Made by a program: the position numbers and the translations under genes
Shown: positions 1-64,000 of the stretch, one piece after another
Position numbering within the stretch: position 1 is the stretch's first letter
How the letters are laid out: every line of letters starts with the position of its first letter
The notes under the pieces: generated by a model
Told to the model about the DNA's origin: nothing
Databases searched by the model: none
Seen by the model: only the letters and a program-made list of their open reading frames with translations
NCBI GenBank assembly: GCA_964615565.1
Contig: CAZTPC010000001.1
Coordinates: 7,353-71,352, forward strand
Length of the DNA stretch: 64,000 bases
Source of the DNA: an uncultured Candidatus Saccharibacteria bacterium
GTDB taxonomy: Bacteria > Patescibacteriota > Saccharimonadia > Saccharimonadales > AWTP1-31
Direction: 5' to 3'

Positions 1-296
1 GCTGTCGTTTATCTCTGCAAGTTCACGACGAAAAGCAGGAGAGCTGGTTTCTTATCACTGGCGAAGCCAAAGTTATTTGGGAGAACAGCAAAGGCGAGCT
101 GACTGAGACGGTTCTAGAAAAAGGCAAAGGCTACTCAACCTCTATCGGTCAGAAACACCGGCTCGTAGGTGTAACCGATTGCGACATTATCGAAGTTTCT
201 ACGCCCGAAAAGGGAACAACTTGGCGATTAGAAGACGATTACACACGCCCAGATGAAACTGAGCAACAGCGCAAGATTGAGCGTGGCGAACAGTAG
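1..296 (+). CDS. 3' end of mannose-1-phosphate guanylyltransferase / mannose-6-phosphate isomerase (C-terminal cupin domain); start lies upstream of window
   Basis: Frame 3 is open from the window edge to TAG at 294-296. The translation ...GEAKVIWENSKGELTETVLEKGKGYSTSIGQKHRLVGVTDCDIIEVSTPEKG..EDDYTR matches the type II PMI/ManC cupin motif (HRL.N.G...IEVQ.G.YL.EDDI.R). The ORF track omitted it because there is no in-window start. Confidence 0.6.
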   Translation, partial: CRLSLQVHDEKQESWFLITGEAKVIWENSKGELTETVLEKGKGYSTSIGQKHRLVGVTDCDIIEVSTPEKGTTWRLEDDYTRPDETEQQRKIERGEQ

Positions 297-1004
297 CTAG
301 GCGAGCACTAATCGAGGGTCGTCCGGGACGGGTGTGGTATCCCGACCAGAACCACGACGAGAGCTTTTCATAAAGAACCTTGGATCGTCACCGGCGATAA
401 TGTTGCCACCTATCAGAAAGAGTGGTGGCTGAAGGAGCTCTAGTTCTCCCATGGCCATCAACTTGAAGAGATCATTGCGGAGATGCGCATACCATGCCAG
501 ATGGAAAGAGCTTACTTCCTCTGGCGCGCCATAGATTATGAAGTGGCGTTTACGGTTTGGCGGAAAGCCATCGATAGTAGGACAGGTAAAGGGTGTATCA
601 GTTGGGTTCCAGAAACCATCCGTTCCAGTATCTCGGAGGTTTTCTATAACATCTAACCCCTCAGGGACGACAAAGCCAAGGTTGACTTCGTTCTTAAGTA
701 TTTTGTGAAACGCAAAGTTTACTCGGCAAACTTCGGCAGCCATATGCATTTCTGATCTACCTAGTCCGTCGCTCATTACTTCGGACACAACTGCCTGACT
801 GATAGTGCGGGTGAATCCAACACGTCTTGTTTCGTTGAGTACTTCGGGGTCTATTCCATCTGAGGCTAGCTTTGCAAGTGTCTCTTGACCTACACCGTCA
901 CCCAGACCCAGGACGGCAGGAGAGTGTGCTATTTGCTCGGCATACTGCTGAACCTCTTGATCAGACAGGTAGCTTTCCCTGAGTAATGAGTCTAGAACTT
1001 CCAT
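297..1004 (-). CDS. hypothetical protein (235 aa)
   Basis: Long ORF convergent with the cupin gene and divergent from the GT2 gene. No motif recognised with confidence; a weak G-x-G ... D-x-x-D segment does not match the canonical nucleotidyltransferase motif. Confidence 0.5.
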   Translation of the reverse strand: MEVLDSLLRESYLSDQEVQQYAEQIAHSPAVLGLGDGVGQETLAKLASDGIDPEVLNETRRVGFTRTISQAVVSEVMSDGLGRSEMHMAAEVCRVNFAFHKILKNEVNLGFVVPEGLDVIENLRDTGTDGFWNPTDTPFTCPTIDGFPPNRKRHFIIYGAPEEVSSFHLAWYAHLRNDLFKLMAMGELELLQPPLFLIGGNIIAGDDPRFFMKSSRRGSGRDTTPVPDDPRLVLA

Positions 1005-1056
1005 TGCACTATCAAACCATAGTTATGGCTCCATGCCAAGCTGTTACAATAAGCAC

Positions 1057-2025
1057 ATGAAACTAGTAGTCGTATCTATATGTATGGACGAGGAGAAGAC
1101 CATAGGTCAGGTTCTGGATGCGATTCCAGACAAGATCCCTGGTATTAAAGTAATTGAGAAGTGGGTTATTAGTGACGGTAGTACCGACAACACTCCAGCA
1201 GTTGCAAAGGCATATGGTGCGCATGTCCGACACGATGGTGTCCAGAAGCGTTTGGCATTTCGATTCCGCGAAGCGGTAGACCTGGCACTCAGTCGTGGCG
1301 CGGATATCCTAGTGAATATCGACGGTGATATGCAGTTCAACCCGGCGGATATCCCACAGTTTGTCGGACCAATTGTAGATGACGAAGCAGACTTTGTAGC
1401 AGCCGACCGATTTACTAATCCAGACTCTGGTCTGGTGCGACGCCCACAGAATATGCCAGCCGGTAAGTACTACGGCAACAAGCTCGGTGCCTGGATTACT
1501 GGCAAGCTGAGCGGCCAAAGCTTCCCAGATGTCACCTGTGGTTTCCGCGCATATAGCCGCAAGGCGCTGATCTCAATCAACATCAATAGCATGTATACCT
1601 ACACCCAGGAAACATTCCAGGTCTTGGCCATGAAACGCATGCGTATCAAGGCTGTGCCGGTTCATGTTACTTACTTCAAAGGCCGTAAGTCGCGCGTAGT
1701 GTTAAGTATCCCGAGTTATATCGCTATGAGCGCTGTAAACATTCTGCGGGCATACCGAGACTTTGCGCCACTCAGATTCTTTGCATGGCTTGGAACGATT
1801 CCATTCGGCTTTGGATTACTAAGCTTTATCCTGCTCGGTATCCACTGGTTTAACACCGGCGAACTCTCGCCATATAAATTCCTTGGTTTTGTTGGTATTT
1901 ATCTGACAACACTTGGACTTATTCTGTGGGTGGTAGGATTGCTCGCCGACATGCAAGTACGCTTGCTCAACAATCAAGAAAAAATGTACGAAGGTCTCAA
2001 AGAACTCAAGTACCCCAAAGACTAA
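1057..2025 (+). CDS. family 2 glycosyltransferase, polyprenol-phosphate sugar transferase type (DPM1/GtrB-like) with C-terminal TM helices
   Basis: Contains MKLVVVSICMDEE..., DGSTDNT and the DGD motif (IDGDMQF), then two C-terminal TM helices. Start chosen at MKLVVV; the ORF extends to 1033. Confidence 0.85.
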   Translation: MKLVVVSICMDEEKTIGQVLDAIPDKIPGIKVIEKWVISDGSTDNTPAVAKAYGAHVRHDGVQKRLAFRFREAVDLALSRGADILVNIDGDMQFNPADIPQFVGPIVDDEADFVAADRFTNPDSGLVRRPQNMPAGKYYGNKLGAWITGKLSGQSFPDVTCGFRAYSRKALISININSMYTYTQETFQVLAMKRMRIKAVPVHVTYFKGRKSRVVLSIPSYIAMSAVNILRAYRDFAPLRFFAWLGTIPFGFGLLSFILLGIHWFNTGELSPYKFLGFVGIYLTTLGLILWVVGLLADMQVRLLNNQEKMYEGLKELKYPKD

Positions 2026-2029
2026 AAAT

Positions 2030-2914
2030 ATGCCAAAGATCGCAGTTTTTGATTACAGAATACTTCCGAAAGAACAGCAGGCTATTCAGGAGTTAGCAGA
2101 TAACAATATCCGATTCCCGCTGGAACGTAGCAAACTAAATGATTTAAATGAAATGACTGGCGACGCCGAGATCGTCCTGATTACTCCGTGGGAGAAAGTG
2201 ACAAAAGAATATCTCGATGCACATCCGAACATGAAATACATTGGTCTTTGTGGTACGTCGACTGCAAACATCGATCTGGAAGAACTAGAAAAGCGTGATA
2301 TAGCATTTAGAAATATAGTCTGGCACAACAAAGAAGGCGTGGCAGAGTTTTACTTTATGTACTTGGTTGCACTAGCTCGAGGAGTTGGTGAGTATCAATG
2401 GAAGGCAGGTGAAACCCATGAGTTAGTTGGTAAGAGCATTGGTATTATTGGGCTCGGTCATGTTGGTCAGGCATTTGCACACATGGCGTTGGCATATAAG
2501 ATGAATGTTAGCTACTTTAGCCCGCATAGAAAGCAGGAGTGGGAAGACAAGGGCGTTACATATAAAGAGAAGGCCGATCTTGTTGCTGACAACGAGATAC
2601 TTGTTGTTTGTAGTCCTACCAATGTACGTGTTTTGGATAAGCCAGACTTTGACTTGATCAAACCAGGCAGCATTCTTATGCAGGCTTGTGGTGGTACACC
2701 GTTCGATGCGGATGCATTCAAAGCATGGGTAAGCAAGCCAGGGAACTTTGCTGTGTTCGAGATGTCGGCTGGACAGGAGAATCACGATACATATAAAGAC
2801 CTACCAGGTGTCATATTCTCAGACTTAGTAGCTGGCGACACATATGAATCAAACCAGAGACGTGGTAGATCCGCAGTTGAGAATCTTAAGACTTACTTGG
2901 CTTCTGTCACTTAG
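2030..2914 (+). CDS. D-isomer-specific 2-hydroxyacid dehydrogenase family (NAD-binding)
   Basis: Rossmann GxGxxG (GIIGLGHVGQAF) and the catalytic domain layout typical of the D-2-HADH family. Confidence 0.8.
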   Translation: MPKIAVFDYRILPKEQQAIQELADNNIRFPLERSKLNDLNEMTGDAEIVLITPWEKVTKEYLDAHPNMKYIGLCGTSTANIDLEELEKRDIAFRNIVWHNKEGVAEFYFMYLVALARGVGEYQWKAGETHELVGKSIGIIGLGHVGQAFAHMALAYKMNVSYFSPHRKQEWEDKGVTYKEKADLVADNEILVVCSPTNVRVLDKPDFDLIKPGSILMQACGGTPFDADAFKAWVSKPGNFAVFEMSAGQENHDTYKDLPGVIFSDLVAGDTYESNQRRGRSAVENLKTYLASVT

Positions 2915-2916
2915 TT

Positions 2917-4026
2917 TCAGTTTGTGTGCTGGTCGACGAAGGTTTGAATTTTTTTCTGGAAGTTCTGCTCCGAGAATTGCCCTGCAAACGAAGCGACATC
3001 TTTGGGGTTAAATTTGCTTGAATCAAATTTCTTAAGAACGGCCACTAGGCTTTGTACGGTTTGCTCCTCGAAGAATAGGCCAGTCTTGCCCGGGATAACA
3101 TAGTCGCGCACGCCACCTTTACCGTAGGCGATCACCGGTGTGCCGGCAGCGATTGCCTCGAGCGGTGCGATGCCAAAGTCTTCGAATGATGCAGATAGGA
3201 ACGCCTCGGCACCAGCTAGATGTTCCAGAACTTCTTGGTCGTTTACGTTCTCGAGGAACTCAATGGTTGGGCCGGCAATGGCAACGAGACGGGCATGTTC
3301 CGGGCCGCGACCAATAACTTTGAGTGGCAATTTAAGCTCATTACATGCCTTTATGAGGATGTCATTATGCTTATACAAGACCTGTCGACTAACTGTCACA
3401 AAGCCACTGCGTTTGTTCGTAAAGCTGTGCTCGAACCGTTTTGTGTCGAGCGGGGGATTAATAACCACTGCTTCGCGGCCATAATATTGCTTTATCTCGC
3501 CGGCTATAAAACTGGAGTTGGCGATAAAGTAGTCCACCTTTTGTGCTGCACGGTAGTCGCGTTTTCGGAATGGTCCTACAAAGAATCGAAGACCAATCTT
3601 GGCTGCCCAGTTAAGTGCTCCAAATCCAGGATCTTTTAAGTACTTTTTGTAGCTACGCCAGTAATAGTGAGTTGGGGCATGGCAATAGCATATGTGTGTG
3701 GTTGTATCAGGGACTTGCAGGTCATTGGCTTCGCCATTGCCCTTACTGCTGATAACCACGTCATAGGCGGATAGATCAAGATTACTAAACCAACTAATGC
3801 GACCAATACTTGAGATGATTGCCCAGCGACGAATTGCACTGAATGGCCACTTCTGCATCTTGCCAGTCACAACTTTGTTATCAAGTTTCTCACGCCACTC
3901 GGGTGTGCAATAGGAGGTATATATTGGTGCGTCGGGATATTGTTTGTGGAGTTGCTCCACGACCCGTTCGGCTCCGCCACCCACTAGCCAGTCATGAACT
4001 ATTGCAACCTTCAATGTTTTAGCCAC
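2917..4026 (-). CDS. family 4 glycosyltransferase (GT4, retaining)
   Basis: N-terminal VAIVHDWLVGGGAERV and the C-terminal EDFGIAPLEAIAAGTPVIA motif (E-x7-E region). Confidence 0.85.
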   Translation of the reverse strand: MAKTLKVAIVHDWLVGGGAERVVEQLHKQYPDAPIYTSYCTPEWREKLDNKVVTGKMQKWPFSAIRRWAIISSIGRISWFSNLDLSAYDVVISSKGNGEANDLQVPDTTTHICYCHAPTHYYWRSYKKYLKDPGFGALNWAAKIGLRFFVGPFRKRDYRAAQKVDYFIANSSFIAGEIKQYYGREAVVINPPLDTKRFEHSFTNKRSGFVTVSRQVLYKHNDILIKACNELKLPLKVIGRGPEHARLVAIAGPTIEFLENVNDQEVLEHLAGAEAFLSASFEDFGIAPLEAIAAGTPVIAYGKGGVRDYVIPGKTGLFFEEQTVQSLVAVLKKFDSSKFNPKDVASFAGQFSEQNFQKKIQTFVDQHTN

Positions 4027-5440
4027 GAATAACTGCCTTGATAGTCTTGACTAGAATAGTGAGGTCTAACCAGAAGCTCCAGTTTTGTACATAAAAAGTA
4101 TCGAGCTTTCGACGTTCCTCGAAGCTAATATCCCGCAGGCCAGATACTTGTGCCAAGCCAGTTAAGCCGGACTTTACACTTAGAATGGTGTGTTTCTTTT
4201 CGTATTTGTTTAATTCATTTGGAATAAGTGCCCGTGGGCCAACCAGACTAATCTCTCCGTGCAGGATGTTGAACAACTGAGGTAGTTCGTCGATATGTGT
4301 TCGTCGAGTAATGCGACCAACTGGCGTAACCCGGAAGTCATGGTCCAGGCGGTCACCATTCTTTCGATATTCTTTGATGAGCTCTGGCTTACCAATCATG
4401 GCAAAGACTTCTTCGTCTTTTTTGCCATCAAACTTGGCATAGTGCGAGCGGAACTTCAGAACTTTAAAGATGCGGTTGTGGCGAGTGAGTCGTTCTTGCT
4501 GAACGCCGCGCATAAACACCGGGCCTTTTGGATCACTGAGTTTTACGGCAATTGCAGTAAGTAACATGATCGGGCTAGTCACAATAATAAGAATAATCGA
4601 TCCAAAGATATCGAATAGCCGTTTGACCACGCGACCCCAACCAACAAGTGCGGTCTGGTGTACTGCGATCATTGGGATACTCCCACCGAATAGCTCTACT
4701 TCCATGTTGCCTACAAACAAGCTGCTGTTGCCAGGCACAAAACGATAGGCGGCATGATTGACCTGCGCAAAGCGTAGTACTGCATCATTCTTTTCTTGAT
4801 CCTTGTATAACTCTGTTTGGATGATGCTGTGAATTGGCTCGGAAACCTTTTCGAGTGCGACCGAAAAGTTGGAGTAGTTCTTAAAACCCTTGGCTTCTCG
4901 CCCAACAACTCCAAGCACCCGCTGGCCGGTAGACTTGGTGTTGGCAATCGCTTCGGCAACCTCAGCAGACTTGGACGTATCACCAACTATCAGTACATTA
5001 CTAACACCAATTCCATAGGCGTAGAGCGCGCGGCGAAGTAGTAGTGCAAAGAGCCTAAAGATTACTAAGAATCCAAACCCAAGAGCTAATCCGTACACTG
5101 GTACTAGACGAGCAGGGAACAATTCACTGGTACTCACAAAGTCGTAACCGATAAGTACTAAGATTCCTAAGATTGAGCCAACGAGTAACCGAGCAAGTTC
5201 CTGAAAACGACGTTCGTATACGCGCTGACTGTATAGGCCAATAAACGCATGCACGCCTATCCATAGCGGCAGGACACTAAACATCGCTCTAAAGTAGTCG
5301 ACTGCACCGATTTGCTGAAGAAGTGGCCGGTCATCAATCTTAACGCGCAAGATATATGCCAAGCCAAAGGCAGCCAAGAGTGCAAGAAAATCACCCGCCA
5401 CCAATAGGAGGGCATAACCGAGCGAAGCGTTATTTTTCAT
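4019..5440 (-). CDS. polyprenyl-phosphate hexose-1-phosphate transferase (WbaP/sugar transferase, priming glycosyltransferase)
   Basis: N-terminal multi-TM region followed by the bacterial sugar transferase domain (KRLFDIFGS..., PRGPVFMRGV, DELPQLFNILHGEISLVGPR). Overlaps the GT4 gene by 8 nt. Confidence 0.9.
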   Translation of the reverse strand: MKNNASLGYALLLVAGDFLALLAAFGLAYILRVKIDDRPLLQQIGAVDYFRAMFSVLPLWIGVHAFIGLYSQRVYERRFQELARLLVGSILGILVLIGYDFVSTSELFPARLVPVYGLALGFGFLVIFRLFALLLRRALYAYGIGVSNVLIVGDTSKSAEVAEAIANTKSTGQRVLGVVGREAKGFKNYSNFSVALEKVSEPIHSIIQTELYKDQEKNDAVLRFAQVNHAAYRFVPGNSSLFVGNMEVELFGGSIPMIAVHQTALVGWGRVVKRLFDIFGSIILIIVTSPIMLLTAIAVKLSDPKGPVFMRGVQQERLTRHNRIFKVLKFRSHYAKFDGKKDEEVFAMIGKPELIKEYRKNGDRLDHDFRVTPVGRITRRTHIDELPQLFNILHGEISLVGPRALIPNELNKYEKKHTILSVKSGLTGLAQVSGLRDISFEERRKLDTFYVQNWSFWLDLTILVKTIKAVIRG

Positions 5441-5480
5441 AGCTCAATTGTACCGCCTCACAAGGGTAATTGCTAACTGG

Positions 5481-5900
5481 TTAGAAGTGGGGCAACCAAG
5501 GGAATGCAGGCTTGGTCCGACTTTTATCACATAAGTCTCTATAAGCAGCAAGGTTGTCTGGATCGTTACGGTATACGTTCTGAATTGTTTGGCGGTCACA
5601 CCAGTAATGCGTATGACCTTCTAAATAGTAATCCGGGAAACCTATTTTGGCAGTGAGTGTCTCAGTTTGATTGCGGATATGAAACTGACGTCCAATACTA
5701 TGGACACCTATTCTGGCTAGGCCAACCAAGCCAATAGCGCCGGCAGACACAGCGCTATAGATATTTGCCGGTTCTGGGTTGAGGATTGCATCTACGATAA
5801 ACGGCGTAGCTATGCCGCTGCCGATAGCAATCTCAGCAAGACCAACCGGTGCAGTCCGTATGGTCTCAATTGGATGGCGAACAGATCTAGGAATCTCCAT
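5481..5900 (-). CDS. hypothetical protein (139 aa)
   Basis: ORF filling the gap between wbaP-like and MFS genes. No recognisable motif or RBS. Confidence 0.35.
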   Translation of the reverse strand: MEIPRSVRHPIETIRTAPVGLAEIAIGSGIATPFIVDAILNPEPANIYSAVSAGAIGLVGLARIGVHSIGRQFHIRNQTETLTAKIGFPDYYLEGHTHYWCDRQTIQNVYRNDPDNLAAYRDLCDKSRTKPAFPWLPHF

Positions 5901-5944
5901 AATAAGCTGTTAACTATACAACAAAAGATGAGTATGAGCAATAC

Positions 5945-7114
5945 TTAGGCAGGGCGTGGTTTGAAGAACTTACTGCCAAATACAAGGAGTACAACTGCAA
6001 ATGTTGTACCAAATAATGCAATGACACCAAAGCCGTTACGCAGTCCTAAGCCACCAATAATCACACCTGCTGCAAAAGGCATCCACATCTGCTGAAGGCC
6101 TTCGAGGTTACTCATGATAGATAATAGCGTTGCTTTGGGCTGTCCAGGTAACTTTGCAAGCATCTTTTCTTGGTAGATGATTCGGCGGTATCGCCAGACA
6201 GAGATGCTAGCGATTACTACTACAATGAGTAACGGCAGTGAATATATGAATACGGCAATGTATGGGATTACGGCCAGAACACTATCTCCGGCAAGGACCA
6301 CCCAAACTGGTAAATCCTTGACCTTATGGAAGTAGATGCCCATGATTGCCCCAATGATCGAGGCAGCCGAGAATATCCATCCAAGTAGTGAGGGCTGCAT
6401 GCCAAGTTGTTTGAAAGCCAGGTTAAAGAAGTCGCTGGGAGCCGTGTAAAGCGCACCTATTACTCCATATCCTAAGGCAAAACCAAGAGCACCTTTAGAC
6501 TTAAGTATTAGACCTAAGTGTCCAAAGTTAGTTCGCTCTATCTTACGGTTATGCACGTCTTTCAGGATTAGCGCGACGATGCCTAGCGAGGCGTATGCTA
6601 CTGTGCCAATTAGGAACGGCAGTCGATGATCAATCTTGTAAGTCATAGGTACCAGTGCCAGCAAAATAGCATTAATTATTAACGATAATGACTGTGCTCG
6701 ACTAACAATCTTGGTATACGAGCTGACTTTGTCTAGTACTACTAATGAGTCGTGTATCAGCGCTTCTCCAGCGCCAAGCAAGAATCCGTAGCCTACTGCC
6801 TCGAAAAATGTCCCTACGAAGATTGCTGGCTTGTGAGGCAGGAAAGCATATATTAGGGTTGCAACTACATTGAGGAGTGCGCCAATACGCAGACTATTGG
6901 CACGGCCGTACCTATCAGCAAAGATACCCGTTGGTACATCGGCAAGGAAGTTAACAATATAGAAGAATGAACCAAGAATACCAATTTCGGCAAAGGTAAA
7001 GTTGGCAACCTGCATAAAGTAGATCGCGGCCAAGGGCAAAAAGACCCTCTTGGTAAAAATCTTGAGGACAGGAAAGAATCGAACGTTGCGATTGGCGTAT
7101 TGTTTGGCGTCCAC
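5945..7114 (-). CDS. MFS transporter
   Basis: About 12 predicted TM helices and the MFS signature G-x3-D-R-x-G-R (FADRYGRANSL). Confidence 0.85.
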   Translation of the reverse strand: MDAKQYANRNVRFFPVLKIFTKRVFLPLAAIYFMQVANFTFAEIGILGSFFYIVNFLADVPTGIFADRYGRANSLRIGALLNVVATLIYAFLPHKPAIFVGTFFEAVGYGFLLGAGEALIHDSLVVLDKVSSYTKIVSRAQSLSLIINAILLALVPMTYKIDHRLPFLIGTVAYASLGIVALILKDVHNRKIERTNFGHLGLILKSKGALGFALGYGVIGALYTAPSDFFNLAFKQLGMQPSLLGWIFSAASIIGAIMGIYFHKVKDLPVWVVLAGDSVLAVIPYIAVFIYSLPLLIVVVIASISVWRYRRIIYQEKMLAKLPGQPKATLLSIMSNLEGLQQMWMPFAAGVIIGGLGLRNGFGVIALFGTTFAVVLLVFGSKFFKPRPA

Positions 7115-7221
7115 CGGCGAGCTCCTTTGGACTCTATTCTACAGTGCCTTTAGCCCAAAGACTAACACTCGAGCGGGGAAGTCACACATGCTATACTTCG
7201 AATAAGAAAAGGGAGAAACTC

Positions 7222-8631
7222 ATGCGTAAGTTGATTCGATTGTTGCCGGCATTAGTGCTGGCTGTTTTTATGTTGGCGGGTGGAACGGCAAGTGCGGCTG
7301 ATGCGTCATTATTGCTAGGTCAGAATCATAACTACTCGGTGCACTTTAGAAGCAACGGCGAGGCAATAGTCTCTGCTCGTGTTGTGGTTCATAACAGAAA
7401 TACAGATGATCTAAAGAAGGTCAGCCTGTCTATACCCGGTAGTGTGTACGAGGTGTACGCGCTGCAACAGATCCTGCCCAAAACATGCGACAAATACACC
7501 TATTCATACGGATATAGCGGCGAATCGACATGTGCAAAAGAATCAGACCCTGATTATACCGAACAGTATTATGGCTATTACCAAGACAACAATGTGGTGT
7601 ACAAAAAGCTAAAGCCAGTGCAAGAGGGTGAGAAGTATACATTCTCTCTATCTGAGGCAATTGCAGAAGACAAGTCCGGTGCGATTATTGTCTCTTATGC
7701 CTCCAAATCGTATACCCATAAAAGATTTGGCAAAATGAAGTTCGATTTCCAGACCTTCAAGGCAGATGAGCGGATTCAGAAAGCAAAAGTTGCGGTGACC
7801 TTTGACGACGATGTCTATTACAACGGCAAACGATCGAGTGTACAGTACGCACCAGAAGCTTCATCAGGCATTAGCGCTTTGGCTGACTCTGCCGGATCAA
7901 GTAATAAATCGCTGCAAAGTTACGTCGGATCCATTGGCGACTCTGGTGCAATCATTAAGAATTCAAACAATCTTGCTCCTGGTGATACATACCATGTGAC
8001 TGGTATCTATGCTTCAAGCTGGCTGGGCTTGTACGGTACGACACTATTCTGGACAGTCTTTGGCTTTGCAGCACTGTTTGTAGGTATCTATCTACTAACT
8101 CGATGGCGAGCATCAAGGCACCGTGGTGCCAAGGGTGGCGGAGGCGACGGGGTCGGGCCTACTATTTCTGCTCAGCCGCAGCAACCCTCGCAATCAGATC
8201 ATACAGAGAATCGTATGCGTGCTTTCCCAACTGCTCAGAAAGAACCAGTGAAGGTTATGTGGCTAACGGTTACACCGCTGTTTGCTAGCTTTCTGTACGC
8301 ATTATTCTCAGTCGTTCTTACGGGATTAGTAGGTCTTGGCATTATTGTCTTGTCGGCAATCGCCTTACGAAACACTAGCTATGACTATTCTGGTCCGCAG
8401 ATTTTTGGCATTGGCCTGGCGGTTGCAGCAGGTGTTATTACGGCAATCGTTGGGTTATTTACGCTGCCAATTGTGATGGCACGCAAACGCGGACTTCGTT
8501 ACCTATTTACAACGCTCGTTTTTGAAGTTGTTTGGCTACTAGTGACAATGTCAGTAATAGGCATCTTTACTGGAACACCAAACACATCTACCCCAGACTA
8601 TTACGAAGGTGGCGGCATACAGCCACTATAA
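7222..8631 (+). CDS. hypothetical secreted/membrane protein (signal peptide, extracytosolic domain, C-terminal multi-TM region)
   Basis: Start chosen at MRKLIRLLPALVLAVFMLAGGTASAADA (signal peptide), preceded by the purine-rich aaaagggagaaact. The track ORF begins at 7144. There is a Gly-rich cytoplasmic linker and three or more C-terminal TM helices. Confidence 0.65.
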   Translation: MRKLIRLLPALVLAVFMLAGGTASAADASLLLGQNHNYSVHFRSNGEAIVSARVVVHNRNTDDLKKVSLSIPGSVYEVYALQQILPKTCDKYTYSYGYSGESTCAKESDPDYTEQYYGYYQDNNVVYKKLKPVQEGEKYTFSLSEAIAEDKSGAIIVSYASKSYTHKRFGKMKFDFQTFKADERIQKAKVAVTFDDDVYYNGKRSSVQYAPEASSGISALADSAGSSNKSLQSYVGSIGDSGAIIKNSNNLAPGDTYHVTGIYASSWLGLYGTTLFWTVFGFAALFVGIYLLTRWRASRHRGAKGGGGDGVGPTISAQPQQPSQSDHTENRMRAFPTAQKEPVKVMWLTVTPLFASFLYALFSVVLTGLVGLGIIVLSAIALRNTSYDYSGPQIFGIGLAVAAGVITAIVGLFTLPIVMARKRGLRYLFTTLVFEVVWLLVTMSVIGIFTGTPNTSTPDYYEGGGIQPL

Positions 8632-8633
8632 AC

Positions 8634-10406
8634 CTACCAGGTTGGTCCGGACGGGGCGGTGAAGTTGGCACCGAGTACGATGATGTAATCCGGTTGAGGA
8701 GTGCTGTTAGCGGAAGCCGAGGCCGATGTTGAGTTAGTCGCACTCGAAGTATCTGTACTAGCTTTTGCGGCTGGAACGATGCCGCCAGGTAAGGTAGAAG
8801 TAACTACTGTCCCAAAACGTACGCTCAGGAACCGCTCGGTGAATGGTCGCTTGGTAGTTTTGTTCATGCGAATGATAAGTGTTTTGTTCTGTGTAGATTC
8901 ACTCGTTTCCTTGGTGAGTACTTTATATCCATAGCTGGCCATTATGTCACCAACCGTAGTTGCCATACCGGTTCGGCCGGAACCGTTATATACAGCAATC
9001 TTTGGCCCCTCTTTCTTTAGATACGGGTCAACCATGTTGCTGCGTGCATAAGCGCGAATCTTGGTATAGTCATCAAAACCTTCGGTTGGCCGGACTACCG
9101 ATTGTCCGCCACCAGCAGAGTCGGTGCGTACTAAAGGATCTTCTGGTTTAGCCAGATCAAGCGAAGCAATATCTTTTTCTGGCAAAAGCTTAGTCTTTTC
9201 GAACAAGGTCTTTGCCTCATCTATAGTTAAGTCAGTTCGGATGTTCTTTTGGACAGCGTTAGCAAGAGCATTAAGTCGCACGGGGTTGGCTACGATTCCG
9301 GTGCTTGTAGCTTTTTCGCGCATAGCCAACAGTAGGCGACGCTGGTTGGCGTTTCGGTCGAAGTCTCCACGTGCACTACCATGTCGAGTACGGGCATATT
9401 GCAGGGCGCGAGCACCATCCATGGTTTGTGCGCCTGCCTTAAACTTCCAACCAGTAAATCCATCATAGATTGCATCGGGGACATTCACATCTACGCCACC
9501 AAGTGCGTCAACTACATCGCGAAAAGCCTTATAATCGGTAAGTACATATTTATGAATAGGCACGCCGGACACCTCTCTCATGATGCCGATCGCTGCTTGA
9601 ACTCCTGCCTTTTCAGCTTCGTCAGCACTCTTGCCTCGGTAGGTGGCATATTGTTTTGCTGTGCTATAGACAGCGTTGATCTTCATATTGCTCCCACGAC
9701 TCTCTACCCATGTATCGCGAGGAACGCTTAGCAATGAGGCGTTTTGATTCTTTAGGTCGACACTAGCAATAAGCATTGTGTCGGTCAGGTCAGGAGCTTC
9801 GTTCTCGGTACCACCACGTCCCATAAGCAAGACATTGAGGCGACCATCTCCTTCGGTATTAAGCTGTGAAGGATCGATATCTTCGTTGAGGGCAGCAGAT
9901 TTACTGTTACCAACACCTCGGCCAAATACTGAGTTTAAGAAGCTGTAGAGACGTACGCCAAGGAATGAGCCACCAGCAATTACTATTATTGCCGTAACAA
10001 GCCCGATCTTAAACTTAAGTGAGCGATTCTTCCACCACGTCCTCAGACGGCCACGTTTCTTTCCGCCATCGCCTGCATCTTTGGCTGCTTTCTTACGATC
10101 ACGACGTGAGCCGGCTACTTGTTTAGCAGTCTTTTCTGGGTATGCATTACTAAAGACATCCGTCTCAGGCCGATCAAAGTCATCAAGCTCAATAGTTTCG
10201 TCAACAGCCTGTTTTGCACTAGTGATCTCTGGGTCGATAGGCTGACGCTTGGCAAGAGGACGACGAGGACCACCGCTGAGCGGACCTTCTTTTCCATAAT
10301 ATTCAGGACTAACTACTGGACGACGACGTTTCGGGGCGAAACCATCCAAAGAAGTATTAGTGGGGCTCTTCTTAGAACCCTTAAAGTTCAAACGATCGTG
10401 AGGCAT
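8634..10406 (-). CDS. LytR-CpsA-Psr (LCP) family cell-envelope polymer transferase with LytR_C domain
   Basis: Basic disordered N-terminus, one TM helix and the LCP domain (LLMGRGG...DTMLIASVD...LLSVPRDTWV...INAVY...GG...DRNANQRRLL). A C-terminal domain of LytR_C type (ADYIIVLG) follows. Confidence 0.9.
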   Translation of the reverse strand: MPHDRLNFKGSKKSPTNTSLDGFAPKRRRPVVSPEYYGKEGPLSGGPRRPLAKRQPIDPEITSAKQAVDETIELDDFDRPETDVFSNAYPEKTAKQVAGSRRDRKKAAKDAGDGGKKRGRLRTWWKNRSLKFKIGLVTAIIVIAGGSFLGVRLYSFLNSVFGRGVGNSKSAALNEDIDPSQLNTEGDGRLNVLLMGRGGTENEAPDLTDTMLIASVDLKNQNASLLSVPRDTWVESRGSNMKINAVYSTAKQYATYRGKSADEAEKAGVQAAIGIMREVSGVPIHKYVLTDYKAFRDVVDALGGVDVNVPDAIYDGFTGWKFKAGAQTMDGARALQYARTRHGSARGDFDRNANQRRLLLAMREKATSTGIVANPVRLNALANAVQKNIRTDLTIDEAKTLFEKTKLLPEKDIASLDLAKPEDPLVRTDSAGGGQSVVRPTEGFDDYTKIRAYARSNMVDPYLKKEGPKIAVYNGSGRTGMATTVGDIMASYGYKVLTKETSESTQNKTLIIRMNKTTKRPFTERFLSVRFGTVVTSTLPGGIVPAAKASTDTSSATNSTSASASANSTPQPDYIIVLGANFTAPSGPTW

Positions 10407-10472
10407 ATTCGAGTATTATAACCGACCATCATACAAATGTCTTATGGTTATACACAGCTTTTACACAGGAAG

Positions 10473-10784
10473 TTACTTTTGGCGGTTCTTCTTGAAGTCT
10501 GCTGATTTGTTCAGGTTCTGCTGAGCAATGTCTGACAGGGAAAGATCAAAGTACTCTGCGAGTACTGCTACGTAATACAGGACATCACCAAGTTTCTCTG
10601 ATGCGGCAGCTGTATCACTAGTGTCTGGTTGGCCGTCTTTGTCTCGGATTACTTTTTTAAGCTGATTCGCAAGTATGCCTGCTTCACCGGTGAGACCAAG
10701 TGTTCGATGAGCGAGGGCAGGAATGCCTTTTTGAGTGATTGCCACGCTCTCTAGTGCCTTCTTTTGGAAGTTGTTTATATCCAT
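10473..10784 (-). CDS. MazG-like nucleotide pyrophosphohydrolase (small all-alpha NTP-PPase)
   Basis: EEAGELANQLKK-like segment (LGLTGEAGILANQLKK) and LGDVLYYVAVLAEYFDLSL, typical of the MazG/YpjD family. Confidence 0.7.
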   Translation of the reverse strand: MDINNFQKKALESVAITQKGIPALAHRTLGLTGEAGILANQLKKVIRDKDGQPDTSDTAAASEKLGDVLYYVAVLAEYFDLSLSDIAQQNLNKSADFKKNRQK

Positions 10785-10832
10785 GTCATAAGTATACCTC
10801 TTGTGACCAGAGGTGTGCTACCATAAGCGTAA

Positions 10833-11282
10833 ATGGCAAAAAAGAAAAGATTAACTAAAAAACGTCGTTTAGAGCTCATCCAGTTTGTAGAATACTTCGT
10901 TAGCGGTGGTGCTTTTTTCTGGACAGGCTACGCGGTTTTCTTTGTCTGCGACCAGATCTTTGGCCTAAATCTATGGTGGGCAAAGCTTATCGCCAACCTT
11001 AGTGGTTGGACAGTCAATTATTTACTACAACGGTACTGGGTCTTCAATGACAAGCGATTATCTAAGCACCAGACCGAAGTTACAACCCGTTACATTATCA
11101 TCACCTTGGTAAACTTTGGCCTGGATTATCTAATTATCTGGGGGCTAAAGTCTGCCGGACTCACGCCATACATCGGCCAGTTTTTATCTGCTGGGTTCTT
11201 TACCGTTTGGAATTACCTTTGGTACCGTTTTTGGGTATTCCCGCATCACAAACATCGTCATAAGCGTCACGCTACGGTGTAA
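10833..11282 (+). CDS. GtrA family membrane protein (polysaccharide synthesis / flippase-associated)
   Basis: Four TM helices and GtrA-like motifs (FVEYFVSGGAFFW, NLSGWTVNYLLQRYWVF). Confidence 0.8.
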   Translation: MAKKKRLTKKRRLELIQFVEYFVSGGAFFWTGYAVFFVCDQIFGLNLWWAKLIANLSGWTVNYLLQRYWVFNDKRLSKHQTEVTTRYIIITLVNFGLDYLIIWGLKSAGLTPYIGQFLSAGFFTVWNYLWYRFWVFPHHKHRHKRHATV

Positions 11283-11291
11283 GATAAGCAT

Positions 11292-11753
11292 ATGGAAACT
11301 GTTCGTCCAACAAAAAAACAGCGTGAGATTCTAGAATATATCCGTTCGTTCATTGCTGAGCATGGTTACAGTCCTAGTTACCGAGAGATCATGAATGGCC
11401 TCAACTATACATCGGTGGCAACTGTATCGTTGCATGTGAATAGCCTGATCACCCGGGGGCACCTACGAAAACGAGATCGATCAGCCAGGTCAATTGAGGT
11501 TGTCGATACTGCCGACCAACCTAAAGTCACCAGCAACCAGATCACTGCTAGCCAGGAGAAGTGGCTAGTTAAGCGAGTCGAAGGGCTGTTTGTTGAGCAA
11601 GAGGGCTTGCCGCGGCCAAAAGAAAGCGATGTCGATAACTTGTACGTGCTAGTTGGGGCGCTCAAAATCTTGGGACTCGATGGTGCGGCACATTCGTTTA
11701 TACCTCGACTCACCCCGCTAAAAGACAAAACTGTAAACCCAGCAGATAAATAG
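11292..11753 (+). CDS. LexA-type winged-helix DNA-binding domain protein lacking the S24 peptidase domain
   Basis: N-terminus LTKKQREILEYIRSFIAEHGYSPSYREIMNGLNYTSVATVSLHVNSLITRGHLRKRD resembles the LexA_DNA_bind domain. The C-terminal 80 aa lack the S24 Ser/Lys dyad motifs. Confidence 0.6.
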   Translation: METVRPTKKQREILEYIRSFIAEHGYSPSYREIMNGLNYTSVATVSLHVNSLITRGHLRKRDRSARSIEVVDTADQPKVTSNQITASQEKWLVKRVEGLFVEQEGLPRPKESDVDNLYVLVGALKILGLDGAAHSFIPRLTPLKDKTVNPADK

Positions 11754-11763
11754 AGGTACGAAT

Positions 11764-12570
11764 ATGATCGCAATCTTGCAAGCTATAGTTCTAGGAATTA
11801 TCGAAGGTCTAACCGAGTTTCTGCCTATCTCCAGTACTGGTCACTTAGTGGTTGCCGAGCGCGTACTAGGGTATAAGGACGCTGCTGAGCTGTTCACCGT
11901 AGTTATTCAGCTTGGTGCAATTGCCGCAGTCATTTGGTACTACCGAAAAGACCTCATTGAAAAAGTACAAGGACTCTTTGGAGATAAAAAAGTTCAGCGC
12001 TTCTGGATTAACTGGATCATAGCAACAATTCCTGCAGGTATTGCAGGGGCACTATTCGCCGATCAGCTTTCACGTTTTGCCACTGTTAGGACGGTAGCTG
12101 TCTCATTGATAGTCGGTGGTGTGATAATCTGGCTCATCGAGAATTATCACAAACCACGTCCGGCTGGGGCTGCGCCAAAATTTGAATCGCTAACCACCAG
12201 ACAGGCTCTTCAAGTTGGATTTTACCAGATTGCATCATTGATCCCAGGTGTCTCACGTTCGGGTGCAACCATAATGGGAGGGTTGTTGTCTGGTGTTGAC
12301 CGAGTTACTGCCACAGCGTTTTCGTTTTACCTGAGTATGCCAATCATCATTCTTGCCAGTGCCTACAAGCTTGTGAAGGAAGGCGACAAGATTTCTCAGG
12401 TGACGGGAGGCTCGGTGGCGCTATTGGTCGGTACCGTAACGGCTTTTATCTCTGCGTTAGTTGTAGTGAAGTGGTTACTGCACTATGTGGCGCGCAATAA
12501 CTTTAAGCCATTTGCTTACTATCGGATTGGCTTTGGTTTACTTATTCTTTTGGTTCTGGCTGTTCGTTAG
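11764..12570 (+). CDS. uppP: undecaprenyl-diphosphatase
   Basis: BacA/UppP motifs (GLTEFLPISSTGHL, PGVSRSGATI) and about 8 TM helices. Confidence 0.9.
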   Translation: MIAILQAIVLGIIEGLTEFLPISSTGHLVVAERVLGYKDAAELFTVVIQLGAIAAVIWYYRKDLIEKVQGLFGDKKVQRFWINWIIATIPAGIAGALFADQLSRFATVRTVAVSLIVGGVIIWLIENYHKPRPAGAAPKFESLTTRQALQVGFYQIASLIPGVSRSGATIMGGLLSGVDRVTATAFSFYLSMPIIILASAYKLVKEGDKISQVTGGSVALLVGTVTAFISALVVVKWLLHYVARNNFKPFAYYRIGFGLLILLVLAVR

Positions 12571-13651
12571 AGTCGTCGAACGAACGAGTTAGATGAGCAA
12601 CAAAGCCGATACCTCTTGCCAGGGTGGTACGTAACTCATTGGCTTTCATCGCAGCGAAGCGTTCGTGTTGATCGCGGGTTCGCGCTTGTAGGGTATGAAT
12701 ACCAGACATCTCCGAATATTCTTTAGCTGCCCATATACCCATTTGTAGACAGTCATCATCGTCTCGGAGTGAGCCTAGCCGACCAAGCCTGGTGTGCAGC
12801 AGTGTCTCGGGGTCAAGATAACAGGCAATAGGGAGAACGAGCATGTTTTCCTGGGTGAGGAGCCGTACGGTTCCCGGTTGAATAGCGGCCTGACTTTCGG
12901 CGAACACTCGGTCGCGCCAGTGAATCTTGTAGTTGGTTGATCCGCCCGTACCTAATGTAATAATCTTACCGCCAGCTTGTATGCCACGCTCTAACGCACT
13001 TAGTGAGGCACCATTAAAGTCACTTTGCAGGTCTTTATCGAACTTATCACCAGACTTACTACGCGGCAGACTAAATAGAATGTTGGCGATCGCTCGAGCA
13101 ACATCGGGAACAGGAGTTCCTTCATAGGCATACCAGTTGAGAGCCTTAGCTAATAATAAGTAACGGTCGGCGGCGTTATCGGTGCCGTATTTCCGGCTCA
13201 AACCTAGAGCGAGCTGAGCAGTGGGTAAGGCGATATCATGTACCTGCGAGTGTGTTGGAATGGCAAAGGCAACGTTATACTTTTCGGTTAATGCCTCATG
13301 TAGTTCATCAATTGTTGATTCGTTAGTCTCGATAAACTCATCGGTTCTCGCAAGCAAGTTGGCAGAAAGCTTATCCCCAATGGTTCTAAAAACAAATTCC
13401 AGAGGGACTGGCGTGGCCTCTGTTAAGTGACAGTCCACATGTTGTGATGGATAGGCATTTATGTCGGTTGGAAGCTGGGTGAATATCGATCCTTCACCGG
13501 TATGCTTAGTAGCACCCTCAAAACAGGCTTCATACATTTCCAAGGTTTCAACAGGGTACTCCTCTGCCAGGCTTCTTGGGTAAGGCTCTTCTAAAACAGT
13601 AGACACAATGCTGCAAATTCTACATTGAAACTGCTCTTCTACCAAAAGCAT
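12542..13651 (-). CDS. hypothetical protein (369 aa)
   Basis: Long ORF divergent from the 13870 gene. No recognisable domain. The 3' end overlaps the uppP 3' end (convergent). Confidence 0.6.
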   Translation of the reverse strand: MLLVEEQFQCRICSIVSTVLEEPYPRSLAEEYPVETLEMYEACFEGATKHTGEGSIFTQLPTDINAYPSQHVDCHLTEATPVPLEFVFRTIGDKLSANLLARTDEFIETNESTIDELHEALTEKYNVAFAIPTHSQVHDIALPTAQLALGLSRKYGTDNAADRYLLLAKALNWYAYEGTPVPDVARAIANILFSLPRSKSGDKFDKDLQSDFNGASLSALERGIQAGGKIITLGTGGSTNYKIHWRDRVFAESQAAIQPGTVRLLTQENMLVLPIACYLDPETLLHTRLGRLGSLRDDDDCLQMGIWAAKEYSEMSGIHTLQARTRDQHERFAAMKANELRTTLARGIGFVAHLTRSFDDSNEQPEPKE

Positions 13652-13693
13652 AATGATGACATACTAAGGTTAATTAACAACTTATTGGTGGAA

Positions 13694-13710
13694 TCACGTG
13701 TGAATCGTGA
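13694..13710. promoter_or_regulatory. inverted repeat TCACG-N7-CGTGA (contains CACGTG) in a divergent intergenic region; candidate operator
   Basis: Seen directly as tcacgtgtgaatcgtga. It lies 43 nt upstream of the 13651 start on the minus strand and about 120 nt upstream of the uORF/13870 gene. Confidence 0.35.
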
Positions 13711-13831
13711 ACTGTGCCGCAACTGTAATCCTGCAAAAGCAGGGGAGTCAGGAACACCGTATAACGCATTGTCCCCGAGCAGGATGAGCGGCTTTTTTGC
13801 CCCTTGACCCTCGGATCGATCAGGAGGGTAC

Positions 13832-13873
13832 ATGAGTCGCGCAACTCTTGCAGTAAACAAACAACAACAATGA
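13832..13873 (+). CDS. candidate 13-codon upstream/leader ORF (MSRATLAVNKQQQ) with perfect Shine-Dalgarno
   Basis: AGGAGGG at 13822-13828 lies 4 nt before ATG 13832. The stop TGA (13871-13873) overlaps ATG 13870 of the main ORF as ATGA. Confidence 0.35.
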   Translation: MSRATLAVNKQQQ

Positions 13874-15576
13874 GCTCCCAGAGAGATGGGTTAGAGCTTC
13901 TTGGCTCACCGGAGGTGGTGACTGACATTCGAGTTAATGCTCGATTTGGTATTCCAGTTACGCAGAATCCAGCAGCTGTTGAGAGGCACCGCAGAGGACA
14001 ACTTGAGCTCGTTGATAGTGTTGTGGTACAAGGCGACTTTCCTTGGTTTGGCCCTGATGAAGTAGAAGAAGACGCTGCGCCCGACGTTGATCCTGTCGAG
14101 AGAATGGTCGACGACCTTCTACCATTACATAGTAAAGAAGCTCTAACGCCCGACGCACAGATCAAGGACGAGACGAAAAGGATTGAGGTGTATGGTAGGA
14201 GTCTGCGGGGAATTAAAGCGGCCGGAAGAGTTGCCCTGGAAGGAGCCGAGTTGAGCGCGAATCCTGAGGTCAAACGACTGCGCCAAGAGTTCGATAGCGC
14301 TATTGGAGAGATGTTCAAGACGGCTCCCGGGATTGGTGAATACGTCACCATGGAACGCTCCGAAAGATACACAGTAAAAGATGGAAAAGTTATGGCCGAT
14401 GCCGATGATCCTATGGAAGATGTCATTCAGCGTGGCATAGACTGCTCCCGTGAGGTATCAGAAACTTCAAATCCTGCTATGGGAGTACAGGTTCAGCGCG
14501 ATATCGCCGACCTCCAGCTGCTTCTGGAAGAAGTAGAACCGATGTTCGACATCGATCATCCAGCAGATTACAACACGGTATTTGCGGTAAGTGCTTACCC
14601 CGAAGATGGTGTTGAATTGTATGGCAAACAGTTCTGGAAAGAGCTAGGATATAATACCGAATTCGAATGTGCTATGTTGCAGATGTATCACAAGACTAGC
14701 GAAAACCAGGTAGTTACTCGAACCTTATCAATCGACAGAAGTAACATGGATAGGCTAGTAGCTATGATTGAGCGACATGGGGGCACGGTGCCAGCTGATT
14801 GCACGGTTGCAGATCTAATTACTCACCCGATCACCAGGAGTATGACCTACGAACAGGCTTCTCAGTTTATGGACGACTTAGTTGCCGACTATGAGCGCGA
14901 CGCCGGTTTGCCGCCAAAGCTCGCCACTACCGAGCGGCTTATTGCTCGGCATTATGCACTACGGGATCGTGCGTTTAACGATCTGTATCTTGAGGTTGCA
15001 AAATCATCTGCTGATGGCAAAAAGACAATCAAGCTCACAGACTTTATTGCTAGTATTCGTCCTGCAGTTAAGCATATGGATGCTGTTTATCAGCAAAAGC
15101 TCCAAGAGATAACCAGGAGCAGTACTTTTGATGACAACGCTACGCGTCTGATGCATGGCATGGTACTGTATTCGGTTGCTGAAACAGTGAGAGGTACGAT
15201 TGCTGCAAGTCTAAACAAACGATTCAGGGGTAAGAAAAAGCCACTAACTACAGAGACGCTATTCAGTGGAGTGAATCTTCGGCAGGACGAACGAGGCTTT
15301 ATGGAACAGCTCATTTTCAACCTAGCACAAGGCATAAAGCTAGGTATTTCTTACGGAGGTTGTGGCGCGCTCTTCGACTTTGGCCAACTGATGGCCTTGC
15401 AACAAGCATTTGGCGGCGGTGAGCAGAAGCTAAAGAACGACGACGAAGATGCTGGAGACGGATTGGGCCCAATCGAATTTATGTGCAAAAAGAATCACCG
15501 TTGCCGTCGGCCGTTTGGCGCCCTGCTCAAGAAGTGCCGGAAGTGCAAGGATAACGGCGAAAGCGTAGGCTGTTAA
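13870..15576 (+). CDS. hypothetical protein (568 aa from ATG; ORF open from TTG 13804) with C-terminal Cys-rich tail
   Basis: Long ORF with no recognised catalytic motif. The C-terminus CKKNHRC...KKCRKC resembles a zinc ribbon (C-x4-C ... C-x2-C). The ATG has no SD of its own and is coupled to the upstream uORF. Confidence 0.65.
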   Translation: MSSQRDGLELLGSPEVVTDIRVNARFGIPVTQNPAAVERHRRGQLELVDSVVVQGDFPWFGPDEVEEDAAPDVDPVERMVDDLLPLHSKEALTPDAQIKDETKRIEVYGRSLRGIKAAGRVALEGAELSANPEVKRLRQEFDSAIGEMFKTAPGIGEYVTMERSERYTVKDGKVMADADDPMEDVIQRGIDCSREVSETSNPAMGVQVQRDIADLQLLLEEVEPMFDIDHPADYNTVFAVSAYPEDGVELYGKQFWKELGYNTEFECAMLQMYHKTSENQVVTRTLSIDRSNMDRLVAMIERHGGTVPADCTVADLITHPITRSMTYEQASQFMDDLVADYERDAGLPPKLATTERLIARHYALRDRAFNDLYLEVAKSSADGKKTIKLTDFIASIRPAVKHMDAVYQQKLQEITRSSTFDDNATRLMHGMVLYSVAETVRGTIAASLNKRFRGKKKPLTTETLFSGVNLRQDERGFMEQLIFNLAQGIKLGISYGGCGALFDFGQLMALQQAFGGGEQKLKNDDEDAGDGLGPIEFMCKKNHRCRRPFGALLKKCRKCKDNGESVGC

Positions 15577-15577
15577 T

Positions 15578-15742
15578 ATGGCTGACGATTACGACCCGTA
15601 CCAGGAAATGGTCGACCAACGTTCACCTGAGTTGTTCTGTGATAGCTGTGGCCATTATCCAATCGAACCAGTCCATGGACACTTTATGTGCCCAGAATGC
15701 CATATGCCTACCAAATGCTGCGAAGGTGCTCCAGCCGATTAA
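15578..15742 (+). CDS. small zinc-ribbon protein (54 aa), absent from the ORF track
   Basis: ATG lies 1 nt after the upstream TAA (taatATG). The protein MADDYDPYQEMVDQRSPELFCDSCGHYPIEPVHGHFMCPECHMPTKCCEGAPAD carries CxxC...CPEC...CC motifs. It ends in a double stop (taataa). Confidence 0.5.
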   Translation: MADDYDPYQEMVDQRSPELFCDSCGHYPIEPVHGHFMCPECHMPTKCCEGAPAD

Positions 15743-15759
15743 TAAGCTATACTGCTTCC

Positions 15760-16365
15760 ATGAAGCGGATCGGCGTATTAAGCGGGACATTTGACCCAGT
15801 ACATAAGGGGCACATTGCTTTTGCATTACTTGCGATCGATAAAGCGGACCTTGACATGGTCTATTTTGCGCCAGAAGTTAAGCCACGTCGGAAGCCACAG
15901 GTAACGCATTTTGCGCATCGTGTTGCAATGCTTAAGCTGGCGACTCGGCCATATAAACAACTCGGTGTTCTAGAGCTGCCGGATAGGTACTTTTTGGCAC
16001 GCACTACATTACCAAAGCTACAGCAGAAGTTTCCCGGTTGCCAGATTCACCTACTGTTAGGATCTGATCTGTTTGAGCATATGCCGACCTGGCCAAATGT
16101 AGAATTGATGATTAGCAAAGTAGGCCTGGTGGTTGGCGCACGTGGCACATACGAAGTGTCAGAAGCACTAGTAAAACTACCAAGCCTGCCAACGCAACCA
16201 CTAGAGTTCCATGTGCTGGACAGTGTAGAGCGCCAGACATCATCTGCAAGTATTCGTCAGCAGTTGATAGACGGAAAATCTACTGATCAGATTGTGCCCA
16301 GCGTTTCTAAATACGCTCGCGACAACTGGTTGTATCATGATATCTCTAAAGCCAAAAAGGGTTAG
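15760..16365 (+). CDS. nadD: nicotinate-nucleotide adenylyltransferase
   Basis: MKRIGVLSGTFDPVHKGH carries the (H/T)xGH nucleotidyltransferase motif, within a NadD-like 201 aa length. The track ORF's N-terminal extension to 15688 overlaps the zinc-ribbon gene and was rejected. Confidence 0.85.
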   Translation: MKRIGVLSGTFDPVHKGHIAFALLAIDKADLDMVYFAPEVKPRRKPQVTHFAHRVAMLKLATRPYKQLGVLELPDRYFLARTTLPKLQQKFPGCQIHLLLGSDLFEHMPTWPNVELMISKVGLVVGARGTYEVSEALVKLPSLPTQPLEFHVLDSVERQTSSASIRQQLIDGKSTDQIVPSVSKYARDNWLYHDISKAKKG

Positions 16366-18065
16366 GCAGTATCGTCGGTAACTTCCAGTGTTTCGAAATG
16401 AGACTGCAAGTATACTAAATGTTTTTCACGGAAGTGTTTAAATTCTGTTTTGTTAAAACCATTTTTCTTAATAAAGGTGCTGATTTTCTCGCTACCAATA
16501 TAGTGCGGCATCATTACATACGCTGCGCCTTCGCCGTACAGTTCTGAAGCGTGCTCGGCACTATCTGCAGAACAGACAAACACTGCTTTGGGATTGTGTG
16601 TGCTAAGCCAATGGGACAGAAACATATTACTTTCAATATCACTCATAGTAGAGATAATAAGCTTGCTCTTCGACAAGTTAAGCTCGTCAAGTAGTTCCGG
16701 GTCTGTCGCATCTCCATACAGATATGGGATCTGCTGGTGCTCAAGTGATTCAATGTTTTCTGGGTCGTAGTCGACCACGATGTACTTCTTGCCCATGCCT
16801 TTGAAGGTCTTTAGGAACTCGTGACCGCCTTTGCGATAACCAAACAAGACAATGGGGTGGGTCGGAAGATTCTTATTATCGGATTTAGTAACGTGTCGTT
16901 CGAATAATCGTAGATGAGGCTCGAGAGTAGTAAACAGTGTGTTGTCATACTTAATTAAGTAGGTAGATACTGCGAAAGTTATAAGGGCCGTCAGAGTAAG
17001 GGCGGCGGACGCTTGCTCACTCACAAAGCCAGAACTTTTGGCGGCTACCAGAAATACTAACGAGAACTCACTAACCTGACTCATAGCCACCGCAGCCTTA
17101 AAGCTAGCGCGCTTAGTGTAGCCCAATCCACCCATAGTAATAAGTACACTGAGTGGCTTGATTATTATTACTACCAAAGTAAGTGCCGCGGCTTGCCCGA
17201 CAACTCCAGTTAATTGACCTGGTGACATACTTTGACCGAGAGTTATAAAGAATATTACTAAGAAGAAGTCGCGAAGGGGTTTAAGTCGTGATGCCATTTC
17301 GCTGCTATACGGGAAGCTGGCCAGACTAACACCGGCAAACAAGGCGCCTATCTCAATAGAGAAGCCAGCTTCTTTGAATAGAAGTGCCAGCCCTAGCCCC
17401 CAGCCGAGGGAGAATAGCAACATTAGTTCCTTGCTGTGCTCAAGAGTCTTACTAAGGGCCGGGATGATGATTTTAACAAACAAATACATACCACCCATCA
17501 GTACGGTACCCCGCAGCCCGAGCGTAATTAATGTCTGCATAGTGTCGCCTTCGCCAGATTTTGCGGCTAGGCCAATCTTGGCAACCGTTGCAACGACATC
17601 TTGCAACAACAGAACACCGATGGCGATCTGTGCGTACAGGCGGCCAGTCTCCTTTTTGTCGTTTAATAGCTTAACGATGATAATCGTACTGCTCATCGCG
17701 AGCCCCAGACCTAGGACGGCTGATTCGGTGCGTCCATACCCGAGTAGTTGTGACACTGCATACCCGACTGCCGTTACCGAGCCAATCTGAAAGATAGTAG
17801 TTATAGCTGCCGGTTTGCCTACACGGCGAACCGCCTTTACGCTAAGATCGAGACCGATGATAAACAACAACAGGGCCACACCCATGTCTGATAGCCCGGC
17901 AAAAGAGGCATCTGCATGGATGAGTTTGAGTAACGAAGGACCGGCAATAATACCGGTGATAATATGACCGATAATAAGCGGCTGTTTTAACAGTCGCATA
18001 ACAAGTGCTACTAGCGATGCTAGTGCTATTACAAGACTAACTTCCGTAAAGACAGAACTATGCAC
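16362..18065 (-). CDS. monovalent cation:proton antiporter (CPA2/Kef-type) with C-terminal TrkA-N (RCK) domain
   Basis: About 12 TM helices of the Na+/H+ exchanger family are followed by a Rossmann-like RCK domain (IVLFGYRKGGHEFLKTF...YIVVDYDPENI). Confidence 0.85.
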   Translation of the reverse strand: MHSSVFTEVSLVIALASLVALVMRLLKQPLIIGHIITGIIAGPSLLKLIHADASFAGLSDMGVALLLFIIGLDLSVKAVRRVGKPAAITTIFQIGSVTAVGYAVSQLLGYGRTESAVLGLGLAMSSTIIIVKLLNDKKETGRLYAQIAIGVLLLQDVVATVAKIGLAAKSGEGDTMQTLITLGLRGTVLMGGMYLFVKIIIPALSKTLEHSKELMLLFSLGWGLGLALLFKEAGFSIEIGALFAGVSLASFPYSSEMASRLKPLRDFFLVIFFITLGQSMSPGQLTGVVGQAAALTLVVIIIKPLSVLITMGGLGYTKRASFKAAVAMSQVSEFSLVFLVAAKSSGFVSEQASAALTLTALITFAVSTYLIKYDNTLFTTLEPHLRLFERHVTKSDNKNLPTHPIVLFGYRKGGHEFLKTFKGMGKKYIVVDYDPENIESLEHQQIPYLYGDATDPELLDELNLSKSKLIISTMSDIESNMFLSHWLSTHNPKAVFVCSADSAEHASELYGEGAAYVMMPHYIGSEKISTFIKKNGFNKTEFKHFREKHLVYLQSHFETLEVTDDTA

Positions 18066-18090
18066 GGGCGGCCCTTATTATACTTACGTC

Positions 18091-18357
18091 TTAACGTTTT
18101 TTTGATGGCTTAATTGCTGCTCCAAGCAGTACTCCGCCGAGTACTAGCAGTGCTGCACCGAAACCAATCAATAGTAGTTTGATGTTGTCGCGGTTTTGGA
18201 TGTTACCCAAGGTTACAACGGCAACACCGGCGAATAGCACGGCAGCGCCAGCAGTAGTTGGACTTACTTCATTAGAAACAGTTTTTTTGGTTTTTTTTAC
18301 TTTCTTGGCAGGCATGTTTTTTCCTTTTGGTTTTTTATACTTACGGCCAGTATACAA
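18091..18357 (-). CDS. small lysine-rich membrane protein (hypothetical)
   Basis: Basic N-terminus (KKVKKTKK) and two hydrophobic helices. The true start may be MPAKK at about 18315. Confidence 0.45.
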   Translation of the reverse strand: MYTGRKYKKPKGKNMPAKKVKKTKKTVSNEVSPTTAGAAVLFAGVAVVTLGNIQNRDNIKLLLIGFGAALLVLGGVLLGAAIKPSKKR

Positions 18358-18616
18358 AAAATAGTTGACACGAGCAACATGCTTATGGCAAAATCATGTC
18401 ATTCTTTGAGAGCAGCACGTAAAAGAACAAAAAGTGTTTTAAAAGCTCCAAGAAAAACAAAAATATAACTAAATAAAATGCCAGACAATTTTGAGACGAT
18501 TGTTCACGGCCAAGAGGTGAGGAGAGGGATATGAGTATTAAAATAAAAACATTTAGTCGGGGTTACAAAGTGGAAGTACGAGTTAAGAAAGCCAGCTGGC
18601 AACAGTTTTTGCAGTA

Positions 18617-19195
18617 TTAGTTTCGGTCTTGGCGCCGTTTTCGAGCTCTGGTAAGCGTGTGTGCTTTTCCAACTGGGTTGAGTACGGTTGCTCCAGCTAA
18701 TGACAAATCATCGGCGGAATAGGGTGCAAGATGCAAATCTCTATCTCCTATTGGGCTGAACGTTACATTGCCGAGATCAACAAAACCTTTTATCCACGTA
18801 TGTTGTCCAGCTCCTTCGGTGAATTGACACATACCATGGTCTACAAGATCGCGCACGCCTTTAGATACGACACCTTTTGCCCTTTCTTTGTCTGAGTATC
18901 CATATACTTCTTGAACATGCTTCCATAGTTCCCTCGTGTCGATAGGTTCTGGAGGCGATTGAATAAGTATCGATAGGATTCGTGCAGTAGGGAATAGTAG
19001 AATATCGCGTACTCCTGTATTACCGCGCGCTCCAGTTACTACAGGTTCACTAGGATCAAACACTGCATAGTATGGTTCATGGTTCTCTGCATACGCAGCG
19101 CGAGCAATAGCGGCATTGCGTGTGCCGACTAGTTCGAGATCTACCTCTCCGACGCCCATAAACGGCGCCCACTCTGGTGTACCAAAGTTTGACAT
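18617..19195 (-). CDS. hypothetical protein (192 aa)
   Basis: ORF with no recognised motif, divergent from the 19230 gene. Confidence 0.55.
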   Translation of the reverse strand: MSNFGTPEWAPFMGVGEVDLELVGTRNAAIARAAYAENHEPYYAVFDPSEPVVTGARGNTGVRDILLFPTARILSILIQSPPEPIDTRELWKHVQEVYGYSDKERAKGVVSKGVRDLVDHGMCQFTEGAGQHTWIKGFVDLGNVTFSPIGDRDLHLAPYSADDLSLAGATVLNPVGKAHTLTRARKRRQDRN

Positions 19196-19229
19196 CCGTA
19201 TACTTTAACATCATAATTATACTTTTGCA

Positions 19230-19739
19230 ATGGCGTCACCAGATACAAACAGCAGAATTCTCGTCGATCCAGAGAAAGTCAGGGAGGCTTTTGAATACGT
19301 AAAAGCCACGCCTTTCGATACGTTTAGGGCGGAGGAGCTAGCGGCCATCGGTGTAGATAACCCTCTATTAGAACAAGATGTTATGGCAATGTTTAGCGGT
19401 GTAATCCATATGGGCAGAGACGCGGCTTATCGTATGATGACAGGCCAGCTAGCAGCGCACCATCTTCTTAAAGCCTGTACTGAAGGGCCGATGCCTAAGA
19501 TTACAGATGACCAAATAAGGGATCTAGGTGACGCTGTTACTCAGTTCCCGCATAGTCCAAAGTGGTTAAGTGACGAAGATAGAGAACTGATTGAACCGGC
19601 AATATCACAAATATTTAGAGCTCGCTTTAATGTTTCGCCGACACTCACAGAGTTGAGTAGTGGTTTATCGCATCGGCAAAGCAGAGAAGGCATGCACTGG
19701 ATGCTCATGCTCTTCAAGCCATATATAGTCGAACTGTAA
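19230..19739 (+). CDS. hypothetical protein (169 aa)
   Basis: ORF with no recognised motif. Confidence 0.55.
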   Translation: MASPDTNSRILVDPEKVREAFEYVKATPFDTFRAEELAAIGVDNPLLEQDVMAMFSGVIHMGRDAAYRMMTGQLAAHHLLKACTEGPMPKITDDQIRDLGDAVTQFPHSPKWLSDEDRELIEPAISQIFRARFNVSPTLTELSSGLSHRQSREGMHWMLMLFKPYIVEL

Positions 19740-19784
19740 TTGCTTGTCCTTGCATCTGTTCCTAGCCAGCGTTAATGTGGCGTA

Positions 19785-20762
19785 ATGGCTTATGGGACAA
19801 AACGAAGGGTAGAGCACGAGCCCACTATCGAATTAATCGGAGCAAATATTGAGGCCAGCTTAAGTCCTGCAATGATGAACGACACGTTTACTATGCTTGA
19901 GATGTCGCCCCAAGAGTGGTGGTATGCCCGGTACCCGTTCAGACACATCCCCAACAGAGGAATCAGGATAGGCAGCCTAAAGGGATTATTAAACCTAAAA
20001 TCTCAACAAGGCCGCAAAGGCCTGGGTATTACTATCCCGTATAAATCTGACATACTCCAAACCGGCATAGTAACCCCGGGCGACAGTATCGTGCCTATAA
20101 CTGGCGTTACAAATACATTGATAAATAACCGTGATGGCACTTGGACAGGGTATAACACCGACGTTGTAGGAATAAAAGGAGCGCTGATGCCACATCTGCT
20201 GACTGTTGCCACTAAGCCTAGTATTGTCCTAGGTGCGGGTGCTACTGCTACATCGGCCGTTATGGCGCTGGGTGAAATGGGCGCGCCGGAGGTGAGCGTT
20301 GCTGCACGCAGAGAGAGCCAGGCAAAGGGGTTGGTCGAGAAGTTGCAGCCCCACTTTCCTGATACAAGATTAGACTCAGTAGAACTTGATACCGACCAGA
20401 ATAGCCAGCTAGCCAGGCGAGGGCTTTATGCTGGGTTAATCCTCAACACTACACCAATGGGACAGACTGGAACACAGTATGTAGGCGTTAACCCATATGG
20501 TGGTCTGTACTTGCGTGACAAAGTATTGATGGATGTTGTTTATGATCCTTTGCTCACACCATTTTTGCGTAGTGGTATCGACGATGAATGCAGGCTCGTA
20601 CATGGAATCGAGATGCTTGCACACCAAGCCTCGGAACAGTTGGCGTTATTTGCTAACGAGCCACTAATAGAAACCGAGCGACTGGTAATCGCTCGGTCTA
20701 TGCTGGCTGCCGGTTACCGTGAACGGTTATGGCGCGCTGACTCACGGAGTGAGTGGCACTAA
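19785..20762 (+). CDS. aroE: shikimate/quinate 5-dehydrogenase family protein (AroE-like)
   Basis: Shikimate dehydrogenase substrate-domain motifs (GANIEASLSPAMMN, GLGITIPYK, GVTNTLI, GYNTDVVG), the NAD(P) site (VLGAGATATS) and NTTPMGQ. Confidence 0.75.
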   Translation: MAYGTKRRVEHEPTIELIGANIEASLSPAMMNDTFTMLEMSPQEWWYARYPFRHIPNRGIRIGSLKGLLNLKSQQGRKGLGITIPYKSDILQTGIVTPGDSIVPITGVTNTLINNRDGTWTGYNTDVVGIKGALMPHLLTVATKPSIVLGAGATATSAVMALGEMGAPEVSVAARRESQAKGLVEKLQPHFPDTRLDSVELDTDQNSQLARRGLYAGLILNTTPMGQTGTQYVGVNPYGGLYLRDKVLMDVVYDPLLTPFLRSGIDDECRLVHGIEMLAHQASEQLALFANEPLIETERLVIARSMLAAGYRERLWRADSRSEWH

Positions 20763-21407
20763 CTATTTCTTACTTGCAGTCTTAATTGCATCGTCGATAA
20801 GTTTTTTGAACTCGTCGAGAGTACCTGGATTCTTAATCTTTTTGCCTTGTAGGAAGAAAGTTGGAGTCGAGTTAATTCCCAGCTTTACGCCTTCGTTGTA
20901 ATCTGCGCTGATAATGCCATTTACTTCTTCACTTGCAAAGTCGGTATCGAACTTAGCGGTGTTAAGGCCAAGTTGTTTTGCATAACCCTGGAAGATTGCC
21001 TTGGCTGTGTTACTTTCCGTCCAAGCGTTCTGTTGTTCGTACAATAGGTTGTGCATCTCCCAGTACTTGCCTTGCTTGGCAGCTGCTTCTGCAGCCCGGG
21101 CACCAGCACGAGCATTAGGGTGAATAGTCTGCAGAGGGAAGTTGCGGAACTGGAACTGGATATCGTTCTGATATTCCTCTACTAATTGCTTAACAATTGG
21201 GTGGTACTGACCACAAGCAGGACATTGAAAGTCGCCATACTCGACTAGTGTTACCTTCTTAGAGTTCTTGCCGGTCACATTATTACTTAATGTAGCTTTT
21301 GAGTTGGTGGTGGTGTTTGTGTTGGAATCTTTCTTGGATGTCACCGCGAAAATGCCGAACAGGGCAATCAAACACGCGACGACAATTGCGACGAATTGTT
21401 TACTCAT
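20763..21407 (-). CDS. DsbA-family thiol:disulfide oxidoreductase, membrane-anchored
   Basis: N-terminal TM helix and a thioredoxin fold with a CPAC active site (FQCPACGQYHP). Confidence 0.8.
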   Translation of the reverse strand: MSKQFVAIVVACLIALFGIFAVTSKKDSNTNTTTNSKATLSNNVTGKNSKKVTLVEYGDFQCPACGQYHPIVKQLVEEYQNDIQFQFRNFPLQTIHPNARAGARAAEAAAKQGKYWEMHNLLYEQQNAWTESNTAKAIFQGYAKQLGLNTAKFDTDFASEEVNGIISADYNEGVKLGINSTPTFFLQGKKIKNPGTLDEFKKLIDDAIKTASKK

Positions 21408-21462
21408 AGTTCTCTTATAGTACAGGCTTAGACCACTCCAGTCGAGCTGCTATACTGAGGGC

Positions 21463-22563
21463 ATGATTCTGTTTATTCTAGTGCTTTTACTGGCTGCACT
21501 AACGCTAGTAAGTGTCTCTATCCAAAAGACCTACAGTAAAACACCGCTCAAAGAACTCAAACGCCGAGCAAACAAGGGTGATGAGGTGGCCAAGGTTCTG
21601 CATTCTGCCGTATCGTACGGCGCTAGCCTAGAGCTATTGTTATGGATAATCATCGGGCTCAGCGCTGCTGGATTCTTTGTTGCACTTACCAGTAGTTTGC
21701 CCTCATGGTTGGCTATTTTCGGTTGTGCGGCACTACTATGGGTTGGCTTCGCCTGGTTACCAACGTCGGAAGTCTCAGGGCTAAGCCAAAAGGCAGCCCA
21801 ATGGCTAGCGCCAGGGCTAGCTTGGTTGCTTTCGAAGCTCTACCCAGTACTTAACAAAGCGAGTAACTTCGCTCAGAATCACCGACGCATCTCAGTTCAT
21901 AGTGGTTTGTACCAAAAAGAAGATCTAGTAGAGCTACTCGATCGTCAGCAGAAACAGCCAGACAATCGCATGACTTCAGCTGAGTTGGCTGTGGTAAAGG
22001 GCGCATTGACGTACAGCGACAAGATAATCCGTGACATCATGACACCCAAAAGAGTGGTCAAGACAGTTAAGCAAGATGATTCTGTCGGGCCGCTACTACT
22101 AGATGAGCTTCACAAGAGTGGTTTCTCAAGGTTTCCAGTTGTGGGTGAAAAACCGGACGAGCTAATCGGCGTGCTTCACTTACGTGACCTTGTGAATGCC
22201 AAAGATGGTGGGCACGTAAAGTCATTTATGAAGAAGCCAGTCTATTATGTGAACGAAGAAAAACCACTGCAACATGCTTTACAGGCGTTCCTTCGAACCA
22301 AACGGCACCTTTTTGTGGTAGTTAACAGCTTTGAGGAAATGGTCGGCATTATTACCATCGAGGATGTTCTGGAGCAAATCCTAGGTAAGCAAATCGTCGA
22401 TGAGTTTGATAAGTACGAAGACCTCCGTGCAGTAGCGGCACTACAGGCAGCCAAAGAAGCCAAGAGTCATGCACATGCCCCTGAAGACAGTGAGACGGTA
22501 GAATCTGCGCCAGCCGAATCTCCAAAGGAAGAGCCGGCAGAACCTGCTGAATCGAAGTCTTAG
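21463..22563 (+). CDS. CNNM/CorC-HlyC family protein (DUF21 TM domain + CBS pair + CorC_HlyC domain)
   Basis: N-terminal TM DUF21 region, a CBS pair (IMTPKRVVKTV...GVLHLRDLV) and GIITIEDVLEQILGKQIVDEFD, typical of CorC. Confidence 0.85.
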   Translation: MILFILVLLLAALTLVSVSIQKTYSKTPLKELKRRANKGDEVAKVLHSAVSYGASLELLLWIIIGLSAAGFFVALTSSLPSWLAIFGCAALLWVGFAWLPTSEVSGLSQKAAQWLAPGLAWLLSKLYPVLNKASNFAQNHRRISVHSGLYQKEDLVELLDRQQKQPDNRMTSAELAVVKGALTYSDKIIRDIMTPKRVVKTVKQDDSVGPLLLDELHKSGFSRFPVVGEKPDELIGVLHLRDLVNAKDGGHVKSFMKKPVYYVNEEKPLQHALQAFLRTKRHLFVVVNSFEEMVGIITIEDVLEQILGKQIVDEFDKYEDLRAVAALQAAKEAKSHAHAPEDSETVESAPAESPKEEPAEPAESKS

Positions 22564-22751
22564 TAAAAACTGAGTAAATATAGTATAGTATTGTTAATGA
22601 AAACAGTTACCTACTGCGTAGATAATAATAACCGGGTCGATCAGTCAGCGACTCCGGCGCGTTTGACTGTATAAACGACCCTGCATAAGCCTACATCACT
22701 AAATAGCTATAGTGCCGACACTTCGGCCGTAGATGATACACTAGGAAACAT

Positions 22752-24074
22752 ATGAGAACATTAGCAAAAGACGTCGCTACTTGCGGCGAAAAAGAAGTAA
22801 CAATTCAAGGGTGGATTCACAAAAAGCGACTGCTTGGCGGACTAAACTTTATTAACATCCGCGACCGCAGTGGTCTAACACAGGTGTTAGTGGAGAAGGG
22901 CGACGAAGTTGAAAAGCTTCGTGGCATGCAAATTGGCACCGTTGTCGAAATAAAAGGAACAGTTTTTGCAGACGAGCGTGCTCCTGGTGGAGCAGAGCTT
23001 CATGACCCAGAAATAACCATTATTGCTCCAGTGAGCGATGAACCTCCAATCGAAATCGACAAGCCGCTTAGCCACAAGAGTGAGCATTTAGACACACTAC
23101 TAGACAACCGACCAATAGGGCTGCGTAACCTACAGGAAACGGCTTTATTTAGAACACAGTCGAACGTTGGTAAGGCTATCCGCGAATACTTTGAACAGAA
23201 CGAATTCACAGAAATGCACACTCCAAAGTTACTAGCAGAGGCTACCGAAGGCGGGACGGAAGTATTCAAGCTCGACTACTTTGGGAAGGAAGCAACATTG
23301 GCCCAGAGCCCGCAGTTCTATAAGCAAATGATGGTCGGTGTATTCGAGCGGGTGTACGAGATTGCGCCAGTATACCGAGCCGAGCCAAGTGCGACTACGC
23401 GCCACATGACCGAATATGTTAGTGTCGATGCCGAGATGGGCTTTATCACATTTGAAGACCTCCTCAACTTTGGTGGTGGGCTCCTGATTCACGTTGTCGA
23501 GAGTACCTGGGAAAACAGCCAGCAAGCCTTCAAGATGTGGAATGTCCCTAAGGTTGAGCTGCCAGCTACTCCGGAAGAGATTCCTAGAATCACTATCGAT
23601 GAGATTCACGAGATGTTCCTAAAAGCCACCAAAGAAGATCACACCGGCGAGGATGATCTAGCACCAGCCGAAGAGAAGTGGATTTGTGAATGGGCAAAGA
23701 AAAACAAAGGCACCGATGCAGTGTTCGTTGTTGGATGGAGTGCTAACAGTAAAACCTTTAAGTTTTATCACAAAGCCGATCCGCAGAACCCAGAGATTGC
23801 CGAACGAGCCGACCTACTATTCCGTGGTGTCGAGATCGCTACACTTAGTATGCGTGAGAACAACTACCAAATGTTGGTTGAGCAGATGCACAAAAAAGGC
23901 GCAGATCCAGAACATCCTGGTTTTGCTTCATACGTAAGTGCCTTTAAATACGGTATGCCACCCCACGGTGGTTTTGGCCTAGGTCTTGAAAGACTTGTCG
24001 AAAAACTTTTCAAGCTGGACAACATCAAGGAAGCAACACTCTTCCCACGTGACATTAACCGATTGGCTCCGTAG
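22752..24074 (+). CDS. aspS: aspartate--tRNA ligase, archaeal/eukaryal type (class IIb, likely non-discriminating)
   Basis: N-terminal OB anticodon-binding fold and class II motifs (QSPQFYKQMM, FRAEPSATTRHMTEY, GGFGLGLERLV). The 440 aa length and motif-2 region resemble type-2 AspRS more than AsnRS. Confidence 0.8.
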   Translation: MRTLAKDVATCGEKEVTIQGWIHKKRLLGGLNFINIRDRSGLTQVLVEKGDEVEKLRGMQIGTVVEIKGTVFADERAPGGAELHDPEITIIAPVSDEPPIEIDKPLSHKSEHLDTLLDNRPIGLRNLQETALFRTQSNVGKAIREYFEQNEFTEMHTPKLLAEATEGGTEVFKLDYFGKEATLAQSPQFYKQMMVGVFERVYEIAPVYRAEPSATTRHMTEYVSVDAEMGFITFEDLLNFGGGLLIHVVESTWENSQQAFKMWNVPKVELPATPEEIPRITIDEIHEMFLKATKEDHTGEDDLAPAEEKWICEWAKKNKGTDAVFVVGWSANSKTFKFYHKADPQNPEIAERADLLFRGVEIATLSMRENNYQMLVEQMHKKGADPEHPGFASYVSAFKYGMPPHGGFGLGLERLVEKLFKLDNIKEATLFPRDINRLAP

Positions 24075-24087
24075 TAATAAGCAGCCA

Positions 24088-24756
24088 CTAAACGGCCGCA
24101 TACGGAGGTACGATTACAATCGGTGTAGGCTCAGTCTCGGACGGTGGTTGCATAATAAACGAGTTCTTCACGTACTCGTAGGTCATTTGTCTACCGAGAA
24201 TTAATGGGCGCAAACGGTCATTAACTGGGTCATCAATACCTTTGGGTGAAAACTGCTCGCCGACAGCTGCAAGAACTTGGTCGTGCCGGCGTACAACAAA
24301 CAAGCCTAGCGGTGGAGAAAACCCTCGTTTGATTACGCCGCACATTCGCTGAGCGAATACTCCCTGTTTGAGGTGGTTTGCATCTAGAGAAGCATTGAAC
24401 CAAGTGTAGTATGAGTTAGAGGAAATAAGTGTTGGACGGACGCTTATGGATGAAAGTGTCCCATGACCTATAAGGTGTACATCGCTAATATCGGGATCAC
24501 GAATAACTTGGTTAATATCGTTAAAGCGAGCATCTAGGCCAACAGTTACATTTCTGCCGATCATTCTGAGGCGGTCAGCAAGTGCGAGTGCCTCATCTCG
24601 AAATTCTTCACGCTCGAATTCACGACCAGGATCGGTGTAGTACGATGCCAGGATAGCAACTGTGCCCTCAAGCGCCGGTCGACTAAATGATTCATCTGTT
24701 CGGAGTTGCTCCCAACGACGGGTTGCGGCTCCGAACTGGGCTTTATCGTCTGCCAT
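24088..24756 (-). CDS. hypothetical protein (222 aa)
   Basis: ORF with no recognised motif. Confidence 0.5.
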   Translation of the reverse strand: MADDKAQFGAATRRWEQLRTDESFSRPALEGTVAILASYYTDPGREFEREEFRDEALALADRLRMIGRNVTVGLDARFNDINQVIRDPDISDVHLIGHGTLSSISVRPTLISSNSYYTWFNASLDANHLKQGVFAQRMCGVIKRGFSPPLGLFVVRRHDQVLAAVGEQFSPKGIDDPVNDRLRPLILGRQMTYEYVKNSFIMQPPSETEPTPIVIVPPYAAV

Positions 24757-24767
24757 ATTTTTAGTGT

Positions 24768-25520
24768 TTAGGCCTGGTGTCGCGCCCTGTAAGCTTGTAC
24801 TAAAGCCTCGGCTTCTAGGTAGTCAAGCTGGCCGACAACCAATGGGCGACCCTCGCTTTGCAGTATAGGGCTTATGTACACGGCAGGTCGACCTCTTCTG
24901 ATAGCTTCTTCTCGGGTGACCTTACCATGAGGTCCCATACCCATGATTATTGTGTTGGCTCGTGCGCGGTTTGCATAGTCGATGATCGATCCTGCGGTCC
25001 TGCGAACATTCGCCATAATTGCTACCTTTGCATAGTCGGCTTCTTGGTGATCGAGTGCGATGCTCGTGATCCCATCGATCCCTTCTACATCTGCACCCAT
25101 ATTTTCGAAGTCGTGAAAGGAACTAACGGTAACGAGTCCAGATTTTCGAACATGTGCTATAAGGTCTCTAGATCCGGCGGTGAGTGTTTCTGTGTCAATG
25201 CCATCAACGTGCGGCATAACTGCTTCGACCGCCACGAGTTTTTCTTCGGGAGATCCGTCCCACTTTCCATTCTCTGTTGTCGATCTGAGTGTAAACAATA
25301 CCCCTAAGTGTTCGGCAACCTTCGCGGCTTGTTCGGCCAAGTACTCTGGGTCTTGCGACGGAAGTAGGTCTCCGCGGAGCTCGGCTGCCTCGGCATAGGC
25401 GGCAAAGTCGGCGATGGCAGTAATTTGTTCCTCGCTTGAAATAGTGATAATTCGGGCAGTTTGGTCGGCTTTTAGGGCCTCGTGTAATCGGTTAGGCATA
25501 CAAGTATTGTACGCAGTCAT
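24768..25520 (-). CDS. aroD: type I 3-dehydroquinate dehydratase
   Basis: AroD motifs ADYAKVAIMANV (Schiff-base Lys region) and IIMGMGPHGKVTR (compare SMG..G..SR). Confidence 0.75.
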   Translation of the reverse strand: MTAYNTCMPNRLHEALKADQTARIITISSEEQITAIADFAAYAEAAELRGDLLPSQDPEYLAEQAAKVAEHLGVLFTLRSTTENGKWDGSPEEKLVAVEAVMPHVDGIDTETLTAGSRDLIAHVRKSGLVTVSSFHDFENMGADVEGIDGITSIALDHQEADYAKVAIMANVRRTAGSIIDYANRARANTIIMGMGPHGKVTREEAIRRGRPAVYISPILQSEGRPLVVGQLDYLEAEALVQAYRARHQA

Positions 25521-25560
25521 TTTTTGGAGACAAGCATAAGCATTGGTATACTGGTGCCAG

Positions 25561-26766
25561 ATGGGGAAAACAAAAAAGTTAAAACGAAGTTTATCACTCC
25601 CGATCGTCGCTCTATATGGGCTGGGTAATATCCTTGGAGCAGGTATTTACGTGTTGGTTGGTAAGGTCGCGGCCAGTGCTGGTCATTCCACAACACTCGC
25701 ATTTATTATTGCCATGATCGTTGCCGGACTAACGGCATTCTCGTACATGGAGCTCGCCGGCCGTTTTCCGGTTAGCGCTAGTGTGTCAGTGTATCTACAC
25801 AAAGCCTTTGGCAAACGTTGGTTATCAGTCTTGATCGGCCTGGCCATGGTTGCTGGCGGTATTGCATCTGCAGCAGCACTGTCCCAAGGTTTTGCCGGAT
25901 ATGTAGAGGCGTTTGTGACTGTTCCAAAGGCTGTGGCTAGTGTCGCGTTGCTTATCGTCCTAGGGCTGCTAGCCATTAAGGGAGTGGGTGAATCTGCTAA
26001 GGTAGCCGGGTTCTTTACTCTGATTGAGATTACTGGTCTGCTGCTTATTATCTGGGCGGGCCGTCACGTAATTGGCACTGTTACCGTAAATGACGTGGTT
26101 GGTATTGATCCAGCTGTTGGGTTTAGTGGTGTCGCAGCAGGTGCATTCCTAGCGTTTTATGCGTTTATTGGGTTTGAGGACATGGTGAACGTCGCCGAAG
26201 AAGCCAAGAACCCGCGCCGAACCATGCCATTAGCTATTCTCTTTTCACTTATTGCGTCTACTATTCTGTACCTATTAGTCGTGATGGTTTCGACTAAGGT
26301 TGTGTCACCATCTGCGCTTGCTGGTAGTGATGCACCGTTAAGCCTGGTGTACGAGAAGAGTGGGGCAAGCCATGGGATAATCCTATCGGTCATTGGTATT
26401 ACTGCAGCAGTTAACGGTGTAGTTGTACAGATTATTATGGGATCCCGAATCTTGTATGGTCTTGCTAAGCAAGGTTGGCTCAAGGCTGAACTTGCCGAGG
26501 TTGATGGCCACACCAAAACACCAGTTATTGCCACGTTGGTTGTGGTTGGCTTGATGATTGCCGCGACTCTTCTGCTGCCACTTGTGTCACTTGCCAAGGC
26601 CACTAGCTTATTAATCCTCAGTATTTTTGCCATGGTCAACGCTGCGCTGTACGTGATCAAAAAGAAACACAAGAAGCACGATGGCTATGTAACGGTACCG
26701 CGAGCCATCCCAGCGCTTGGCGCACTATCTGCCACCGGCTTAGTGTTGTACCAAATAATCCAATAG
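25561..26766 (+). CDS. APC-family amino acid permease
   Basis: Twelve TM helices and APC N-terminal motifs (LSLPIVALYGLGNILGAGIYVLVG). Start taken at MGKTKK; the ORF opens at 25543. Confidence 0.85.
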   Translation: MGKTKKLKRSLSLPIVALYGLGNILGAGIYVLVGKVAASAGHSTTLAFIIAMIVAGLTAFSYMELAGRFPVSASVSVYLHKAFGKRWLSVLIGLAMVAGGIASAAALSQGFAGYVEAFVTVPKAVASVALLIVLGLLAIKGVGESAKVAGFFTLIEITGLLLIIWAGRHVIGTVTVNDVVGIDPAVGFSGVAAGAFLAFYAFIGFEDMVNVAEEAKNPRRTMPLAILFSLIASTILYLLVVMVSTKVVSPSALAGSDAPLSLVYEKSGASHGIILSVIGITAAVNGVVVQIIMGSRILYGLAKQGWLKAELAEVDGHTKTPVIATLVVVGLMIAATLLLPLVSLAKATSLLILSIFAMVNAALYVIKKKHKKHDGYVTVPRAIPALGALSATGLVLYQIIQ

Positions 26767-26988
26767 TTTTACAGGGTTAGCTGTTCGCGACCATTGACGA
26801 AAAGCAGTATAATATATGCAGGAGTTTTAACACGAACTCTGCCCGCAAGTTAGCATCAAGTGACTATGGCGAGCACCGAAACGGCCCTTGCCCAAATACG
26901 CAGTATGCATATAGAGCGCCCCTGATGTAGCTAAGCAATCGCAGACTAAGGCGATAAGTTACAGCGACCTACAGGAGGCGCTTTTAGA

Positions 26989-27294
26989 ATGGAAAAAATT
27001 GGTGAACGTGGCCGCATGATGCCACGAGTATTTGCAGTAGTTGCTTTAGGTCTAAGTGCACTAGCACTCACAGGTTGCCCTGGCGGTCAGACTACCGTGC
27101 CTACGACAGAACAAGTAACCGATAATATGAAGGTGTTTGAATACCCAGATGTACTGGCCGCAAACGGTGAACCTCTACGTTGTGTGCTATATGGCTCACA
27201 GAGTGAACACACAAATGTTTCAAAGTCGTGGTTTGGATTTAGTTGCGACTTTACTGGTGAGGCAACATTCCCTGGCGAAGTTGCCAGCAAGTAA
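26989..27294 (+). CDS. small lipoprotein (hypothetical)
   Basis: AGGAGG lies 10 nt upstream. The lipobox LALTGC follows a hydrophobic signal segment. Confidence 0.6.
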   Translation: MEKIGERGRMMPRVFAVVALGLSALALTGCPGGQTTVPTTEQVTDNMKVFEYPDVLAANGEPLRCVLYGSQSEHTNVSKSWFGFSCDFTGEATFPGEVASK

Positions 27295-27316
27295 CAAGTA
27301 GTAGTGGCGAATAGCG

Positions 27317-27346
27317 AACGGGCGCCCCAAAGGTGCCCGTTTTGTT
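27317..27346 (+). terminator. rho-independent terminator
   Basis: A 9-bp stem with one G-U pair (ACGGGCGCC ... GGTGCCCGT) is followed by TTTTGTTCTT, directly after the lipoprotein gene. Confidence 0.5.
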
Positions 27347-27405
27347 CTTCGTTGACATAAGCGGTATACTGTAGTTACTAGGTAAAAATAAAAATACAAA
27401 AAAAT

Positions 27406-27717
27406 ATGAGCCTACTATCAGATCTAGCTTTAGCCTATGAAACCTTAGCCGATGACCCCATTGATATGGGTATCCATTATGGTAAGTCTATACTCAAGGC
27501 CTTATCTGGCGCCCCAAAACAGGCAGAGGCAAAGCTTCGCAGTAGTCTACCAAAACCAGCAGTTCGCTCAAATATTGCTGTTCGCAGTCGAATGGTTTCT
27601 AGGTCTCAGCCCGTTGCCGAACGCCGAGACTTCTCGGCGGCATACAGTATTCGCCCACGCCAGAGTGAAGTAGTAACCCGACAATCCCAAGAGCGAGCCA
27701 TGGTCGGCGCCCTCTAG
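27406..27717 (+). CDS. hypothetical protein (103 aa)
   Basis: ORF preceded by an AT-rich promoter-like region. Confidence 0.45.
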   Translation: MSLLSDLALAYETLADDPIDMGIHYGKSILKALSGAPKQAEAKLRSSLPKPAVRSNIAVRSRMVSRSQPVAERRDFSAAYSIRPRQSEVVTRQSQERAMVGAL

Positions 27718-27755
27718 ACTATTGTAAAATACTCTAAAAGTTGTAGAATAATCTC

Positions 27756-28319
27756 ATGATTTTTCGTGGTGAAGGTGATCCATTTATGCTCGTTCCAGAG
27801 TCTCTGGATAATGTACGCGCGCTGGTGGTCCGACCCATGGAAACAGCAATGCAGGGCCTGCAGTATCTTGAACACTTTGGTTTAACCCATGAGCCCGATT
27901 GGGCTGCTCGGGTCCAGAAATCGCAGTGGTTTTGGCCAATGGTCGTAGGTCTTGGGTTCGGAGTGCGGATGTCGCTAGAGTTGCTAGAAGGTAATGCCCC
28001 AGACGCAGATATTAGTGGCGATTTTCGACTCTATGACGAACGCCTGAGCAAGTCAGATGGGTCTCACTTTGCCGGGTATGAACTCGCAGATATTGTGCCC
28101 AATGCACACCAGGTAGCAGGTCGGGTCTTTGACCCAAATGTCTTACGCGCAATCACATTATATGCCTTGCCACAGTTTAACTTTAGGCCAGAACACGAGC
28201 GAATGCTGCTAGCTTCTATGGTGCATGGACATGGTTGGGTACGAGAAGCTTTTGAGTTATGGGAATTTAATCATCCAGTAGAAACTGCAGAAAGAATAGC
28301 CACTCTTAATAACAGATAA
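27756..28319 (+). CDS. hypothetical protein (187 aa)
   Basis: ORF with no recognised motif. Confidence 0.5.
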   Translation: MIFRGEGDPFMLVPESLDNVRALVVRPMETAMQGLQYLEHFGLTHEPDWAARVQKSQWFWPMVVGLGFGVRMSLELLEGNAPDADISGDFRLYDERLSKSDGSHFAGYELADIVPNAHQVAGRVFDPNVLRAITLYALPQFNFRPEHERMLLASMVHGHGWVREAFELWEFNHPVETAERIATLNNR

Positions 28320-28377
28320 CTAATAGTGTTGGCAGCCTATCTGGACGTCTTAGGTCGTACTAAAGTACTATAAGCAT

Positions 28378-30183
28378 ATGCCAAATGAAGATTCATCAAG
28401 TGAAATCTCGCCAGACGAAGATCGGCCTAAGGATGGTCTACTAGATGCAGCCGAACATGATAATCCAGTAGAACATCCAACTAAAGAATCAGACGATGTA
28501 GACGAGATTAATACCGACCATGCCGTAGACGATATTGTCGAGAAAGAAGGCGATGAAGTTCTGGCGGCCGAAGATGCAGAAGTTGCGAAGGCCTTTAGTG
28601 ATAAGTCGGAATCGCTTAAAGAAAAAATACAGCGACTCTATCAGCAGTGGTGGGACAACAAAAGATTACGGTATGGTACTTTTGCAGGTCTTGGTGTTTT
28701 TGTGTTGCTCACAGGTCTAGTGCCGCCAAGCCGTTACTTTGTGCTTAATACTGTAGGTGTACGATCAAGAGCTTCGATTGTTGTCATGGATGATTCTACT
28801 GATCGTCCGCTCAAGAACGTAGAGGTTACCCTGGGCAAGCAGCAAGTAAAGACTGACTCTAAAGGTAAGGCAACTTTCTCTAAGGTGCGATTGGGCAGGC
28901 AACCGCTAAAGATAGAGAAGCGAGCTTTCGCTGCCACTACCAAATCGGTAACAATAGGATGGGGAAGTAACCCGCTCGGCAACTCCGAGATTAAGCCTGT
29001 TGGCGCGCAGTATACCTTTTACGCGACTGATTGGTTGAGCGGCAAGGCGGTCACGAGTGCCGAAGCCAGTAGCGGGGAGTTTGATGCCGTGTCCGACAAG
29101 GAGGGAAAGATTGTTCTGACAATCGATGCAAGTGACAATGAAGACCTAGACGTGACATTTCGCTCTAAGGATTACCGAGACGAAGTAGTTAAGCTCGACC
29201 TAAGTAATAAAGCGCAGCTAGACGTAAAGCTGGTTGCTAGGCGCAAAGAAGTATTTATTAGTAAGCGCTCAGGTAAATATGACCTATACAAAATTGATAT
29301 AGATGGCAAAAACGAGCAGCAAGTGCTCGCCGGTACCGGAAATGAAAACGAGAATATCACGCTGGTTTCTCACCCAACAGATGAAGAAGTGGCATTGATT
29401 TCCACAAGAGACAATGTTCGAAATAAAGACGGCTACCTACTAAGTACCCTAACGGTCATCGATCTTGATGACAATAGCACTGAAAGTGTTGTGCAGTCAG
29501 AGGAGATACGAATGCTTGGCTGGAGTGGTGATCGATTAGTGTTTGTACAGGTTGCGGCCGGAGCGAGTGCTGGTAATCCAAAGCGGCAACGTCTAGTAAG
29601 CTACGATTACAAGTCAAACGAAAAACTTGAGCTAGCCAGTAGTAATAACTTCAATGACACAACATTAATTGGTAATACTGTTTACTACGCACCAGGCAAC
29701 CTCTATAACACTACAGTGGCAAACCATTTTTACTCACAACGGGTAGACGGTGCGAATAAAACCCCACTATTGGATGGTGAGATCTGGAATATATTTAGAA
29801 CTTCATATGGTGAGTTGGTGCTATCAGGTAACGATGCTTGGTACAACTACACTGTTGGCGAATCAAAAGCTACTCGTCGATCTGGCGCGCCTAATAATCT
29901 ACAAGATCTTGCATTTATCAATAGCCCGGATAGCAAGAGCAGCATTTGGGTAGACGAGCGCGATGGCAAGAATACGCTGCTCTTACATAACGTCGAGGAT
30001 GACCAAGATAAAACTTTGAAGGCCCAGGCTGGATTAGTTAGTCCGATTAGGTGGCTTAATGGTAGTACATTGATTTATCGTATTCAGGCACCCAATGAAT
30101 CAGCTGATTACGCCATAAGCACTAATGGGGGAGATGCAAAGAAGATTAGAGATGTCACCCGTACCCAAGACATCTGGCGCTAA
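28378..30183 (+). CDS. membrane-anchored extracytosolic protein with carboxypeptidase-regulatory-like domains and TolB/PD40-like beta-propeller repeats
   Basis: Acidic N-terminus and one TM helix (YGTFAGLGVFVLLTGLV). CarboxypepD_reg-like segments (VVMDDSTDRPLKNVEVTLGKQQVKTDSKGKATF) and PD40-like repeats (SGKYDLYKIDIDGKNEQQVLAG) follow. Confidence 0.6.
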   Translation: MPNEDSSSEISPDEDRPKDGLLDAAEHDNPVEHPTKESDDVDEINTDHAVDDIVEKEGDEVLAAEDAEVAKAFSDKSESLKEKIQRLYQQWWDNKRLRYGTFAGLGVFVLLTGLVPPSRYFVLNTVGVRSRASIVVMDDSTDRPLKNVEVTLGKQQVKTDSKGKATFSKVRLGRQPLKIEKRAFAATTKSVTIGWGSNPLGNSEIKPVGAQYTFYATDWLSGKAVTSAEASSGEFDAVSDKEGKIVLTIDASDNEDLDVTFRSKDYRDEVVKLDLSNKAQLDVKLVARRKEVFISKRSGKYDLYKIDIDGKNEQQVLAGTGNENENITLVSHPTDEEVALISTRDNVRNKDGYLLSTLTVIDLDDNSTESVVQSEEIRMLGWSGDRLVFVQVAAGASAGNPKRQRLVSYDYKSNEKLELASSNNFNDTTLIGNTVYYAPGNLYNTTVANHFYSQRVDGANKTPLLDGEIWNIFRTSYGELVLSGNDAWYNYTVGESKATRRSGAPNNLQDLAFINSPDSKSSIWVDERDGKNTLLLHNVEDDQDKTLKAQAGLVSPIRWLNGSTLIYRIQAPNESADYAISTNGGDAKKIRDVTRTQDIWR

Positions 30184-30234
30184 AAGTCATCGGAGCTGTA
30201 CAGCCAACAGCTGCCTCAGTTATACTTAAGCAAT

Positions 30235-30495
30235 ATGGATAACGATTTTAATCCGTTTGATCTTAGCGCTGCTCCAAAAAAGCCGCTCGAAGAAAAACCA
30301 AAAGAACCTGAAGAGCCAAAACCTACCGTAAAAAGGGTGAGTATGGGTCCTATTTTTCATTCTCGGTTTATCAAGATCGTTGCTTTTATCTTAGGCATAG
30401 CCCTTAGTGGGCTAGTTGGATATGTAGGCATGAATTACTACCTCAACCAAAAACATGCCAAATCCGTTACGGTTACAGTATCAAGAGTCTCGTAA
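30235..30495 (+). CDS. small membrane protein (hypothetical, 86 aa)
   Basis: Pro/Lys-rich N-terminus and one TM helix. Confidence 0.45.
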   Translation: MDNDFNPFDLSAAPKKPLEEKPKEPEEPKPTVKRVSMGPIFHSRFIKIVAFILGIALSGLVGYVGMNYYLNQKHAKSVTVTVSRVS

Positions 30496-30497
30496 CT

Positions 30498-30776
30498 ATG
30501 AAGCATTCTCGAAAGCTTAAGGCCAAGAAGGGGAAATGGTTTGTAAAAATGCGGGGTAGCTACATACCTGGCAGCTGGCAGGGGTGGCTCACGTACGTTC
30601 CTTACGTCGTATTCTTGGGATATATCTTATTGCCATACGCACTGTGGCCGCTAATGTGCACTGCAACAGATCCCTGTACTCCTTTAGCCAACCAGTGGAC
30701 AGTTGTCTTAGTAAACCTAGTCGAAATCGGCTTGGCGGTTGGGCTCATGACATGGATAGCCAAAAAGAAGTCCTAA
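30498..30776 (+). CDS. small membrane protein (hypothetical, 92 aa)
   Basis: Two hydrophobic helices, tightly spaced after the previous ORF. Confidence 0.45.
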   Translation: MKHSRKLKAKKGKWFVKMRGSYIPGSWQGWLTYVPYVVFLGYILLPYALWPLMCTATDPCTPLANQWTVVLVNLVEIGLAVGLMTWIAKKKS

Positions 30777-30793
30777 TCTGCTAGCATTAAGTC

Positions 30794-31603
30794 GTGCAGA
30801 CAACAGAGTTCAGTGAAATAGTTTGGGACTTCTACGCCAAGCATGGTCGTGAGTTGCCATGGCGCACCCCAGAAGCAGACGGCACGTTTGATCCTTACAA
30901 GATCTTGGTTAGTGAGTTAATGCTACAACAGACACAGGTTAGTAGAGTTGTGACTAAGTACCATGAGTTCTTGCAGGCTTTCCCGACCATTACTGATCTG
31001 GCAAATGCTAGCCTTGGCGATGTTCTGAGGCAATGGAGCGGCCTTGGGTATAACAGACGCGCGAAGTTTTTATGGCAAGCAGCTGGCAAGATTGCCCAAG
31101 ATTTCAGCGGTGTCTTTCCTCGTACGCAAAAGGAGCTAACGAGCTTACCAGGAGTAGGCGTAAACACCGCAGGAGCAATCTGTGCGTATGCCTTTAATCA
31201 GCCTGTGGCTTTTGTTGAAACTAATATTCGCACTGTTTATATACATCACTTTTTTGTAGATCGAACCGATGTGCATGACAATGAGCTTACGCCTGTGATT
31301 GAGCAGACAGTAGATACCGAGAACCCCCGGGAATGGTACTGGGCATTGATGGACTACGGCAGCCACCTCAAGGCAACACTAGGGAACATATCTAGAAATA
31401 GTAAGCATCATACAAAACAATCAAAGTTCGAAGGTTCAAAACGACAGGTTAGGGGTGCGGTAATTCGGGCCCTTCGTGACTCAGCAAAGACCATGGCTGA
31501 GCTCAAAGCCGTGGTAGCCGATGACCGGCTTACAGAAGTACTTAGCGATTTAGCTCAAGAAGGGTTGATTGTTATCGATTCAAAGGGTTACCGACTGGCA
31601 TGA
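30794..31603 (+). CDS. HhH-GPD superfamily DNA glycosylase (MutY/Nth-like) without Fe-S cluster cysteines
   Basis: HhH-GPD motifs (LPWR, LMLQQTQV, helix-hairpin-helix LTSLPGVGVNTAGAICAYAF). No C-x6-C-x2-C-x5-C loop is present. The C-terminal 60 aa look winged-helix-like. Confidence 0.75.
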   Translation: MQTTEFSEIVWDFYAKHGRELPWRTPEADGTFDPYKILVSELMLQQTQVSRVVTKYHEFLQAFPTITDLANASLGDVLRQWSGLGYNRRAKFLWQAAGKIAQDFSGVFPRTQKELTSLPGVGVNTAGAICAYAFNQPVAFVETNIRTVYIHHFFVDRTDVHDNELTPVIEQTVDTENPREWYWALMDYGSHLKATLGNISRNSKHHTKQSKFEGSKRQVRGAVIRALRDSAKTMAELKAVVADDRLTEVLSDLAQEGLIVIDSKGYRLA

Positions 31604-31632
31604 CCCTGTGTTAGAATAAAGTCATAAGCAAT

Positions 31633-32340
31633 ATGAATTCTGTTAAAAGACTTACAAGTTTAAGTGCGGTTATTGTCCTCGTCGGGGCCGTTTTCTTGGT
31701 TACGCCAGTTGCCTTGGCTGCCGAGCAGAGCACCACTCAAACAACAACCACCACCAAAACTACCGAAAAGCCAGCTGCAAAGATTGCTGATCGCATTGCA
31801 AAGTACAAGACCAAACAAGAAGTTAAGCTGGCAGCTGCCGAAGAACTTAAGCTCAAGGGCGTATGCAAGGCAGCCCAGGTTAAGCTCAAGAAAGTGGATA
31901 CAGCCACGAGCGAAGCCAACACAGATCGAACAAAGACGTATGCTGGCATTACCAAACAAATAGACGGTATTATCACAAAACTTAAAGATGCTAGCGTCGA
32001 CACCAAAGAGCTCGAAGCTAACCAGAAAGCTCTAAAAGCTCTCATCCAGCAATACAACGACGATTACACGGTATTCAAGACAGACCTAACGGATGTATCA
32101 GAATTAGACTGCGTTACCGATCCGGTCGCTTTCAAATCTGCGCTACTTGTTGCAAGGGAAGACAGATTGACAGTTGTAAAAGACGCTACCGCAATTCGTG
32201 AGTACATCACGACAATTAAGCAAAGCCTGCTCACCGCTCGAATCTCATTGGCTGCTCGTGCTGATGCAAAAGATACTACCAAGAAAGATGCAACCGACAC
32301 AACGACTACTACAACAGATTCAACCGGAGACCCACAATAA
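31633..32340 (+). CDS. secreted Lys/Thr-rich coiled-coil protein (hypothetical)
   Basis: Signal peptide (VIVLVGAVFLVTPVALAA), a poly-Thr tract and K-rich helical repeats. Confidence 0.55.
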   Translation: MNSVKRLTSLSAVIVLVGAVFLVTPVALAAEQSTTQTTTTTKTTEKPAAKIADRIAKYKTKQEVKLAAAEELKLKGVCKAAQVKLKKVDTATSEANTDRTKTYAGITKQIDGIITKLKDASVDTKELEANQKALKALIQQYNDDYTVFKTDLTDVSELDCVTDPVAFKSALLVAREDRLTVVKDATAIREYITTIKQSLLTARISLAARADAKDTTKKDATDTTTTTTDSTGDPQ

Positions 32341-33191
32341 TGGATGACGTTCGACCTCCACGTAGGCCAATCACCCCCGGAGCAGACATTGCCGGCGTGC
32401 CACCACGCAAGCCGATGCCACCTATGCGACCACAAACCCCACACGTTGATCCGTCTGCAAGCGAAACTCCTCCACCTGCGCCAGAAACACCTGTTAGCCA
32501 GCCAATTAGGGTGCCAATTGTAGATCACGACAAACCGCCTGCTTTTGAGGCTCCAACTCTAGACGACCTTAAACTAGACGTACCTAGTGATATTGACGCA
32601 GTTATCGAAGGCCGCCCATCACAACCAGAAGACCCTACTCCGCCGCCAGCTGCAGGCCCAGTCGACCCAGAGGTACTTGCCAGCGTCACCGAAGATCTCT
32701 CAACTCTAGAACCCGAAGTAAGTTCTGAGATGCAGAACGAAGAGCCTAAAGATGAGTCATTGGATCTTCCAGCAACAACTGAATCTCCAGTAGCTGAATC
32801 TACTCAAGCTCCCGAACCTACTAGTGCAGGTTCTAGCTTGCTCGCCGAAATCGAAGCTCAAGAAAAATCTGACTCAGAGGGTCGAGTAACTGCTGCTCCA
32901 ACAACACAGCCACCCCGCAAAGGTCGCGGGCCGGCTATTTTGATCGCTGTTATCCTTGCATTAGCACTCATTGTTGGTGCTGGGTATGCATACCTACAGA
33001 ACAATAAGGAAACACCAAAGACTGTAAAGACTCCTGCGACTACACCCGCCAAGACAGTGACTAAAGACCCAGCAACAGTCGATGATGTCGATGCTGCAGC
33101 AAATGAAATTCAGGCAGCAATCGATAAGATCGATGAGACCAAGCAACTCCAAGAGTCTGATCTAACAGATACCAACCTCGGTATCCAGTAA
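32340..33191 (+). CDS. proline-rich membrane-anchored protein (hypothetical)
   Basis: Pro-rich, low-complexity N-terminal 190 aa and a single TM helix (AILIAVILALALIVGAGYAYL). Start overlaps the previous stop (TAATGG). Confidence 0.55.
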   Translation: MDDVRPPRRPITPGADIAGVPPRKPMPPMRPQTPHVDPSASETPPPAPETPVSQPIRVPIVDHDKPPAFEAPTLDDLKLDVPSDIDAVIEGRPSQPEDPTPPPAAGPVDPEVLASVTEDLSTLEPEVSSEMQNEEPKDESLDLPATTESPVAESTQAPEPTSAGSSLLAEIEAQEKSDSEGRVTAAPTTQPPRKGRGPAILIAVILALALIVGAGYAYLQNNKETPKTVKTPATTPAKTVTKDPATVDDVDAAANEIQAAIDKIDETKQLQESDLTDTNLGIQ

Positions 33192-33207
33192 ATAATAACT
33201 TCTAAAG

Positions 33208-33246
33208 AAAAAGTCTCTGCCTTTGGCCAGTCTAAGACTTTTTCTT
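33208..33246. terminator. bidirectional intrinsic terminator between convergent genes
   Basis: A 9-bp stem (AAAAAGTCT ... AGACTTTTT) has an A-tract on one side and a T-tract on the other, so it is a hairpin with a U-run on either strand. Confidence 0.45.
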
Positions 33247-34179
33247 GGCGGTTGTTTTCTTTTCGGTCTTGCTCTTTTTCTTACCGGCTGTAAGAGGAGA
33301 GAGTGGTAGCTCAATATCGTTCTCGACAAATGCAATACGGAGTCTCTTGATAAGTTCCGTTTTAACCTTCCACTGTGAGCCTGGGGTAGTTTCGCCGAGA
33401 ATTTTTATGATCAACCCCCGTTCGGCAAACTGTACTACCTGAGCGAAGTATGGCTTGCGCTTGATCTTGGAGCCCCACTTTTCATCGGCTGCGAGTTCTT
33501 CGCCAACCTTATTGATAACTAGCTCAAGCTTATCAAGATCGGTATCTTGGGCAACAGTGATGTCTTGGTTAATGCCACTTACACCAAATGTCATGTTGGT
33601 GCTTACTACAATACTACTATTTGGAACATGATGAATATTTCCGTCGAAATCTCGCAGGATGGTGGTACGAATGGTTATGGCTTGCACGATACCTTGCACG
33701 GTGTCGAACTGCACATAATCACCAACACGGTACTGGTTTTCCAGGATGATAAACAGCCCATTTGTAAAGTCTTTGATTAGCGATTGGGCGCCAATACCGA
33801 TTGCAATACCAGCGACACCTGCACTTGCTAGGAGTGGTGCAGTATTGATGCCGATCTCGTCAACAACCATGATAACGGCGATAGACCAGATGAGGATTTT
33901 GCTGAGGCCGTTTACCAGGCTATCCAGTGTGTCCAAACGTTTTTTGCGGTCGGTTTCACTGGCAAATGGATGGCTCCGAACGGCTCGCTTTAAGAGCCCC
34001 ATTAGGATTGCTACGCCAATGCGACGCAGGATCCAGGCACCAACTACGATAATCAGAACGTTAATGCCGTGGGTCTTTAGCCACGAGTGTGGCTGCGAAA
34101 ACAGTGTAATGGTTTTTGGGTCTACTAAGTCTGCCAGTAAATGCATATGTTTATATACTACTATACTTATTCCGCACAA
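33232..34179 (-). CDS. small-conductance mechanosensitive channel (MscS family)
   Basis: Three TM helices and the MscS beta-domain motif (VGDYVQFDTVQGIVQAITIRTTILRDFDGNIHHVPNS). Confidence 0.85.
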   Translation of the reverse strand: MCGISIVVYKHMHLLADLVDPKTITLFSQPHSWLKTHGINVLIIVVGAWILRRIGVAILMGLLKRAVRSHPFASETDRKKRLDTLDSLVNGLSKILIWSIAVIMVVDEIGINTAPLLASAGVAGIAIGIGAQSLIKDFTNGLFIILENQYRVGDYVQFDTVQGIVQAITIRTTILRDFDGNIHHVPNSSIVVSTNMTFGVSGINQDITVAQDTDLDKLELVINKVGEELAADEKWGSKIKRKPYFAQVVQFAERGLIIKILGETTPGSQWKVKTELIKRLRIAFVENDIELPLSPLTAGKKKSKTEKKTTAKKKS

Positions 34180-34196
34180 CTCCTTACAATCTCAGT

Positions 34197-34772
34197 ATGA
34201 TTAATCCAGACGCTCGGCCAAACACTGACCAGAGACGGTACAGTTTTGAGCTGGTACAGCCAGAGGAGATACCTGAAGTAGCTGCTTTCATGCAACCGGT
34301 ATACGCCGATACGTATCCAAACGAAGCAAGGGGAACGACGAAAGAAATGTTTGATGATCCATTGTTTCGGGAACATGTCGAAGAGTATCTTGGGGATCAA
34401 CTTGCTACTCCGGGAAGGAATTTATGGGTGGCTCGTGACGAACAAGGTATCGTCGGGAGTATCGGCCTAGAGGCTGATGCAGACCCAAGTAATCCAGAAA
34501 TATGGGGATTCTATGTGGATGTTGATAGGCAGGGCGAAGGAGTCGGCTCAGAACTTTGGGAACAGGTCATGTCTACTAAGCAATTAGCTGATGCTGATAA
34601 GGTTCATTTGAACGTGGCGGTTGACTCACCCCAGGCAGCGCATTTCTACGAAGATAAGGGTATGCAGAAAGTAGGCGAGCCATTTACTGTCCAATGGCCT
34701 CAATGGAAACAAGAGTACCGCGATGCTGGGTTAACAAATGAATATCAACGTATGGAGATGAACTTACGATGA
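34197..34772 (+). CDS. GNAT family N-acetyltransferase
   Basis: GNAT motif A region (IWGFYVDVDRQGEGVGSELW). Start taken at MINPD because the longer ORF would overlap the mscS start. Confidence 0.7.
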   Translation: MINPDARPNTDQRRYSFELVQPEEIPEVAAFMQPVYADTYPNEARGTTKEMFDDPLFREHVEEYLGDQLATPGRNLWVARDEQGIVGSIGLEADADPSNPEIWGFYVDVDRQGEGVGSELWEQVMSTKQLADADKVHLNVAVDSPQAAHFYEDKGMQKVGEPFTVQWPQWKQEYRDAGLTNEYQRMEMNLR

Positions 34773-35266
34773 ACGTAACGCTAATGAACGCAATTAGTAT
34801 TGATGGATTTATCGCCAAACCGGATGGTGATTCTGACTGGGTTAAGGACGACGAGCAGTTCGATGCCGCATTGGTAGATTTCGGATGTATCCTGATTGGC
34901 CATAGTACGTTTACGCAGTACGAGAATGATCTGTATCCAATTGCAGGCGCAACTACTTTTGTGTATACGCATGACAAAACTCTTACCAATACGGAAGGTG
35001 TGCAGTATGTTTTTGGCGAACCCAAAGATGTACTTGAGCAAATTCAAGCCGCTGGATTCGATAAAGTACTGCTTGGTGGAGGCGGTAAAGCTAACGCCAG
35101 TTTTGCAAAAGCAGGTCTGATAACAGATATGATTTTAGACGTGCATCCACTAGTTTTGGGCGATGGGATCCGTTTGTTGGGCGACTTTGACCGACAACTT
35201 AAACTTGAACTACAGAGCAAACAAGACTTTACAGACTTTGTGCAATTGCGGTATAACGTTCAGTAA
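34769..35266 (+). CDS. dihydrofolate reductase-like / RibD C-terminal domain family protein
   Basis: MNAISIDGFIAKPDGDSDW ... VLLGGGGKANASF ... matches the DHFR-family fold signature. Start overlaps the previous stop by 4 nt. Confidence 0.7.
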   Translation: MNVTLMNAISIDGFIAKPDGDSDWVKDDEQFDAALVDFGCILIGHSTFTQYENDLYPIAGATTFVYTHDKTLTNTEGVQYVFGEPKDVLEQIQAAGFDKVLLGGGGKANASFAKAGLITDMILDVHPLVLGDGIRLLGDFDRQLKLELQSKQDFTDFVQLRYNVQ

Positions 35267-35267
35267 T

Positions 35268-35843
35268 ATGGATTTCTCATCTGTTAATGACCCAAAGCTT
35301 ACCACATTGCTCTCTCATGGGGCGGTTGGCATACTACCAACTGACACAATTTACGGCATCGTGGCCAATGCCAGCAATCGGCAGGCTGTTGAGCGAATGT
35401 ACGCGCTTAAATCTCGTGAGAAAAAGCCAGGCACACTCATAGCGGCAAATCTAGAGCAGATCGTCAAACTTGGACTCAAGAAGCGTTATCTAACGGTTGT
35501 CGAGGATTATTGGCCAGGACCTGTGACAGTGGTTGTTCCAACATCTACTCACGATACTGACTATCTTGACCAAGGTGTCGGATCGCTAGCAGTCAGGGTT
35601 ATTGACGACCCCAAGATCATTGAACTTCTCGAGAAGACTGGTCCACTTATTACATCTAGTGCAAATCATCCTGGAGAGGCCCCAGCTAATACTATAGCCG
35701 AGGCAAAACAGTATTTTGGTGATCAAGTCGACTTCTACACCGATGGGGGTGATCTAAGCGGCCGAAAGCCATCGACAATACTGCGTGTAGTCGACGACAC
35801 GATTGAAATCTTGCGCGAAGGCGCAGTAAAGATCAACACTTAA
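35268..35843 (+). CDS. tsaC: L-threonylcarbamoyladenylate synthase (YrdC/Sua5 family)
   Basis: YrdC motifs (GILPTDTIYGIVANASN..AVERMYALKSREKKPGTLI). ATG lies 1 nt after the upstream TAA. Confidence 0.8.
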   Translation: MDFSSVNDPKLTTLLSHGAVGILPTDTIYGIVANASNRQAVERMYALKSREKKPGTLIAANLEQIVKLGLKKRYLTVVEDYWPGPVTVVVPTSTHDTDYLDQGVGSLAVRVIDDPKIIELLEKTGPLITSSANHPGEAPANTIAEAKQYFGDQVDFYTDGGDLSGRKPSTILRVVDDTIEILREGAVKINT

Positions 35844-35857
35844 CAGGGGTATGGGCA

Positions 35858-35886
35858 TTGACTCATAGCTGTAAGTGTGTTAGAAT
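35858..35886 (+). promoter_or_regulatory. sigma70-like promoter for the three-gene helicase operon (TTGACT-N17-TGT-TAGAAT), predicting a leaderless transcript
   Basis: TTGACT at 35858-35863, a 17-nt spacer ending TGT (extended -10) and TAGAAT at 35881-35886. ATG 35897 lies 10 nt downstream with no SD, giving a leader of about 3-4 nt. Confidence 0.5.
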
Positions 35887-35896
35887 ATAGTTAGTT

Positions 35897-36631
35897 ATGG
35901 CACATGTAAACCCAGAACGTGATGCAACACAGCCAACCCTTAATGTAGAGGCGCTTCTTTTTGATAATCAAGATCTAGAGCAGTCTTTGCGTGCAGAGCT
36001 TGTACGACAACTAACACCAGAGCGTTTTATGGATCTTTTGGCCGATCATAGAGATGCCTACTGTGACGACGAAGCTCCAGTTTTGGCCGCAATCGAGAAG
36101 TTTGCAGGTGCAGCGAAAGTCGAATTTCTAGAGCCAACTACTCCTGAAGAAGAGTTATCAAGGCATGTGGTGAGTGTCGAAGCAGATGTGAGCTCGTTTA
36201 TTGAGTCGCGTCTGCCACTCAGATCGTTAAGCTTGCTCTCTATAGATGAATTAGAACAATTAGCCGAAATTTATAACCCAACAAACTTGCTGTATTTAGC
36301 CAAGGCACTCTCCAGTGAAGACGGCTTATCATTGTCACCTGTCCAAGGAGACATGTTGTTTCGATATCGCAATGTACTTAGCCAGATAGACCATATGCGC
36401 AACGAGGTTGAGGCTGCCGAGATGCGTGAGCTACAGGGCAATATTGGCGCAGCCACTGTTGGTTACAGAACATGGGCGGGCGATCTCCACCCATATGGCG
36501 TCGAACAAAGAGGGCGTATTGTCACAGACGAGTTCCGAGACTTTTCAGAGAAAGAAGATGATGGGCGCAGTGTAGTTACGGTTGGCGGTGTCCCTGTTAG
36601 GGTTTCAATCAGAAACACGGGAGTCATCTAA
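35897..36631 (+). CDS. hypothetical protein (244 aa), first gene of helicase operon
   Basis: Acidic protein with no recognisable motif. Its stop overlaps the next start (TAATG). Confidence 0.65.
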   Translation: MAHVNPERDATQPTLNVEALLFDNQDLEQSLRAELVRQLTPERFMDLLADHRDAYCDDEAPVLAAIEKFAGAAKVEFLEPTTPEEELSRHVVSVEADVSSFIESRLPLRSLSLLSIDELEQLAEIYNPTNLLYLAKALSSEDGLSLSPVQGDMLFRYRNVLSQIDHMRNEVEAAEMRELQGNIGAATVGYRTWAGDLHPYGVEQRGRIVTDEFRDFSEKEDDGRSVVTVGGVPVRVSIRNTGVI

Positions 36632-37632
36632 TGGCTGCTCCATTGTCTGCACACCAGGTCGAAGCATCGTTTGGCGTCGAAATACGGCACAGCTATACGG
36701 CGGCCACAGAAATGCCGCCAGAGGTAAGCGCTGCAGAATTACTGCAACAGTTCGAGCAAGAAGGCGATAACGAAGCGGCTAGAGCGCTAGATTATGCCGC
36801 TTACGAGGTTGGCCAGTTAGTAACCATCACCCGCGAGGTAGATGGTGAGGCCGATGGTCTCCTAGATATATTTACCGGGGCGCAAGTGATCGAGATGCAG
36901 AAACGCATCCGAGACTACTTGGGTAAAAGTCTAGATGAGCATCTTGACGATATTAAGGCAGCACCAGGTTTCAGCTACTATGTTGGACGACTGGCTACGC
37001 ACTTCTTCTCTAGTGACGATGATGTGACAACAAGGTTCGGAGACTTTGTAACTAACCATATTGATCCCGAGCCAGGTGCCCGTGGGCCGCTCGAAAAGAA
37101 CTCACGCGAATATGCCAACTGGGCAAACCAAGCACTTATTACTCAATTCAACGAATTTTATCAGGCAGACTTCCAGATTGAATTGGCGGGTCCAACCAAA
37201 ACGGTTGAGGGCTCTCGCGTTTCATGGGAGCGCGGCATAGCTGAGTCTCAATTCTTAATACTTGATTACGTTCGTGACTTACTTGCGATGGGTAATAGCT
37301 CTCGAGTTACAAGCGAAGGTGTTCCAACCATGACTATCGATGACCTAGAGGCGAACCTTCGAAATCTACTTCTAGAAAAAGATCGTATTGTCGCAGAGGC
37401 CAAGACAATCAACCCAATCCTTGCTAGTCAGATCGAGGGAAGTATTGAAGGCCTACAGTCTTACACGATGGGCGTATTCCACCGGGGACGTATGGACGTC
37501 CCTCGATTCCGAAAGCACCCAGCCAACGCTCGTCTTGCGATCGTCAAAGTAGAGGCGTTGTTATTCGAGGCTGCTGCCATGGCTGCGACTCGTGAAGACC
37601 AGGCTGATATTCCAATCTTGGATCTCGAATAA
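36631..37632 (+). CDS. hypothetical protein (333 aa), second gene of helicase operon
   Basis: No recognisable motif, translationally coupled to its neighbours. A weak D...E.QK segment does not make a convincing PD-(D/E)xK. Confidence 0.65.
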   Translation: MAAPLSAHQVEASFGVEIRHSYTAATEMPPEVSAAELLQQFEQEGDNEAARALDYAAYEVGQLVTITREVDGEADGLLDIFTGAQVIEMQKRIRDYLGKSLDEHLDDIKAAPGFSYYVGRLATHFFSSDDDVTTRFGDFVTNHIDPEPGARGPLEKNSREYANWANQALITQFNEFYQADFQIELAGPTKTVEGSRVSWERGIAESQFLILDYVRDLLAMGNSSRVTSEGVPTMTIDDLEANLRNLLLEKDRIVAEAKTINPILASQIEGSIEGLQSYTMGVFHRGRMDVPRFRKHPANARLAIVKVEALLFEAAAMAATREDQADIPILDLE

Positions 37633-37642
37633 GGTATAACCC

Positions 37643-40339
37643 ATGGTTGACACATCACAAGACCCAGAACGATCAGCAGAGGTGCTGGGCGAGGGTGATT
37701 TATATCGAAACTCAGGCCTAACAGACCAACTCAACGAATCAGAGATCTCGGGGATAATTGCACGACTGGGTTCATTGGTACTCGACGAGGATACGGTTCT
37801 TGAAGAACATCAAAGAGAGCAGTTTAACGATGTTGTTCAGTTCTTCCAGGATGGTGGTAGAGAGTGTTATGTGAAGTCTCCAACTGGTACCGGTAAATCT
37901 GTTTTAATTGTCGAACTCAGTAAAAAACTTATTGAGACAATGCAGGAAGATGATGAGCCACAACGAGTTATCGTTTTAGCGCCGACAATCGATCTTGTCG
38001 AACAGATCGTGGGTGGCATAGAAGAAGACACTGGCAAGCGTCGTGGCTTTAAGGGGTTTGCTCCAGAGCTCGAAGCTCGATCGATTAACGGCAAAATGAC
38101 TCTTAATACGCGCATTCAGAATATTGGCGAAGCAGAGGTGTTGGTAACTACCTACGATACCTTCCGGAATCTGATTGCAGGTTTTGTTGACGGGGAAGAG
38201 CTTAGCGAAGAGGCAGTATCAGAACAGATCGCAGATCTTGAGCGTCAAGAGAACGAACATAAAGATGCCAATAGGCGCCTCAAGCGAGAGCGCGACCAGC
38301 ACCTTCGCGACGCCTGTGAGCGGCAAGACGTACGGCATGTTCGACAAAGAGCAGAAGACTTGATTGGTTCAGCGGCTCGAGGTGAGATTCTTGATAACAA
38401 AGCAGGGGCTGCCGTGGAGCGTTTCTTGGAAATCGCTGATGATGAGGGTATAACTGCCGAACGAAAGATTCAAGAGATGAAGCACGCCGCCAGAACTTTG
38501 ACGAATAAACGAGTTACAATGGCGGCGACATGGATGCACAAGCGTCGAAGAATGCATCGACAAGAGTTTGTAGTAGAGAAGAATGGTGACCCCGATGACT
38601 ATATTGCACTTACTGAAGATGAGTTAGATGCTGAGGCGCGAGATGCCTTTGGTCTAGATAGTATGGAGCGCTACCTAGCAATGTTCTTGCTTCAGAATCG
38701 CACCGCCAGACCTGCAATGGCATCAAAGCTTGAACTACGTAAAGATGTAGACGAAATAGAGAGACTAGAAGACCTTGCAGACGACGAACGTGACATGCAG
38801 TATCACGCCAAGGGTCAAGCTAAAGCACTAAAGACAAAGTGGATATTTGCTGATGCTATTTCTAAGTTTGGGCTAGTTGTCTGTGACGAGGCACACCGAG
38901 CAATCGGTACAGAGACCTGGCAAGCTATTCGTGACTTTGCCGAACGTAAAGAGATTGCGGTTGTTGGTCTTACGGCCACCGATGAATATTCAGATAGGTC
39001 ACTCGAAGACTACTTTGAGCAGAGGGTCCATGAGCTGACAAAGCAAGAAGCAATGCGTCGTAAGATTGTAAACCCAATCGCAATGTTCTCACATGATACT
39101 GGGCTACTGTTTAAAAACGTTTCTATTGATGCAAACGGTGATTACGACCGTGCAACGATTAAGCAGATGAGACTCAACGAAGAGCGTAACCAGATTGGTG
39201 TAAATTACGCGCAGATGCTAAGTGAGATGGGATACTCGGGCATTATGCCGGCCATTCCTGGAGACGGTGCTGCACATGCGAAGGTCTTGGCTGAGATGAT
39301 CAACAACACCATAATGATCGATCCAAAGACTGGCGAGGAACGTTTTATGCGAGCCTGCGCAGTTGATGGTAAAACCGATCCTGAGCTACGCAAGGAATAC
39401 TTCCGGCAGTACGAGGCGGGTGAGATTGACTGGATCTGTTTTGTCGATGTTATCCGTGAAGGCTGGGACAGCGACAAAGCAAAAGCGATTATCAACATGC
39501 GGCCAACTCGTTCGATATTGCTTGCAACGCAGCGTGTTGGACGTATAGGACGTACTTATCCTGGCGCTCCAGTCTCTATTGCAATTGATCTATTCGATGG
39601 AATTCTACTTGAGGATGGCGGCATGGAATTACCACCTGTCTTGGTGGCAGATGTGTTTGGCATGGACAATGTAGAGCAAGGTGCAATTGCCGGTGGTGTC
39701 GAGGCCTCGCTGCTAGACAGTGACCTAGAGCGACTACGGCAAGCCATGCCAACAGGAGTTATTGAGGCGCACCATTCACGGTACGTTCGGATAGTTAAAG
39801 AAGCTCAGCTTATCGATGCACGAGGTATCGCCAAAACCGAGACCGGGGCACAAAGGAATGAATGGCAAACTTTCGAGGCCATTCGTCGCGGCTTTAATGG
39901 CTTTTTGCCCAAAGAGATTATTCTCGACGCAATAGAGGGCGATAATCCGACTGTTCGTGTTACCAACGGTAAGAGCGGTGGCAATATCGTTCCGTTATTT
40001 AACATCAGCGATGTACTTGCCTTGCATAAAGATGCACCCGAGATAAACCCATGGAGATTATATAAAGACACTACTGGCACTGACTGGATCAGCCCAGAAG
40101 GTTGTACCGTTCTACTTTCTAAGCGGTTCCCAAATATCGCATCAGAAGAAATCTCTGACGTACTTCGGATGATAGAAGAAGAGCAAGGACAGAAGTTTGA
40201 GAAGCAGGTCGCGCGATTCCGCATTAACTTCAACGGTAACCCTGTTACTCGCCTTGGCTATACGCACTTATTTAGGCTGAGTGAAGTTATGGAACGACTT
40301 GTTCCGTATCTAAAAGATCTCGCTACGCTACAAAGTTAG
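37643..40339 (+). CDS. superfamily 2 DEAH-type helicase (898 aa) with long charged coiled-coil insertion in RecA domain 1 and uncharacterised 270-aa C-terminal domain
   Basis: Motif I KSPTGTGKS, Ia VLAPTIDLVEQ, Ib TTYDTF, II VVCDEAHRA, III LTATDE and VI QRVGRIGR. About 250 aa of E/R/K-rich helix lie between Ib and II. Confidence 0.85.
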   Translation: MVDTSQDPERSAEVLGEGDLYRNSGLTDQLNESEISGIIARLGSLVLDEDTVLEEHQREQFNDVVQFFQDGGRECYVKSPTGTGKSVLIVELSKKLIETMQEDDEPQRVIVLAPTIDLVEQIVGGIEEDTGKRRGFKGFAPELEARSINGKMTLNTRIQNIGEAEVLVTTYDTFRNLIAGFVDGEELSEEAVSEQIADLERQENEHKDANRRLKRERDQHLRDACERQDVRHVRQRAEDLIGSAARGEILDNKAGAAVERFLEIADDEGITAERKIQEMKHAARTLTNKRVTMAATWMHKRRRMHRQEFVVEKNGDPDDYIALTEDELDAEARDAFGLDSMERYLAMFLLQNRTARPAMASKLELRKDVDEIERLEDLADDERDMQYHAKGQAKALKTKWIFADAISKFGLVVCDEAHRAIGTETWQAIRDFAERKEIAVVGLTATDEYSDRSLEDYFEQRVHELTKQEAMRRKIVNPIAMFSHDTGLLFKNVSIDANGDYDRATIKQMRLNEERNQIGVNYAQMLSEMGYSGIMPAIPGDGAAHAKVLAEMINNTIMIDPKTGEERFMRACAVDGKTDPELRKEYFRQYEAGEIDWICFVDVIREGWDSDKAKAIINMRPTRSILLATQRVGRIGRTYPGAPVSIAIDLFDGILLEDGGMELPPVLVADVFGMDNVEQGAIAGGVEASLLDSDLERLRQAMPTGVIEAHHSRYVRIVKEAQLIDARGIAKTETGAQRNEWQTFEAIRRGFNGFLPKEIILDAIEGDNPTVRVTNGKSGGNIVPLFNISDVLALHKDAPEINPWRLYKDTTGTDWISPEGCTVLLSKRFPNIASEEISDVLRMIEEEQGQKFEKQVARFRINFNGNPVTRLGYTHLFRLSEVMERLVPYLKDLATLQS

Positions 40340-41618
40340 CGCGCAGCCACTCGTCTAGGCTGTCGCCACCACCACCTGCCATACCAACAACCATGTCGCC
40401 AGCGTCCAAGTGTTTCTGGATGGCTATTTTTAGCTTGTCGTCACGTTTAGCAGCCTGGGCAATGGATGGATCGGATAGATGACTAATGAGCTCTTCTGGT
40501 GGGATGATTCGCTGGTTTGGGTCTTCTCGCGCAAGGTAGCTCGGGATCCAATACACTTTTTCTGCTCCGGCAAAACTGTCTTTGTAATCATCGATCATAT
40601 AATGCTGCCGGCGATTGGTTAGTGGTTCGTAGATGATAATGACTTTTTGCTCTTTTTCTGCGGCCATTTCTAGCGCCACACTCATGCCACCACGTACTTT
40701 TTCAGGTGTGTGGGCATAGTCGGAATATAGGTTCGGCACAAGTTGTTCCATCCGTCGCTGCAGCCCTGGAAACTTGCTCATAAGCGGTATTAACTTTGCA
40801 ATCGGTACTTTGGTAATCTCGTGAACTGCTTGAATGACCAGCCAGGCATCGAGTCGGTTAAATCGTCCGGCCAGTGCAACTTCGTTTATTTGTGGATGGT
40901 CGCTAGTGAGCACATCTAGCTTCGAAGTCCCAGTCAAGCCCAGGTAATCGTAATCTTCTTGCCATAGAACGGTACGGCTAGACTGGCCGATAAACTCTTT
41001 GAAAGCTTCCTGGTAATCTTCACGAGTAGGGAAGATCTCATGATGATCCCAAGTCACACCAGTTATGACACTCAAGTACGGCTCAAATGCTAAGAAATTA
41101 CGATCGAACTCGTCGCATTCGTACACAAATACGTCACTAGTTGGGTCAAAATGGCCCATCTCAGCAAAGCTAGTTTTAGCCGGCAAAATGTAACTTTGGG
41201 GCACCTTCAGCTGGGTCAGTAACCAAACGGCCATAGCAGTGGTAGTAGTCTTGCCATGCGTGCCAGCGATAGCGATCATCTTGAGTTTTTTGTCACTAAC
41301 TATCAGGTTGATCAGTTCGTCGCGTTTGCTGCGTTTAATATTCTGACTCTCGGCGTATACCAACTCCGGATGGTTTGGATTTTCTTTTACAACGGCAGAC
41401 GAATACACAAACCAATCAATTGGCGTAGCTTCATGTACGCGTGCCATATCCTCTACCGTTTGACCAATATGTATATCGGTAATCCCATGCTTTTTCAGAT
41501 ACTGAATATACTGCGAGTCTTGCTTGTCGCTACCAGAAACTTTGTAGCCGGCCTGCTTGGCGATCATGGCCAATGGGCCTACGCCTGTGCCACCAATTCC
41601 ACTAATGTAAATATGCAT
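40323..41618 (-). CDS. murC: Mur ligase, most likely UDP-N-acetylmuramate--L-alanine ligase
   Basis: MurC-like N-terminus (MHIYISGIGGTGVGPLAMIAKQAGYKVSGSD) and Mur ligase P-loop (GTHGKTTTTAM). Start taken at MHIY; the ORF opens at 41669. Confidence 0.75.
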   Translation of the reverse strand: MHIYISGIGGTGVGPLAMIAKQAGYKVSGSDKQDSQYIQYLKKHGITDIHIGQTVEDMARVHEATPIDWFVYSSAVVKENPNHPELVYAESQNIKRSKRDELINLIVSDKKLKMIAIAGTHGKTTTTAMAVWLLTQLKVPQSYILPAKTSFAEMGHFDPTSDVFVYECDEFDRNFLAFEPYLSVITGVTWDHHEIFPTREDYQEAFKEFIGQSSRTVLWQEDYDYLGLTGTSKLDVLTSDHPQINEVALAGRFNRLDAWLVIQAVHEITKVPIAKLIPLMSKFPGLQRRMEQLVPNLYSDYAHTPEKVRGGMSVALEMAAEKEQKVIIIYEPLTNRRQHYMIDDYKDSFAGAEKVYWIPSYLAREDPNQRIIPPEELISHLSDPSIAQAAKRDDKLKIAIQKHLDAGDMVVGMAGGGGDSLDEWLRANFVA

Positions 41619-41654
41619 ATGTTTAGTATAGCTGGGTCTGCTAGTATTAGTACC

Positions 41655-42314
41655 ATGCCGCAAAAACAAACAGGGCCAACAATTCTATTTTTGCAAGATG
41701 GTGACCGTCGCTGGGCGGAGCGCGAAGGTGTATCGTACCGCGAAGGGTACGAAAAAATGACCGAAAAAATCGGCCTGCTTATCAACACTCTCGCAAAAAA
41801 AGGAATTAATAAACTGTATTTGCCGTCCAACTCTATTGCTAATCTGAGCCGGCCAAAAGAGCAGGTAGATGCTTGGTTCGAAGCTTATCTGAACTTGCCC
41901 AAGTATGTAGATGTTCCGCTCAACATTATTTTCTGTGGTGACGTCGATAGAATTCCTGAAGAGTTCAAGGATCGCTACGATCAACTTCAGGCTAGTTCCG
42001 ATCCTGAAGGTTTTGAATTTCACTTCTTACTGAACTGGTCAACGCTCGACGAGATAGCTCGTATTAGTACTAAGATTGCTAAAGAACACAAAGTGATTAC
42101 CCCGGAGCTTCTACTGCAGTATTCAGACATCCCAGAACCAGTTGACCTGGTTGTGCGTAGCGGTAAGCGCCGACGAATCTCTTCGTTTATGCCTCTCTCG
42201 GGACAGTATTCAGAGCTTGTATTCCTGGATATCTTGTTTCCCGATCTTACAGAATCAGACGTCGAATGGTTTCTAGAAGAGTACGCTACCCGCGAACGTA
42301 CGTACGGTAAGTAG
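41655..42314 (+). CDS. uppS: cis-prenyltransferase (undecaprenyl-diphosphate synthase family)
   Basis: UPPS motifs (LFLQDGDRRWA, SxxNxxR as LPSNSIANLSR, RSGKRRRISSFMPLSGQYSELVFLDILFPD). The long N-terminal extension of the track ORF is antisense to murC and was rejected. Confidence 0.8.
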   Translation: MPQKQTGPTILFLQDGDRRWAEREGVSYREGYEKMTEKIGLLINTLAKKGINKLYLPSNSIANLSRPKEQVDAWFEAYLNLPKYVDVPLNIIFCGDVDRIPEEFKDRYDQLQASSDPEGFEFHFLLNWSTLDEIARISTKIAKEHKVITPELLLQYSDIPEPVDLVVRSGKRRRISSFMPLSGQYSELVFLDILFPDLTESDVEWFLEEYATRERTYGK

Positions 42315-42352
42315 CCTCCAGCCAAATACTTGTGCCATAATAAGTACAACTT

Positions 42353-43570
42353 ATGTTTAAAAAACTTCTACGCCGGCTTTGGGCACCGCGGCATGCGTGG
42401 CGAGGTATAGATTTCGACGAACTGAGCGAGATCTATGTCTCCATGATGTTGCGCAGCCTTGCCACCAGTATGATGGGTATTTTTATTCCCATCTATCTAT
42501 ATAGATTGGGCCATTCAGTACCAGAAATTATGAGTGTGTTCGGCTGCTATTTTAGTGTGCGTGTGTTGTTAGATTTAATCGCTGCACATACTACCGCTCG
42601 CATAGGGCCAAAACACACCTTGGTTATTGGTCAGTTTTTGCAAATTGCTACCTCCGCTTTGTTTCTAACATTGCCAACGTTTGGCTGGCCTTTACTGTTA
42701 CTAGGTATCTTTTGGGGCGGTGCAGCCAGCTTCTTCTTCGTACCATTCCATGTCGATTTTTCCAAGATCAAACATAAGGCACACGGTGGCAAAGAGTTGA
42801 GCTATGAACAAATAATGGAGAAAGTTGGCTATGCACTTGGCCCAGTAATAAGTGGTATTGTTGCCACGCTGTTTGGCGCACAGTATATCTTCCTCGCTTC
42901 TGCAATCATGCTTATAGCTGGTCTTTGGCCACTGTTCCGAACCCCGGAGCCAATGCAGCTTAAGCAAAAACTAGATTATGCTGGATTAGATTTTAAGAAA
43001 GTAAAACACGTCATCCCTTCATATATCGGTTTGAACGTCGAGAACACCTTATGCTTAATGCTGTGGCCACTTTTTCTGGCGATGTTTGTTATCACCGATG
43101 GGACGGTATTCGCCGGGGTGGGCACTATGGCATCGATCTCCGTAGTGGCCTCTATATTGGCAGCCCACGCTATCGGAAAAACTGTCGACAATCACCAAGG
43201 GAGGTCGCTTTTGCGGTATAGCGCCATCGCAAATAGTCTGGTGTATATCGTCAGAGTATTTACTATCAGCTATCCAATGGCTCTCGCTACTAACATCGCT
43301 AACGAAGCTATCACTATGGGGTATCGACTGCCATACACTAAGGCTGTCTACGATGCGGCTGACGATCTGCCTGGATATCGCATAGTCTTCATCAGCAGTA
43401 TGGAGATTATAGGCTGCATAGCTAAAGCCAGTATGTGGTGGGTATTAACTGGGTTGGCATTGATTCTGACCGCCAAGCAAACTATTTACGTAGGCTTTGG
43501 TATCGCCGCCGTAGCATCGCTGATGATCATGACTGAGAAATTTAAAGCTCTTGAGCCAAAGAGAGCATAA
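42353..43570 (+). CDS. polytopic membrane transporter-like protein (MFS-like)
   Basis: About 11-12 hydrophobic helices in two halves. No strong signature motif. Confidence 0.6.
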   Translation: MFKKLLRRLWAPRHAWRGIDFDELSEIYVSMMLRSLATSMMGIFIPIYLYRLGHSVPEIMSVFGCYFSVRVLLDLIAAHTTARIGPKHTLVIGQFLQIATSALFLTLPTFGWPLLLLGIFWGGAASFFFVPFHVDFSKIKHKAHGGKELSYEQIMEKVGYALGPVISGIVATLFGAQYIFLASAIMLIAGLWPLFRTPEPMQLKQKLDYAGLDFKKVKHVIPSYIGLNVENTLCLMLWPLFLAMFVITDGTVFAGVGTMASISVVASILAAHAIGKTVDNHQGRSLLRYSAIANSLVYIVRVFTISYPMALATNIANEAITMGYRLPYTKAVYDAADDLPGYRIVFISSMEIIGCIAKASMWWVLTGLALILTAKQTIYVGFGIAAVASLMIMTEKFKALEPKRA

Positions 43571-43578
43571 TAAATATT

Positions 43579-44190
43579 ATGGATAAAAAGTTTTTTAAAC
43601 ACCTTTACAAAGCTACTCGGCATATACATATGTTCGCTTTCTTGGCGGTGGCAATTGTAAGTGGCGTTGTTTGTGTCATGGCGCTGCGCAACAACAACGT
43701 AACTGCTCTCCGGCTTCGAGATACTGTAAACCAGGTCGATAAAGATAACGGTGACGTAGAGACTGCCCTTAGGAATCTGCGGGCCTATATGTATAGCCAT
43801 ATGAACACCAATCTATCCACAGGACCGAACGCTATAAAGCCACCAATTCAGCTCAAGTATCGATATGAGCGGCTTCTTGAGGCTCAGCAGCAACAGGTGA
43901 GCGTAGAGAATGCAAAGATCTACTCAGATGCGCAGGCTGAGTGTGAGAAACAATTTCCTAAAGGACTGTCTGGAAGTGGCCGTATCCCTTGCGTGACTGA
44001 GTATATTAGCTCGCGAGGCGTTGCTCAGGAGCCAATCGAAGACAGCGCGTACAAGTTCGATTTCGTATCACCTCTCTGGTCGCCGGATCTGGCAGGTTGG
44101 ACGCTAGTAATCTCGAGCGTGTCGCTTGCCTTATTTGCTCTGCGTTTTGTTATGGAACGCTGGATGAAGGCCGAACTCCGCGACCTCTAG
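43579..44190 (+). CDS. hypothetical membrane protein (203 aa)
   Basis: N-terminal and C-terminal TM helices flank a soluble domain. Confidence 0.5.
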   Translation: MDKKFFKHLYKATRHIHMFAFLAVAIVSGVVCVMALRNNNVTALRLRDTVNQVDKDNGDVETALRNLRAYMYSHMNTNLSTGPNAIKPPIQLKYRYERLLEAQQQQVSVENAKIYSDAQAECEKQFPKGLSGSGRIPCVTEYISSRGVAQEPIEDSAYKFDFVSPLWSPDLAGWTLVISSVSLALFALRFVMERWMKAELRDL

Positions 44191-44882
44191 GCAGCTTCGG
44201 GTAGTCGGTGCTCTGGCGGCGTAACTTCGTGTAGTTCTCTAAAAATATCCAAAAGAGGCGAATCTGTTAGTTGGAATGTATGCCGCTTGTCGTGCCCTGG
44301 ATCGACAACTCTAGTTACTAAGCCGGTTGCTTCTAGATCTTCAAAGACGTTGGTAACTGTACTTGCGCCATATCGGTAGTGAATCTCTCGGCTGAGTCCA
44401 CTTGCAAAGAACGTTTTGTCCTCCTTTGTGCCAACCAGATACATGGCTATTTGTGGGCGAGGTGTATTGCCGAATAGTGTCTTGCCCATGTGTCGAGCAA
44501 TACCAGGGTCAATAGGGTGTCCATCTGTTGCTAGGCGAGGGAAGGTAGGGTCTAAGCTGGATAATGCTGCGTTGAATGGTCTCCACAGTTCTGAACGTGT
44601 GGTCGTATACCAGTGAATCATCGCGCTACTAGCTTTTCTTTGAGGGGTCAGTTGCCTTGTCAGGAGCCCTGTACTCACTAATCCTTCCAGGTGTGGACGA
44701 CTCGATCCAGCTGGAATATGAAGTGCTTCGCTTATCTCTGGCAGGGTAAACTCTTTCTCGCCATCTTGAGCCATGAAACGGAGACAATCAGTAATTATAC
44801 GAAAACGATATTCGTTTCCGAACAAGACTTTTCCTACCTGTTCAGGTGTGGGTAATTCTATTCCAGCGTTCGCCATGATCAC
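44187..44882 (-). CDS. hypothetical protein with two winged-helix-like segments (possible transcription regulator)
   Basis: Two segments resemble wHTH recognition helices (TLPEISEALHIPAGSSRPHLEGLVSTGLL and NVFEDLEATGLVTRV). Call is weak. Confidence 0.45.
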   Translation of the reverse strand: MIMANAGIELPTPEQVGKVLFGNEYRFRIITDCLRFMAQDGEKEFTLPEISEALHIPAGSSRPHLEGLVSTGLLTRQLTPQRKASSAMIHWYTTTRSELWRPFNAALSSLDPTFPRLATDGHPIDPGIARHMGKTLFGNTPRPQIAMYLVGTKEDKTFFASGLSREIHYRYGASTVTNVFEDLEATGLVTRVVDPGHDKRHTFQLTDSPLLDIFRELHEVTPPEHRLPEAA

Positions 44883-45047
44883 GACAGTATGGCATAGCTA
44901 GTTTTTTGTAGCAATACCCTGTTGTTATCTGTAAAATCGGCGACAGGGGTAGACCGATGTAAAAGTGGCATTTCTTGTTGACAGAGGTTGAGCCACCGGA
45001 GTATCTTAGGGGTGCACTAGTAACGTATAAGAGAGGGAGACAAATCT

Positions 45048-45245
45048 ATGGCTTACAGTCACACAAACTCAAAAGGAGTAACTTACTACCTTAACTCAAA
45101 GGCAGTTGTACTTCGCGGTGGTAAAGAGCAGACTATCTATTACTTCAGCAAGGACGAGCGTCCTGAAGCTACTGATCTACCAGCGGGTATGGAAGTTAAC
45201 GAAAACCCACGTAACGGTTTCCTTACCGTTAAGCGAACCAAGTAA
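45048..45245 (+). CDS. small conserved-looking hypothetical protein (65 aa)
   Basis: A TTGACA-N18-TATCTT promoter-like element and a strong RBS (agagggaga) lie upstream. A clean intrinsic terminator follows. Confidence 0.6.
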   Translation: MAYSHTNSKGVTYYLNSKAVVLRGGKEQTIYYFSKDERPEATDLPAGMEVNENPRNGFLTVKRTK

Positions 45246-45267
45246 GTATAACTACTTGTTTCACACC

Positions 45268-45297
45268 AGACCCGGGGACCACCCGGGTCTTTTGTTT
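45268..45297 (+). terminator. rho-independent terminator
   Basis: A 9-bp GC-rich stem (AGACCCGGG-gacca-CCCGGGTCT) is followed by TTTTGTTTATT. Confidence 0.65.
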
Positions 45298-46204
45298 ATT
45301 CCTGAGTTTGGGCGTTGGCCCCGAGACCATGGTCGGCATACATATCGATGCGATCAAGACGACCGGTCTTCTGTCCTAAATACTGACGGACAAATGTCGC
45401 TACGCTATCATAGCGATCGCCGTCGGTGAGTACGATAGCTGCCGGATCGGTTATGGCGATTTGCCTGCCTGTCGTGGTAAAAATACATCCCCCAAGTACT
45501 ACGTCGCAAGGGAAGGCCTTGTCATCTTGCTCTAGTATGCGGTGCAAGACATGATCGCGGTAGTCAAGCTGGACGTGGCAGTTGCCGCCACGATATAGCG
45601 GGCGGGCGCCATACACTTTCCGCAGCCTATCTCTCGATAGGGCTCGAAAGCTTCTTAATGCATCTGTTGCCGGACTCGGTCCGTTAAAGAAAACGGTAGT
45701 ACCAAAGGCGACTCCTCCTAGTGCGGGTGAGAGGTTCGCACGTCCAAGCATAGTCTCAACCCACTTTTTACCAGGAATGCAGTCAGCGTCAGTAATCATA
45801 AGGGGACTTATGCCTCGTGTTTGGCGGATATGCTGCAAGCCAATCTTGTAGGCCAGCATCTGACCCCGCCCAGTTGTTAATACCGTGGCTCCCATTTCCG
45901 CTGCAACTTCGGCAGTCCCATCCGGAGAACCGCTGTCGACTACAACCGGTTCAACGTCTACCGACGAACGTGCTAATGCTGCCAGCGTAACTGGTAGGTC
46001 GTCGGTTTCATTGTAAGTAGGTATGATTACGGGGATACCTTCACCTGGCGTAAACGCCGCACGAGTAAAGTCTCCAAATTCTAAGCTCACCTCCGAACCG
46101 GGGCGACCACGTTGCTTTACTACCTCTAGATAACTTACAGACATATGAATTTGCTTATTAAACACTCGTTGAGACAGGAAAGCAAGTTGATTATTAATTA
46201 ACAA
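45296..46204 (-). CDS. family 2 glycosyltransferase
   Basis: GT2 motifs (IPVIIPTYNE, DSGSPDGT, ITDADCIP). The start may instead be MSVSY at 46144. Confidence 0.75.
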   Translation of the reverse strand: MLINNQLAFLSQRVFNKQIHMSVSYLEVVKQRGRPGSEVSLEFGDFTRAAFTPGEGIPVIIPTYNETDDLPVTLAALARSSVDVEPVVVDSGSPDGTAEVAAEMGATVLTTGRGQMLAYKIGLQHIRQTRGISPLMITDADCIPGKKWVETMLGRANLSPALGGVAFGTTVFFNGPSPATDALRSFRALSRDRLRKVYGARPLYRGGNCHVQLDYRDHVLHRILEQDDKAFPCDVVLGGCIFTTTGRQIAITDPAAIVLTDGDRYDSVATFVRQYLGQKTGRLDRIDMYADHGLGANAQTQE

Positions 46205-46231
46205 GTTAAGCTCGTTTGATATAGTGGATGT

Positions 46232-47011
46232 ATGACAAAAGCAAACAAAGCTGCCAGTCGACCAATGCTCGAGGTTACTGGCCTTACTAAGAAATACGAT
46301 GATAAAACTGTCGTAAAGGGCATAAGCTTTACTGTTAAGAAGGGAGAGATCTTCGGGATTCTCGGCCCGAACGGAGCCGGTAAGACAACAACATTAGAAA
46401 TGATTGAAACGCTTCGAGAGATCGATGGTGGTCAGGCGCTAGTTGATGGCGTAGACGTAGCCGAAAACCCTCAGGTAGTAAAGTTTATCATTGGAGTACA
46501 GCCACAGAGCCCTGCGTTTATGAGCAATGTAAAGCTAACTGAACAGTTAGAGCAAATGGCTAGCGCGTATGGTGTAAAGGTGAATGCCAAGAAGCTTTTA
46601 GATGAGGTAAACCTAGGTGACAAAGCTAATGCCTATGTAGAGAACCTGTCTGGAGGTCAAAAACAACGCTTTAGCGTAATTGCTTCGCTAGTCCATGAGC
46701 CAAAAGTTTTTTTTCTGGACGAACCGACCACTGGCCTTGATCCACAAGCACGCCGTCACCTCTGGGATTTAATACGAGAGATACAGGCAAAGGGGGTCAC
46801 CGTGATACTTACGACTCACTATATGGACGAAGCCGAGCTACTGTGTGACCGAGTGGCTATCATGGATAGTGGCAAGATTGTCACTATTGATACTCCTGCA
46901 AACCTTATCAAACAATTGTTATCTCGAGGCTTTAAGAAGAACCAAAAGGTTCAGCAGGCTAATCTAGAAGATGTTTTTATCGACCTAACTGGCAAGGAGT
47001 TGGAGGATTAA
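46232..47011 (+). CDS. ABC transporter ATP-binding protein
   Basis: Walker A GPNGAGKTT, ABC signature LSGGQKQR and Walker B FFLDEPTTGLD. Confidence 0.9.
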   Translation: MTKANKAASRPMLEVTGLTKKYDDKTVVKGISFTVKKGEIFGILGPNGAGKTTTLEMIETLREIDGGQALVDGVDVAENPQVVKFIIGVQPQSPAFMSNVKLTEQLEQMASAYGVKVNAKKLLDEVNLGDKANAYVENLSGGQKQRFSVIASLVHEPKVFFLDEPTTGLDPQARRHLWDLIREIQAKGVTVILTTHYMDEAELLCDRVAIMDSGKIVTIDTPANLIKQLLSRGFKKNQKVQQANLEDVFIDLTGKELED

Positions 47012-47012
47012 T

Positions 47013-48113
47013 ATGAACTTTCTAGCTATAAAAACCTTTGCAAAAATCGCTGTTCGCCGTGCGTTCCGCGACAAAACAGCAATATTCTTTGTCTTTATGT
47101 TTCCGTTAATTTTTCTGTTTATCTTTGGTGGGATATTTGGGGGTAATAATGACCTTAGCTTCAAGATTGGTTTTGTGAATGAATCACAATCAACAATTGC
47201 CAAGCAACTCACCGAGCAGGCCAGCAAAGGGAAAATCTTCGAGATTGATCAGAAGATCACATCTCTAGATAACGGCAGAGAAAAGATGCGTCGTGGTCAG
47301 CTGGACGCAATTGTAGTATTACCGAAAGATTTTGGAGAGAAGGCTGCGGCAGCTACACCAAGTGGAACTGCTCAGGTGTATTACATCCAGAACAGTGAAC
47401 AGGCCGCAAATACTTTGATAACAGTCCTAGATAAGCAGCTCCAAGCTGTTAACGGGCAATTCGTAAATACCGAGATGCCATTTAAGGCGGAAGGTAAAGT
47501 GTTGAGTACACCCGGGCTTAGCCGCTTCGACTATACCTTTGCAGGGCTACTTGGGTTTTCTATTATTGGCTTAGGAATATTTGGTCCTGTAAACATCTTC
47601 CCAGAACTTAAGAAGCAGGGAGTCTTACGTCGTTTACGTACCACGCCGCTTCGAGTGTCTGAATACTTCCTGTCGAATGTTATCTCGCAAACAGTCATTG
47701 GGTTGGTCTCAGTAGCTATACAGTTCTTAGTCGCAATGGTATTCTTCGACCTTAAAATTAGCGGTAACATTATTGAGCTAGCAATATACATAATAATTAG
47801 CATTACCACCATTCTTGGCGTCGGACTTGCTATTGGTGGCTGGGCGCGCAACGAGCAGCAGTCTGCGCCGCTAACAAACATTGTAGTTTTCCCTATGATG
47901 TTCCTTTCCGGTACCTTCTTCCCCCGCTACCTCATGCCAGAATGGCTTCAGAATGTATCTACTTTCTTACCACTAACTCCTGTAATCGATGGTGTACGAT
48001 TGATTGCAACCGAAGGTAAGGGTTTGTTAGAGCTTGGACCTCAACTTGGCATCATGGCTGTATGGATAGTTGTTGTGTATACCATTGCATTCAACGTTTT
48101 CCGTTGGGAGTAG
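47013..48113 (+). CDS. ABC-2 type transporter permease
   Basis: N-terminal TM helix, a large extracytosolic loop and six C-terminal TM helices, in an operon with the upstream ATPase. Confidence 0.8.
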   Translation: MNFLAIKTFAKIAVRRAFRDKTAIFFVFMFPLIFLFIFGGIFGGNNDLSFKIGFVNESQSTIAKQLTEQASKGKIFEIDQKITSLDNGREKMRRGQLDAIVVLPKDFGEKAAAATPSGTAQVYYIQNSEQAANTLITVLDKQLQAVNGQFVNTEMPFKAEGKVLSTPGLSRFDYTFAGLLGFSIIGLGIFGPVNIFPELKKQGVLRRLRTTPLRVSEYFLSNVISQTVIGLVSVAIQFLVAMVFFDLKISGNIIELAIYIIISITTILGVGLAIGGWARNEQQSAPLTNIVVFPMMFLSGTFFPRYLMPEWLQNVSTFLPLTPVIDGVRLIATEGKGLLELGPQLGIMAVWIVVVYTIAFNVFRWE

Positions 48114-48180
48114 CAGGTATCAGCTCATCGTAGTGAGAAATCTCATAGGCTGTTAATACCATATGTGATACATGTGATAT

Positions 48181-48675
48181 ATGGGCACCAAGAAACGAAA
48201 AGGCAATACAAAGGGCGGCGGTGTATTACCGCCCGAGATCCGCTATTTTGGACCTGGCTACGAAGAAACACAGCGCCAGCTCGACGAAGGGGCCGACCCA
48301 AGGGTGCTGCAAACCCTTGGATTTCCGGTAGCTGAAGACGGTGGCCCGGACTCTTCGGTAGCGCAGTTCCGAAAGGCTACTGTGGCGGATCGTCCCAAGC
48401 GGTGGATACCCAACGAACCAGATGGCACAGATGACTCAGGCACACCGATATCTGAGCCGCTCCATTTGAGGTATCCAGATGTGTATGTTGAGGTTGACGA
48501 GGACGGTGTTGAGTTAGATGTGGCTGATCCTGATGACAGGCCAGGCGTAAGATCAGATACTGGAGCAGAAGTGATTGCCATTGACGCCGATGTGGCCTTT
48601 GCCCCAAATGCACTAGAGAAGAGGCTAGCCCAAGGTCGTCATCCTAGCACAACAGAGGTATCTGACAATACATAA
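48181..48675 (+). CDS. hypothetical acidic protein (164 aa)
   Basis: Basic N-terminus (KKRKGNTKGGG) and an Asp/Glu-rich body. Confidence 0.5.
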   Translation: MGTKKRKGNTKGGGVLPPEIRYFGPGYEETQRQLDEGADPRVLQTLGFPVAEDGGPDSSVAQFRKATVADRPKRWIPNEPDGTDDSGTPISEPLHLRYPDVYVEVDEDGVELDVADPDDRPGVRSDTGAEVIAIDADVAFAPNALEKRLAQGRHPSTTEVSDNT

Positions 48676-48716
48676 GTATTGATTTAAGATAAGCTTTATG
48701 ATATGATATAGACATA

Positions 48717-49244
48717 ATGCCAACACCAAAACGTACCAATAGAACAGGATCATCGTCACGATCTCACAGAGGTCGTAGAGGAGCTGGCCGAGATATGGCA
48801 GTATCAACCGGTTTTGCACTTCACTCCAAGGGTCCTGTAGCTGGTGAAGTAGTCGCGGAGATGATCCGTGCAACCGGAAACATAGAAAGTCCAGACGCCT
48901 TAAAATTTCAAAAAGATATTGGCGGTATTGCAACAGCTTACTTACATGGGGAATCAATACCGGCGCCCGAAGAGCCTGTAGAAGAACTTGTTAAAGAAGT
49001 CTGGCTCATGACCCCAGAAGAGCTAGCCGAACGACGTGCAAAGGTTGCAGGAGTCCGGTCGCAAGTTGAGGCGATTCGTCGACAAAAGCAAGAAGTTGCA
49101 CAGGTAGCAGCAGAAGAAGTTTTTATTCCTACCGACAGGCAGATTGAAATTGCTGATACAGCCGCAATGCTAGCAGCCCGTGCAATGTACTTCCAGGCCG
49201 TTCAGGACGGACATATTACCAAGATCCCAGAACAGTTTAGTTAA
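48717..49244 (+). CDS. hypothetical protein (175 aa)
   Basis: Arg-rich N-terminus and a helical C-terminal part. Confidence 0.5.
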   Translation: MPTPKRTNRTGSSSRSHRGRRGAGRDMAVSTGFALHSKGPVAGEVVAEMIRATGNIESPDALKFQKDIGGIATAYLHGESIPAPEEPVEELVKEVWLMTPEELAERRAKVAGVRSQVEAIRRQKQEVAQVAAEEVFIPTDRQIEIADTAAMLAARAMYFQAVQDGHITKIPEQFS

Positions 49245-49258
49245 GGTATACTTACCAG

Positions 49259-50242
49259 ATGGCCAGAACAGATCTAACAGATATAGCTCAAGACCTATCG
49301 AGCAATCAGAAAGGTCCTTTTTTTATTTTGGCGCCCATGGACGATGTGACTGACACGGTATTTCGTCAGATCATTGCCGGTACAGCTGCGCCCGATCTGT
49401 TCTTTACCGAATTCGTGAATGTCGACGGGTTACAAAGTCCTGGTCGCGAGAAGATTATTCATAAACTGCAGTTCACCGATAAAGAACGGCCGCTCATCGC
49501 CCAGGTGTGGGGCAAAAATCCCGATAACTACCGAGAAGTTGCCAAGCAGATTAAAGAGATGGGCTTTGTTGGGATCGATATCAATATGGGGTGTCCCGCT
49601 AAACCTGTTGTCCAGAATGGCTGCTGCAGCGCACTTATCAATAACCGTGAACTAGCTGGAGACATCATCAAAGCTGTCCGTGAAGGTGCGGGCCCAGACT
49701 TCCCAATTAGCGTAAAAACTCGTATCGGTTTTGGGCAAGTAGATCTAACCTGGATCGAGTTCCTGCTTAGCCACGATATCGACATGCTGACCGTTCATGG
49801 TCGTACCGTACGGGAAATGTCCAAAGTACCAGCACACTGGGATATCATTGGCGAGGTAGTGAAACTCCGCGACAAGATAGCACCAAAGGTGTTAATCGTC
49901 GGAAACGGCGACGTCGAAAGTCGGGCCCAAGGCGAACGGCTTGCCAAACAGTACGGGATAGACGGCATTATGATTGGGCGGGGAGTATTCCACGACCCTT
50001 ATGTTTTTGCTCAGCAAACTCCGTGGGCAGACATGACTAAAGAGCAAAAGATCGACCTATTTATCAAGCATGTAGAATTGTTTGCCAAAACTTGGGAAAA
50101 CGCTCAACGCCGGATGGTTACACTCAACAAGTTCTGCAAAATCTATGTCGAAGGGTTCTCTGGCGCAAAAGAATTGCGTGAGCAGCTAATGACCACCGAG
50201 AGTATCGACCAGCTATTACACATACTTGCCGAGAACAGATAA
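49259..50242 (+). CDS. dus: tRNA-dihydrouridine synthase
   Basis: Dus TIM-barrel motifs (ILAPMDDVTDTVFR, GIDINMGCPAKPV with the catalytic Cys). Confidence 0.85.
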   Translation: MARTDLTDIAQDLSSNQKGPFFILAPMDDVTDTVFRQIIAGTAAPDLFFTEFVNVDGLQSPGREKIIHKLQFTDKERPLIAQVWGKNPDNYREVAKQIKEMGFVGIDINMGCPAKPVVQNGCCSALINNRELAGDIIKAVREGAGPDFPISVKTRIGFGQVDLTWIEFLLSHDIDMLTVHGRTVREMSKVPAHWDIIGEVVKLRDKIAPKVLIVGNGDVESRAQGERLAKQYGIDGIMIGRGVFHDPYVFAQQTPWADMTKEQKIDLFIKHVELFAKTWENAQRRMVTLNKFCKIYVEGFSGAKELREQLMTTESIDQLLHILAENR

Positions 50243-50250
50243 AGCCGAAG

Positions 50251-50883
50251 CTACCGCCTAGTCAGTTGCTGTCTCAGAGTAGATGGTGAGAGTATACGTA
50301 TAGTTCGACTCTTCATGCTGACAACTCCTTGGCTACTCAGGTGACGGATAAGTTTATTCACCGTCTCCCTAGTGCTACTGACTGATTGCGCTAACTGTCT
50401 ATGGGTAATCGGTAGGCTAATAACTGTTTGATCATCGTTAGTCCGTCCGTATTGATTTGCCAGGTACAGTAGGCGAGCAACCAGACGTCGGTGGACATCT
50501 TTATAGCTCATGCCAGCCAAACGTACTGCCAGCAGTCTATTCTGGGCCTGCAATTGCTCGACATAGTCCATGTGGGTCATATCAAACGACTCAATAGGCA
50601 GCCGCAGTAAAGAGACATTACCTACACATCGGAACTGAAATGTTAAACCTGGTAATAGGTTTTTGTCGTGCTTAAGAACATGGCTATCAATAATATCTCC
50701 ACGTTTATAGAACTGAATATTCGTCTCCTGTCCGTCTACTATAGCTTCAAGGGCAACTGTACCGCTCCCAATCATATACACCTCTCGGTTAGGTGCTAGT
50801 ACTGCGTTATTCCTGAATTGTAGTTTGTCGGCTGACTTGAATAGTGTTTTCACTGTAGACCTCCTTGCCGTAGGTACTATCAA
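50251..50883 (-). CDS. Crp/Fnr family transcriptional regulator
   Basis: N-terminal cNMP-binding beta-roll and C-terminal HTH (RETVNKLIRHLSSQGVV). Confidence 0.8.
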   Translation of the reverse strand: MIVPTARRSTVKTLFKSADKLQFRNNAVLAPNREVYMIGSGTVALEAIVDGQETNIQFYKRGDIIDSHVLKHDKNLLPGLTFQFRCVGNVSLLRLPIESFDMTHMDYVEQLQAQNRLLAVRLAGMSYKDVHRRLVARLLYLANQYGRTNDDQTVISLPITHRQLAQSVSSTRETVNKLIRHLSSQGVVSMKSRTIRILSPSTLRQQLTRR

Positions 50884-50968
50884 ACCATATCTAGAAGTGT
50901 ATGAAAGTGAAGAATCTAACAGGTCCCATGTGTCGTGTAGTACTTATCTAGAACGAGTGAGACAAAAG

Positions 50969-50984
50969 TGTAAGATAAATTACA
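50969..50984. promoter_or_regulatory. 16-bp palindrome TGTAA-N6-TTACA (Crp/Fnr-type half-site spacing) in the crp-like upstream region
   Basis: Seen as tgtaagataaattaca, 86 nt upstream of the Crp-family gene start and about 245 nt upstream of the divergent DUF1801 gene. Confidence 0.4.
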
Positions 50985-51228
50985 TGTTTTTGCCGAAAAC
51001 CATTACCTTTTCATCGTGCTTAAGGTATTCTATATGTAATTAGAGTGTAATGTCAGGAGACCTTTGATGGCCACCATCAAAATAAACACAAAGTTTACCA
51101 GGGAGGGTAGAGTGTCACGTTTATCATCATTAGTTAGTATTTCGCGCCGAGCAAGTGTAATGCTTATGGCGCTTGTTTTTACTGAATTCTCGCCATGGTA
51201 AACTGTGGAGGATAAGAGGATATGAATT

Positions 51229-51651
51229 ATGGCAGAGCTGAAAACCCAAAAGAACGATGCAAATGTTGGTGCCTTTATTGATGCCATTGAAGACCCAGCA
51301 AAACGAGCGGATAGCCATAAGTTAGTTGAGATATTTGAGGAAGTCACCGGTGACCCGGCAGTTATGTGGGGCACAAGCATTATTGGCTTTGGTCAGTATC
51401 ACTACAAATACGAAAGTGGTCGAGAAGCGGGCTGGATGTTAGTTGGTTTTTCTCCACGCAAGGCTGCGTTCTCGTTGTATCTGACAACTGGCTTTGATAT
51501 GGCACCAGAGCTTTTGGCTGGGCTTGGAAAACATAAAATAGGCAAAGGCTGTCTATATATAACTCGGCTTGGCGATGTAGACGAAAAGGTTCTTCGAAAA
51601 CTTATTAGTTATAGCTATAAAGAGATGCAGAAGCGTTGGGCAACCGCTTAA
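51229..51651 (+). CDS. DUF1801 (YdhG-like) domain protein
   Basis: Matches DUF1801 over GAFIDAIEDPAKRADSHKLVEIFEEVTGDPAVMWGTSIIGFGQYHYKYESGREAGWMLVGFSPRKAAFSLYL. Confidence 0.65.
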   Translation: MAELKTQKNDANVGAFIDAIEDPAKRADSHKLVEIFEEVTGDPAVMWGTSIIGFGQYHYKYESGREAGWMLVGFSPRKAAFSLYLTTGFDMAPELLAGLGKHKIGKGCLYITRLGDVDEKVLRKLISYSYKEMQKRWATA

Positions 51652-51682
51652 GCATCGTAATCGATTAGTTTGTTATAATCGG

Positions 51683-52135
51683 TTGATGAATTCAGACCAG
51701 TCAAATTCCGAACACAAATCAAAATCCAAAAAAGTAACACTGACCTTTGATCGACGCGCCGGTATTGTAGTCTCGATTATAGTAAGTTTGTTGGCTGCAT
51801 TTTGGCTAGGTACGTTGTATGGCTCTCACAAAAACAAATCATCCTCAACCTTTGACACTCTCCGCGAGAAGGCAAAGACAACCAGTAACACTAGGTGGAA
51901 TGGCGTAGGGACAGTAACAGAGGTATCCAACTCGACCATAACTATTAAGGAAAGTGTTGGCGGCACCAGAATGGCGGCTATCACTAAGAGTACTGAAATT
52001 CTTGATCGCAAGAACAAAAAAATCAGTATAGACCAAATAAAGAAAGACCAACGTGTAATCGTTTCGGCCAACAAAGATGCAAAAGACGCCAACAAGCTGA
52101 CGGCCACTCGTATCCGCGTACTACAACAACTCTAA
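51683..52135 (+). CDS. hypothetical membrane-anchored protein (150 aa)
   Basis: N-terminal TM helix and a K-rich soluble domain. Confidence 0.5.
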   Translation: MMNSDQSNSEHKSKSKKVTLTFDRRAGIVVSIIVSLLAAFWLGTLYGSHKNKSSSTFDTLREKAKTTSNTRWNGVGTVTEVSNSTITIKESVGGTRMAAITKSTEILDRKNKKISIDQIKKDQRVIVSANKDAKDANKLTATRIRVLQQL

Positions 52136-52141
52136 AGAAAC

Positions 52142-52150
52142 TGGTATAAT
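52142..52150 (+). promoter_or_regulatory. extended -10 promoter element TGGTATAAT upstream of tRNA
   Basis: Perfect TGnTATAAT at 52142-52150, about 100 nt upstream of the tRNA 5' end. Confidence 0.4.
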
Positions 52151-52257
52151 CCCCTCTGTTAGCAGTCATTCCTTTTAGGGATAAGAGAAGCGAGCTCGCT
52201 CTTTAGGGTCGGCTTTGCCGACGAGCGATGAGAAAAACCGTAGGTTTGTCTCATACT

Positions 52258-52333
52258 GGGGGTGTAGCTCAGTGGTTAGAGCAGAGGACTCATAATCCTT
52301 TGGTCGATGGTTCAAGTCCATCCACCCCCACCA
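52258..52333 (+). tRNA. tRNA with anticodon CAT (elongator Met or lysidine-modified Ile2), 76 nt, CCA encoded
   Basis: Cloverleaf by hand: acceptor GGGGGTG/CACCCCC, D-arm GCTC-AGTGGTTA-GAGC, anticodon stem GAGGA/TCCTT with loop CTCATAA, T-arm GATGG-TTCAAGT-CCATC, then A-CCA. The G1-C72 pair argues against an initiator. Confidence 0.9.
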
Positions 52334-52342
52334 CTAAATTTG

Positions 52343-52370
52343 CCGATCGTTTGATCGGCTATTTTTATTT
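52343..52370 (+). terminator. rho-independent terminator after tRNA
   Basis: GCCGATC-gttt-GATCGGC followed by TATTTTTATTT. Confidence 0.55.
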
Positions 52371-52418
52371 GTAGTAGGATACAGCTGGTTACTTTGGCCT
52401 AGGTGATAGAATTATCAT

Positions 52419-52949
52419 ATGACTAAACAGATACTTGTTATTGGTGGGAGTGTGCGCCAGGAAGAATCCAAAAGTAACTTTATAATTGATGTTATTGAAG
52501 AGATCAGTACAAAGTTGGGCAATGTCCCGACTATTTGGAAGCTGGGGTACAAGCCACTGCCGCTAGCAGAGCATAGTTGGCACAAAAACCCGAGCCTAAG
52601 TAACGATGCTACTGTTGAAGGTCTGGCTGCAGCAATCGCCGACGCCGAAGTAGTTGTCTTGGTTAGCCCAATCTACAATGGCTCGTATTCTGGTGCTCTT
52701 AAAAATGCGCTCGATTGCATGCTTGGTGATGCCCTGGAAGGAAAACAGGTGGTGCTAGTTGGAGTAGGGTCAGGACCCACAGCTCTGTTACCATGTGTTC
52801 ACCTTCAGGATGTTGCTCGAACCATGGGCGCAGAAGTTTATCGCCGATTTGCAGTTGTCACTAGTCATGATTTCGATTTTGAGCAAAAGTCAGTCGATGC
52901 CGCCATGACAACGAGGCTAACCGAAATTATCCAAGCCGTCAGCGTATAG
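52419..52949 (+). CDS. NAD(P)H-dependent FMN reductase family flavoprotein
   Basis: Flavodoxin-like fold signature (ILVIGGSVRQES...VVLVSPIYNGSYSGALKNALD). Confidence 0.7.
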   Translation: MTKQILVIGGSVRQEESKSNFIIDVIEEISTKLGNVPTIWKLGYKPLPLAEHSWHKNPSLSNDATVEGLAAAIADAEVVVLVSPIYNGSYSGALKNALDCMLGDALEGKQVVLVGVGSGPTALLPCVHLQDVARTMGAEVYRRFAVVTSHDFDFEQKSVDAAMTTRLTEIIQAVSV

Positions 52950-53028
52950 CGCACGCCTCGGCAGCAAACTGATCACCCCATATAGATATATAGCATAAAC
53001 AAGGCAAGTATGGTATAATATGTAAATT

Positions 53029-54471
53029 ATGCCTGTCGGTGAAGTAAGATCAACTCCTAGCCCGTACGAAGCCAAGCTGCCGCATGGTGAAAACTTGTTT
53101 CATGTCTATGCTGGAGTTGGTGCCGCAGCCTTTCGACTTGCGGAGACAAACGACATTGCGCAGAAGGCGCTAGGCGAGAGTCTGCTTGCAGATACTCGTG
53201 TAATGATGCCTGGTTCCAGAGTGTATCGAGCGGTAGAGGCTGCTTTTTCTATGCCCCATTCTCACGAGTCATACAGTGCTCAGTTTGATGCCGGAGTTGA
53301 ACTCGGCGAAGCTATTGTCGCATCGACAGACGATCCTCGTCAGCGTGTTGTGACCTTTTTGAACGCCTATTTCCAAGTAATAAAAGCTAGAATCGGAACG
53401 CAGGGCACGGCCAATCTTGATAGTTATATAAACAGTATTAGCGATTTCTCGCGGGCTGTGGTGGTTACTTCGCTTCCGACTGATGAAGACTCGCTTGAGA
53501 TGCTGGTAGGGCTCGAACAAGAGGTGAAAGAGCTTGCCGACAGAGACGACATGTTTGGCTTCTTCACCCTGCCAATGCTAGCAATTTGCCAGGAGACTCT
53601 GTACCGATCAGTAGCTAGTCATGTATTCAAAAGCGAAGTCGATCCAAATGCACCTCAACCCAGTGCTGAGGAAGTGGCCAGTACAATTGATATGGCACAG
53701 GAGATCATAGCTTCTAAGAGATACGAAGTAAAACCAGCTTATACCGAAGCCTCGACTGGTGGTTCATGGTTGTATTACGATGGGCCTTCTTTCTTTATCC
53801 CACGGCAAGATAAGACATTCAAGATCGATGTTCCCGCAGCTTTCATTTTGCACTCAGATAAGACTTCGTTCCAGACAACTAAGCTCCGTTTGTTGAATAC
53901 AACACAGGGCAAACAGTCTGGTCTAATTACCAAGGAGACTGCTGCTGAGATAGTCCCTAACTTTATGCTGTACTTACAGCCCAATGGATCACTCACTTTA
54001 GACGACCTAGGCCTAAGGGAACTACGCGCCGAGCTTAAAGATGACCGTGCCTACCTCCGCGCACTTGCGGAGATTACTGCTGGGTACTTCGACCTGACAC
54101 GCTCAGCCAGCCAGGTTAGGGCTAGCGGTGTCCGAAACTTCTCGCAACTTACAAGTGATGAACGTGCAGACTACGACCCTGTGGTTGACTTGCTGTTACC
54201 TCGCAGCCGAGCACTCCGTAACTCCGCAGGTGCTACCAAGGCCGAACAGCAAGAAGACGATAAGGAAGAGGCGGAGGCCAACCGGCGAACTATCCGAAAA
54301 CACGAAGTTATAGCTCATCCTCGCATGCTACCTCCAGGCTATACGCCAAACCCAGAAGCACTTGCCCTTGCAGAAACATTAGGGATTAAGCTTGAGCCGG
54401 GCGAGACGCTGGTTAAGAAGCACAATCGCGGTAGTGGCAACGAAGTAGAAGGCCATAAAGTAGTCAGCTAG
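53029..54471 (+). CDS. hypothetical protein (480 aa)
   Basis: Long ORF with no recognised motif, immediately upstream of an ABC exporter. Confidence 0.55.
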   Translation: MPVGEVRSTPSPYEAKLPHGENLFHVYAGVGAAAFRLAETNDIAQKALGESLLADTRVMMPGSRVYRAVEAAFSMPHSHESYSAQFDAGVELGEAIVASTDDPRQRVVTFLNAYFQVIKARIGTQGTANLDSYINSISDFSRAVVVTSLPTDEDSLEMLVGLEQEVKELADRDDMFGFFTLPMLAICQETLYRSVASHVFKSEVDPNAPQPSAEEVASTIDMAQEIIASKRYEVKPAYTEASTGGSWLYYDGPSFFIPRQDKTFKIDVPAAFILHSDKTSFQTTKLRLLNTTQGKQSGLITKETAAEIVPNFMLYLQPNGSLTLDDLGLRELRAELKDDRAYLRALAEITAGYFDLTRSASQVRASGVRNFSQLTSDERADYDPVVDLLLPRSRALRNSAGATKAEQQEDDKEEAEANRRTIRKHEVIAHPRMLPPGYTPNPEALALAETLGIKLEPGETLVKKHNRGSGNEVEGHKVVS

Positions 54472-54497
54472 CCTTTACATCTAGTAAACTAGAAGTA

Positions 54498-56237
54498 ATG
54501 GAAAACATCGTAAAGTCGTTGCGGTTACTGCGTCCGCTTAGATCACTAATTATTGCCAATGTTGTTATTGCGGCGATTGTTGGTGCATTGAATGCATTCT
54601 TGCCATTATCCATTAAACTCATCCTTGATCAACTCATCAAAGCACTGGCTAACGGCGCAGAGCAGTTGACGCTTAGCCAGATCATAGTCGGGCCGCTGTT
54701 GCTTTGGTTAGTACTACGAGCGGTGTTGATTCTTGCAGAGTATATCCATGAGCTAGTTTGGGACAGGCTTATGCCACGGGCTATTGCTACCTTGCGCGAA
54801 GCAACATGGGTTGGTGCACTCAATCTTTCACTTGATCATTACGAGAAGATACGCGTAGGAGAGATCACCCACCTTACTATTACAGCCCCGATTGAGTTTG
54901 TACCAGATTTCTTACGAGAGATGAGTGAGGTTATTCTACCTAAGGTTACTTCGATCATAATCGCCTTGTTCTTGATATCGAAAGTATCTATGCCAGCAGC
55001 TATCATTACGTTTATTGCGTTCTCGATATTGCTAGTTATCAACTATCGCAAGTTCAAAATAACCAAGCCAATGCGGAGAGTACGCAATGAGCACCTCAAG
55101 GAGCTCACAGGCTATATGAACGAAGGCTACTCGTTAGTACGTCACTTGTACGCCATGGGTTCGCTGCAAGCTCGCACTACGTATGCTAGGAAGAAGTCTG
55201 GTGATATTATCGCCACCGCCGACATGTTGCACGGGGTCGAAAGGCGTTACAACATCATCTTTGGAGCCATTAACTTAGCAGTGTTCTTCTCGGTCTTCTT
55301 GTTGGTTATAGACCAGATTATCAAAGGGAACCAGTCGCCTGCAGTTATCCCGTTGATCGCAGTGTATTTAAACTTATTTACCGAGTCAGTGGTCGCCTTT
55401 AGCCGATCGCTCGGTAAGGCGGCAGATGTAGAAGCAACGCAGCGGCAGGTGCATGAGTTGTTAGCCAAAGAGTCGACAATTACCGACAAACCGAATGCAC
55501 TCGGCTTAGAATCAATCGAGACAATCGAGTTCAAAAATGTCAACTTTTCATACCAAAAGAACGAAGCTCTAAAGGACGTTAGCTTTACGGTAGAGAAGGG
55601 GCAGAAGCTGGCGCTGATTGGAATGAGCGGTGCTGGTAAAACGACCATTACCAAACTACTCCTGCGCTTTTATGATGTAGACAGTGGGCAACTGCTGATC
55701 AATGGCCGTGATATTAAAGAGTATAAGCAACTCGATGTACGACGCTGCTTTGGCACTGTACTACAAGACGTGGCCCTGTTTAACGATACAGTAGAAGAAA
55801 ACATTCGTATGGTTAGACCAGAAGCTGGCGACAACGAAGTCGCCAAAGCAGCAAAACTTGCACATGCTACTGAGTTTATCGAGTCACTACCTGACGGCTA
55901 CAAGACTATGGTTGGTGAGCGAGGCATAAAATTAAGCGGCGGGCAGCAACAGCGTATAGCAATTGCCCGGGCTATCCTGCGTAAGCCATCAGCCGTTATT
56001 CTAGACGAAGCAACAAGTGCCCTAGATACGGAGAGTGAACGAGCAGTTCAGTCCGGAATCAAAGAGTTGCTCGAAGACAAGCTGAGTGTTGTCATAGCGC
56101 ACCGGCTTAGTACTATCCGCGACGCTGATATTATCATCGTTTTAGATAAGGGCAAGGTTATAGAGGCTGACAACCACAAGGGTCTTCTCAAGCGTCAAGG
56201 CTACTACGCCAAACTCCTCAAGCTCCAATCGACATAG
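54498..56237 (+). CDS. ABC transporter, fused permease/ATP-binding exporter (MsbA/type I exporter-like)
   Basis: Six N-terminal TM helices, then Walker A GMSGAGKTT, signature LSGGQQQRIAIARA and Walker B ILDEATSALD. Confidence 0.9.
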   Translation: MENIVKSLRLLRPLRSLIIANVVIAAIVGALNAFLPLSIKLILDQLIKALANGAEQLTLSQIIVGPLLLWLVLRAVLILAEYIHELVWDRLMPRAIATLREATWVGALNLSLDHYEKIRVGEITHLTITAPIEFVPDFLREMSEVILPKVTSIIIALFLISKVSMPAAIITFIAFSILLVINYRKFKITKPMRRVRNEHLKELTGYMNEGYSLVRHLYAMGSLQARTTYARKKSGDIIATADMLHGVERRYNIIFGAINLAVFFSVFLLVIDQIIKGNQSPAVIPLIAVYLNLFTESVVAFSRSLGKAADVEATQRQVHELLAKESTITDKPNALGLESIETIEFKNVNFSYQKNEALKDVSFTVEKGQKLALIGMSGAGKTTITKLLLRFYDVDSGQLLINGRDIKEYKQLDVRRCFGTVLQDVALFNDTVEENIRMVRPEAGDNEVAKAAKLAHATEFIESLPDGYKTMVGERGIKLSGGQQQRIAIARAILRKPSAVILDEATSALDTESERAVQSGIKELLEDKLSVVIAHRLSTIRDADIIIVLDKGKVIEADNHKGLLKRQGYYAKLLKLQST

Positions 56238-56264
56238 TCATTCCGAACCTAGTTAAGCGTAAGG

Positions 56265-56726
56265 GTGTTATATAATACAGATGTGCAAGAAAAACTAAAA
56301 CAAATTCTTGATCATCCGTATGCCAGCATGCTCAACGACACGCGTGTACTTGGGCTGCTTGGTTTTGGTTTTATCGCGATCCTGGTAACTTGGAGCGGGA
56401 TCAAATCTATCGAAACAAACTACCAACTGCAAAAACAGATCTCCCAACTACAGCAAGAGAACTCAGTGTCTAAGCTTGAGAACTCTAACCAAAAACTGCG
56501 AAATGAATACTACAAGACAGACACATTCCTAGAGCTTGCAGCGCGCCGGCAGTTTGGCAAAGCAGCTCCGGGCGAAACGCTCTATTTAGTTCCTAAGAAG
56601 GTTGCGTTGGCACACACAGTTGCTATTGCTCAGCCCGCTGCTCCTAAGACAGAGGCAGATAGTCGGCCAACTTGGGAGAAGAACCTAGAGGCTTGGGTTA
56701 ATTTCTTCCTACACCGCCAGAAGTGA
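56265..56726 (+). CDS. FtsB/DivIC-like septum formation initiator family protein
   Basis: Single TM helix followed by a coiled coil (QLQKQISQLQQENSVSKLENSNQKLRNEYY), typical of FtsB/DivIC. Confidence 0.55.
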   Translation: MLYNTDVQEKLKQILDHPYASMLNDTRVLGLLGFGFIAILVTWSGIKSIETNYQLQKQISQLQQENSVSKLENSNQKLRNEYYKTDTFLELAARRQFGKAAPGETLYLVPKKVALAHTVAIAQPAAPKTEADSRPTWEKNLEAWVNFFLHRQK

Positions 56727-56736
56727 ACGGTCATAT

Positions 56737-58269
56737 TTAGTATCCAGAGAAATAATCCGTACGAATATGATCACGTGGGATACCCATGGAGCGCAGGGTT
56801 CGCTTGTTAGCAATCACCATTCCATTTGGCCCAGATATATAATACTGACGTTTGTCATAATCAAGTACGTGCTGTTTAATCATGTCCGCAGTAATAAACC
56901 CAACTTCGCCGCTCCAGCTCTTTGGAACTTCTTCGCCAGGAGTAGGGCTTAGTACATACACAACTTTCAGCCCGTATTCTTTAGCATCATTCAATACGTT
57001 TTTGTAGACAATTTGCTTGGGGTCGCTCACCGCGTAGAATAGCACTATGTTGCGAGACTGACGGTTGTCTATTAGGTACTTCAACATACTGCGGTAAGGC
57101 GTAATGCCAATGCCGCCGGCAATAAATACCATGCGAACTTTTTCATCGATTGGCAGAAGAAAATCGCCAGCCAGATTATTGGCAGTCACGATGGTACCCT
57201 TGGGCAAGACAGCCAGGGTACTTTTGAATGCACTACCTTTCTGGGCATGCTTAACACCAAATAAAACTGTGTCCTCAGTTGGTGATGATGCGATAGTGAA
57301 TGTTCGCCGATTACCAAGTGAGTCGGACTTTTTAAGAGGGAGGGTCAGTTCTAGATATTGTCCAGGCTTATAGTCTAGTGGAGATTCAGGCTTGAACGAA
57401 TATTCGTACACTGTCCGACCGATCTCCTCGCGCGAGACAAGTTTGAGTGGTTGTCGTCCGCGGGGTGCCGCAAGTAGCAAAAATAGGTTACCAAGTATTA
57501 GACTGAGCTCTGGTGTCATAGACAGGCTGCCGATATGCAACCCGGATCCAAATAATGCACCCACAATAGCGCCATGGGCAATCTGCTGATATCGTCGGGG
57601 CGGAGTGGTAACTGGCTCGGTTAGCATAAAACCGCCAAAGAACAGGATAGGGAACGACAATAAGCTTAATCGTATAGCTTCAACAATGCCATTGTCTGAC
57701 CTTAGAACTATAAGTAGCATAGCCATGCCAGCAAAACTGAGGAACATTGGGAATCGGTGAATTTTACGCAGTTCAAGAACTGCCAGTATGGCAACAAATA
57801 TAAACATACTGCTGCTGCCAATCCACCAACGAGTGTGGAGTAGTCCAGTTAGTCCAATAACCAGGGCGCCAAAGGCAGCCGGGTTGAAGAGGTGCCGTTG
57901 TCGTTTCGTAATTAAATATTTTGAAGCTATCGCAATAAGACCCGCAAGACCAAGTGCTATACCTTCGCGAATGTTACGCGGTGGTTGGAATATAAAGTAC
58001 AACAGCAGCGCGGTAATGTTGCTTGATTCGTTATTGCTGACTGCACCATATAGTTTTGCCAAGATGTAGTTTGAGCCAATGCATACACCAATTAGGATAG
58101 AGATGCTTACAAGTGGACGAACGGGGCCATACGGCAGTACACCGGTAATACTGAATAGTAATGAGATTGCAAAGAGTGCACGAAGCCCCCATAGCAAGAG
58201 GCGGTACATGGTGACTTTATTAACAAAGTCGTCTATAGCATTTTGAATGGTGTGTAACACTTGTTTCAT
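56737..58269 (-). CDS. membrane-bound FAD/NAD(P)-binding oxidoreductase (polytopic N-terminal domain + ferredoxin-reductase-type FAD and NAD domains)
   Basis: About 230 aa of TM helices containing several His. Then the FAD-binding R-x-[FY]-[ST] motif (RRTFTIASSP) and the NAD-binding GGxGxxP (GGIGITPYRSM). Confidence 0.8.
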   Translation of the reverse strand: MKQVLHTIQNAIDDFVNKVTMYRLLLWGLRALFAISLLFSITGVLPYGPVRPLVSISILIGVCIGSNYILAKLYGAVSNNESSNITALLLYFIFQPPRNIREGIALGLAGLIAIASKYLITKRQRHLFNPAAFGALVIGLTGLLHTRWWIGSSSMFIFVAILAVLELRKIHRFPMFLSFAGMAMLLIVLRSDNGIVEAIRLSLLSFPILFFGGFMLTEPVTTPPRRYQQIAHGAIVGALFGSGLHIGSLSMTPELSLILGNLFLLLAAPRGRQPLKLVSREEIGRTVYEYSFKPESPLDYKPGQYLELTLPLKKSDSLGNRRTFTIASSPTEDTVLFGVKHAQKGSAFKSTLAVLPKGTIVTANNLAGDFLLPIDEKVRMVFIAGGIGITPYRSMLKYLIDNRQSRNIVLFYAVSDPKQIVYKNVLNDAKEYGLKVVYVLSPTPGEEVPKSWSGEVGFITADMIKQHVLDYDKRQYYISGPNGMVIANKRTLRSMGIPRDHIRTDYFSGY

Positions 58270-59168
58270 GATGCTAACATTCGGCCAGGAAAATTGTCCG
58301 AAGTCCTTATGCTATTATCCGACATTTGCATAACATACTCAAATTCGAATTCTTTTTGTAGACGTGAGGGCGGTGTAAAAAATAATGCAGTAGATAGTCC
58401 ATCGGCTAGCATGGTTGTTTTTGCGACTACACAGGTTGCTGTAACAGTTTCGGTAGAGCGAAGGGTAGACGGGTTAATAATGTGGTGAAATTCGCCCCAC
58501 TTACGACGGCTCCCTGCTGAAGCGCATAGACTTTGATTTGATAGTTCGGCAATCCCAATGGCAGTGCCGAGCTGTTCTGGGTCTTCTAGCCCAACAGGGG
58601 TGGAACTTCTTAGAGTAGGGGAGGCAACACGAATATCTCCCCCGGCATCGATTAGATATGTGGTAATCCCCTGATCTTGGATGAGTTCTGCAATTTGATC
58701 AACCAAATATCCTTTGCCAATAGCCCCAAAGTCTAACAAGCATTCATACTTAACATGTAAAGTATTGTCTGTAAGTTCGACTGTCTCTGGTAATTCTGGT
58801 ATCGGTCGCAACTTTGTTGGTTTCAGGCTGTACATAGAATCGTACCCTGCTCTTTCCATTGCATCGCCAATTAATGGCGTTACTAATCCGTTAGTTATTT
58901 TGTATAGCTGCTCATACATATCTAGCATTGGTGCGAGATCGGCTGGTGCTGTATAGTCGCCAGGTTTGCGCACGCTCCAGACCCACGAATCGGCGCGGAA
59001 GCGGGAATAGGTACGGTCGAATTCACTAATGTGAACGGCGATAAGCTCTGCGATCATTGGAGCTAATTCTTGGTGGGCTTCGAATTCGATATTCCAGATC
59101 GTACCAATAGCCTCAAAGTCGAGACGGATAGGCGACGTTTTAGCTTTGAGCTTGGTTTCGGATGGCAT
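58266..59168 (-). CDS. apbE: FAD:protein FMN transferase (ApbE family)
   Basis: ApbE motifs (FEAIGTIWNIE, LDFGAIGKGYLVDQ, IDAGGD). No N-terminal signal peptide is visible. Confidence 0.8.
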   Translation of the reverse strand: MPSETKLKAKTSPIRLDFEAIGTIWNIEFEAHQELAPMIAELIAVHISEFDRTYSRFRADSWVWSVRKPGDYTAPADLAPMLDMYEQLYKITNGLVTPLIGDAMERAGYDSMYSLKPTKLRPIPELPETVELTDNTLHVKYECLLDFGAIGKGYLVDQIAELIQDQGITTYLIDAGGDIRVASPTLRSSTPVGLEDPEQLGTAIGIAELSNQSLCASAGSRRKWGEFHHIINPSTLRSTETVTATCVVAKTTMLADGLSTALFFTPPSRLQKEFEFEYVMQMSDNSIRTSDNFPGRMLAS

Positions 59169-59652
59169 CGAGTGCGTTGTTAAAGCCTCTAGTGGTCAGT
59201 GATGCACCGGCGATTCGCGAAAGTCGAAGCGTTGCTACTGACTTGCCCGAAACTGATTCTTCATACTGATCTTTAAAGTCTTGCAGGTATTCTTTAGATT
59301 CACGAGATGTTACATCGCCAGTTACAGAACTGCTAGAGATTGCACCATTGCTAATGGTTATTGTTACCGTGATCTCTTCGTTTCCACCAGGAGTACTAAA
59401 GTCGCCCTTGGCTGTATAGGTTCCGTCTTTGTATGTGCCACTCGATGAGCTGCCAGTAGACGACGTGTCGGCAGTGCTGTTGTTCGAAGTATCCGAAGTC
59501 GATGAAGACGAAGAATCTGCTGTAGAGCTTGAACCCATAGAATCCGTGGTAGAGTCCTTGGGTTTTAGAAATATTGTACCGGCGATAATCATGCCGATAA
59601 TCACGACGGCTACGATTCCGACTACAGCGTTATTTTTTGATCCTTGCTTCAT
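59140..59652 (-). CDS. FMN-binding domain protein (predicted ApbE flavinylation substrate), membrane-anchored
   Basis: N-terminal TM anchor and a Ser/Thr/Asp-rich linker. FMN_bind domain (YKDGTYTAKGDFSTPGGNEEITVTITISNGAI ... LSRIAGASLTTRGF) aligns with the D-x-x-SGAT-x-TS flavinylation motif. Confidence 0.75.
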   Translation of the reverse strand: MKQGSKNNAVVGIVAVVIIGMIIAGTIFLKPKDSTTDSMGSSSTADSSSSSTSDTSNNSTADTSSTGSSSSGTYKDGTYTAKGDFSTPGGNEEITVTITISNGAISSSSVTGDVTSRESKEYLQDFKDQYEESVSGKSVATLRLSRIAGASLTTRGFNNALDAIRNQAQS

Positions 59653-59705
59653 TGATTCTCCTTAGTTCTAACAGTATATCAAGTAGCTGATGGTTTACTG
59701 AGTAA

Positions 59706-60296
59706 CTACGGTTTGGGGTCGTAGAACGTAATCCAGATAATCCAAATTTGTATTAGCATTCCGAGAAGAATCTGCATGACAACCCATGTGATGCTTCGTG
59801 GCAGAACACTCATGGCTGCTGCCAGTATTGCACCAAGCGCGACGAGCATTATTGAGTTTTTGCGCAGTATTTTGTCTTTGTTACGTTTAGCTAGCCCATA
59901 AATGCCGAACAGAAAACCAAGCGTCATAAGATACGCGATACTGATATGAAGAAGGTTGCTGACTTGGTTTTTGGGATGATACGGGATAAGCGCAATCCCT
60001 AGAAGTCCTAGCGCTGCAAAGCTGAAAAGACGAGTAGGGGTGGTGAGTTTGTTGCGTAAGTGCCCTACCACAAATATCCAAAAGCTTGCAGCCGCTAAGC
60101 CGAAACATAATGAGAAGACTAATCGTGTTTCTGGCAGTGTTGAGTAGTAGCTTATTGGCTGATTGCCTTTTAAACCCTCGTTGGTGCGTACATGAAAGAA
60201 CAATACGGCGAACCACTCTAAGATGATGGCAAGAATGCCGCCATACCTGGAGAACTCGACGAGGCGTTTGTTACGCGTGATATGCGCAATCTGCAT
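59706..60296 (-). CDS. hypothetical polytopic membrane protein (196 aa)
   Basis: Five or six hydrophobic helices. May be the first gene of the flavinylation operon. Confidence 0.5.
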   Translation of the reverse strand: MQIAHITRNKRLVEFSRYGGILAIILEWFAVLFFHVRTNEGLKGNQPISYYSTLPETRLVFSLCFGLAAASFWIFVVGHLRNKLTTPTRLFSFAALGLLGIALIPYHPKNQVSNLLHISIAYLMTLGFLFGIYGLAKRNKDKILRKNSIMLVALGAILAAAMSVLPRSITWVVMQILLGMLIQIWIIWITFYDPKP

Positions 60297-60316
60297 ATGG
60301 TTAGTATAGCAGTGAA

Positions 60317-61540
60317 CTAGTAGCGAGCTTCAACAAAGGTGAGGGCGTAGCCCACATTGCCAGCACGGCCAGCACGGCCAATACGGTGGATGTAGTCGTC
60401 GTAAGTGCCAGGTGTAGAGTAGTTGATTACGTGCGTAATACCAGTAACATCGATACCACGGGCTGCTACATCGGTAGCAACAAGGATAGAAATTTCGCTT
60501 TTCTTGAAGCGGGCAAGTGCACGTTGGCGTTGGCCTTGGCTTTTACCACCATGGATAGAATCGGTTTTGAATCCACGGGCAATCAGTTCCTCGTTGAGAC
60601 GTTCAACGCCGCGTTGAGTTTCGTCGAAGATAATCGCCTTCTCTACTTTGCCGCCGATAAGTATATCGTGCAGCTGGGTCATGCGGTCGCTGTTGGTTTG
60701 GTAGGCAACGATATCTTGGTGGACGTTCTCGCTAGTTTCGCCAGACTTAACAGAAATAGTGATTGGATCATTGGCAAAACGATCGATGATACCCATGACA
60801 CGTTGGTCCATAGTTGCAGAGAAGAATAGTGACTGACGCTTTTCGGCAACGTTAGACAGAATGTCTGTAACATCTTGTACAAAGCCCATGTCTAGCATGC
60901 GGTCTACTTCGTCTAGTACGACAGTATCGAAGCCACCTAGTTTGAGAGTGCCACGTTCTAGGTGGTCTTTGATTCGACCAGGTGTACCGATAACGATACG
61001 TGGGTTGCCCCTAAGGTCGCGAAGCTGTGGGCCCATTGGTGATCCACCAATAAGTACTGCGCCGGTTAGCCCGCTTCCGCGAGCGATTTCTTTACACTCA
61101 ACTTCGATTTGCTGAGCAAGTTCGCGAGTTGGTGCAATCATAACTACCTTACTGTGCTGACTAGACATCAACTTGTTAAGAGTTGGAATAGCGAAAGCTG
61201 CAGTTTTACCAGTACCAGTGTTGGCGATACCAACAATATCAAGTCCCTTAAGAACTTCTGGGATCGTTTGGTCTTGGATTGGAGAAGGAGTTACATAGCC
61301 CTTCTTTGCGAGGTTTTCTTTGAGCAAATCAGCTACAGCGAAGTCGCTGAACTGGTGTTTTGCAGTATAGTCTTCCTGCTTTACGGGTGTTGCTTCACGT
61401 ACGAATTTAGAAGGGTGAATAAACGCCTTCTTTGGACCACGTCCACGGCTGCCGCCACTGCGATTGCCGCCAAATGATTGTGTTGGACGACGGTTTGTAT
61501 TTGTTCGGTTAAACGAACGTCGGTTACCTTGATAAGGCAT
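60317..61540 (-). CDS. DEAD-box ATP-dependent RNA helicase
   Basis: Q-motif region, motif I (GTGKTAAF), PTRELA, DEVD (DEAD variant), SAT and HRIGRAGRAG. An N-terminal Arg/Gly/Asn-rich tail is present. Confidence 0.9.
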   Translation of the reverse strand: MPYQGNRRSFNRTNTNRRPTQSFGGNRSGGSRGRGPKKAFIHPSKFVREATPVKQEDYTAKHQFSDFAVADLLKENLAKKGYVTPSPIQDQTIPEVLKGLDIVGIANTGTGKTAAFAIPTLNKLMSSQHSKVVMIAPTRELAQQIEVECKEIARGSGLTGAVLIGGSPMGPQLRDLRGNPRIVIGTPGRIKDHLERGTLKLGGFDTVVLDEVDRMLDMGFVQDVTDILSNVAEKRQSLFFSATMDQRVMGIIDRFANDPITISVKSGETSENVHQDIVAYQTNSDRMTQLHDILIGGKVEKAIIFDETQRGVERLNEELIARGFKTDSIHGGKSQGQRQRALARFKKSEISILVATDVAARGIDVTGITHVINYSTPGTYDDYIHRIGRAGRAGNVGYALTFVEARY

Positions 61541-61696
61541 AAAAAAGAATCCTTGTTTGTTGATTTATATTACGACTGCTCTAATGAGAAGCCGCAATTA
61601 TCTCGTGTCGATCTGTAATCGAAAACTCACAAACTCGGATTCATCTTTAGTACAATAGCTTAATTTTAGCATATTGTTGTTAAAACCGCAATATGT

Positions 61697-62431
61697 CTAA
61701 CAACCTTTGCCGGCAAGGGGTACGATAAAGCTTCCTGCTGCAATACTCTTGTGAAAATATGGGTCAGTGGGCTGTTTAGTTAAGACATCAACCACATAGC
61801 TAATTTCCTGGCCGTACGCTCCACGCTTTTTAAGGTTCTTTTCGGTAAGGCGTTTTTCTTCTTCTGTCCATGTGCCGTAACCTTTTGTGTAGTAGCCCCA
61901 TCCTTCGGTTAAGAATTGGGTATATCCACCGATAATAAAGCGTTCCATGTATGGGTGTTCTGTAGTTACCGCAAAGCCAGACTGTGTGCCGGTGTGCATT
62001 CGGTCATCAAAGCTATCAGACATGATGCCGTTGATGGCAGACTTCTTTGCCTTGAGTGAGGCGTCGGCATGGAAGTTCTCAATCTGTACGTCAGGCATCA
62101 ATTCAGGTAGAGGTTGATCTTTATTAGCCTTGATAGCCAAGTTGATATCGAGCGACTTTGTGTCGGTAACTTTCCAGCTATCAGTGTCATATTCAGTGGA
62201 GAATGTAGCCTCTAGGTCGAATGCTTCGCCCGGAACATCCAGTGTCTGGGTTAGGCTACGGTCACCTTCTAGACCGCTTGTCATACAGGCTGATTTTCGG
62301 TCATGTGAGCTTCGCGAGTCCTCCGGTTTTTGCGGGTCGCAACCGCTGAGTGCTCCCGCCCCAAGTGCGAGTGATGTTACTAATGCTACTGCGCGTAGTG
62401 CGTTTCCAAATTCATGACCTCGTAGCGCCAT
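61697..62431 (-). CDS. lipoprotein (hypothetical)
   Basis: Signal peptide with lipobox (LALGAGALSGC). Confidence 0.6.
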   Translation of the reverse strand: MALRGHEFGNALRAVALVTSLALGAGALSGCDPQKPEDSRSSHDRKSACMTSGLEGDRSLTQTLDVPGEAFDLEATFSTEYDTDSWKVTDTKSLDINLAIKANKDQPLPELMPDVQIENFHADASLKAKKSAINGIMSDSFDDRMHTGTQSGFAVTTEHPYMERFIIGGYTQFLTEGWGYYTKGYGTWTEEEKRLTEKNLKKRGAYGQEISYVVDVLTKQPTDPYFHKSIAAGSFIVPLAGKGC

Positions 62432-62713
62432 AGTTTTCTCCTTGTTTGCTTTATAACAAACAAATAGTTCGACTTTTGAGGCCGAACTACTACAAAGAGA
62501 GTCCAGTCTGCCCGGTTACGCTAGTGGCTCCGTATAACTCAAGCGTCCAAGTACGAGTTATAGATCAATGCCTACAGAACTATCTGTTATCAAAAATATA
62601 TCACTTAATTACCTATTGCACAAGTATGTGACGTTGCATACTTTGTGGTAGCTCAGCTGGTTTTCAGCAAGTCCAACTACTATGCAGGTAATAACTAATG
62701 TAAGGAAACTATT

Positions 62714-64000
62714 ATGAATGTTGTGACACGTGGTGTTAGAAATGCTTTTCGCAATAGCATTAGAACCTTTTCGATCGTGGCAATCCTGGGCCTAAGTATC
62801 GGATTGGCTCTGTCTATGTTGGTGGCCCGATCGGCTGTAGAAGATAAGATATCGTCGGTGAAAGCATCGATTGGTAACACCGTTACGGTGTCTCCGGCAG
62901 GAACTCAGGGCTTCGAAGGTGGCGGCGAACCGCTCACTGGGAAGGCTGTTAGCAAAATTTCGTCTTTGGATAACGTAACGAGCGTAGTACAAACCCTAAA
63001 CGATAGACTTACTAGCGAGAATACAAATCTAGTATCAGCTATCGATGCCGGCACACTTGGTAATAGGCGGGCAGGAAACTCAGGCGTAGGTTTTATGGCA
63101 CCGCCAAGTGATGTGCCACGGATGGAAAGTAGCTCAGGCGCAAGCGGTACAGAGCAGATTACACGAACGTTTACGCCACCAGTAACCGCAACTGGTAGTA
63201 ATAACACTACCTCCGCTACGGTATACGGAGGCGACACAGTTACCTTTACGTCTGGCAAAGCATTTGACCCAAGCAAGGCGGAGAATGAGGCGGTAGTCGG
63301 CAAAGCTTTGGCAGAGAAAAACTCACTTAAGGTTGGCTCTACCTTTACCACATACGGCCAAACAATTACGGTAGTTGGGATATATGACACGGGCAATACC
63401 TTTGCAAACGCTGGGCTTATCTTGCCGCTCGCAACACTTCAAAAACTATCCAGTCAGACAGACACCGTAACTAGCGCCGTTGTAACCGTCGATTCTGTAG
63501 ACAACATCGACACTGCGGTTAGTGCAATTAAGAAACAACTTGGTAGTACTGCAGACGTTGTAAGCAATCAGGAAACAGCCAAGCAAGCTGTCGAACCACT
63601 AGAAAGCGTCAAGACTATTTCGACATTCAGTTTGTTTGTTGCAGTCATCGCCGGCGCTGTAATTATCTTACTGACCATGGTTATGATTGTCCGCGAACGG
63701 CGCAGGGAAATCGGGGTCTTTAAAGCCATCGGTGCATCGAATATAAAAGTTGTACTGCAGTTTATGTCCGAAGCAGTAACACTAACAATCCTAGGGTTGT
63801 TAGCCGGATTAATAATAGGTGTAGCAACAGCAGGACCAATTACTAAGGTTCTGGTTAATAATAGCCAGTCATCTGGCCAGGCCTTACAGATGGGCGCACC
63901 AAATCGGATGCGTGGATTCGCGGGCAGGGGGCTCGGCGCAAATGTTCGAAACGTAAAAGCATCGGTCGACAGCAGCATTCTGGTATATGGTGTTGGCACG
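62714..64000 (+). CDS. ABC transporter permease, MacB/FtsX-like (5' part; continues beyond window end)
   Basis: RBS AAGGAAA at 62702. The frame stays open to the window edge. It shows an N-terminal TM (FRNSIRTFSIVAILGLSIGLALSML), a large extracytosolic domain and an FtsX-type segment (REIGVFKAIGASNIKVVLQFMSEAVTLTILGLLAGLIIG). The track omitted it because there is no in-window stop. Confidence 0.8.
   Translation, partial: MNVVTRGVRNAFRNSIRTFSIVAILGLSIGLALSMLVARSAVEDKISSVKASIGNTVTVSPAGTQGFEGGGEPLTGKAVSKISSLDNVTSVVQTLNDRLTSENTNLVSAIDAGTLGNRRAGNSGVGFMAPPSDVPRMESSSGASGTEQITRTFTPPVTATGSNNTTSATVYGGDTVTFTSGKAFDPSKAENEAVVGKALAEKNSLKVGSTFTTYGQTITVVGIYDTGNTFANAGLILPLATLQKLSSQTDTVTSAVVTVDSVDNIDTAVSAIKKQLGSTADVVSNQETAKQAVEPLESVKTISTFSLFVAVIAGAVIILLTMVMIVRERRREIGVFKAIGASNIKVVLQFMSEAVTLTILGLLAGLIIGVATAGPITKVLVNNSQSSGQALQMGAPNRMRGFAGRGLGANVRNVKASVDSSILVYGVGT

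What the first reader, a model, noticed from the sequence alone, without database searches (positions are those of the whole stretch)
35844..40339. Self-contained three-gene operon ending in a large SF2 helicase: candidate undescribed helicase-based system
A 4.5-kb unit lies between housekeeping tsaC and murC. Its first gene is leaderless and the three ORFs are tightly coupled (TAATG overlap, then a 10-nt gap), which implies co-expression. Two proteins (244 and 333 aa) have no recognisable domain. They are followed by an 898-aa DEAH-type SF2 helicase with an unusual insertion and an unknown C-terminal domain. Unknown partner proteins plus a large SF2 helicase is typical of anti-phage or nucleic-acid-surveillance systems such as Hachiman and DISARM-like modules. 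Here no nuclease, methylase or other known effector fold is recognisable. It may be a new system or a new variant.
Basis: partly seen in the sequence, partly recalled or inferred. Interest (0 to 1): 0.8.

Follow-up and report, generated by a model that had tools for sequence, protein, structure and literature searches.

The report
Orphan three-gene helicase operon in Saccharibacteria
A real, tightly coupled three-gene operon, found only in a few uncultured Saccharibacteria, joins an active-looking DNA helicase that carries an unusual long coiled-coil arm to two acidic proteins unlike anything known; what it does, possibly defence against foreign DNA, is still unproven.

Summary
Three co-oriented ORFs, A (244 aa), B (333 aa) and an 898-aa DEAH SF2 helicase, lie between tsaC and murC. 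They sit behind a near-consensus promoter that ends 10 nt before the first ATG. A and B overlap in TAATG, and a 10-nt gap precedes the helicase.

A and B match nothing in Pfam, NCBIfam, PHROGs, PADLOC or PDB. An exhaustive profile search of 1.84 billion proteins found only 20 B relatives, none fused to another domain.

The helicase has a ResIII/COG1061 core, with RadD as the best structural match. All ATPase motifs are invariant. A 220-aa antiparallel coiled-coil arm is inserted in RecA1; it keeps its length but shows only 19% identity. The C-terminus is predicted to form two winged-helix-like modules.

The trio occurs only in Candidatus Saccharibacteria. It keeps the order A-B-helicase in 11 distinct sequence contexts, and the neighbours change. 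It is absent from all 80 related murC loci, including a relative as close as the nearest trio-bearing genome.

So it is an autonomous accessory module, not lineage-wide housekeeping. Nothing ties it directly to defence: no effector domain, no defence neighbours and no mobile-element marks. My best reading is a three-subunit DNA-translocase complex, most plausibly for foreign-DNA surveillance (confidence about 0.4). A repair role is nearly as likely.

The parts
35858..35886 (+). Promoter-like site TTGACT-17 nt-TAGAAT with TG before the -10 hexamer. It ends 10 nt before the orfA ATG and there is no Shine-Dalgarno sequence, so the mRNA is predicted to be leaderless or nearly so.
   Evidence: It is the best match in the region, 10 of 12 positions, and the sequence was read directly. 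The same geometry lies upstream of orfA in 8 of 10 homologous loci. The promoter count in the region as a whole is not above shuffles, so the support comes from position and conservation, not from the scan itself.
35897..36631 (+). orfA, 244 aa, acidic (pI 4.5), an orphan family. The N-terminus varies in length between homologues (240-398 aa in total). The conserved core has the motifs IYNxxNLL and YRYR and a small C-terminal part (W.G..YG..G.I...F).
   Evidence: ORF. No hit in Pfam, PADLOC, PHROGs, NCBIfam or PDB. Only 4 relatives by word search, but a homologue lies upstream of B in every trio locus. pI.
36631..37632 (+). orfB, 333 aa, acidic (pI 4.6), an orphan family. Its start overlaps the orfA stop (TAATG), and GGAG lies 7 nt upstream.
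37643..40339 (+). SF2 DEAH helicase, 898 aa, of the ResIII/COG1061 type. Its stop overlaps the 3' end of the convergent murC by 17 nt.
   Evidence: Pfam ResIII 6e-20, DEAD 4e-13, Helicase_C 7e-11. phrog_16 DNA helicase 3e-43. Motifs I (PTGTGK), II (DEAH), III (TAT) and VI (QRxGRxGR) are invariant in 17 homologues. AF2 model pLDDT 80.9. The best PDB fold match is RadD.
37760..38197 (+). Helicase residues 40-185: first part of RecA1 (Q-like HQ, motifs I, Ia and Ic).
   Evidence: Mean pairwise identity is 58%.
38198..38857 (+). Helicase residues 186-405: an insertion within RecA1, between motif Ic and motif II. It is predicted as a long antiparallel coiled coil (helices 189-245 and 366-406) with a helical tip. 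It is highly charged and, in most homologues, net basic.
   Evidence: DSSP of the AF2 model. The length is conserved at 208-234 aa but mean identity is only 19%, against about 60% for the motor. No Pfam match. The sister helicase L012 lacks it.
38858..39607 (+). Helicase residues 406-655: rest of RecA1 (motifs II DEAH and III TAT) plus RecA2 (motifs IV-VI).
   Evidence: Mean identity is 60-64%. hhalign to the Saccharimonadia sister helicase L012 gives E 1.5e-38.
39608..40336 (+). Helicase residues 656-898: the C-terminal region. Two modules (about 744-793 and 814-897) have helix-helix-hairpin-helix topology, which looks like winged helix and suggests DNA binding.
   Evidence: Secondary structure of the AF2 model. 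No hit in Pfam or PDB sequences. The two modules align in register only weakly (hhalign E 0.057). The winged-helix assignment is an inference, not a tested match.
35163..35843 (+). Left flank: tsaC (Sua5/YciO/YrdC family). The true start is probably the ATG at 35268.
   Evidence: Pfam 2e-43. Homologues are about 171-190 aa. The longest ORF overlaps the upstream RibD_C gene.
40323..41669 (-). Right flank: murC (Mur ligase), convergent with the helicase.
   Evidence: Pfam Mur_ligase, Mur_ligase_M and Mur_ligase_C. It is 78% identical to the MurC of L001.

Best explanation
The trio is an autonomous accessory operon restricted to Candidatus Saccharibacteria. It most likely encodes one three-subunit, ATP-driven DNA-translocase complex.

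Proposed roles of the parts:
- The helicase supplies the motor, a COG1061/ResIII-type SF2 core related to RadD, XPB and SauUSI.
- Two C-terminal winged-helix-like modules supply a DNA anchor.
- A roughly 220-residue antiparallel coiled-coil arm projects from RecA1.
- I infer that the arm is the docking or lever element for the two acidic orphan proteins A and B.
- A and B would be made in fixed proportion with the helicase from one constitutive, near-leaderless mRNA through translational coupling.

Proposed function: the module is patchily present, sits at changing chromosomal sites, and combines a conserved motor with fast-diverging peripheral parts (the arm and the N-terminus of A). I therefore think its most likely role is surveillance of foreign or aberrant DNA. 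That could mean anti-phage or anti-mobile-element defence, or control of incoming DNA. In this reading the helicase acts as sensor and motor, and A/B act as regulators or as effectors of an unknown kind.

Shown: operon structure, conservation as a unit, restriction to Saccharibacteria, variable presence, intact ATPase motifs, predicted architecture.

Inferred: complex formation, DNA rather than RNA as substrate, the role of the arm, and the surveillance function.
For: Operon and coupling:
- ORFs and junctions were read directly.
- The promoter geometry is conserved across loci.
- Gaps or overlaps between the three genes are tight in every locus.

Unit behaviour: the order A-B-helicase is kept in 11 distinct sequence contexts with different neighbours.

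Narrow family:
- There are 17 full-length helicases, then the score drops from 616 to 70 bits.
- B has 20 representatives in 1.84 billion proteins, none fused.
- The hosts are named Candidatus Saccharibacteria.

Accessory status:
- None of 80 loci with MurC 53-76% identical carries A, B or the helicase.
- MurC identities are window-L001 78%, window-L022 76% and L001-L022 79%, and L022 lacks the trio at the same junction.
- In several genomes tsaC and murC abut directly (L028, L035, L036, L048). Others carry unrelated cargo there.

Active motor: motifs I, II, III and VI are invariant.

DNA-type core:
- The best fold matches are RadD, then RecQ, UvrB, XPB and SauUSI.
- The best PDB sequence hit is SauUSI, 1.6e-7.
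- phrog_16 'DNA helicase' scores 3e-43.

Architecture: the model has pLDDT 80.9, with the coiled-coil arm and C-terminal helix-helix-hairpin-helix modules.

Rate contrast: identity is 19% in the arm and about 60% in the motor, while the arm length is kept. The N-terminus of A is hypervariable.

Charge: A and B lie around the lowest tenth of pI values among the window's ORFs, while the arm is net basic in most homologues.

Precedent: functional selections have recovered Patescibacteria-exclusive defence genes without recognisable homology, and few known defence systems are found in these genomes (PMC12366544).
Against: - There is no effector domain (nuclease, methylase, PLD, TIR, SIR2 or similar) in any of the three proteins.
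- No known defence genes lie near the trio in any context. Neighbours are ordinary metabolic, envelope or regulatory genes (and the Pfam columns).
- There are no relatives on IMG/VR viral contigs, no flanking repeats and no GC anomaly. The window and L001 share the same insertion site, with divergence similar to that of neighbouring housekeeping genes. The module therefore looks old and largely vertically inherited where it occurs.
- PADLOC hits to the helicase are generic helicase-core matches at 1e-12 or weaker.
- Absence from the 80 murC loci shows absence only within about 10 kb of murC, not from those genomes.
- Complex formation and the role of the arm are untested.
- The B model is of only moderate quality (pLDDT 65.6), and A was not modelled.
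Confidence: 0.4

Rival explanations
1. It is an accessory DNA repair, recombination or replication-restart helicase complex. On this reading it is a Saccharibacteria-specific counterpart of RadD, XPB-Bax1 or MrfAB, and A and B are lesion- or fork-recognition or processing partners.
For: - RadD is the top structural match (8h5y, E 2e-11) and the top NCBIfam hit (3.4e-12).
- XPB (TFIIH), UvrB, RecQ and MrfA are all among the fold matches.
- The genomic neighbours are ordinary chromosomal genes, not defence islands.
- There are no signs of mobility.
- The window and L001 share the site, with divergence like that of their housekeeping neighbours.
- A stand-alone sister helicase lies between orn and dnaG in another Saccharimonadia genome.
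Against: - The RadD score is 45.5 bits against an equivalog cut-off of 720, and the TM-score is only 0.31. The match is therefore to the generic motor.
- A and B show no similarity to Bax1, MrfB or any nuclease.
- A repair function would be expected to be more evenly distributed. Here the module is rare (17 helicase clusters, 20 B representatives) and missing at the locus in an equally close relative.
Confidence: 0.3
2. It is a transcription- or chromosome-associated translocase, in the manner of RapA or Mfd, or a remodeller. The C-terminal winged-helix modules would target it to specific DNA sites, and A/B would act as acidic regulatory subunits.
For: - The C-terminal modules are predicted to resemble winged helices.
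- The sister helicase L012 has a long C-terminal array of HTH-like repeats, with a weak HTH_28 hit at E 0.013.
- There is a weak Pfam SWI2_SNF2 match (8.6e-9).
- Mfd is among the fold matches.
- The promoter looks constitutive.
Against: - The winged-helix assignment has no sequence or fold-search support.
- There is no RNA-polymerase-interaction domain.
- The SWI2_SNF2 match covers only the generic motif II-III region.
- The rarity of the module argues against a core regulatory role.
Confidence: 0.1
3. It is a domesticated remnant or cargo of a mobile element or phage. It could be a replication or recombination helicase module, or an anti-defence module, now stranded in the chromosome.
For: - The strongest family-level hit of the helicase is the phage family phrog_16 (3e-43).
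- BFVD holds many phage SSL2-type helicases with similar cores (best E 3e-15).
- Acidic partner proteins recall DNA mimics.
- The trio sits at different sites in different genomes.
Against: - No relative of the helicase or of B occurs on 2.9 million IMG/VR contigs.
- Viral fold matches cover only the motor (TM-score normalised to the query is at most 0.34).
- No integrase, transposase, tRNA target or flanking repeats occur in any context.
- GC content matches the host.
Confidence: 0.1
4. It is an RNA helicase complex, for example for ribosome biogenesis or RNA decay.
For: - DEAD-box proteins (eIF4A, DbpA, Dbp2) and the RIG-I-like proteins MDA5 and DRH-1 appear among the fold matches.
- There are weak NCBIfam hits to SrmB, CshA and RhlE.
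- In L103 and L104 a DEAD-box helicase gene lies immediately upstream.
Against: - Those matches are generic RecA-core similarities with very high rmsd.
- The signature is ResIII/DEAH, not DEAD-box.
- The closest sequence relatives are DNA enzymes: SauUSI-like, RadD and phage DNA helicases.
- The rare distribution is atypical for ribosome biogenesis factors.
Confidence: 0.05

Closest known systems
RadD (E. coli YejH), an SF2 DNA repair helicase of the COG1061 group
   Same: RadD is the best solved-structure match to the RecA1/RecA2 motor (8h5y, Foldseek E 2e-11) and the best NCBIfam hit. Both have the ResIII plus Helicase_C domain make-up.
   Different: The score is 45.5 bits against the 720-bit equivalog cut-off. 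RadD has no coiled-coil insertion in RecA1. From general knowledge, RadD has a zinc ribbon and an SSB-binding C-terminal domain and is not encoded with two partner genes. Here the C-terminus is a different, unmatched region.
SauUSI-like type IV restriction helicase-nucleases (PDB 7clg; PLD + helicase + DUF3427)
   Same: These are the closest sequence relatives outside the family: PDB 7clg at 1.6e-7, PADLOC mREase_IV at 2e-12, and P0028-P0049 with PLDc_2 plus DUF3427.
   Different: The similarity covers only motifs II-VI, about 27-30% of the query at 23-27% identity. The PLD nuclease and the DUF3427 target-recognition domain are absent, and those enzymes are single polypeptides.
Hachiman (HamA nuclease + HamB helicase)
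   Same: Both are operons that pair an SF2 helicase with a partner of initially unknown function. In Hachiman the helicase senses DNA and controls the partner (abstracts of PMC12278908 and PMC11914072). This is the functional model closest to my best explanation.
   Different: Neither a HamA (DUF1837) nor a HamB profile is hit. Hachiman has two genes, not three. No nuclease motif was recognised in A or B.
Druantia (DruE helicase with variable partner subunits) and DISARM (DrmA/B/C with methylase)
   Same: Each has a large SF2 helicase at the centre of a multi-gene operon, with partners that differ between subtypes (abstracts).
   Different: No DUF1998, PLD, methyltransferase or DruH/DruA-D profile is hit. 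The only link is that the MrfA/DUF1998 helicase appears among the generic fold matches.
XPB (Ssl2)-Bax1 of archaea
   Same: It has the same ResIII/Helicase_C (SSL2-type) motor class. XPB in TFIIH is among the fold matches, and BFVD hits are annotated SSL2. The helicase gene is paired with a dedicated partner gene.
   Different: No Bax1 (DUF790) match was found in A or B. From general knowledge, XPB has DRD and thumb elements. Those differ from the RecA1 coiled-coil arm seen here.
Stand-alone Saccharimonadia helicase (locus L012, 962 aa) and its relatives L013 and L014
   Same: This is a specific sister family. hhalign gives E 1.5e-38 at 33% identity over motif II to the end of RecA2, with shared signatures (IPGD.G.HAK, GEIDW, REGWD, NMRPT.SP.LA.QR.GR, EQG). 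It comes from the same class of organisms.
   Different: It has no coiled-coil insertion and no A or B genes next to it. Its C-terminus is much longer and made of HTH-like repeats, and it lies between orn and dnaG.

Membership tests
SF2 helicase superfamily, ResIII/COG1061 (SSL2-type) group | Two RecA-like domains with motifs I (GxGKT), II (DExH), III (TAT/SAT) and VI (QxxGRxxR). Pfam ResIII and Helicase_C above gathering score. | tested here: met
   ResIII scores 72.2 bits (cut-off 22.5) and Helicase_C 42.9 bits (cut-off 23.5). PTGTGK, DEAH, TAT and QRxGRxGR are invariant in 17 sequences. Both RecA folds are modelled, and fold matches to SF2 helicases have probability 1.00.
RadD (NCBIfam NF053632 equivalog) | Whole-protein score at or above the curated cut-off of 720 bits. 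| tested here: not met
   The score is 45.5 bits.
Hachiman | A HamA partner with a DUF1837 nuclease domain. | tested here: not met
   A and B (15 members of the B family) give no DUF1837 hit in Pfam and no HamA hit in PADLOC, even at E up to 1.
Hachiman | A HamB-type helicase. | tested here: not met
   No HamB model appears among the 12 PADLOC hits of the helicase. The best are mREase_IV and PbeA, at 1e-11 to 1e-12.
DISARM | DrmA helicase together with DrmB (DUF1998), DrmC (PLD) and a methyltransferase. | tested here: not met
   No DUF1998, PLD or methyltransferase domain occurs in the trio or in adjacent genes (and the Pfam columns).
Druantia | A DruE helicase with DUF1998, plus DruA-D or DruH partners. 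| tested here: not met
   There are no PADLOC Dru hits for any of the three proteins.
Type I/III restriction-modification | A Res/HsdR helicase with a nuclease motif, plus a methyltransferase subunit (Mod or HsdM). | tested here: not met
   Only the ResIII motor matches. A, B and the neighbouring genes contain no methyltransferase or nuclease domain.
Type IV restriction, SauUSI-like | An N-terminal PLD nuclease and a C-terminal DUF3427 (SRA-like) domain flanking the helicase. | tested here: not met
   The Pfam scan of the helicase shows neither PLDc_2 nor DUF3427. The true SauUSI-like hits P0028-P0049 carry both.
Anti-phage defence system (generic, operational definition) | Protects against phage when expressed, or is statistically enriched next to known defence genes. 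| not testable with these tools
A limited neighbourhood check found no defence genes: ten unknown neighbours against PADLOC gave 0 hits, and the Pfam annotation of neighbours showed none. This test has low power in Patescibacteria, where few known systems are detected (PMC12366544).
Winged-helix/HTH DNA-binding domain (helicase C-terminus) | A recognisable HTH or winged-helix profile or fold match. | tested here: inconclusive
   The predicted topology, helix-helix-hairpin-helix twice, fits. There is no Pfam hit at E up to 10 and no PDB profile hit. The internal repeat is only weakly supported (E 0.057). The domain could not be fold-searched on its own.

The most novel reading that the evidence does not exclude
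The trio is a Patescibacteria-specific immune or DNA-surveillance complex of a new type. An SF2 translocase uses a fast-evolving coiled-coil arm inserted in RecA1 to hold two acidic proteins with new folds. These would act as sensor and effector, with no homology to any known nuclease, NADase or membrane effector. They would be released or activated when the motor meets foreign DNA.
Probability: 0.3. Interest if true: 0.75.

Novelty: new variant of a known kind. Interest (0 to 1): 0.55.

Why it matters
Patescibacteria (the candidate phyla radiation) have tiny genomes and very few recognisable defence or DNA-surveillance systems. Functional screens have nevertheless begun to recover defence genes exclusive to this group that have no recognisable homology (PMC12366544).

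A 4.5-kb operon is a large investment for a genome of this size. This one is rare and conserved as a unit, and it combines a new helicase architecture (a coiled-coil arm inside RecA1) with two protein families that have about 20 representatives among 1.84 billion proteins.

If it is an immune or DNA-gatekeeping module, it adds a new effector logic and a lineage-specific system. If it is a repair complex, it shows how reduced epibiont genomes replace missing repair functions.

The operon is compact and has its own promoter, so it can be tested directly by heterologous expression.

Tried and rejected
1. Sequence-family assignment of A and B failed. I tried Pfam, PADLOC, PHROGs and NCBIfam at E up to 1 on the window proteins, on long and divergent A and B homologues, and on 15 members of the B family. 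I also tried PDB profile searches with 4-, 7- and 15-sequence alignments. Nothing rose above noise.
3. Remote homologues of B were not found. The exhaustive HMM search returned only the family itself (20 hits).
4. The helicase fold searches (PDB; BFVD) matched only the motor (TM-score normalised to the query at most 0.34). No structure shares the arm or the C-terminus.
5. The afdb50 library was unavailable.
6. The helicase C-terminus had no Pfam hit and no PDB profile hit. hhalign of its two modules gave a weak E of 0.057. The winged-helix reading therefore rests on predicted topology only.
7. A and B are not paralogues of each other or of any helicase segment (hhalign E 0.18-0.5).
8. A phage origin found no support: no relatives of the helicase or B on IMG/VR contigs.
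9. Mobile-element boundaries were not found. There were only short, chance-level repeats, no nearby tRNA, no GC shift and no Rfam element in the region.
10. No defence island was found. Cargo genes at the tsaC-murC junction in other genomes are MazG-like, PNPOx, RibD_C, Exo_endo_phos, NTPase and kinase genes. Ten unannotated neighbours of trio loci gave no PADLOC hit.
11. Correlating pairwise identities of A, B and the helicase was uninformative. The tree is star-like at about 45% identity, with two close pairs that drive the Pearson values.
12. The literature searches found no description of this operon. The Patescibacteria systems Dallas and LdgA in PMC12366544 involve no helicase.
13. The window's own record could not be retrieved by exact look-up, and no source names are attached to the proteins.

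Full report
**1. The observation**

- One search lists three co-oriented ORFs: orfA at 35897-36631 (244 aa), orfB at 36631-37632 (333 aa) and a third at 37643-40339 (898 aa).
- Upstream is a gene with a Sua5/YciO/YrdC (tsaC) domain that ends at 35843 (Pfam 2e-43).
- Downstream is a convergent Mur ligase gene (murC) at 40323-41669 on the - strand. Its 3' end overlaps the stop of the 898-aa ORF by 17 nt.
- The A/B junction reads GGAGTCATCTAATGG. The stop and start overlap as TAATG, and GGAG lies 7 nt upstream.
- The junction between B and the helicase is TAAGGTATAACCCATG, a 10-nt gap.
- In the 53-nt spacer after tsaC lies the best promoter-like site of the region: TTGACT, 17 nt, TAGAAT, preceded by TG, at 35858-35886.
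- The ATG follows 10 nt later and there is no Shine-Dalgarno sequence.
- The same layout (TTGACT, 17-18 nt, TGnTAATAT or TATAAT, ATG 3-10 nt later) lies upstream of orfA in 8 of 10 homologous loci.
- A leaderless or nearly leaderless mRNA is therefore a conserved design. No transcription start site has been mapped.
- GC content (0.47-0.49) does not stand out from the rest of the window.
- No flanking repeats mark an element boundary, and no Rfam family or tRNA lies in the region.

**2. The proteins**

A and B:
- Both gave nothing above noise in Pfam, PADLOC, PHROGs and NCBIfam. Profile searches of all PDB sequences also gave nothing.
- Long or divergent homologues gave nothing either.
- Both are acidic (pI 4.5-5.1 in all homologues). 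They lie around the lowest tenth of pI values among the window's ORFs (median 6.3).
- They are not paralogues of each other.
- A has an N-terminus of variable length (240-398 aa in total). Its conserved core has the motifs IYNxxNLL and YRYR and a small C-terminal part.

The 898-aa protein is an SF2 helicase of the ResIII/COG1061 type:
- Pfam gives ResIII 6e-20, DEAD 4e-13 and Helicase_C 7e-11. phrog_16 'DNA helicase' scores 3e-43.
- Motifs I (PTGTGK), II (DEAH, 415-418), III (TAT) and VI (QRxGRxGR) are invariant in 17 homologues.
- Its AF2 model (pLDDT 80.9) shows RecA1 split by an insertion at residues 186-405.
- The insertion forms a long antiparallel coiled coil (helices 189-245 and 366-406) with a helical tip.
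- After RecA2 comes a C-terminal region with two helix-helix-hairpin-helix modules (about 744-793 and 814-897).
- This topology resembles winged-helix DNA-binding domains, but the assignment is an inference. There is no Pfam hit and no PDB profile hit. The two modules align with each other only weakly (E 0.057).
- Fold searches matched only the motor. RadD is first (E 2e-11, TM-score 0.31 normalised to the query), followed by MDA5, RecQ, UvrB, XPB, MrfA and SauUSI.
- Among viral models, only generic SSL2-type phage helicases matched.
- The arm keeps its length (208-234 aa) but has only 19% mean pairwise identity, against 58-64% for the motor.

**3. Distribution and context**

The family is very small:
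- The word-based search of 5.8 billion proteins gave 17 full-length helicase relatives (38-100% identity). The score then drops from 616 to 70 bits, into generic SF2 helicases, mostly SauUSI-like.
- B had 7 relatives and A had 4.
- An exhaustive HMM search with the B profile over 1.84 billion representatives found 20 proteins. All are 96-343 aa and none is fused to another domain.
- Named hosts are all Candidatus Saccharibacteria MAGs.

The trio behaves as a unit:
- In 11 distinct sequence contexts the three genes are present in the order A-B-helicase. These are the window, the L001-type context (L001-L003), the L103-type context (L102-L104), and L004, L006, L007, L008, L009, L010 and L011. 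L005, which carries P0005 like L004, is a short fragment with only part of A plus B, and L002 is cut inside the helicase.
- Gaps between the genes are short, or the genes overlap.
- The neighbours differ. Only the L001-type context shares the tsaC-trio-murC arrangement of the window.
- Neighbours are ordinary genes such as NUDIX, hydrolases, response regulators, LytR, MFS and AA_kinase. None is a defence or mobility gene.
- Ten unannotated neighbours gave no PADLOC hit.
- The window context is also ordinary: HhH-GPD glycosylase, MscS, GNAT, RibD_C, UppS, MFS and an ABC transporter.
- Neither the helicase nor B has a relative on IMG/VR viral contigs.

**4. Housekeeping or accessory?**
- I scanned JGI metagenome contigs with MurC and obtained 80 loci whose MurC is 53-76% identical to that of the window, with up to 10 kb on each side.
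- None encodes A, B or the helicase.
- In several loci tsaC lies convergent and within about 10 nt of the end of murC (L028, L035, L036, L048). This is the simplest state of the junction.
- Others hold 0.4-3.4 kb of unrelated cargo there: a frequent MazG-like gene, PNPOx, RibD_C, Exo_endo_phos, an NTPase, a histidine kinase and membrane proteins.
- MurC identities are window-L001 78%, window-L022 76% and L001-L022 79%, so the three genomes are about equidistant.
- Yet L022 carries five other genes between tsaC and murC and has no trio within 10 kb.
- The junction is therefore a fluid spot, and the trio is variably present among equally close relatives.
- Caveat: absence near murC does not prove absence from those genomes.
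- The overall rarity of the family points the same way.
- Where it is shared (window and L001), the trio has diverged about as much as its neighbours. A is 57% identical, B 66% and the helicase 64%, against TsaC 55%, MscS 73% and MurC 78%. It is thus old and vertically inherited over that distance.

**5. Evolutionary origin**
- The GTDB scan also found more distant relatives in Saccharimonadia (L012-L014).
- The L012 protein (962 aa) aligns to the trio helicase from motif II to the end of RecA2 at 33% identity (hhalign E 1.5e-38), with shared signature motifs.
- It lacks the coiled-coil insertion, has no A or B genes nearby, and lies between orn and dnaG. Its long C-terminus consists of HTH-like repeats, with a weak HTH_28 hit.
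- The trio helicase thus looks like a derivative of a Saccharimonadia-specific COG1061 helicase lineage that gained the arm together with the two partners.

**6. How it most likely works**

Shown:
- The unit is co-expressed and translationally coupled.
- The motor has all catalytic motifs.
- The three genes are strictly co-inherited.
- The module is restricted to Saccharibacteria and variably present.

Inferred:
- The three proteins form one complex.
- The arm, which is length-conserved, fast-evolving and mostly net basic, is the platform or lever for the acidic partners.
- The C-terminal modules hold DNA, and the substrate is DNA. The closest sequence and fold relatives are DNA enzymes: RadD, SauUSI-like enzymes, XPB and phage DNA helicases.

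The features that point to surveillance of foreign or aberrant DNA are:
- an accessory distribution;
- independence from any fixed genomic neighbour;
- a conserved motor with rapidly diverging peripheral parts.

The working model is Hachiman, in which a helicase senses DNA and controls its partner (abstract of PMC12278908). I put this reading at about 0.4.

A RadD- or XPB-Bax1-like repair or recombination role is nearly as likely, at about 0.3. The reasons are that there is no effector domain, no defence neighbourhood and no sign of mobility. The other readings rank lower: a transcription-coupled translocase, a remnant of a mobile element, and an RNA helicase.

**7. Comparison with known systems**
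- The helicase is a member of the SF2 ResIII/COG1061 group (tested and met).
- It is not RadD: 45.5 bits against a cut-off of 720.
- It is not SauUSI-like, because it has no PLD or DUF3427 domain.
- The operon is not Hachiman, DISARM, Druantia or a type I or III restriction-modification system. Their defining partners are absent: DUF1837, DUF1998, PLD and methyltransferase.
- Full-text searches found no description of this operon.
- The one study that reports Patescibacteria-exclusive defence genes (LdgA and the Dallas system) never mentions a helicase (PMC12366544). It does show that orphan defence genes exclusive to this phylum exist, and that few known systems are detected there.

**8. Verdict**
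- The feature is real and conserved, and it is not described in any library or paper I could search.
Its interpretation is partly supported. 'Self-contained unit that moves together and is variably present' holds, but 'defence system' remains a hypothesis.
- I rate it a new variant of a known kind, namely a helicase-with-partners module. The helicase architecture is new and the two partners are true orphans.
- Interest is 0.55. It is a compact and testable candidate in a poorly understood phylum, but nothing yet says what it does.

Noticed in passing
window 62501-62584 (- strand), upstream of ORF 61697-62431 (-): An Rfam c-di-GMP-II riboswitch (RF01786) scores 54.8 bits, just above the gathering score of 53.5 (E 2.3e-9). 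It lies directly upstream of a 244-aa ORF with no Pfam domain. A c-di-GMP-responsive gene of unknown function in a Saccharibacteria genome may be worth a look.
   Followed up: partly
window 35843-40323, and loci L022-L101 at the end of murC: The convergent tsaC-murC junction is a fluid spot in Saccharibacteria. In some genomes the two genes abut (L028, L035, L036, L048). In others, 0.4-3.4 kb of differing small cargo sits between them: a frequent 110-113-aa MazG-like gene, PNPOx, RibD_C, Exo_endo_phos, NTPase_I-T, a histidine kinase and membrane proteins. RibD_C is upstream of tsaC in the window but downstream of it in L022.
   Followed up: yes
L012 1487-4375 (+); also L013 and L014: A stand-alone sister helicase (962 aa) occurs in other Saccharimonadia. 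It has the same specific motor signature (hhalign E 1.5e-38) but no coiled-coil insertion. Its long C-terminal array of HTH-like repeats has no strong Pfam match. It lies between oligoribonuclease (orn) and dnaG. Its function is unknown.
   Followed up: partly
window 35858-35896, and the 70 nt upstream of orfA in L001, L004, L006, L007, L008, L010 and L103: A near-consensus extended -10 promoter is placed 3-10 nt before the start codon, with no Shine-Dalgarno sequence. This is conserved across very divergent trio loci, which suggests that leaderless translation is a regular mode of expression in these organisms.
   Followed up: partly
window 35163-35266: The longest tsaC ORF (226 aa, ATG at 35163) overlaps the end of the upstream RibD_C gene (34769-35266) by about 100 nt. 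Homologues are about 171-190 aa and the Pfam match starts at residue 49. The real tsaC start is therefore probably the ATG at 35268. Likewise, the TTG start of murC at 41669 is probably too far upstream, since L001 MurC is 435 aa.
   Followed up: partly
window 32340-33191 (+): A 283-aa, very acidic (pI 4.3), proline-rich, low-complexity protein has a single C-terminal hydrophobic segment, read from the translation. It is the most acidic ORF in the window. Its function is unknown.
   Followed up: no
L103 30-1208 and L104 1-1182: In the groundwater-type trio loci, a conventional DEAD-box helicase gene (392 aa) lies immediately upstream of orfA. It is not seen in other contexts, so the adjacency is probably coincidental.
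   Followed up: no

Follow-up and report, generated by a model that had tools for sequence, protein, structure and literature searches.

Which kind of redox system is encoded by three overlapping genes of a Saccharibacterium, and on which side of the membrane does its flavoprotein receive the cofactor? Saccharibacteria are epibionts from which respiratory chains are largely absent. The window analyzed here, a 64-kb stretch of DNA from one of these bacteria, had been described in a sequence-only reading as carrying on its minus strand an FMN-binding protein, an ApbE transferase and a membrane FAD/NAD(P) oxidoreductase. All the coordinates and sequence strings of the three genes were verified, including the 29-nt overlap of the first two. 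These genes, the regions of their products and an adjacent gene are the following:

59140-59652, minus strand: gene of the membrane-anchored FMN_bind protein (ORF, 170 aa), predicted to be the substrate of ApbE and the electron-output subunit on the extracytoplasmic side
59569-59625, minus strand: N-terminal signal-anchor helix of the FMN_bind protein, residues ~10-28 (best 19-residue hydropathy 2.86, at residue 10)
59437-59556, minus strand: Ser/Thr/Asp-rich low-complexity linker, residues ~33-72 (read from the translation; once it is removed the domain passes Pfam)
59143-59436, minus strand: FMN_bind domain, residues 73-170 (PF04205, homologue alignment, match to PDB 8p2a)
59200-59202, minus strand: codon of Ser151, predicted FMN acceptor in the motif L-S-R-I-A-G-A-S151-L-T-T (homologue alignment)
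58266-59168, minus strand: gene of ApbE, a leaderless FAD:protein FMN transferase of 300 aa (ORF, PF02424)
56737-58269, minus strand: fusion gene, membrane domain plus FNR-type FAD/NAD(P) domain, 510 aa (ORF)
57460-58269, minus strand: NqrB/RnfD-like membrane domain, fusion residues 1-270 (Pfam, profile, AF2 model, Foldseek)
56740-57459, minus strand: cytoplasmic FNR-type FAD/NAD(P)H-binding domain, fusion residues 271-510 (PF00175, RRTFTIASSP and GGIGITP motifs)
59706-60296, minus strand: DUF998 gene, a polytopic membrane ORF (passes PF06197)

The FMN_bind and ApbE ORFs overlap by 29 nt (59140-59168), and the ApbE stop overlaps the fusion ORF by 4 nt (ATGA), which suggests translational coupling of the module genes. 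A promoter scan at the locus gave no signal above shuffled expectation.

The sequence-only reading had named three outcomes that would count against it: failure of the FMN_bind region in a domain search, absence of the Ser/Thr acceptor from homologues, and lack of co-conservation of the genes. With respect to the first, the FMN_bind ORF, which contains LSRIAGASLTTRGF, yields a full-length protein with no passing match in Pfam, presumably because of its Ser/Thr-rich linker of low complexity. Searched by itself, the C-terminal domain reaches 25.5 bits with PF04205 (gathering score 22, E=2e-5) and thereby passes, as do 23 of the 24 homologues. A profile of the homologues finds 8p2a, a flavinylated FMN-binding domain of solved structure, with E=5.6e-16. 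The length of the linker is very variable in the homologues (12 to 184 residues). As for the second outcome, the acceptor position is occupied by a hydroxyl residue in each of the 58 alignable homologues, split evenly between Ser and Thr (29 each). The aligned counterpart of Ser151 in 8p2a is the Thr of VSGATYTS; Ser151 is located 19 residues from the C-terminus. Its motif, A-G-A-S151, departs from the canonical (S/T)GA(T/S) at the first position, which is Ala in the subclass of the window. Neither the fusion nor ApbE nor any other gene of the window was found to hold a second flavinylation target; a motif-like string near 29548 falls inside a 601-aa ORF that has no relation to the module and seems fortuitous.

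The orientation of the FMN_bind protein decides where its FMN would work. The own charge pattern of the window protein is ambiguous (K2 and K6 before the anchor, K30 and K32 after it), and this would allow a reading in which the protein is N-out/C-in, sharing its side of the membrane with the leaderless ApbE, and the module is a membrane-tethered NAD(P)H:flavin oxidoreductase with an intramembrane or cytoplasmic acceptor. We consider such all-cytoplasmic flavin chemistry very improbable. In the family as a whole, net charge around the anchor helix is +1.7 before and -0.7 after, and K/R residues are more numerous N-terminal to it in 25 homologues and C-terminal to it in 10, a bias that indicates an N-in/C-out orientation. 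Besides, the homologues of Actinomycetota replace the signal-anchor with an unmistakable lipoprotein signal peptide with lipobox (LAGC), and long Ser/Thr/Pro-rich linkers typify surface-exposed tethers. The AlphaFold-multimer model published for Ktedonobacter racemifer also has this subunit on the extracytosolic face, with its flavinylation site beside the flavin pocket of the NqrB-like protein (Huang et al. 2024, PMC10979944). An exported, outward-facing FMN_bind protein is thus the reading followed here.

The membrane domain of the fusion has about 10 segments and, judging from the K/R counts of its loops, an N-in/C-in topology. The window fusion remains below threshold against PF03116 (24.3 vs 27.7 bits), a family for which many of its homologues have a precomputed match. 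Nevertheless, a profile of the homologues matches RnfD 8ahx_D with E=2.4e-5. Since Foldseek searches with the full-length model were dominated by matches of the FNR-type domain, the membrane domain was modelled separately (AF2, pLDDT 86.9, pTM 0.85); the top 15 PDB matches of this model are all RnfD or NqrB, with TM values of 0.57-0.70, the best being the RnfD chains 9eri_D, 7zc6_D and 8rbq_D. About 80 residues of RnfD, those between the FNPA and ATDP(-equivalent) motifs, are missing from the domain, and the motif [STA]G[AS][ST] is absent from the fusion sequence. The sequence-only reading had proposed to look for a heme-binding His pair in this domain. No pair was found, His126 being the sole invariant His among 17 diverse homologues; together with the NqrB/RnfD-like fold and the lack of a Pfam ferric-reductase match, this rules out a heme-type ferric-reductase membrane domain. 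A membrane domain devoid of both the flavinylated loop of NqrB/RnfD and heme-ligand His pairs presumably carries electrons on a non-covalently bound flavin.

An NqrB/RnfD fold could also mean that the complex is coupled to energy, i.e., that this domain moves Na+ or H+ and the module works as a minimal redox ion pump or as a gradient-driven reverse reductase rather than as a passive conduit. The fold itself speaks for this idea, and so do two invariant acidic residues embedded in the membrane, E81 of the NxES motif and E218 of LTEP, the latter aligned with the Asp of the RnfD ATDP motif. Asp346 of V. cholerae NqrB, which we take to be the equivalent of that Asp and of E218, is implicated in Na+ translocation. 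However, these acidic residues could equally bind flavin, neither the operon nor the scanned window ORFs encode the coupling subunits NqrD/E or RnfA/E, and simple unidirectional transfer is what has been proposed for such systems (Méheust et al. 2021, PMC8238504). Energy coupling therefore seems improbable to us, and the passive conduit is retained.

The C-terminal part of the fusion presents less difficulty. The ferredoxin-reductase-type FAD/NAD module that had been recognized on this polytopic protein is indeed there, with RRTFTIASSP and GGIGITPYRSM in place and a clear PF00175 match (E=8.2e-18, 65.5 bits, gathering score 22); the PF00970 match is weak. Profile searches with this domain retrieve flavin reductase 1qfj and NqrF FAD domains, and Foldseek retrieves NqrF, flavohemoglobin and cytochrome b5 reductase domains, with SpNOX also among the matches. 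The K/R-rich junction between the two parts of the fusion places the FNR-type domain on the cytoplasmic side.

Gene order was compared in 61 informative loci, i.e., those with a full-length fusion and available upstream DNA. The order FMN_bind-ApbE-fusion on one strand is found in 52 of them, so that the arrangement is far beyond chance and the third outcome named above, lack of co-conservation, did not appear either. The syntenic loci span at least five phyla and include Patescibacteria, Chloroflexota, Actinomycetota, Alphaproteobacteria and Treponemataceae, and relatives at 65-70 % identity also keep this arrangement of the three genes. At E<=1e-30 the family comprises 618 clusters at 50 % identity, compared with the 127 clusters first reported.

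This architecture has already been defined, with the same direction of electron flow, under the name of NQR/RNF-like system (Méheust et al. 2021, eLife, PMC8238504), whose reported examples come for the most part from Actinobacteria and the candidate phyla radiation (PMC8238504; PMC10979944). Part of that definition is a C-terminal cytosolic NAD-binding domain (PF00175) on the membrane protein, and clusters were collected when ApbE and/or FMN_bind occurred within five genes, at least one of them with a secretion signal (PMC8238504). In the window, ApbE and FMN_bind are directly upstream of the fusion and overlapping, and the secretion signal of FMN_bind was judged from hydropathy (2.86). The identity of the membrane domain comes from the homologue profile and the fold, the PF03116 score of the window protein being under the threshold of that paper. 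The fusion carries the PF00175 domain and, as described for NQR/RNF-like membrane domains (PMC10979944), does not conserve the flavinylated Thr of NqrB/RnfD. The operon is an ordinary member of this known and widely conserved class. The suggestion of an ApbE-dependent extracytosolic electron-transfer system of NQR/RNF type thus agrees with the published class, and none of the three tests set for it refuted it. In the literature searched, no experimental study of any member of this class was found.

The neighbourhood adds no further subunit. The polytopic ORF that had been noted beside the module exists (the DUF998 gene), but its association with the module does not hold: jackhmmer found DUF998 in 0 of 80 related loci, and it is absent beside the module in relatives at 65-72 % identity, so that it was discarded as a fourth subunit. 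Neither NqrA/D/E nor RnfA/B/C/E was found in the operon, its flanks, the window ORFs of at least 150 aa (Pfam) or beside the fusion of relatives, and the module is the only membrane redox complex among those scanned ORFs of the 64-kb window. The suggestion in the sequence-only reading that it could be the main membrane redox device of the genome reaches beyond what a window of this size covers. The operon and the scanned neighbours offered no clue to the terminal electron acceptor. A dedicated role as ferric-iron reductase for iron assimilation, in which the external FMN would reduce Fe(III) chelates for uptake, takes its support from the VIT1 ferrous-iron transporter found in 6 of 127 NQR/RNF-like clusters, for some of which iron assimilation was proposed (PMC8238504). 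This is a weak association, and iron transporter or siderophore genes are absent in and near the operon and in close relatives; such a dedicated function is unlikely here.

Taken together, the three genes probably specify a minimal device of the NQR/RNF-like type that transfers electrons across the membrane in one direction. NAD(P)H, the substrate expected from the family, would be oxidized in the cytoplasm by the FNR-type domain of the fusion, passing electrons to its FAD. Electrons would then cross the membrane through the NqrB/RnfD-like domain, presumably on the non-covalently bound flavin, and reach an FMN that, to judge from the domain, the conserved acceptor and the topology bias, would be covalently bound to Ser151. 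The FMN_bind protein would be tethered on the outer face by its N-terminal anchor and a flexible Ser/Thr-rich linker, and its reduced FMN could deliver electrons to an extracellular or cell-surface acceptor. ApbE, encoded by the overlapping middle gene, is predicted from its family and intact catalytic motifs to transfer FMN from FAD to Ser151. The simplest role in a fermentative Saccharibacterium of reduced genome would be to dispose of reducing equivalents (NAD(P)+ regeneration) or to reduce a substrate outside the cell, for example Fe(III), and the device might do both.

The second part of the initial question concerns this transferase. The window ApbE belongs to PF02424 (E=7.5e-41) and matches the solved ApbE/FmnB chains 7esa and 6nxi, of which FmnB (7esa) is the closest; its motifs GAIGKG, DAGGDI, F-H-H-I-I-N-P and DGLSTA align with both. 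It has neither a signal peptide nor a transmembrane segment, no 19-residue stretch of it exceeding a hydropathy of 1.29, and a leader provided by upstream extension or an alternative start is ruled out by an in-frame stop 9 codons before the ATG. The claim that no signal peptide is recognizable is borne out by both lines of evidence and, moreover, describes the family and not a local oddity: ApbE is leaderless in all 54 syntenic loci having one, whichever of two ApbE classes is present and in monoderm as well as diderm hosts. These two classes co-vary with the acceptor motif, Ser vs Thr. The subclass of the window combines an ApbE of ~300 aa with a Ser acceptor in the motif (A/S)G(S/A)S-L-T, and the sampled Chloroflexota (Dictyobacter L004 and Ktedonospora L025) an ApbE of ~245 aa with the canonical SGAT. 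Two of these points go beyond the published descriptions considered here: that the ApbE is leaderless although its substrate is exported, and that ApbE class and acceptor co-vary.

ApbE specificity is reported to be controlled by localization; for instance, a cytoplasmic ApbE of Klebsiella does not serve periplasmic targets (Bertsova 2014, via PMC12052999). With a leaderless ApbE and an exported substrate, this weighs against the device as proposed above and calls for an explanation of how the FMN_bind protein is flavinylated. One solution is flavinylation in the cytoplasm, where ApbE could act on the C-terminal motif of an FMN_bind pre-protein that is still to be exported or is just being exported, or could remain attached to the fusion on its cytoplasmic side and load flavin from there; no FAD exporter would then be needed. 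Leaderless enzymes in 54/54 loci facing substrates that are clearly exported, by lipobox or signal-anchor, are in line with this solution, as are the acceptor 19 residues from the C-terminus and the gene overlaps that suggest translational coupling. Cytoplasmic ApbEs exist, and short peptide tags can be flavinylated by ApbE (PMC12052999), which means that a folded acceptor domain is not required. On the other hand, a cytoplasmic reaction would call for Sec export of an FMN-bearing chain, Tat-like RR motifs being present in few FMN_bind homologues only, the Klebsiella precedent is contrary to it, and these genomes might contain a second, secreted ApbE elsewhere. We regard cytoplasmic flavinylation as a real possibility, albeit one with less than even chances. 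The variant concerns maturation only and is compatible with the electron path proposed above. Its extension to the whole module family, with ApbE cytoplasmic throughout, FMN_bind flavinylated before or during translocation or ApbE acting as a resident flavin-loading subunit, and the co-evolution of ApbE class and acceptor reflecting this pairing, is offered as a tentative and somewhat doubtful idea. If true, extracytosolic flavoproteins could mature without FAD export, which would suit reduced-genome Patescibacteria.

Since the class of system is already published, the importance of the find is modest. A two-subunit conduit from NAD(P)H to the outside may nevertheless be among the very few membrane redox devices of Saccharibacteria, and would be relevant to the redox balance of an epibiont or to its interaction with the host. 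The family-wide combination of leaderless ApbE and exported substrate raises, in addition, the concrete question of the site of covalent flavinylation.

The module can be compared with several known systems. As in Na+-NQR, there is a membrane domain of NqrB fold (TM ~0.6), a domain resembling the FAD/NADH domain of NqrF, a subunit from the Pfam family of NqrC, and ApbE as the maturation enzyme. However, NqrA, NqrD, NqrE and the 2Fe-2S domain of NqrF are absent from the module, its NqrB-like domain has no covalent-FMN threonine and is fused to the NqrF-like part, there is no quinone site or sign of ion pumping, and its ApbE is leaderless. The Rnf complex (RnfABCDEG) provides in RnfD the best sequence (8ahx_D) and structural match of the membrane domain, and in RnfG another FMN_bind protein; the window module lacks RnfA/B/C/E, the ferredoxin-side Fe-S subunits and the flavinylated loop of RnfD, its donor module being an FNR-type domain.

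In the flavin-based extracellular electron transfer of Listeria monocytogenes (FmnB/PplA/Ndh2/EetAB), electrons from NADH also reach a surface-tethered FMN_bind lipoprotein flavinylated by an ApbE (FmnB). The membrane step differs, since it involves Ndh2, a dedicated quinone and EetA/B in Listeria and an NqrB-like/FNR fusion in the window. FmnB is itself a secreted lipoprotein whose FAD is supplied by an ECF transporter (PMC9973259), whereas the window ApbE has no export signal. NOX/FRE NADPH oxidases and ferric reductases (e.g., SpNOX, 8qt6) similarly place an FNR-type dehydrogenase domain C-terminal to a polytopic membrane domain and carry electrons of cytoplasmic NAD(P)H across the membrane, but theirs is a six-helix bis-heme domain, and the two conserved His pairs for two b-hemes are absent from the window protein. 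The closest likeness is to the NQR/RNF-like systems themselves, in which an NqrB/RnfD-like domain fused to a PF00175 domain is encoded beside FMN_bind and ApbE, and whose Ktedonobacteria loci (L004 and L025) belong to the same synteny set as the window; the ~300-aa ApbE and Ser motif distinguish the latter from the ~245-aa ApbE and SGAT of the sampled Chloroflexota.

The module comprises three minus-strand genes, encoding an FMN_bind protein, an ApbE flavin transferase and a fusion of an NqrB/RnfD-like membrane domain with an FNR-type FAD/NAD(P) domain. The sequence-only reading had claimed four minus-strand ORFs here and interpreted three of them as a flavinylation module. All four are present as placed, with the peptide strings it quoted. 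The analysis confirms the observation and, with corrections, supports the interpretation.

Genes of the module and the adjacent ORF
59706-60296, minus strand: DUF998 polytopic membrane protein, 196 aa (PF06197, 37 bits), 53 nt upstream of the module
59140-59652, minus strand: ORF of the FMN_bind protein, 170 aa
58266-59168, minus strand: ORF of ApbE, 300 aa, overlapping the FMN_bind gene by 29 nt
56737-58269, minus strand: ORF of the fusion, 510 aa, its ATG overlapping the ApbE stop as ATGA

A convergent DivIC gene lies downstream of the module and a DEAD-box helicase gene upstream of the DUF998 ORF. The DUF998 protein was considered as a module component and rejected: since it is absent from all 80 related loci and from the three close relatives, it is a neighbour only, and its adjacency to the module is lineage-specific. 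The gap between this gene and the module contains a weak sigma-70-like site (59682-59655).

The 80 related loci were obtained by scanning a single genome for each species; their ORFs were called in six frames and searched with the window proteins by jackhmmer. A full-length fusion occurs in 62 loci, and upstream DNA is present in 61 of these. The co-conservation presupposed by the sequence-only reading was borne out, the order FMN_bind, ApbE, fusion being found on one strand, with abutting or overlapping genes, in 52/61 loci (a strict synteny filter alone undercounts seven loci that the other synteny tabulation shows to be syntenic). Two loci carry FMN_bind without ApbE (L005 and L012, the latter with two FMN_bind genes in tandem), and seven have a full-length fusion with neither partner adjacent (L002, L018, L019, L024, L039, L042 and L052). 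The missing partners may have genes elsewhere, or these loci may be functional variants. The hosts belong to many Patescibacteria lineages, to Chloroflexota (Dictyobacter, Ktedonospora, Anaerolineae), Actinomycetota (Microbacterium, Arthrobacter and relatives), Alphaproteobacteria (Mesorhizobium, Phyllobacterium, Methylocapsa) and Treponemataceae. Relatives at 65-70 % identity have the same trio and the convergent DivIC gene, and a relative at 72 % identity has an insertion between module genes.

A profile of the membrane domain matched 618 clusters at E<=1e-30 and 1,490 at E<=1e-10 (50 % identity representatives), mostly fusions of 480-515 aa. Membrane-domain-only proteins of 250-350 aa, which could be fragments, are also among these matches. 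Separately, each of the loci L066-L080 matches just one half of the fusion, either FNR or NqrB-like. Those with the FNR half are ORFs of ~230-310 aa, several of them from Saccharibacteria. The loci L066-L080 could hold a split form of the fusion or unrelated paralogues.

The full-length FMN_bind protein fails Pfam, which is most simply explained by a Ser/Thr-rich low-complexity linker (residues ~33-72). Taken by itself, the C-terminal stretch of 98 residues passes FMN_bind (25.5 bits, gathering score 22), as do 23 of 24 homologous domains. The family profile matches 8p2a (E=5.6e-16), the solved structure of an FMN-binding domain with covalently attached FMN, and the acceptor motifs line up. 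The proposed FMN_bind-like region thereby survives domain search, and the position aligned with the predicted acceptor, Ser151, holds Ser (29) or Thr (29) in all 58 alignable homologues. With respect to location, the Actinomycetota homologues (L026, L029, L038, L044, L046, L049-L053, L055-L063) possess textbook lipoprotein signal peptides ending in an L-A-G-C lipobox. The other homologues possess an N-terminal anchor with a net charge of +1.7 before the helix and -0.7 after it. From these signals and this charge bias, the FMN_bind domain is predicted to be extracytoplasmic.

Across L001-L063 and the window (58266-59652), the modules split into two classes in which ApbE length co-varies with the acceptor motif. 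Class A, to which the window belongs, has an ApbE of ~290-300 aa (34-44 % identical to that of the window) and a Ser acceptor in V/L-S/D-x-V-(A/S)-G-(S/A)-S-L-T; it is found in Saccharibacteria, some other Patescibacteria and Actinomycetota. In class B an ApbE of ~240-255 aa (22-29 % identical) goes with the canonical Thr motif VDxxSGATxTS; the hosts are Chloroflexota, Alphaproteobacteria, Treponemataceae and other Patescibacteria. This co-variation in sequence suggests enzyme-substrate co-evolution. No description of the two classes was found in Méheust et al. 2021 or Huang et al. 2024.

The 300-aa protein is unambiguously an ApbE (PF02424, E=7.5e-41), and its FAD-, Mg- and His-containing motifs align with the solved flavin transferases 7esa and 6nxi. 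The lack of a signal peptide, already remarked for this protein, is correct and extends to the syntenic ApbE genes in general. For the window protein, a stop codon in frame precedes the ATG by 9 codons, no hydrophobic segment was found over the whole protein, and in 54/54 syntenic genes the ORF begins at the catalytic domain. ApbE is also leaderless in the diderm Mesorhizobium; in Actinomycetota it is leaderless too, yet its substrate is a lipoprotein. A review of ApbE (PMC12052999) states that the majority of these enzymes are lipoproteins that are secreted, that others are cytoplasmic, that localisation sets the specificity of the cytoplasmic ApbEs of Klebsiella, and that short peptide tags are also accepted. 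Since most ApbEs are secreted and the Klebsiella specificity is set by localisation, a leaderless dedicated ApbE with an exported substrate is unexplained by the published extracytosolic model. Méheust et al. 2021 (PMC8238504) and Huang et al. 2024 (PMC10979944) contain no discussion of this mismatch. The simplest reconciliation, which we put forward tentatively and with some doubt, would be flavinylation of the FMN_bind subunit before or during export; a second, secreted ApbE may sit elsewhere in the module-bearing genomes. A few Actinomycetota FMN_bind homologues have RR or RK ahead of the hydrophobic core (SLRRTLF in L049, PLRKTLY in L046), a hint that in some lineages the protein is already folded and flavinylated when Tat exports it. 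The site of flavinylation is a modestly interesting question posed by an otherwise ordinary module.

The C-terminal part of the fusion is an FNR-type FAD/NAD(P) module (PF00175, E=8e-18; weak match to PF00970). A profile of it finds flavin reductase and the FAD domains of NqrF, and Foldseek concurs. The N-terminal half falls just below the NQR2_RnfD_RnfE threshold (24.3 vs 27.7 bits), and its assignment to NqrB/RnfD comes from three sources. Many homologues carry this Pfam match. A 17-sequence membrane-domain profile matches Azotobacter RnfD (8ahx_D, E=2.4e-5), LTEPxTTPP aligning with ATDPVTSP. For the AlphaFold2 model of the membrane domain alone (pLDDT 86.9, pTM 0.85), RnfD and NqrB chains fill the first 15 places among the PDB matches (TM 0.57-0.70), and solely the distantly related urea/Amt/Rh channel folds come after them. 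Loop K/R counts in 17 homologues, with helices taken from the model, predict some ten membrane segments and an inside location for the N and C termini, placing KHxFNPAA and LTEPxTTPPR on the cytoplasmic side and the invariant WW148-149 outside; the FNR domain comes after a strongly positive junction. The heme-binding His pair that the sequence-only reading had proposed to look for was not found among conserved residues of the membrane domain, where H126 is the sole invariant His. A motif scan found no flavinylation motif anywhere in the fusion, and ~80 residues between RnfD FNPA and ATDP, presumably the place of RnfD's flavinylated loop, are absent from it in the profile alignment. Both results accord with the report that the NqrB/RnfD flavinylation site is unconserved in the NQR/RNF-like system (Huang et al. 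2024, PMC10979944).

Ahead of its first membrane helix the fusion has a strongly conserved cytoplasmic amphipathic helix (residues 2-22), in which D13, N17, T20, M21 and Y22 are invariant or almost so and which could serve the FNR domain or ApbE as a docking surface. A homologue profile of the membrane domain also gave non-significant PDB matches in the LTEPxTTP region to 5egi and 5eik (C. elegans Y57A10A.10 and Y57A10A.28; E=0.027 and 0.19), chains that we take to be TRIC cation channels. Their similar L-G-E-P-V-x-x-P motif is probably convergent or a chance resemblance.

Pfam searches of most other window ORFs of at least 150 aa revealed genes for housekeeping and the envelope; further Rnf/Nqr subunits, cytochromes and quinone enzymes were not among them. 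Four ORFs deserve mention, the first three lying a few kb from the module.

Other ORFs near the module
49259-50242, plus strand: dihydrouridine synthase (Dus)
50251-50883, minus strand: Crp-family regulator
52419-52949, plus strand: NADPH-dependent FMN reductase (PF03358)
53029-54471, plus strand: 480-aa ORF with no Pfam match

Crp and Dus genes are also near the module in the relatives L081 and L083. Some FMN_red proteins are reported to be ApbE substrates (Huang et al. 2024, PMC10979944); a motif scan of the window FMN reductase found no flavinylation-like motif. Relatives have proteins of 481, 499 and 527 aa with no Pfam match near the module, one of them between ApbE and the fusion, and the 480-aa ORF, similar to them in size and place, may be a conserved lineage-specific neighbour. 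A flavinylation-like VQVAAGASAGN at ~29548 (plus strand), in ORF 28378-30183 (601 aa, CarboxypepD_reg and DUF5050 matches), probably fits a loose pattern by chance.

Beside the observed folds, motifs, topology bias and synteny of the module, we infer its cofactors, covalent adduct, donor specificity, direction of flow and acceptor. In the best-supported path, the cytoplasmic FNR domain would oxidise NAD(P)H and reduce its FAD, and the NqrB-like domain would carry the electrons over the membrane, probably via a non-covalent flavin. FMN placed by ApbE on Ser151 of the tethered external subunit would then receive them and pass them to an acceptor.

No experimental study of the NQR/RNF-like system turned up in the literature searched. 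Huang et al. 2024 (PMC10979944) modelled the Ktedonobacter complex, which by their account consists of only two subunits, the FMN_bind flavinylation site nearing the flavin pocket of the NqrB-like subunit. The architecture of the window module is exactly that defined as "NQR/RNF-like" by Méheust et al. 2021 (PMC8238504), and the module, which named homologues suggest is probably from a Saccharimonadales genome, is a new instance and an ordinary member of this known, uncharacterised class.
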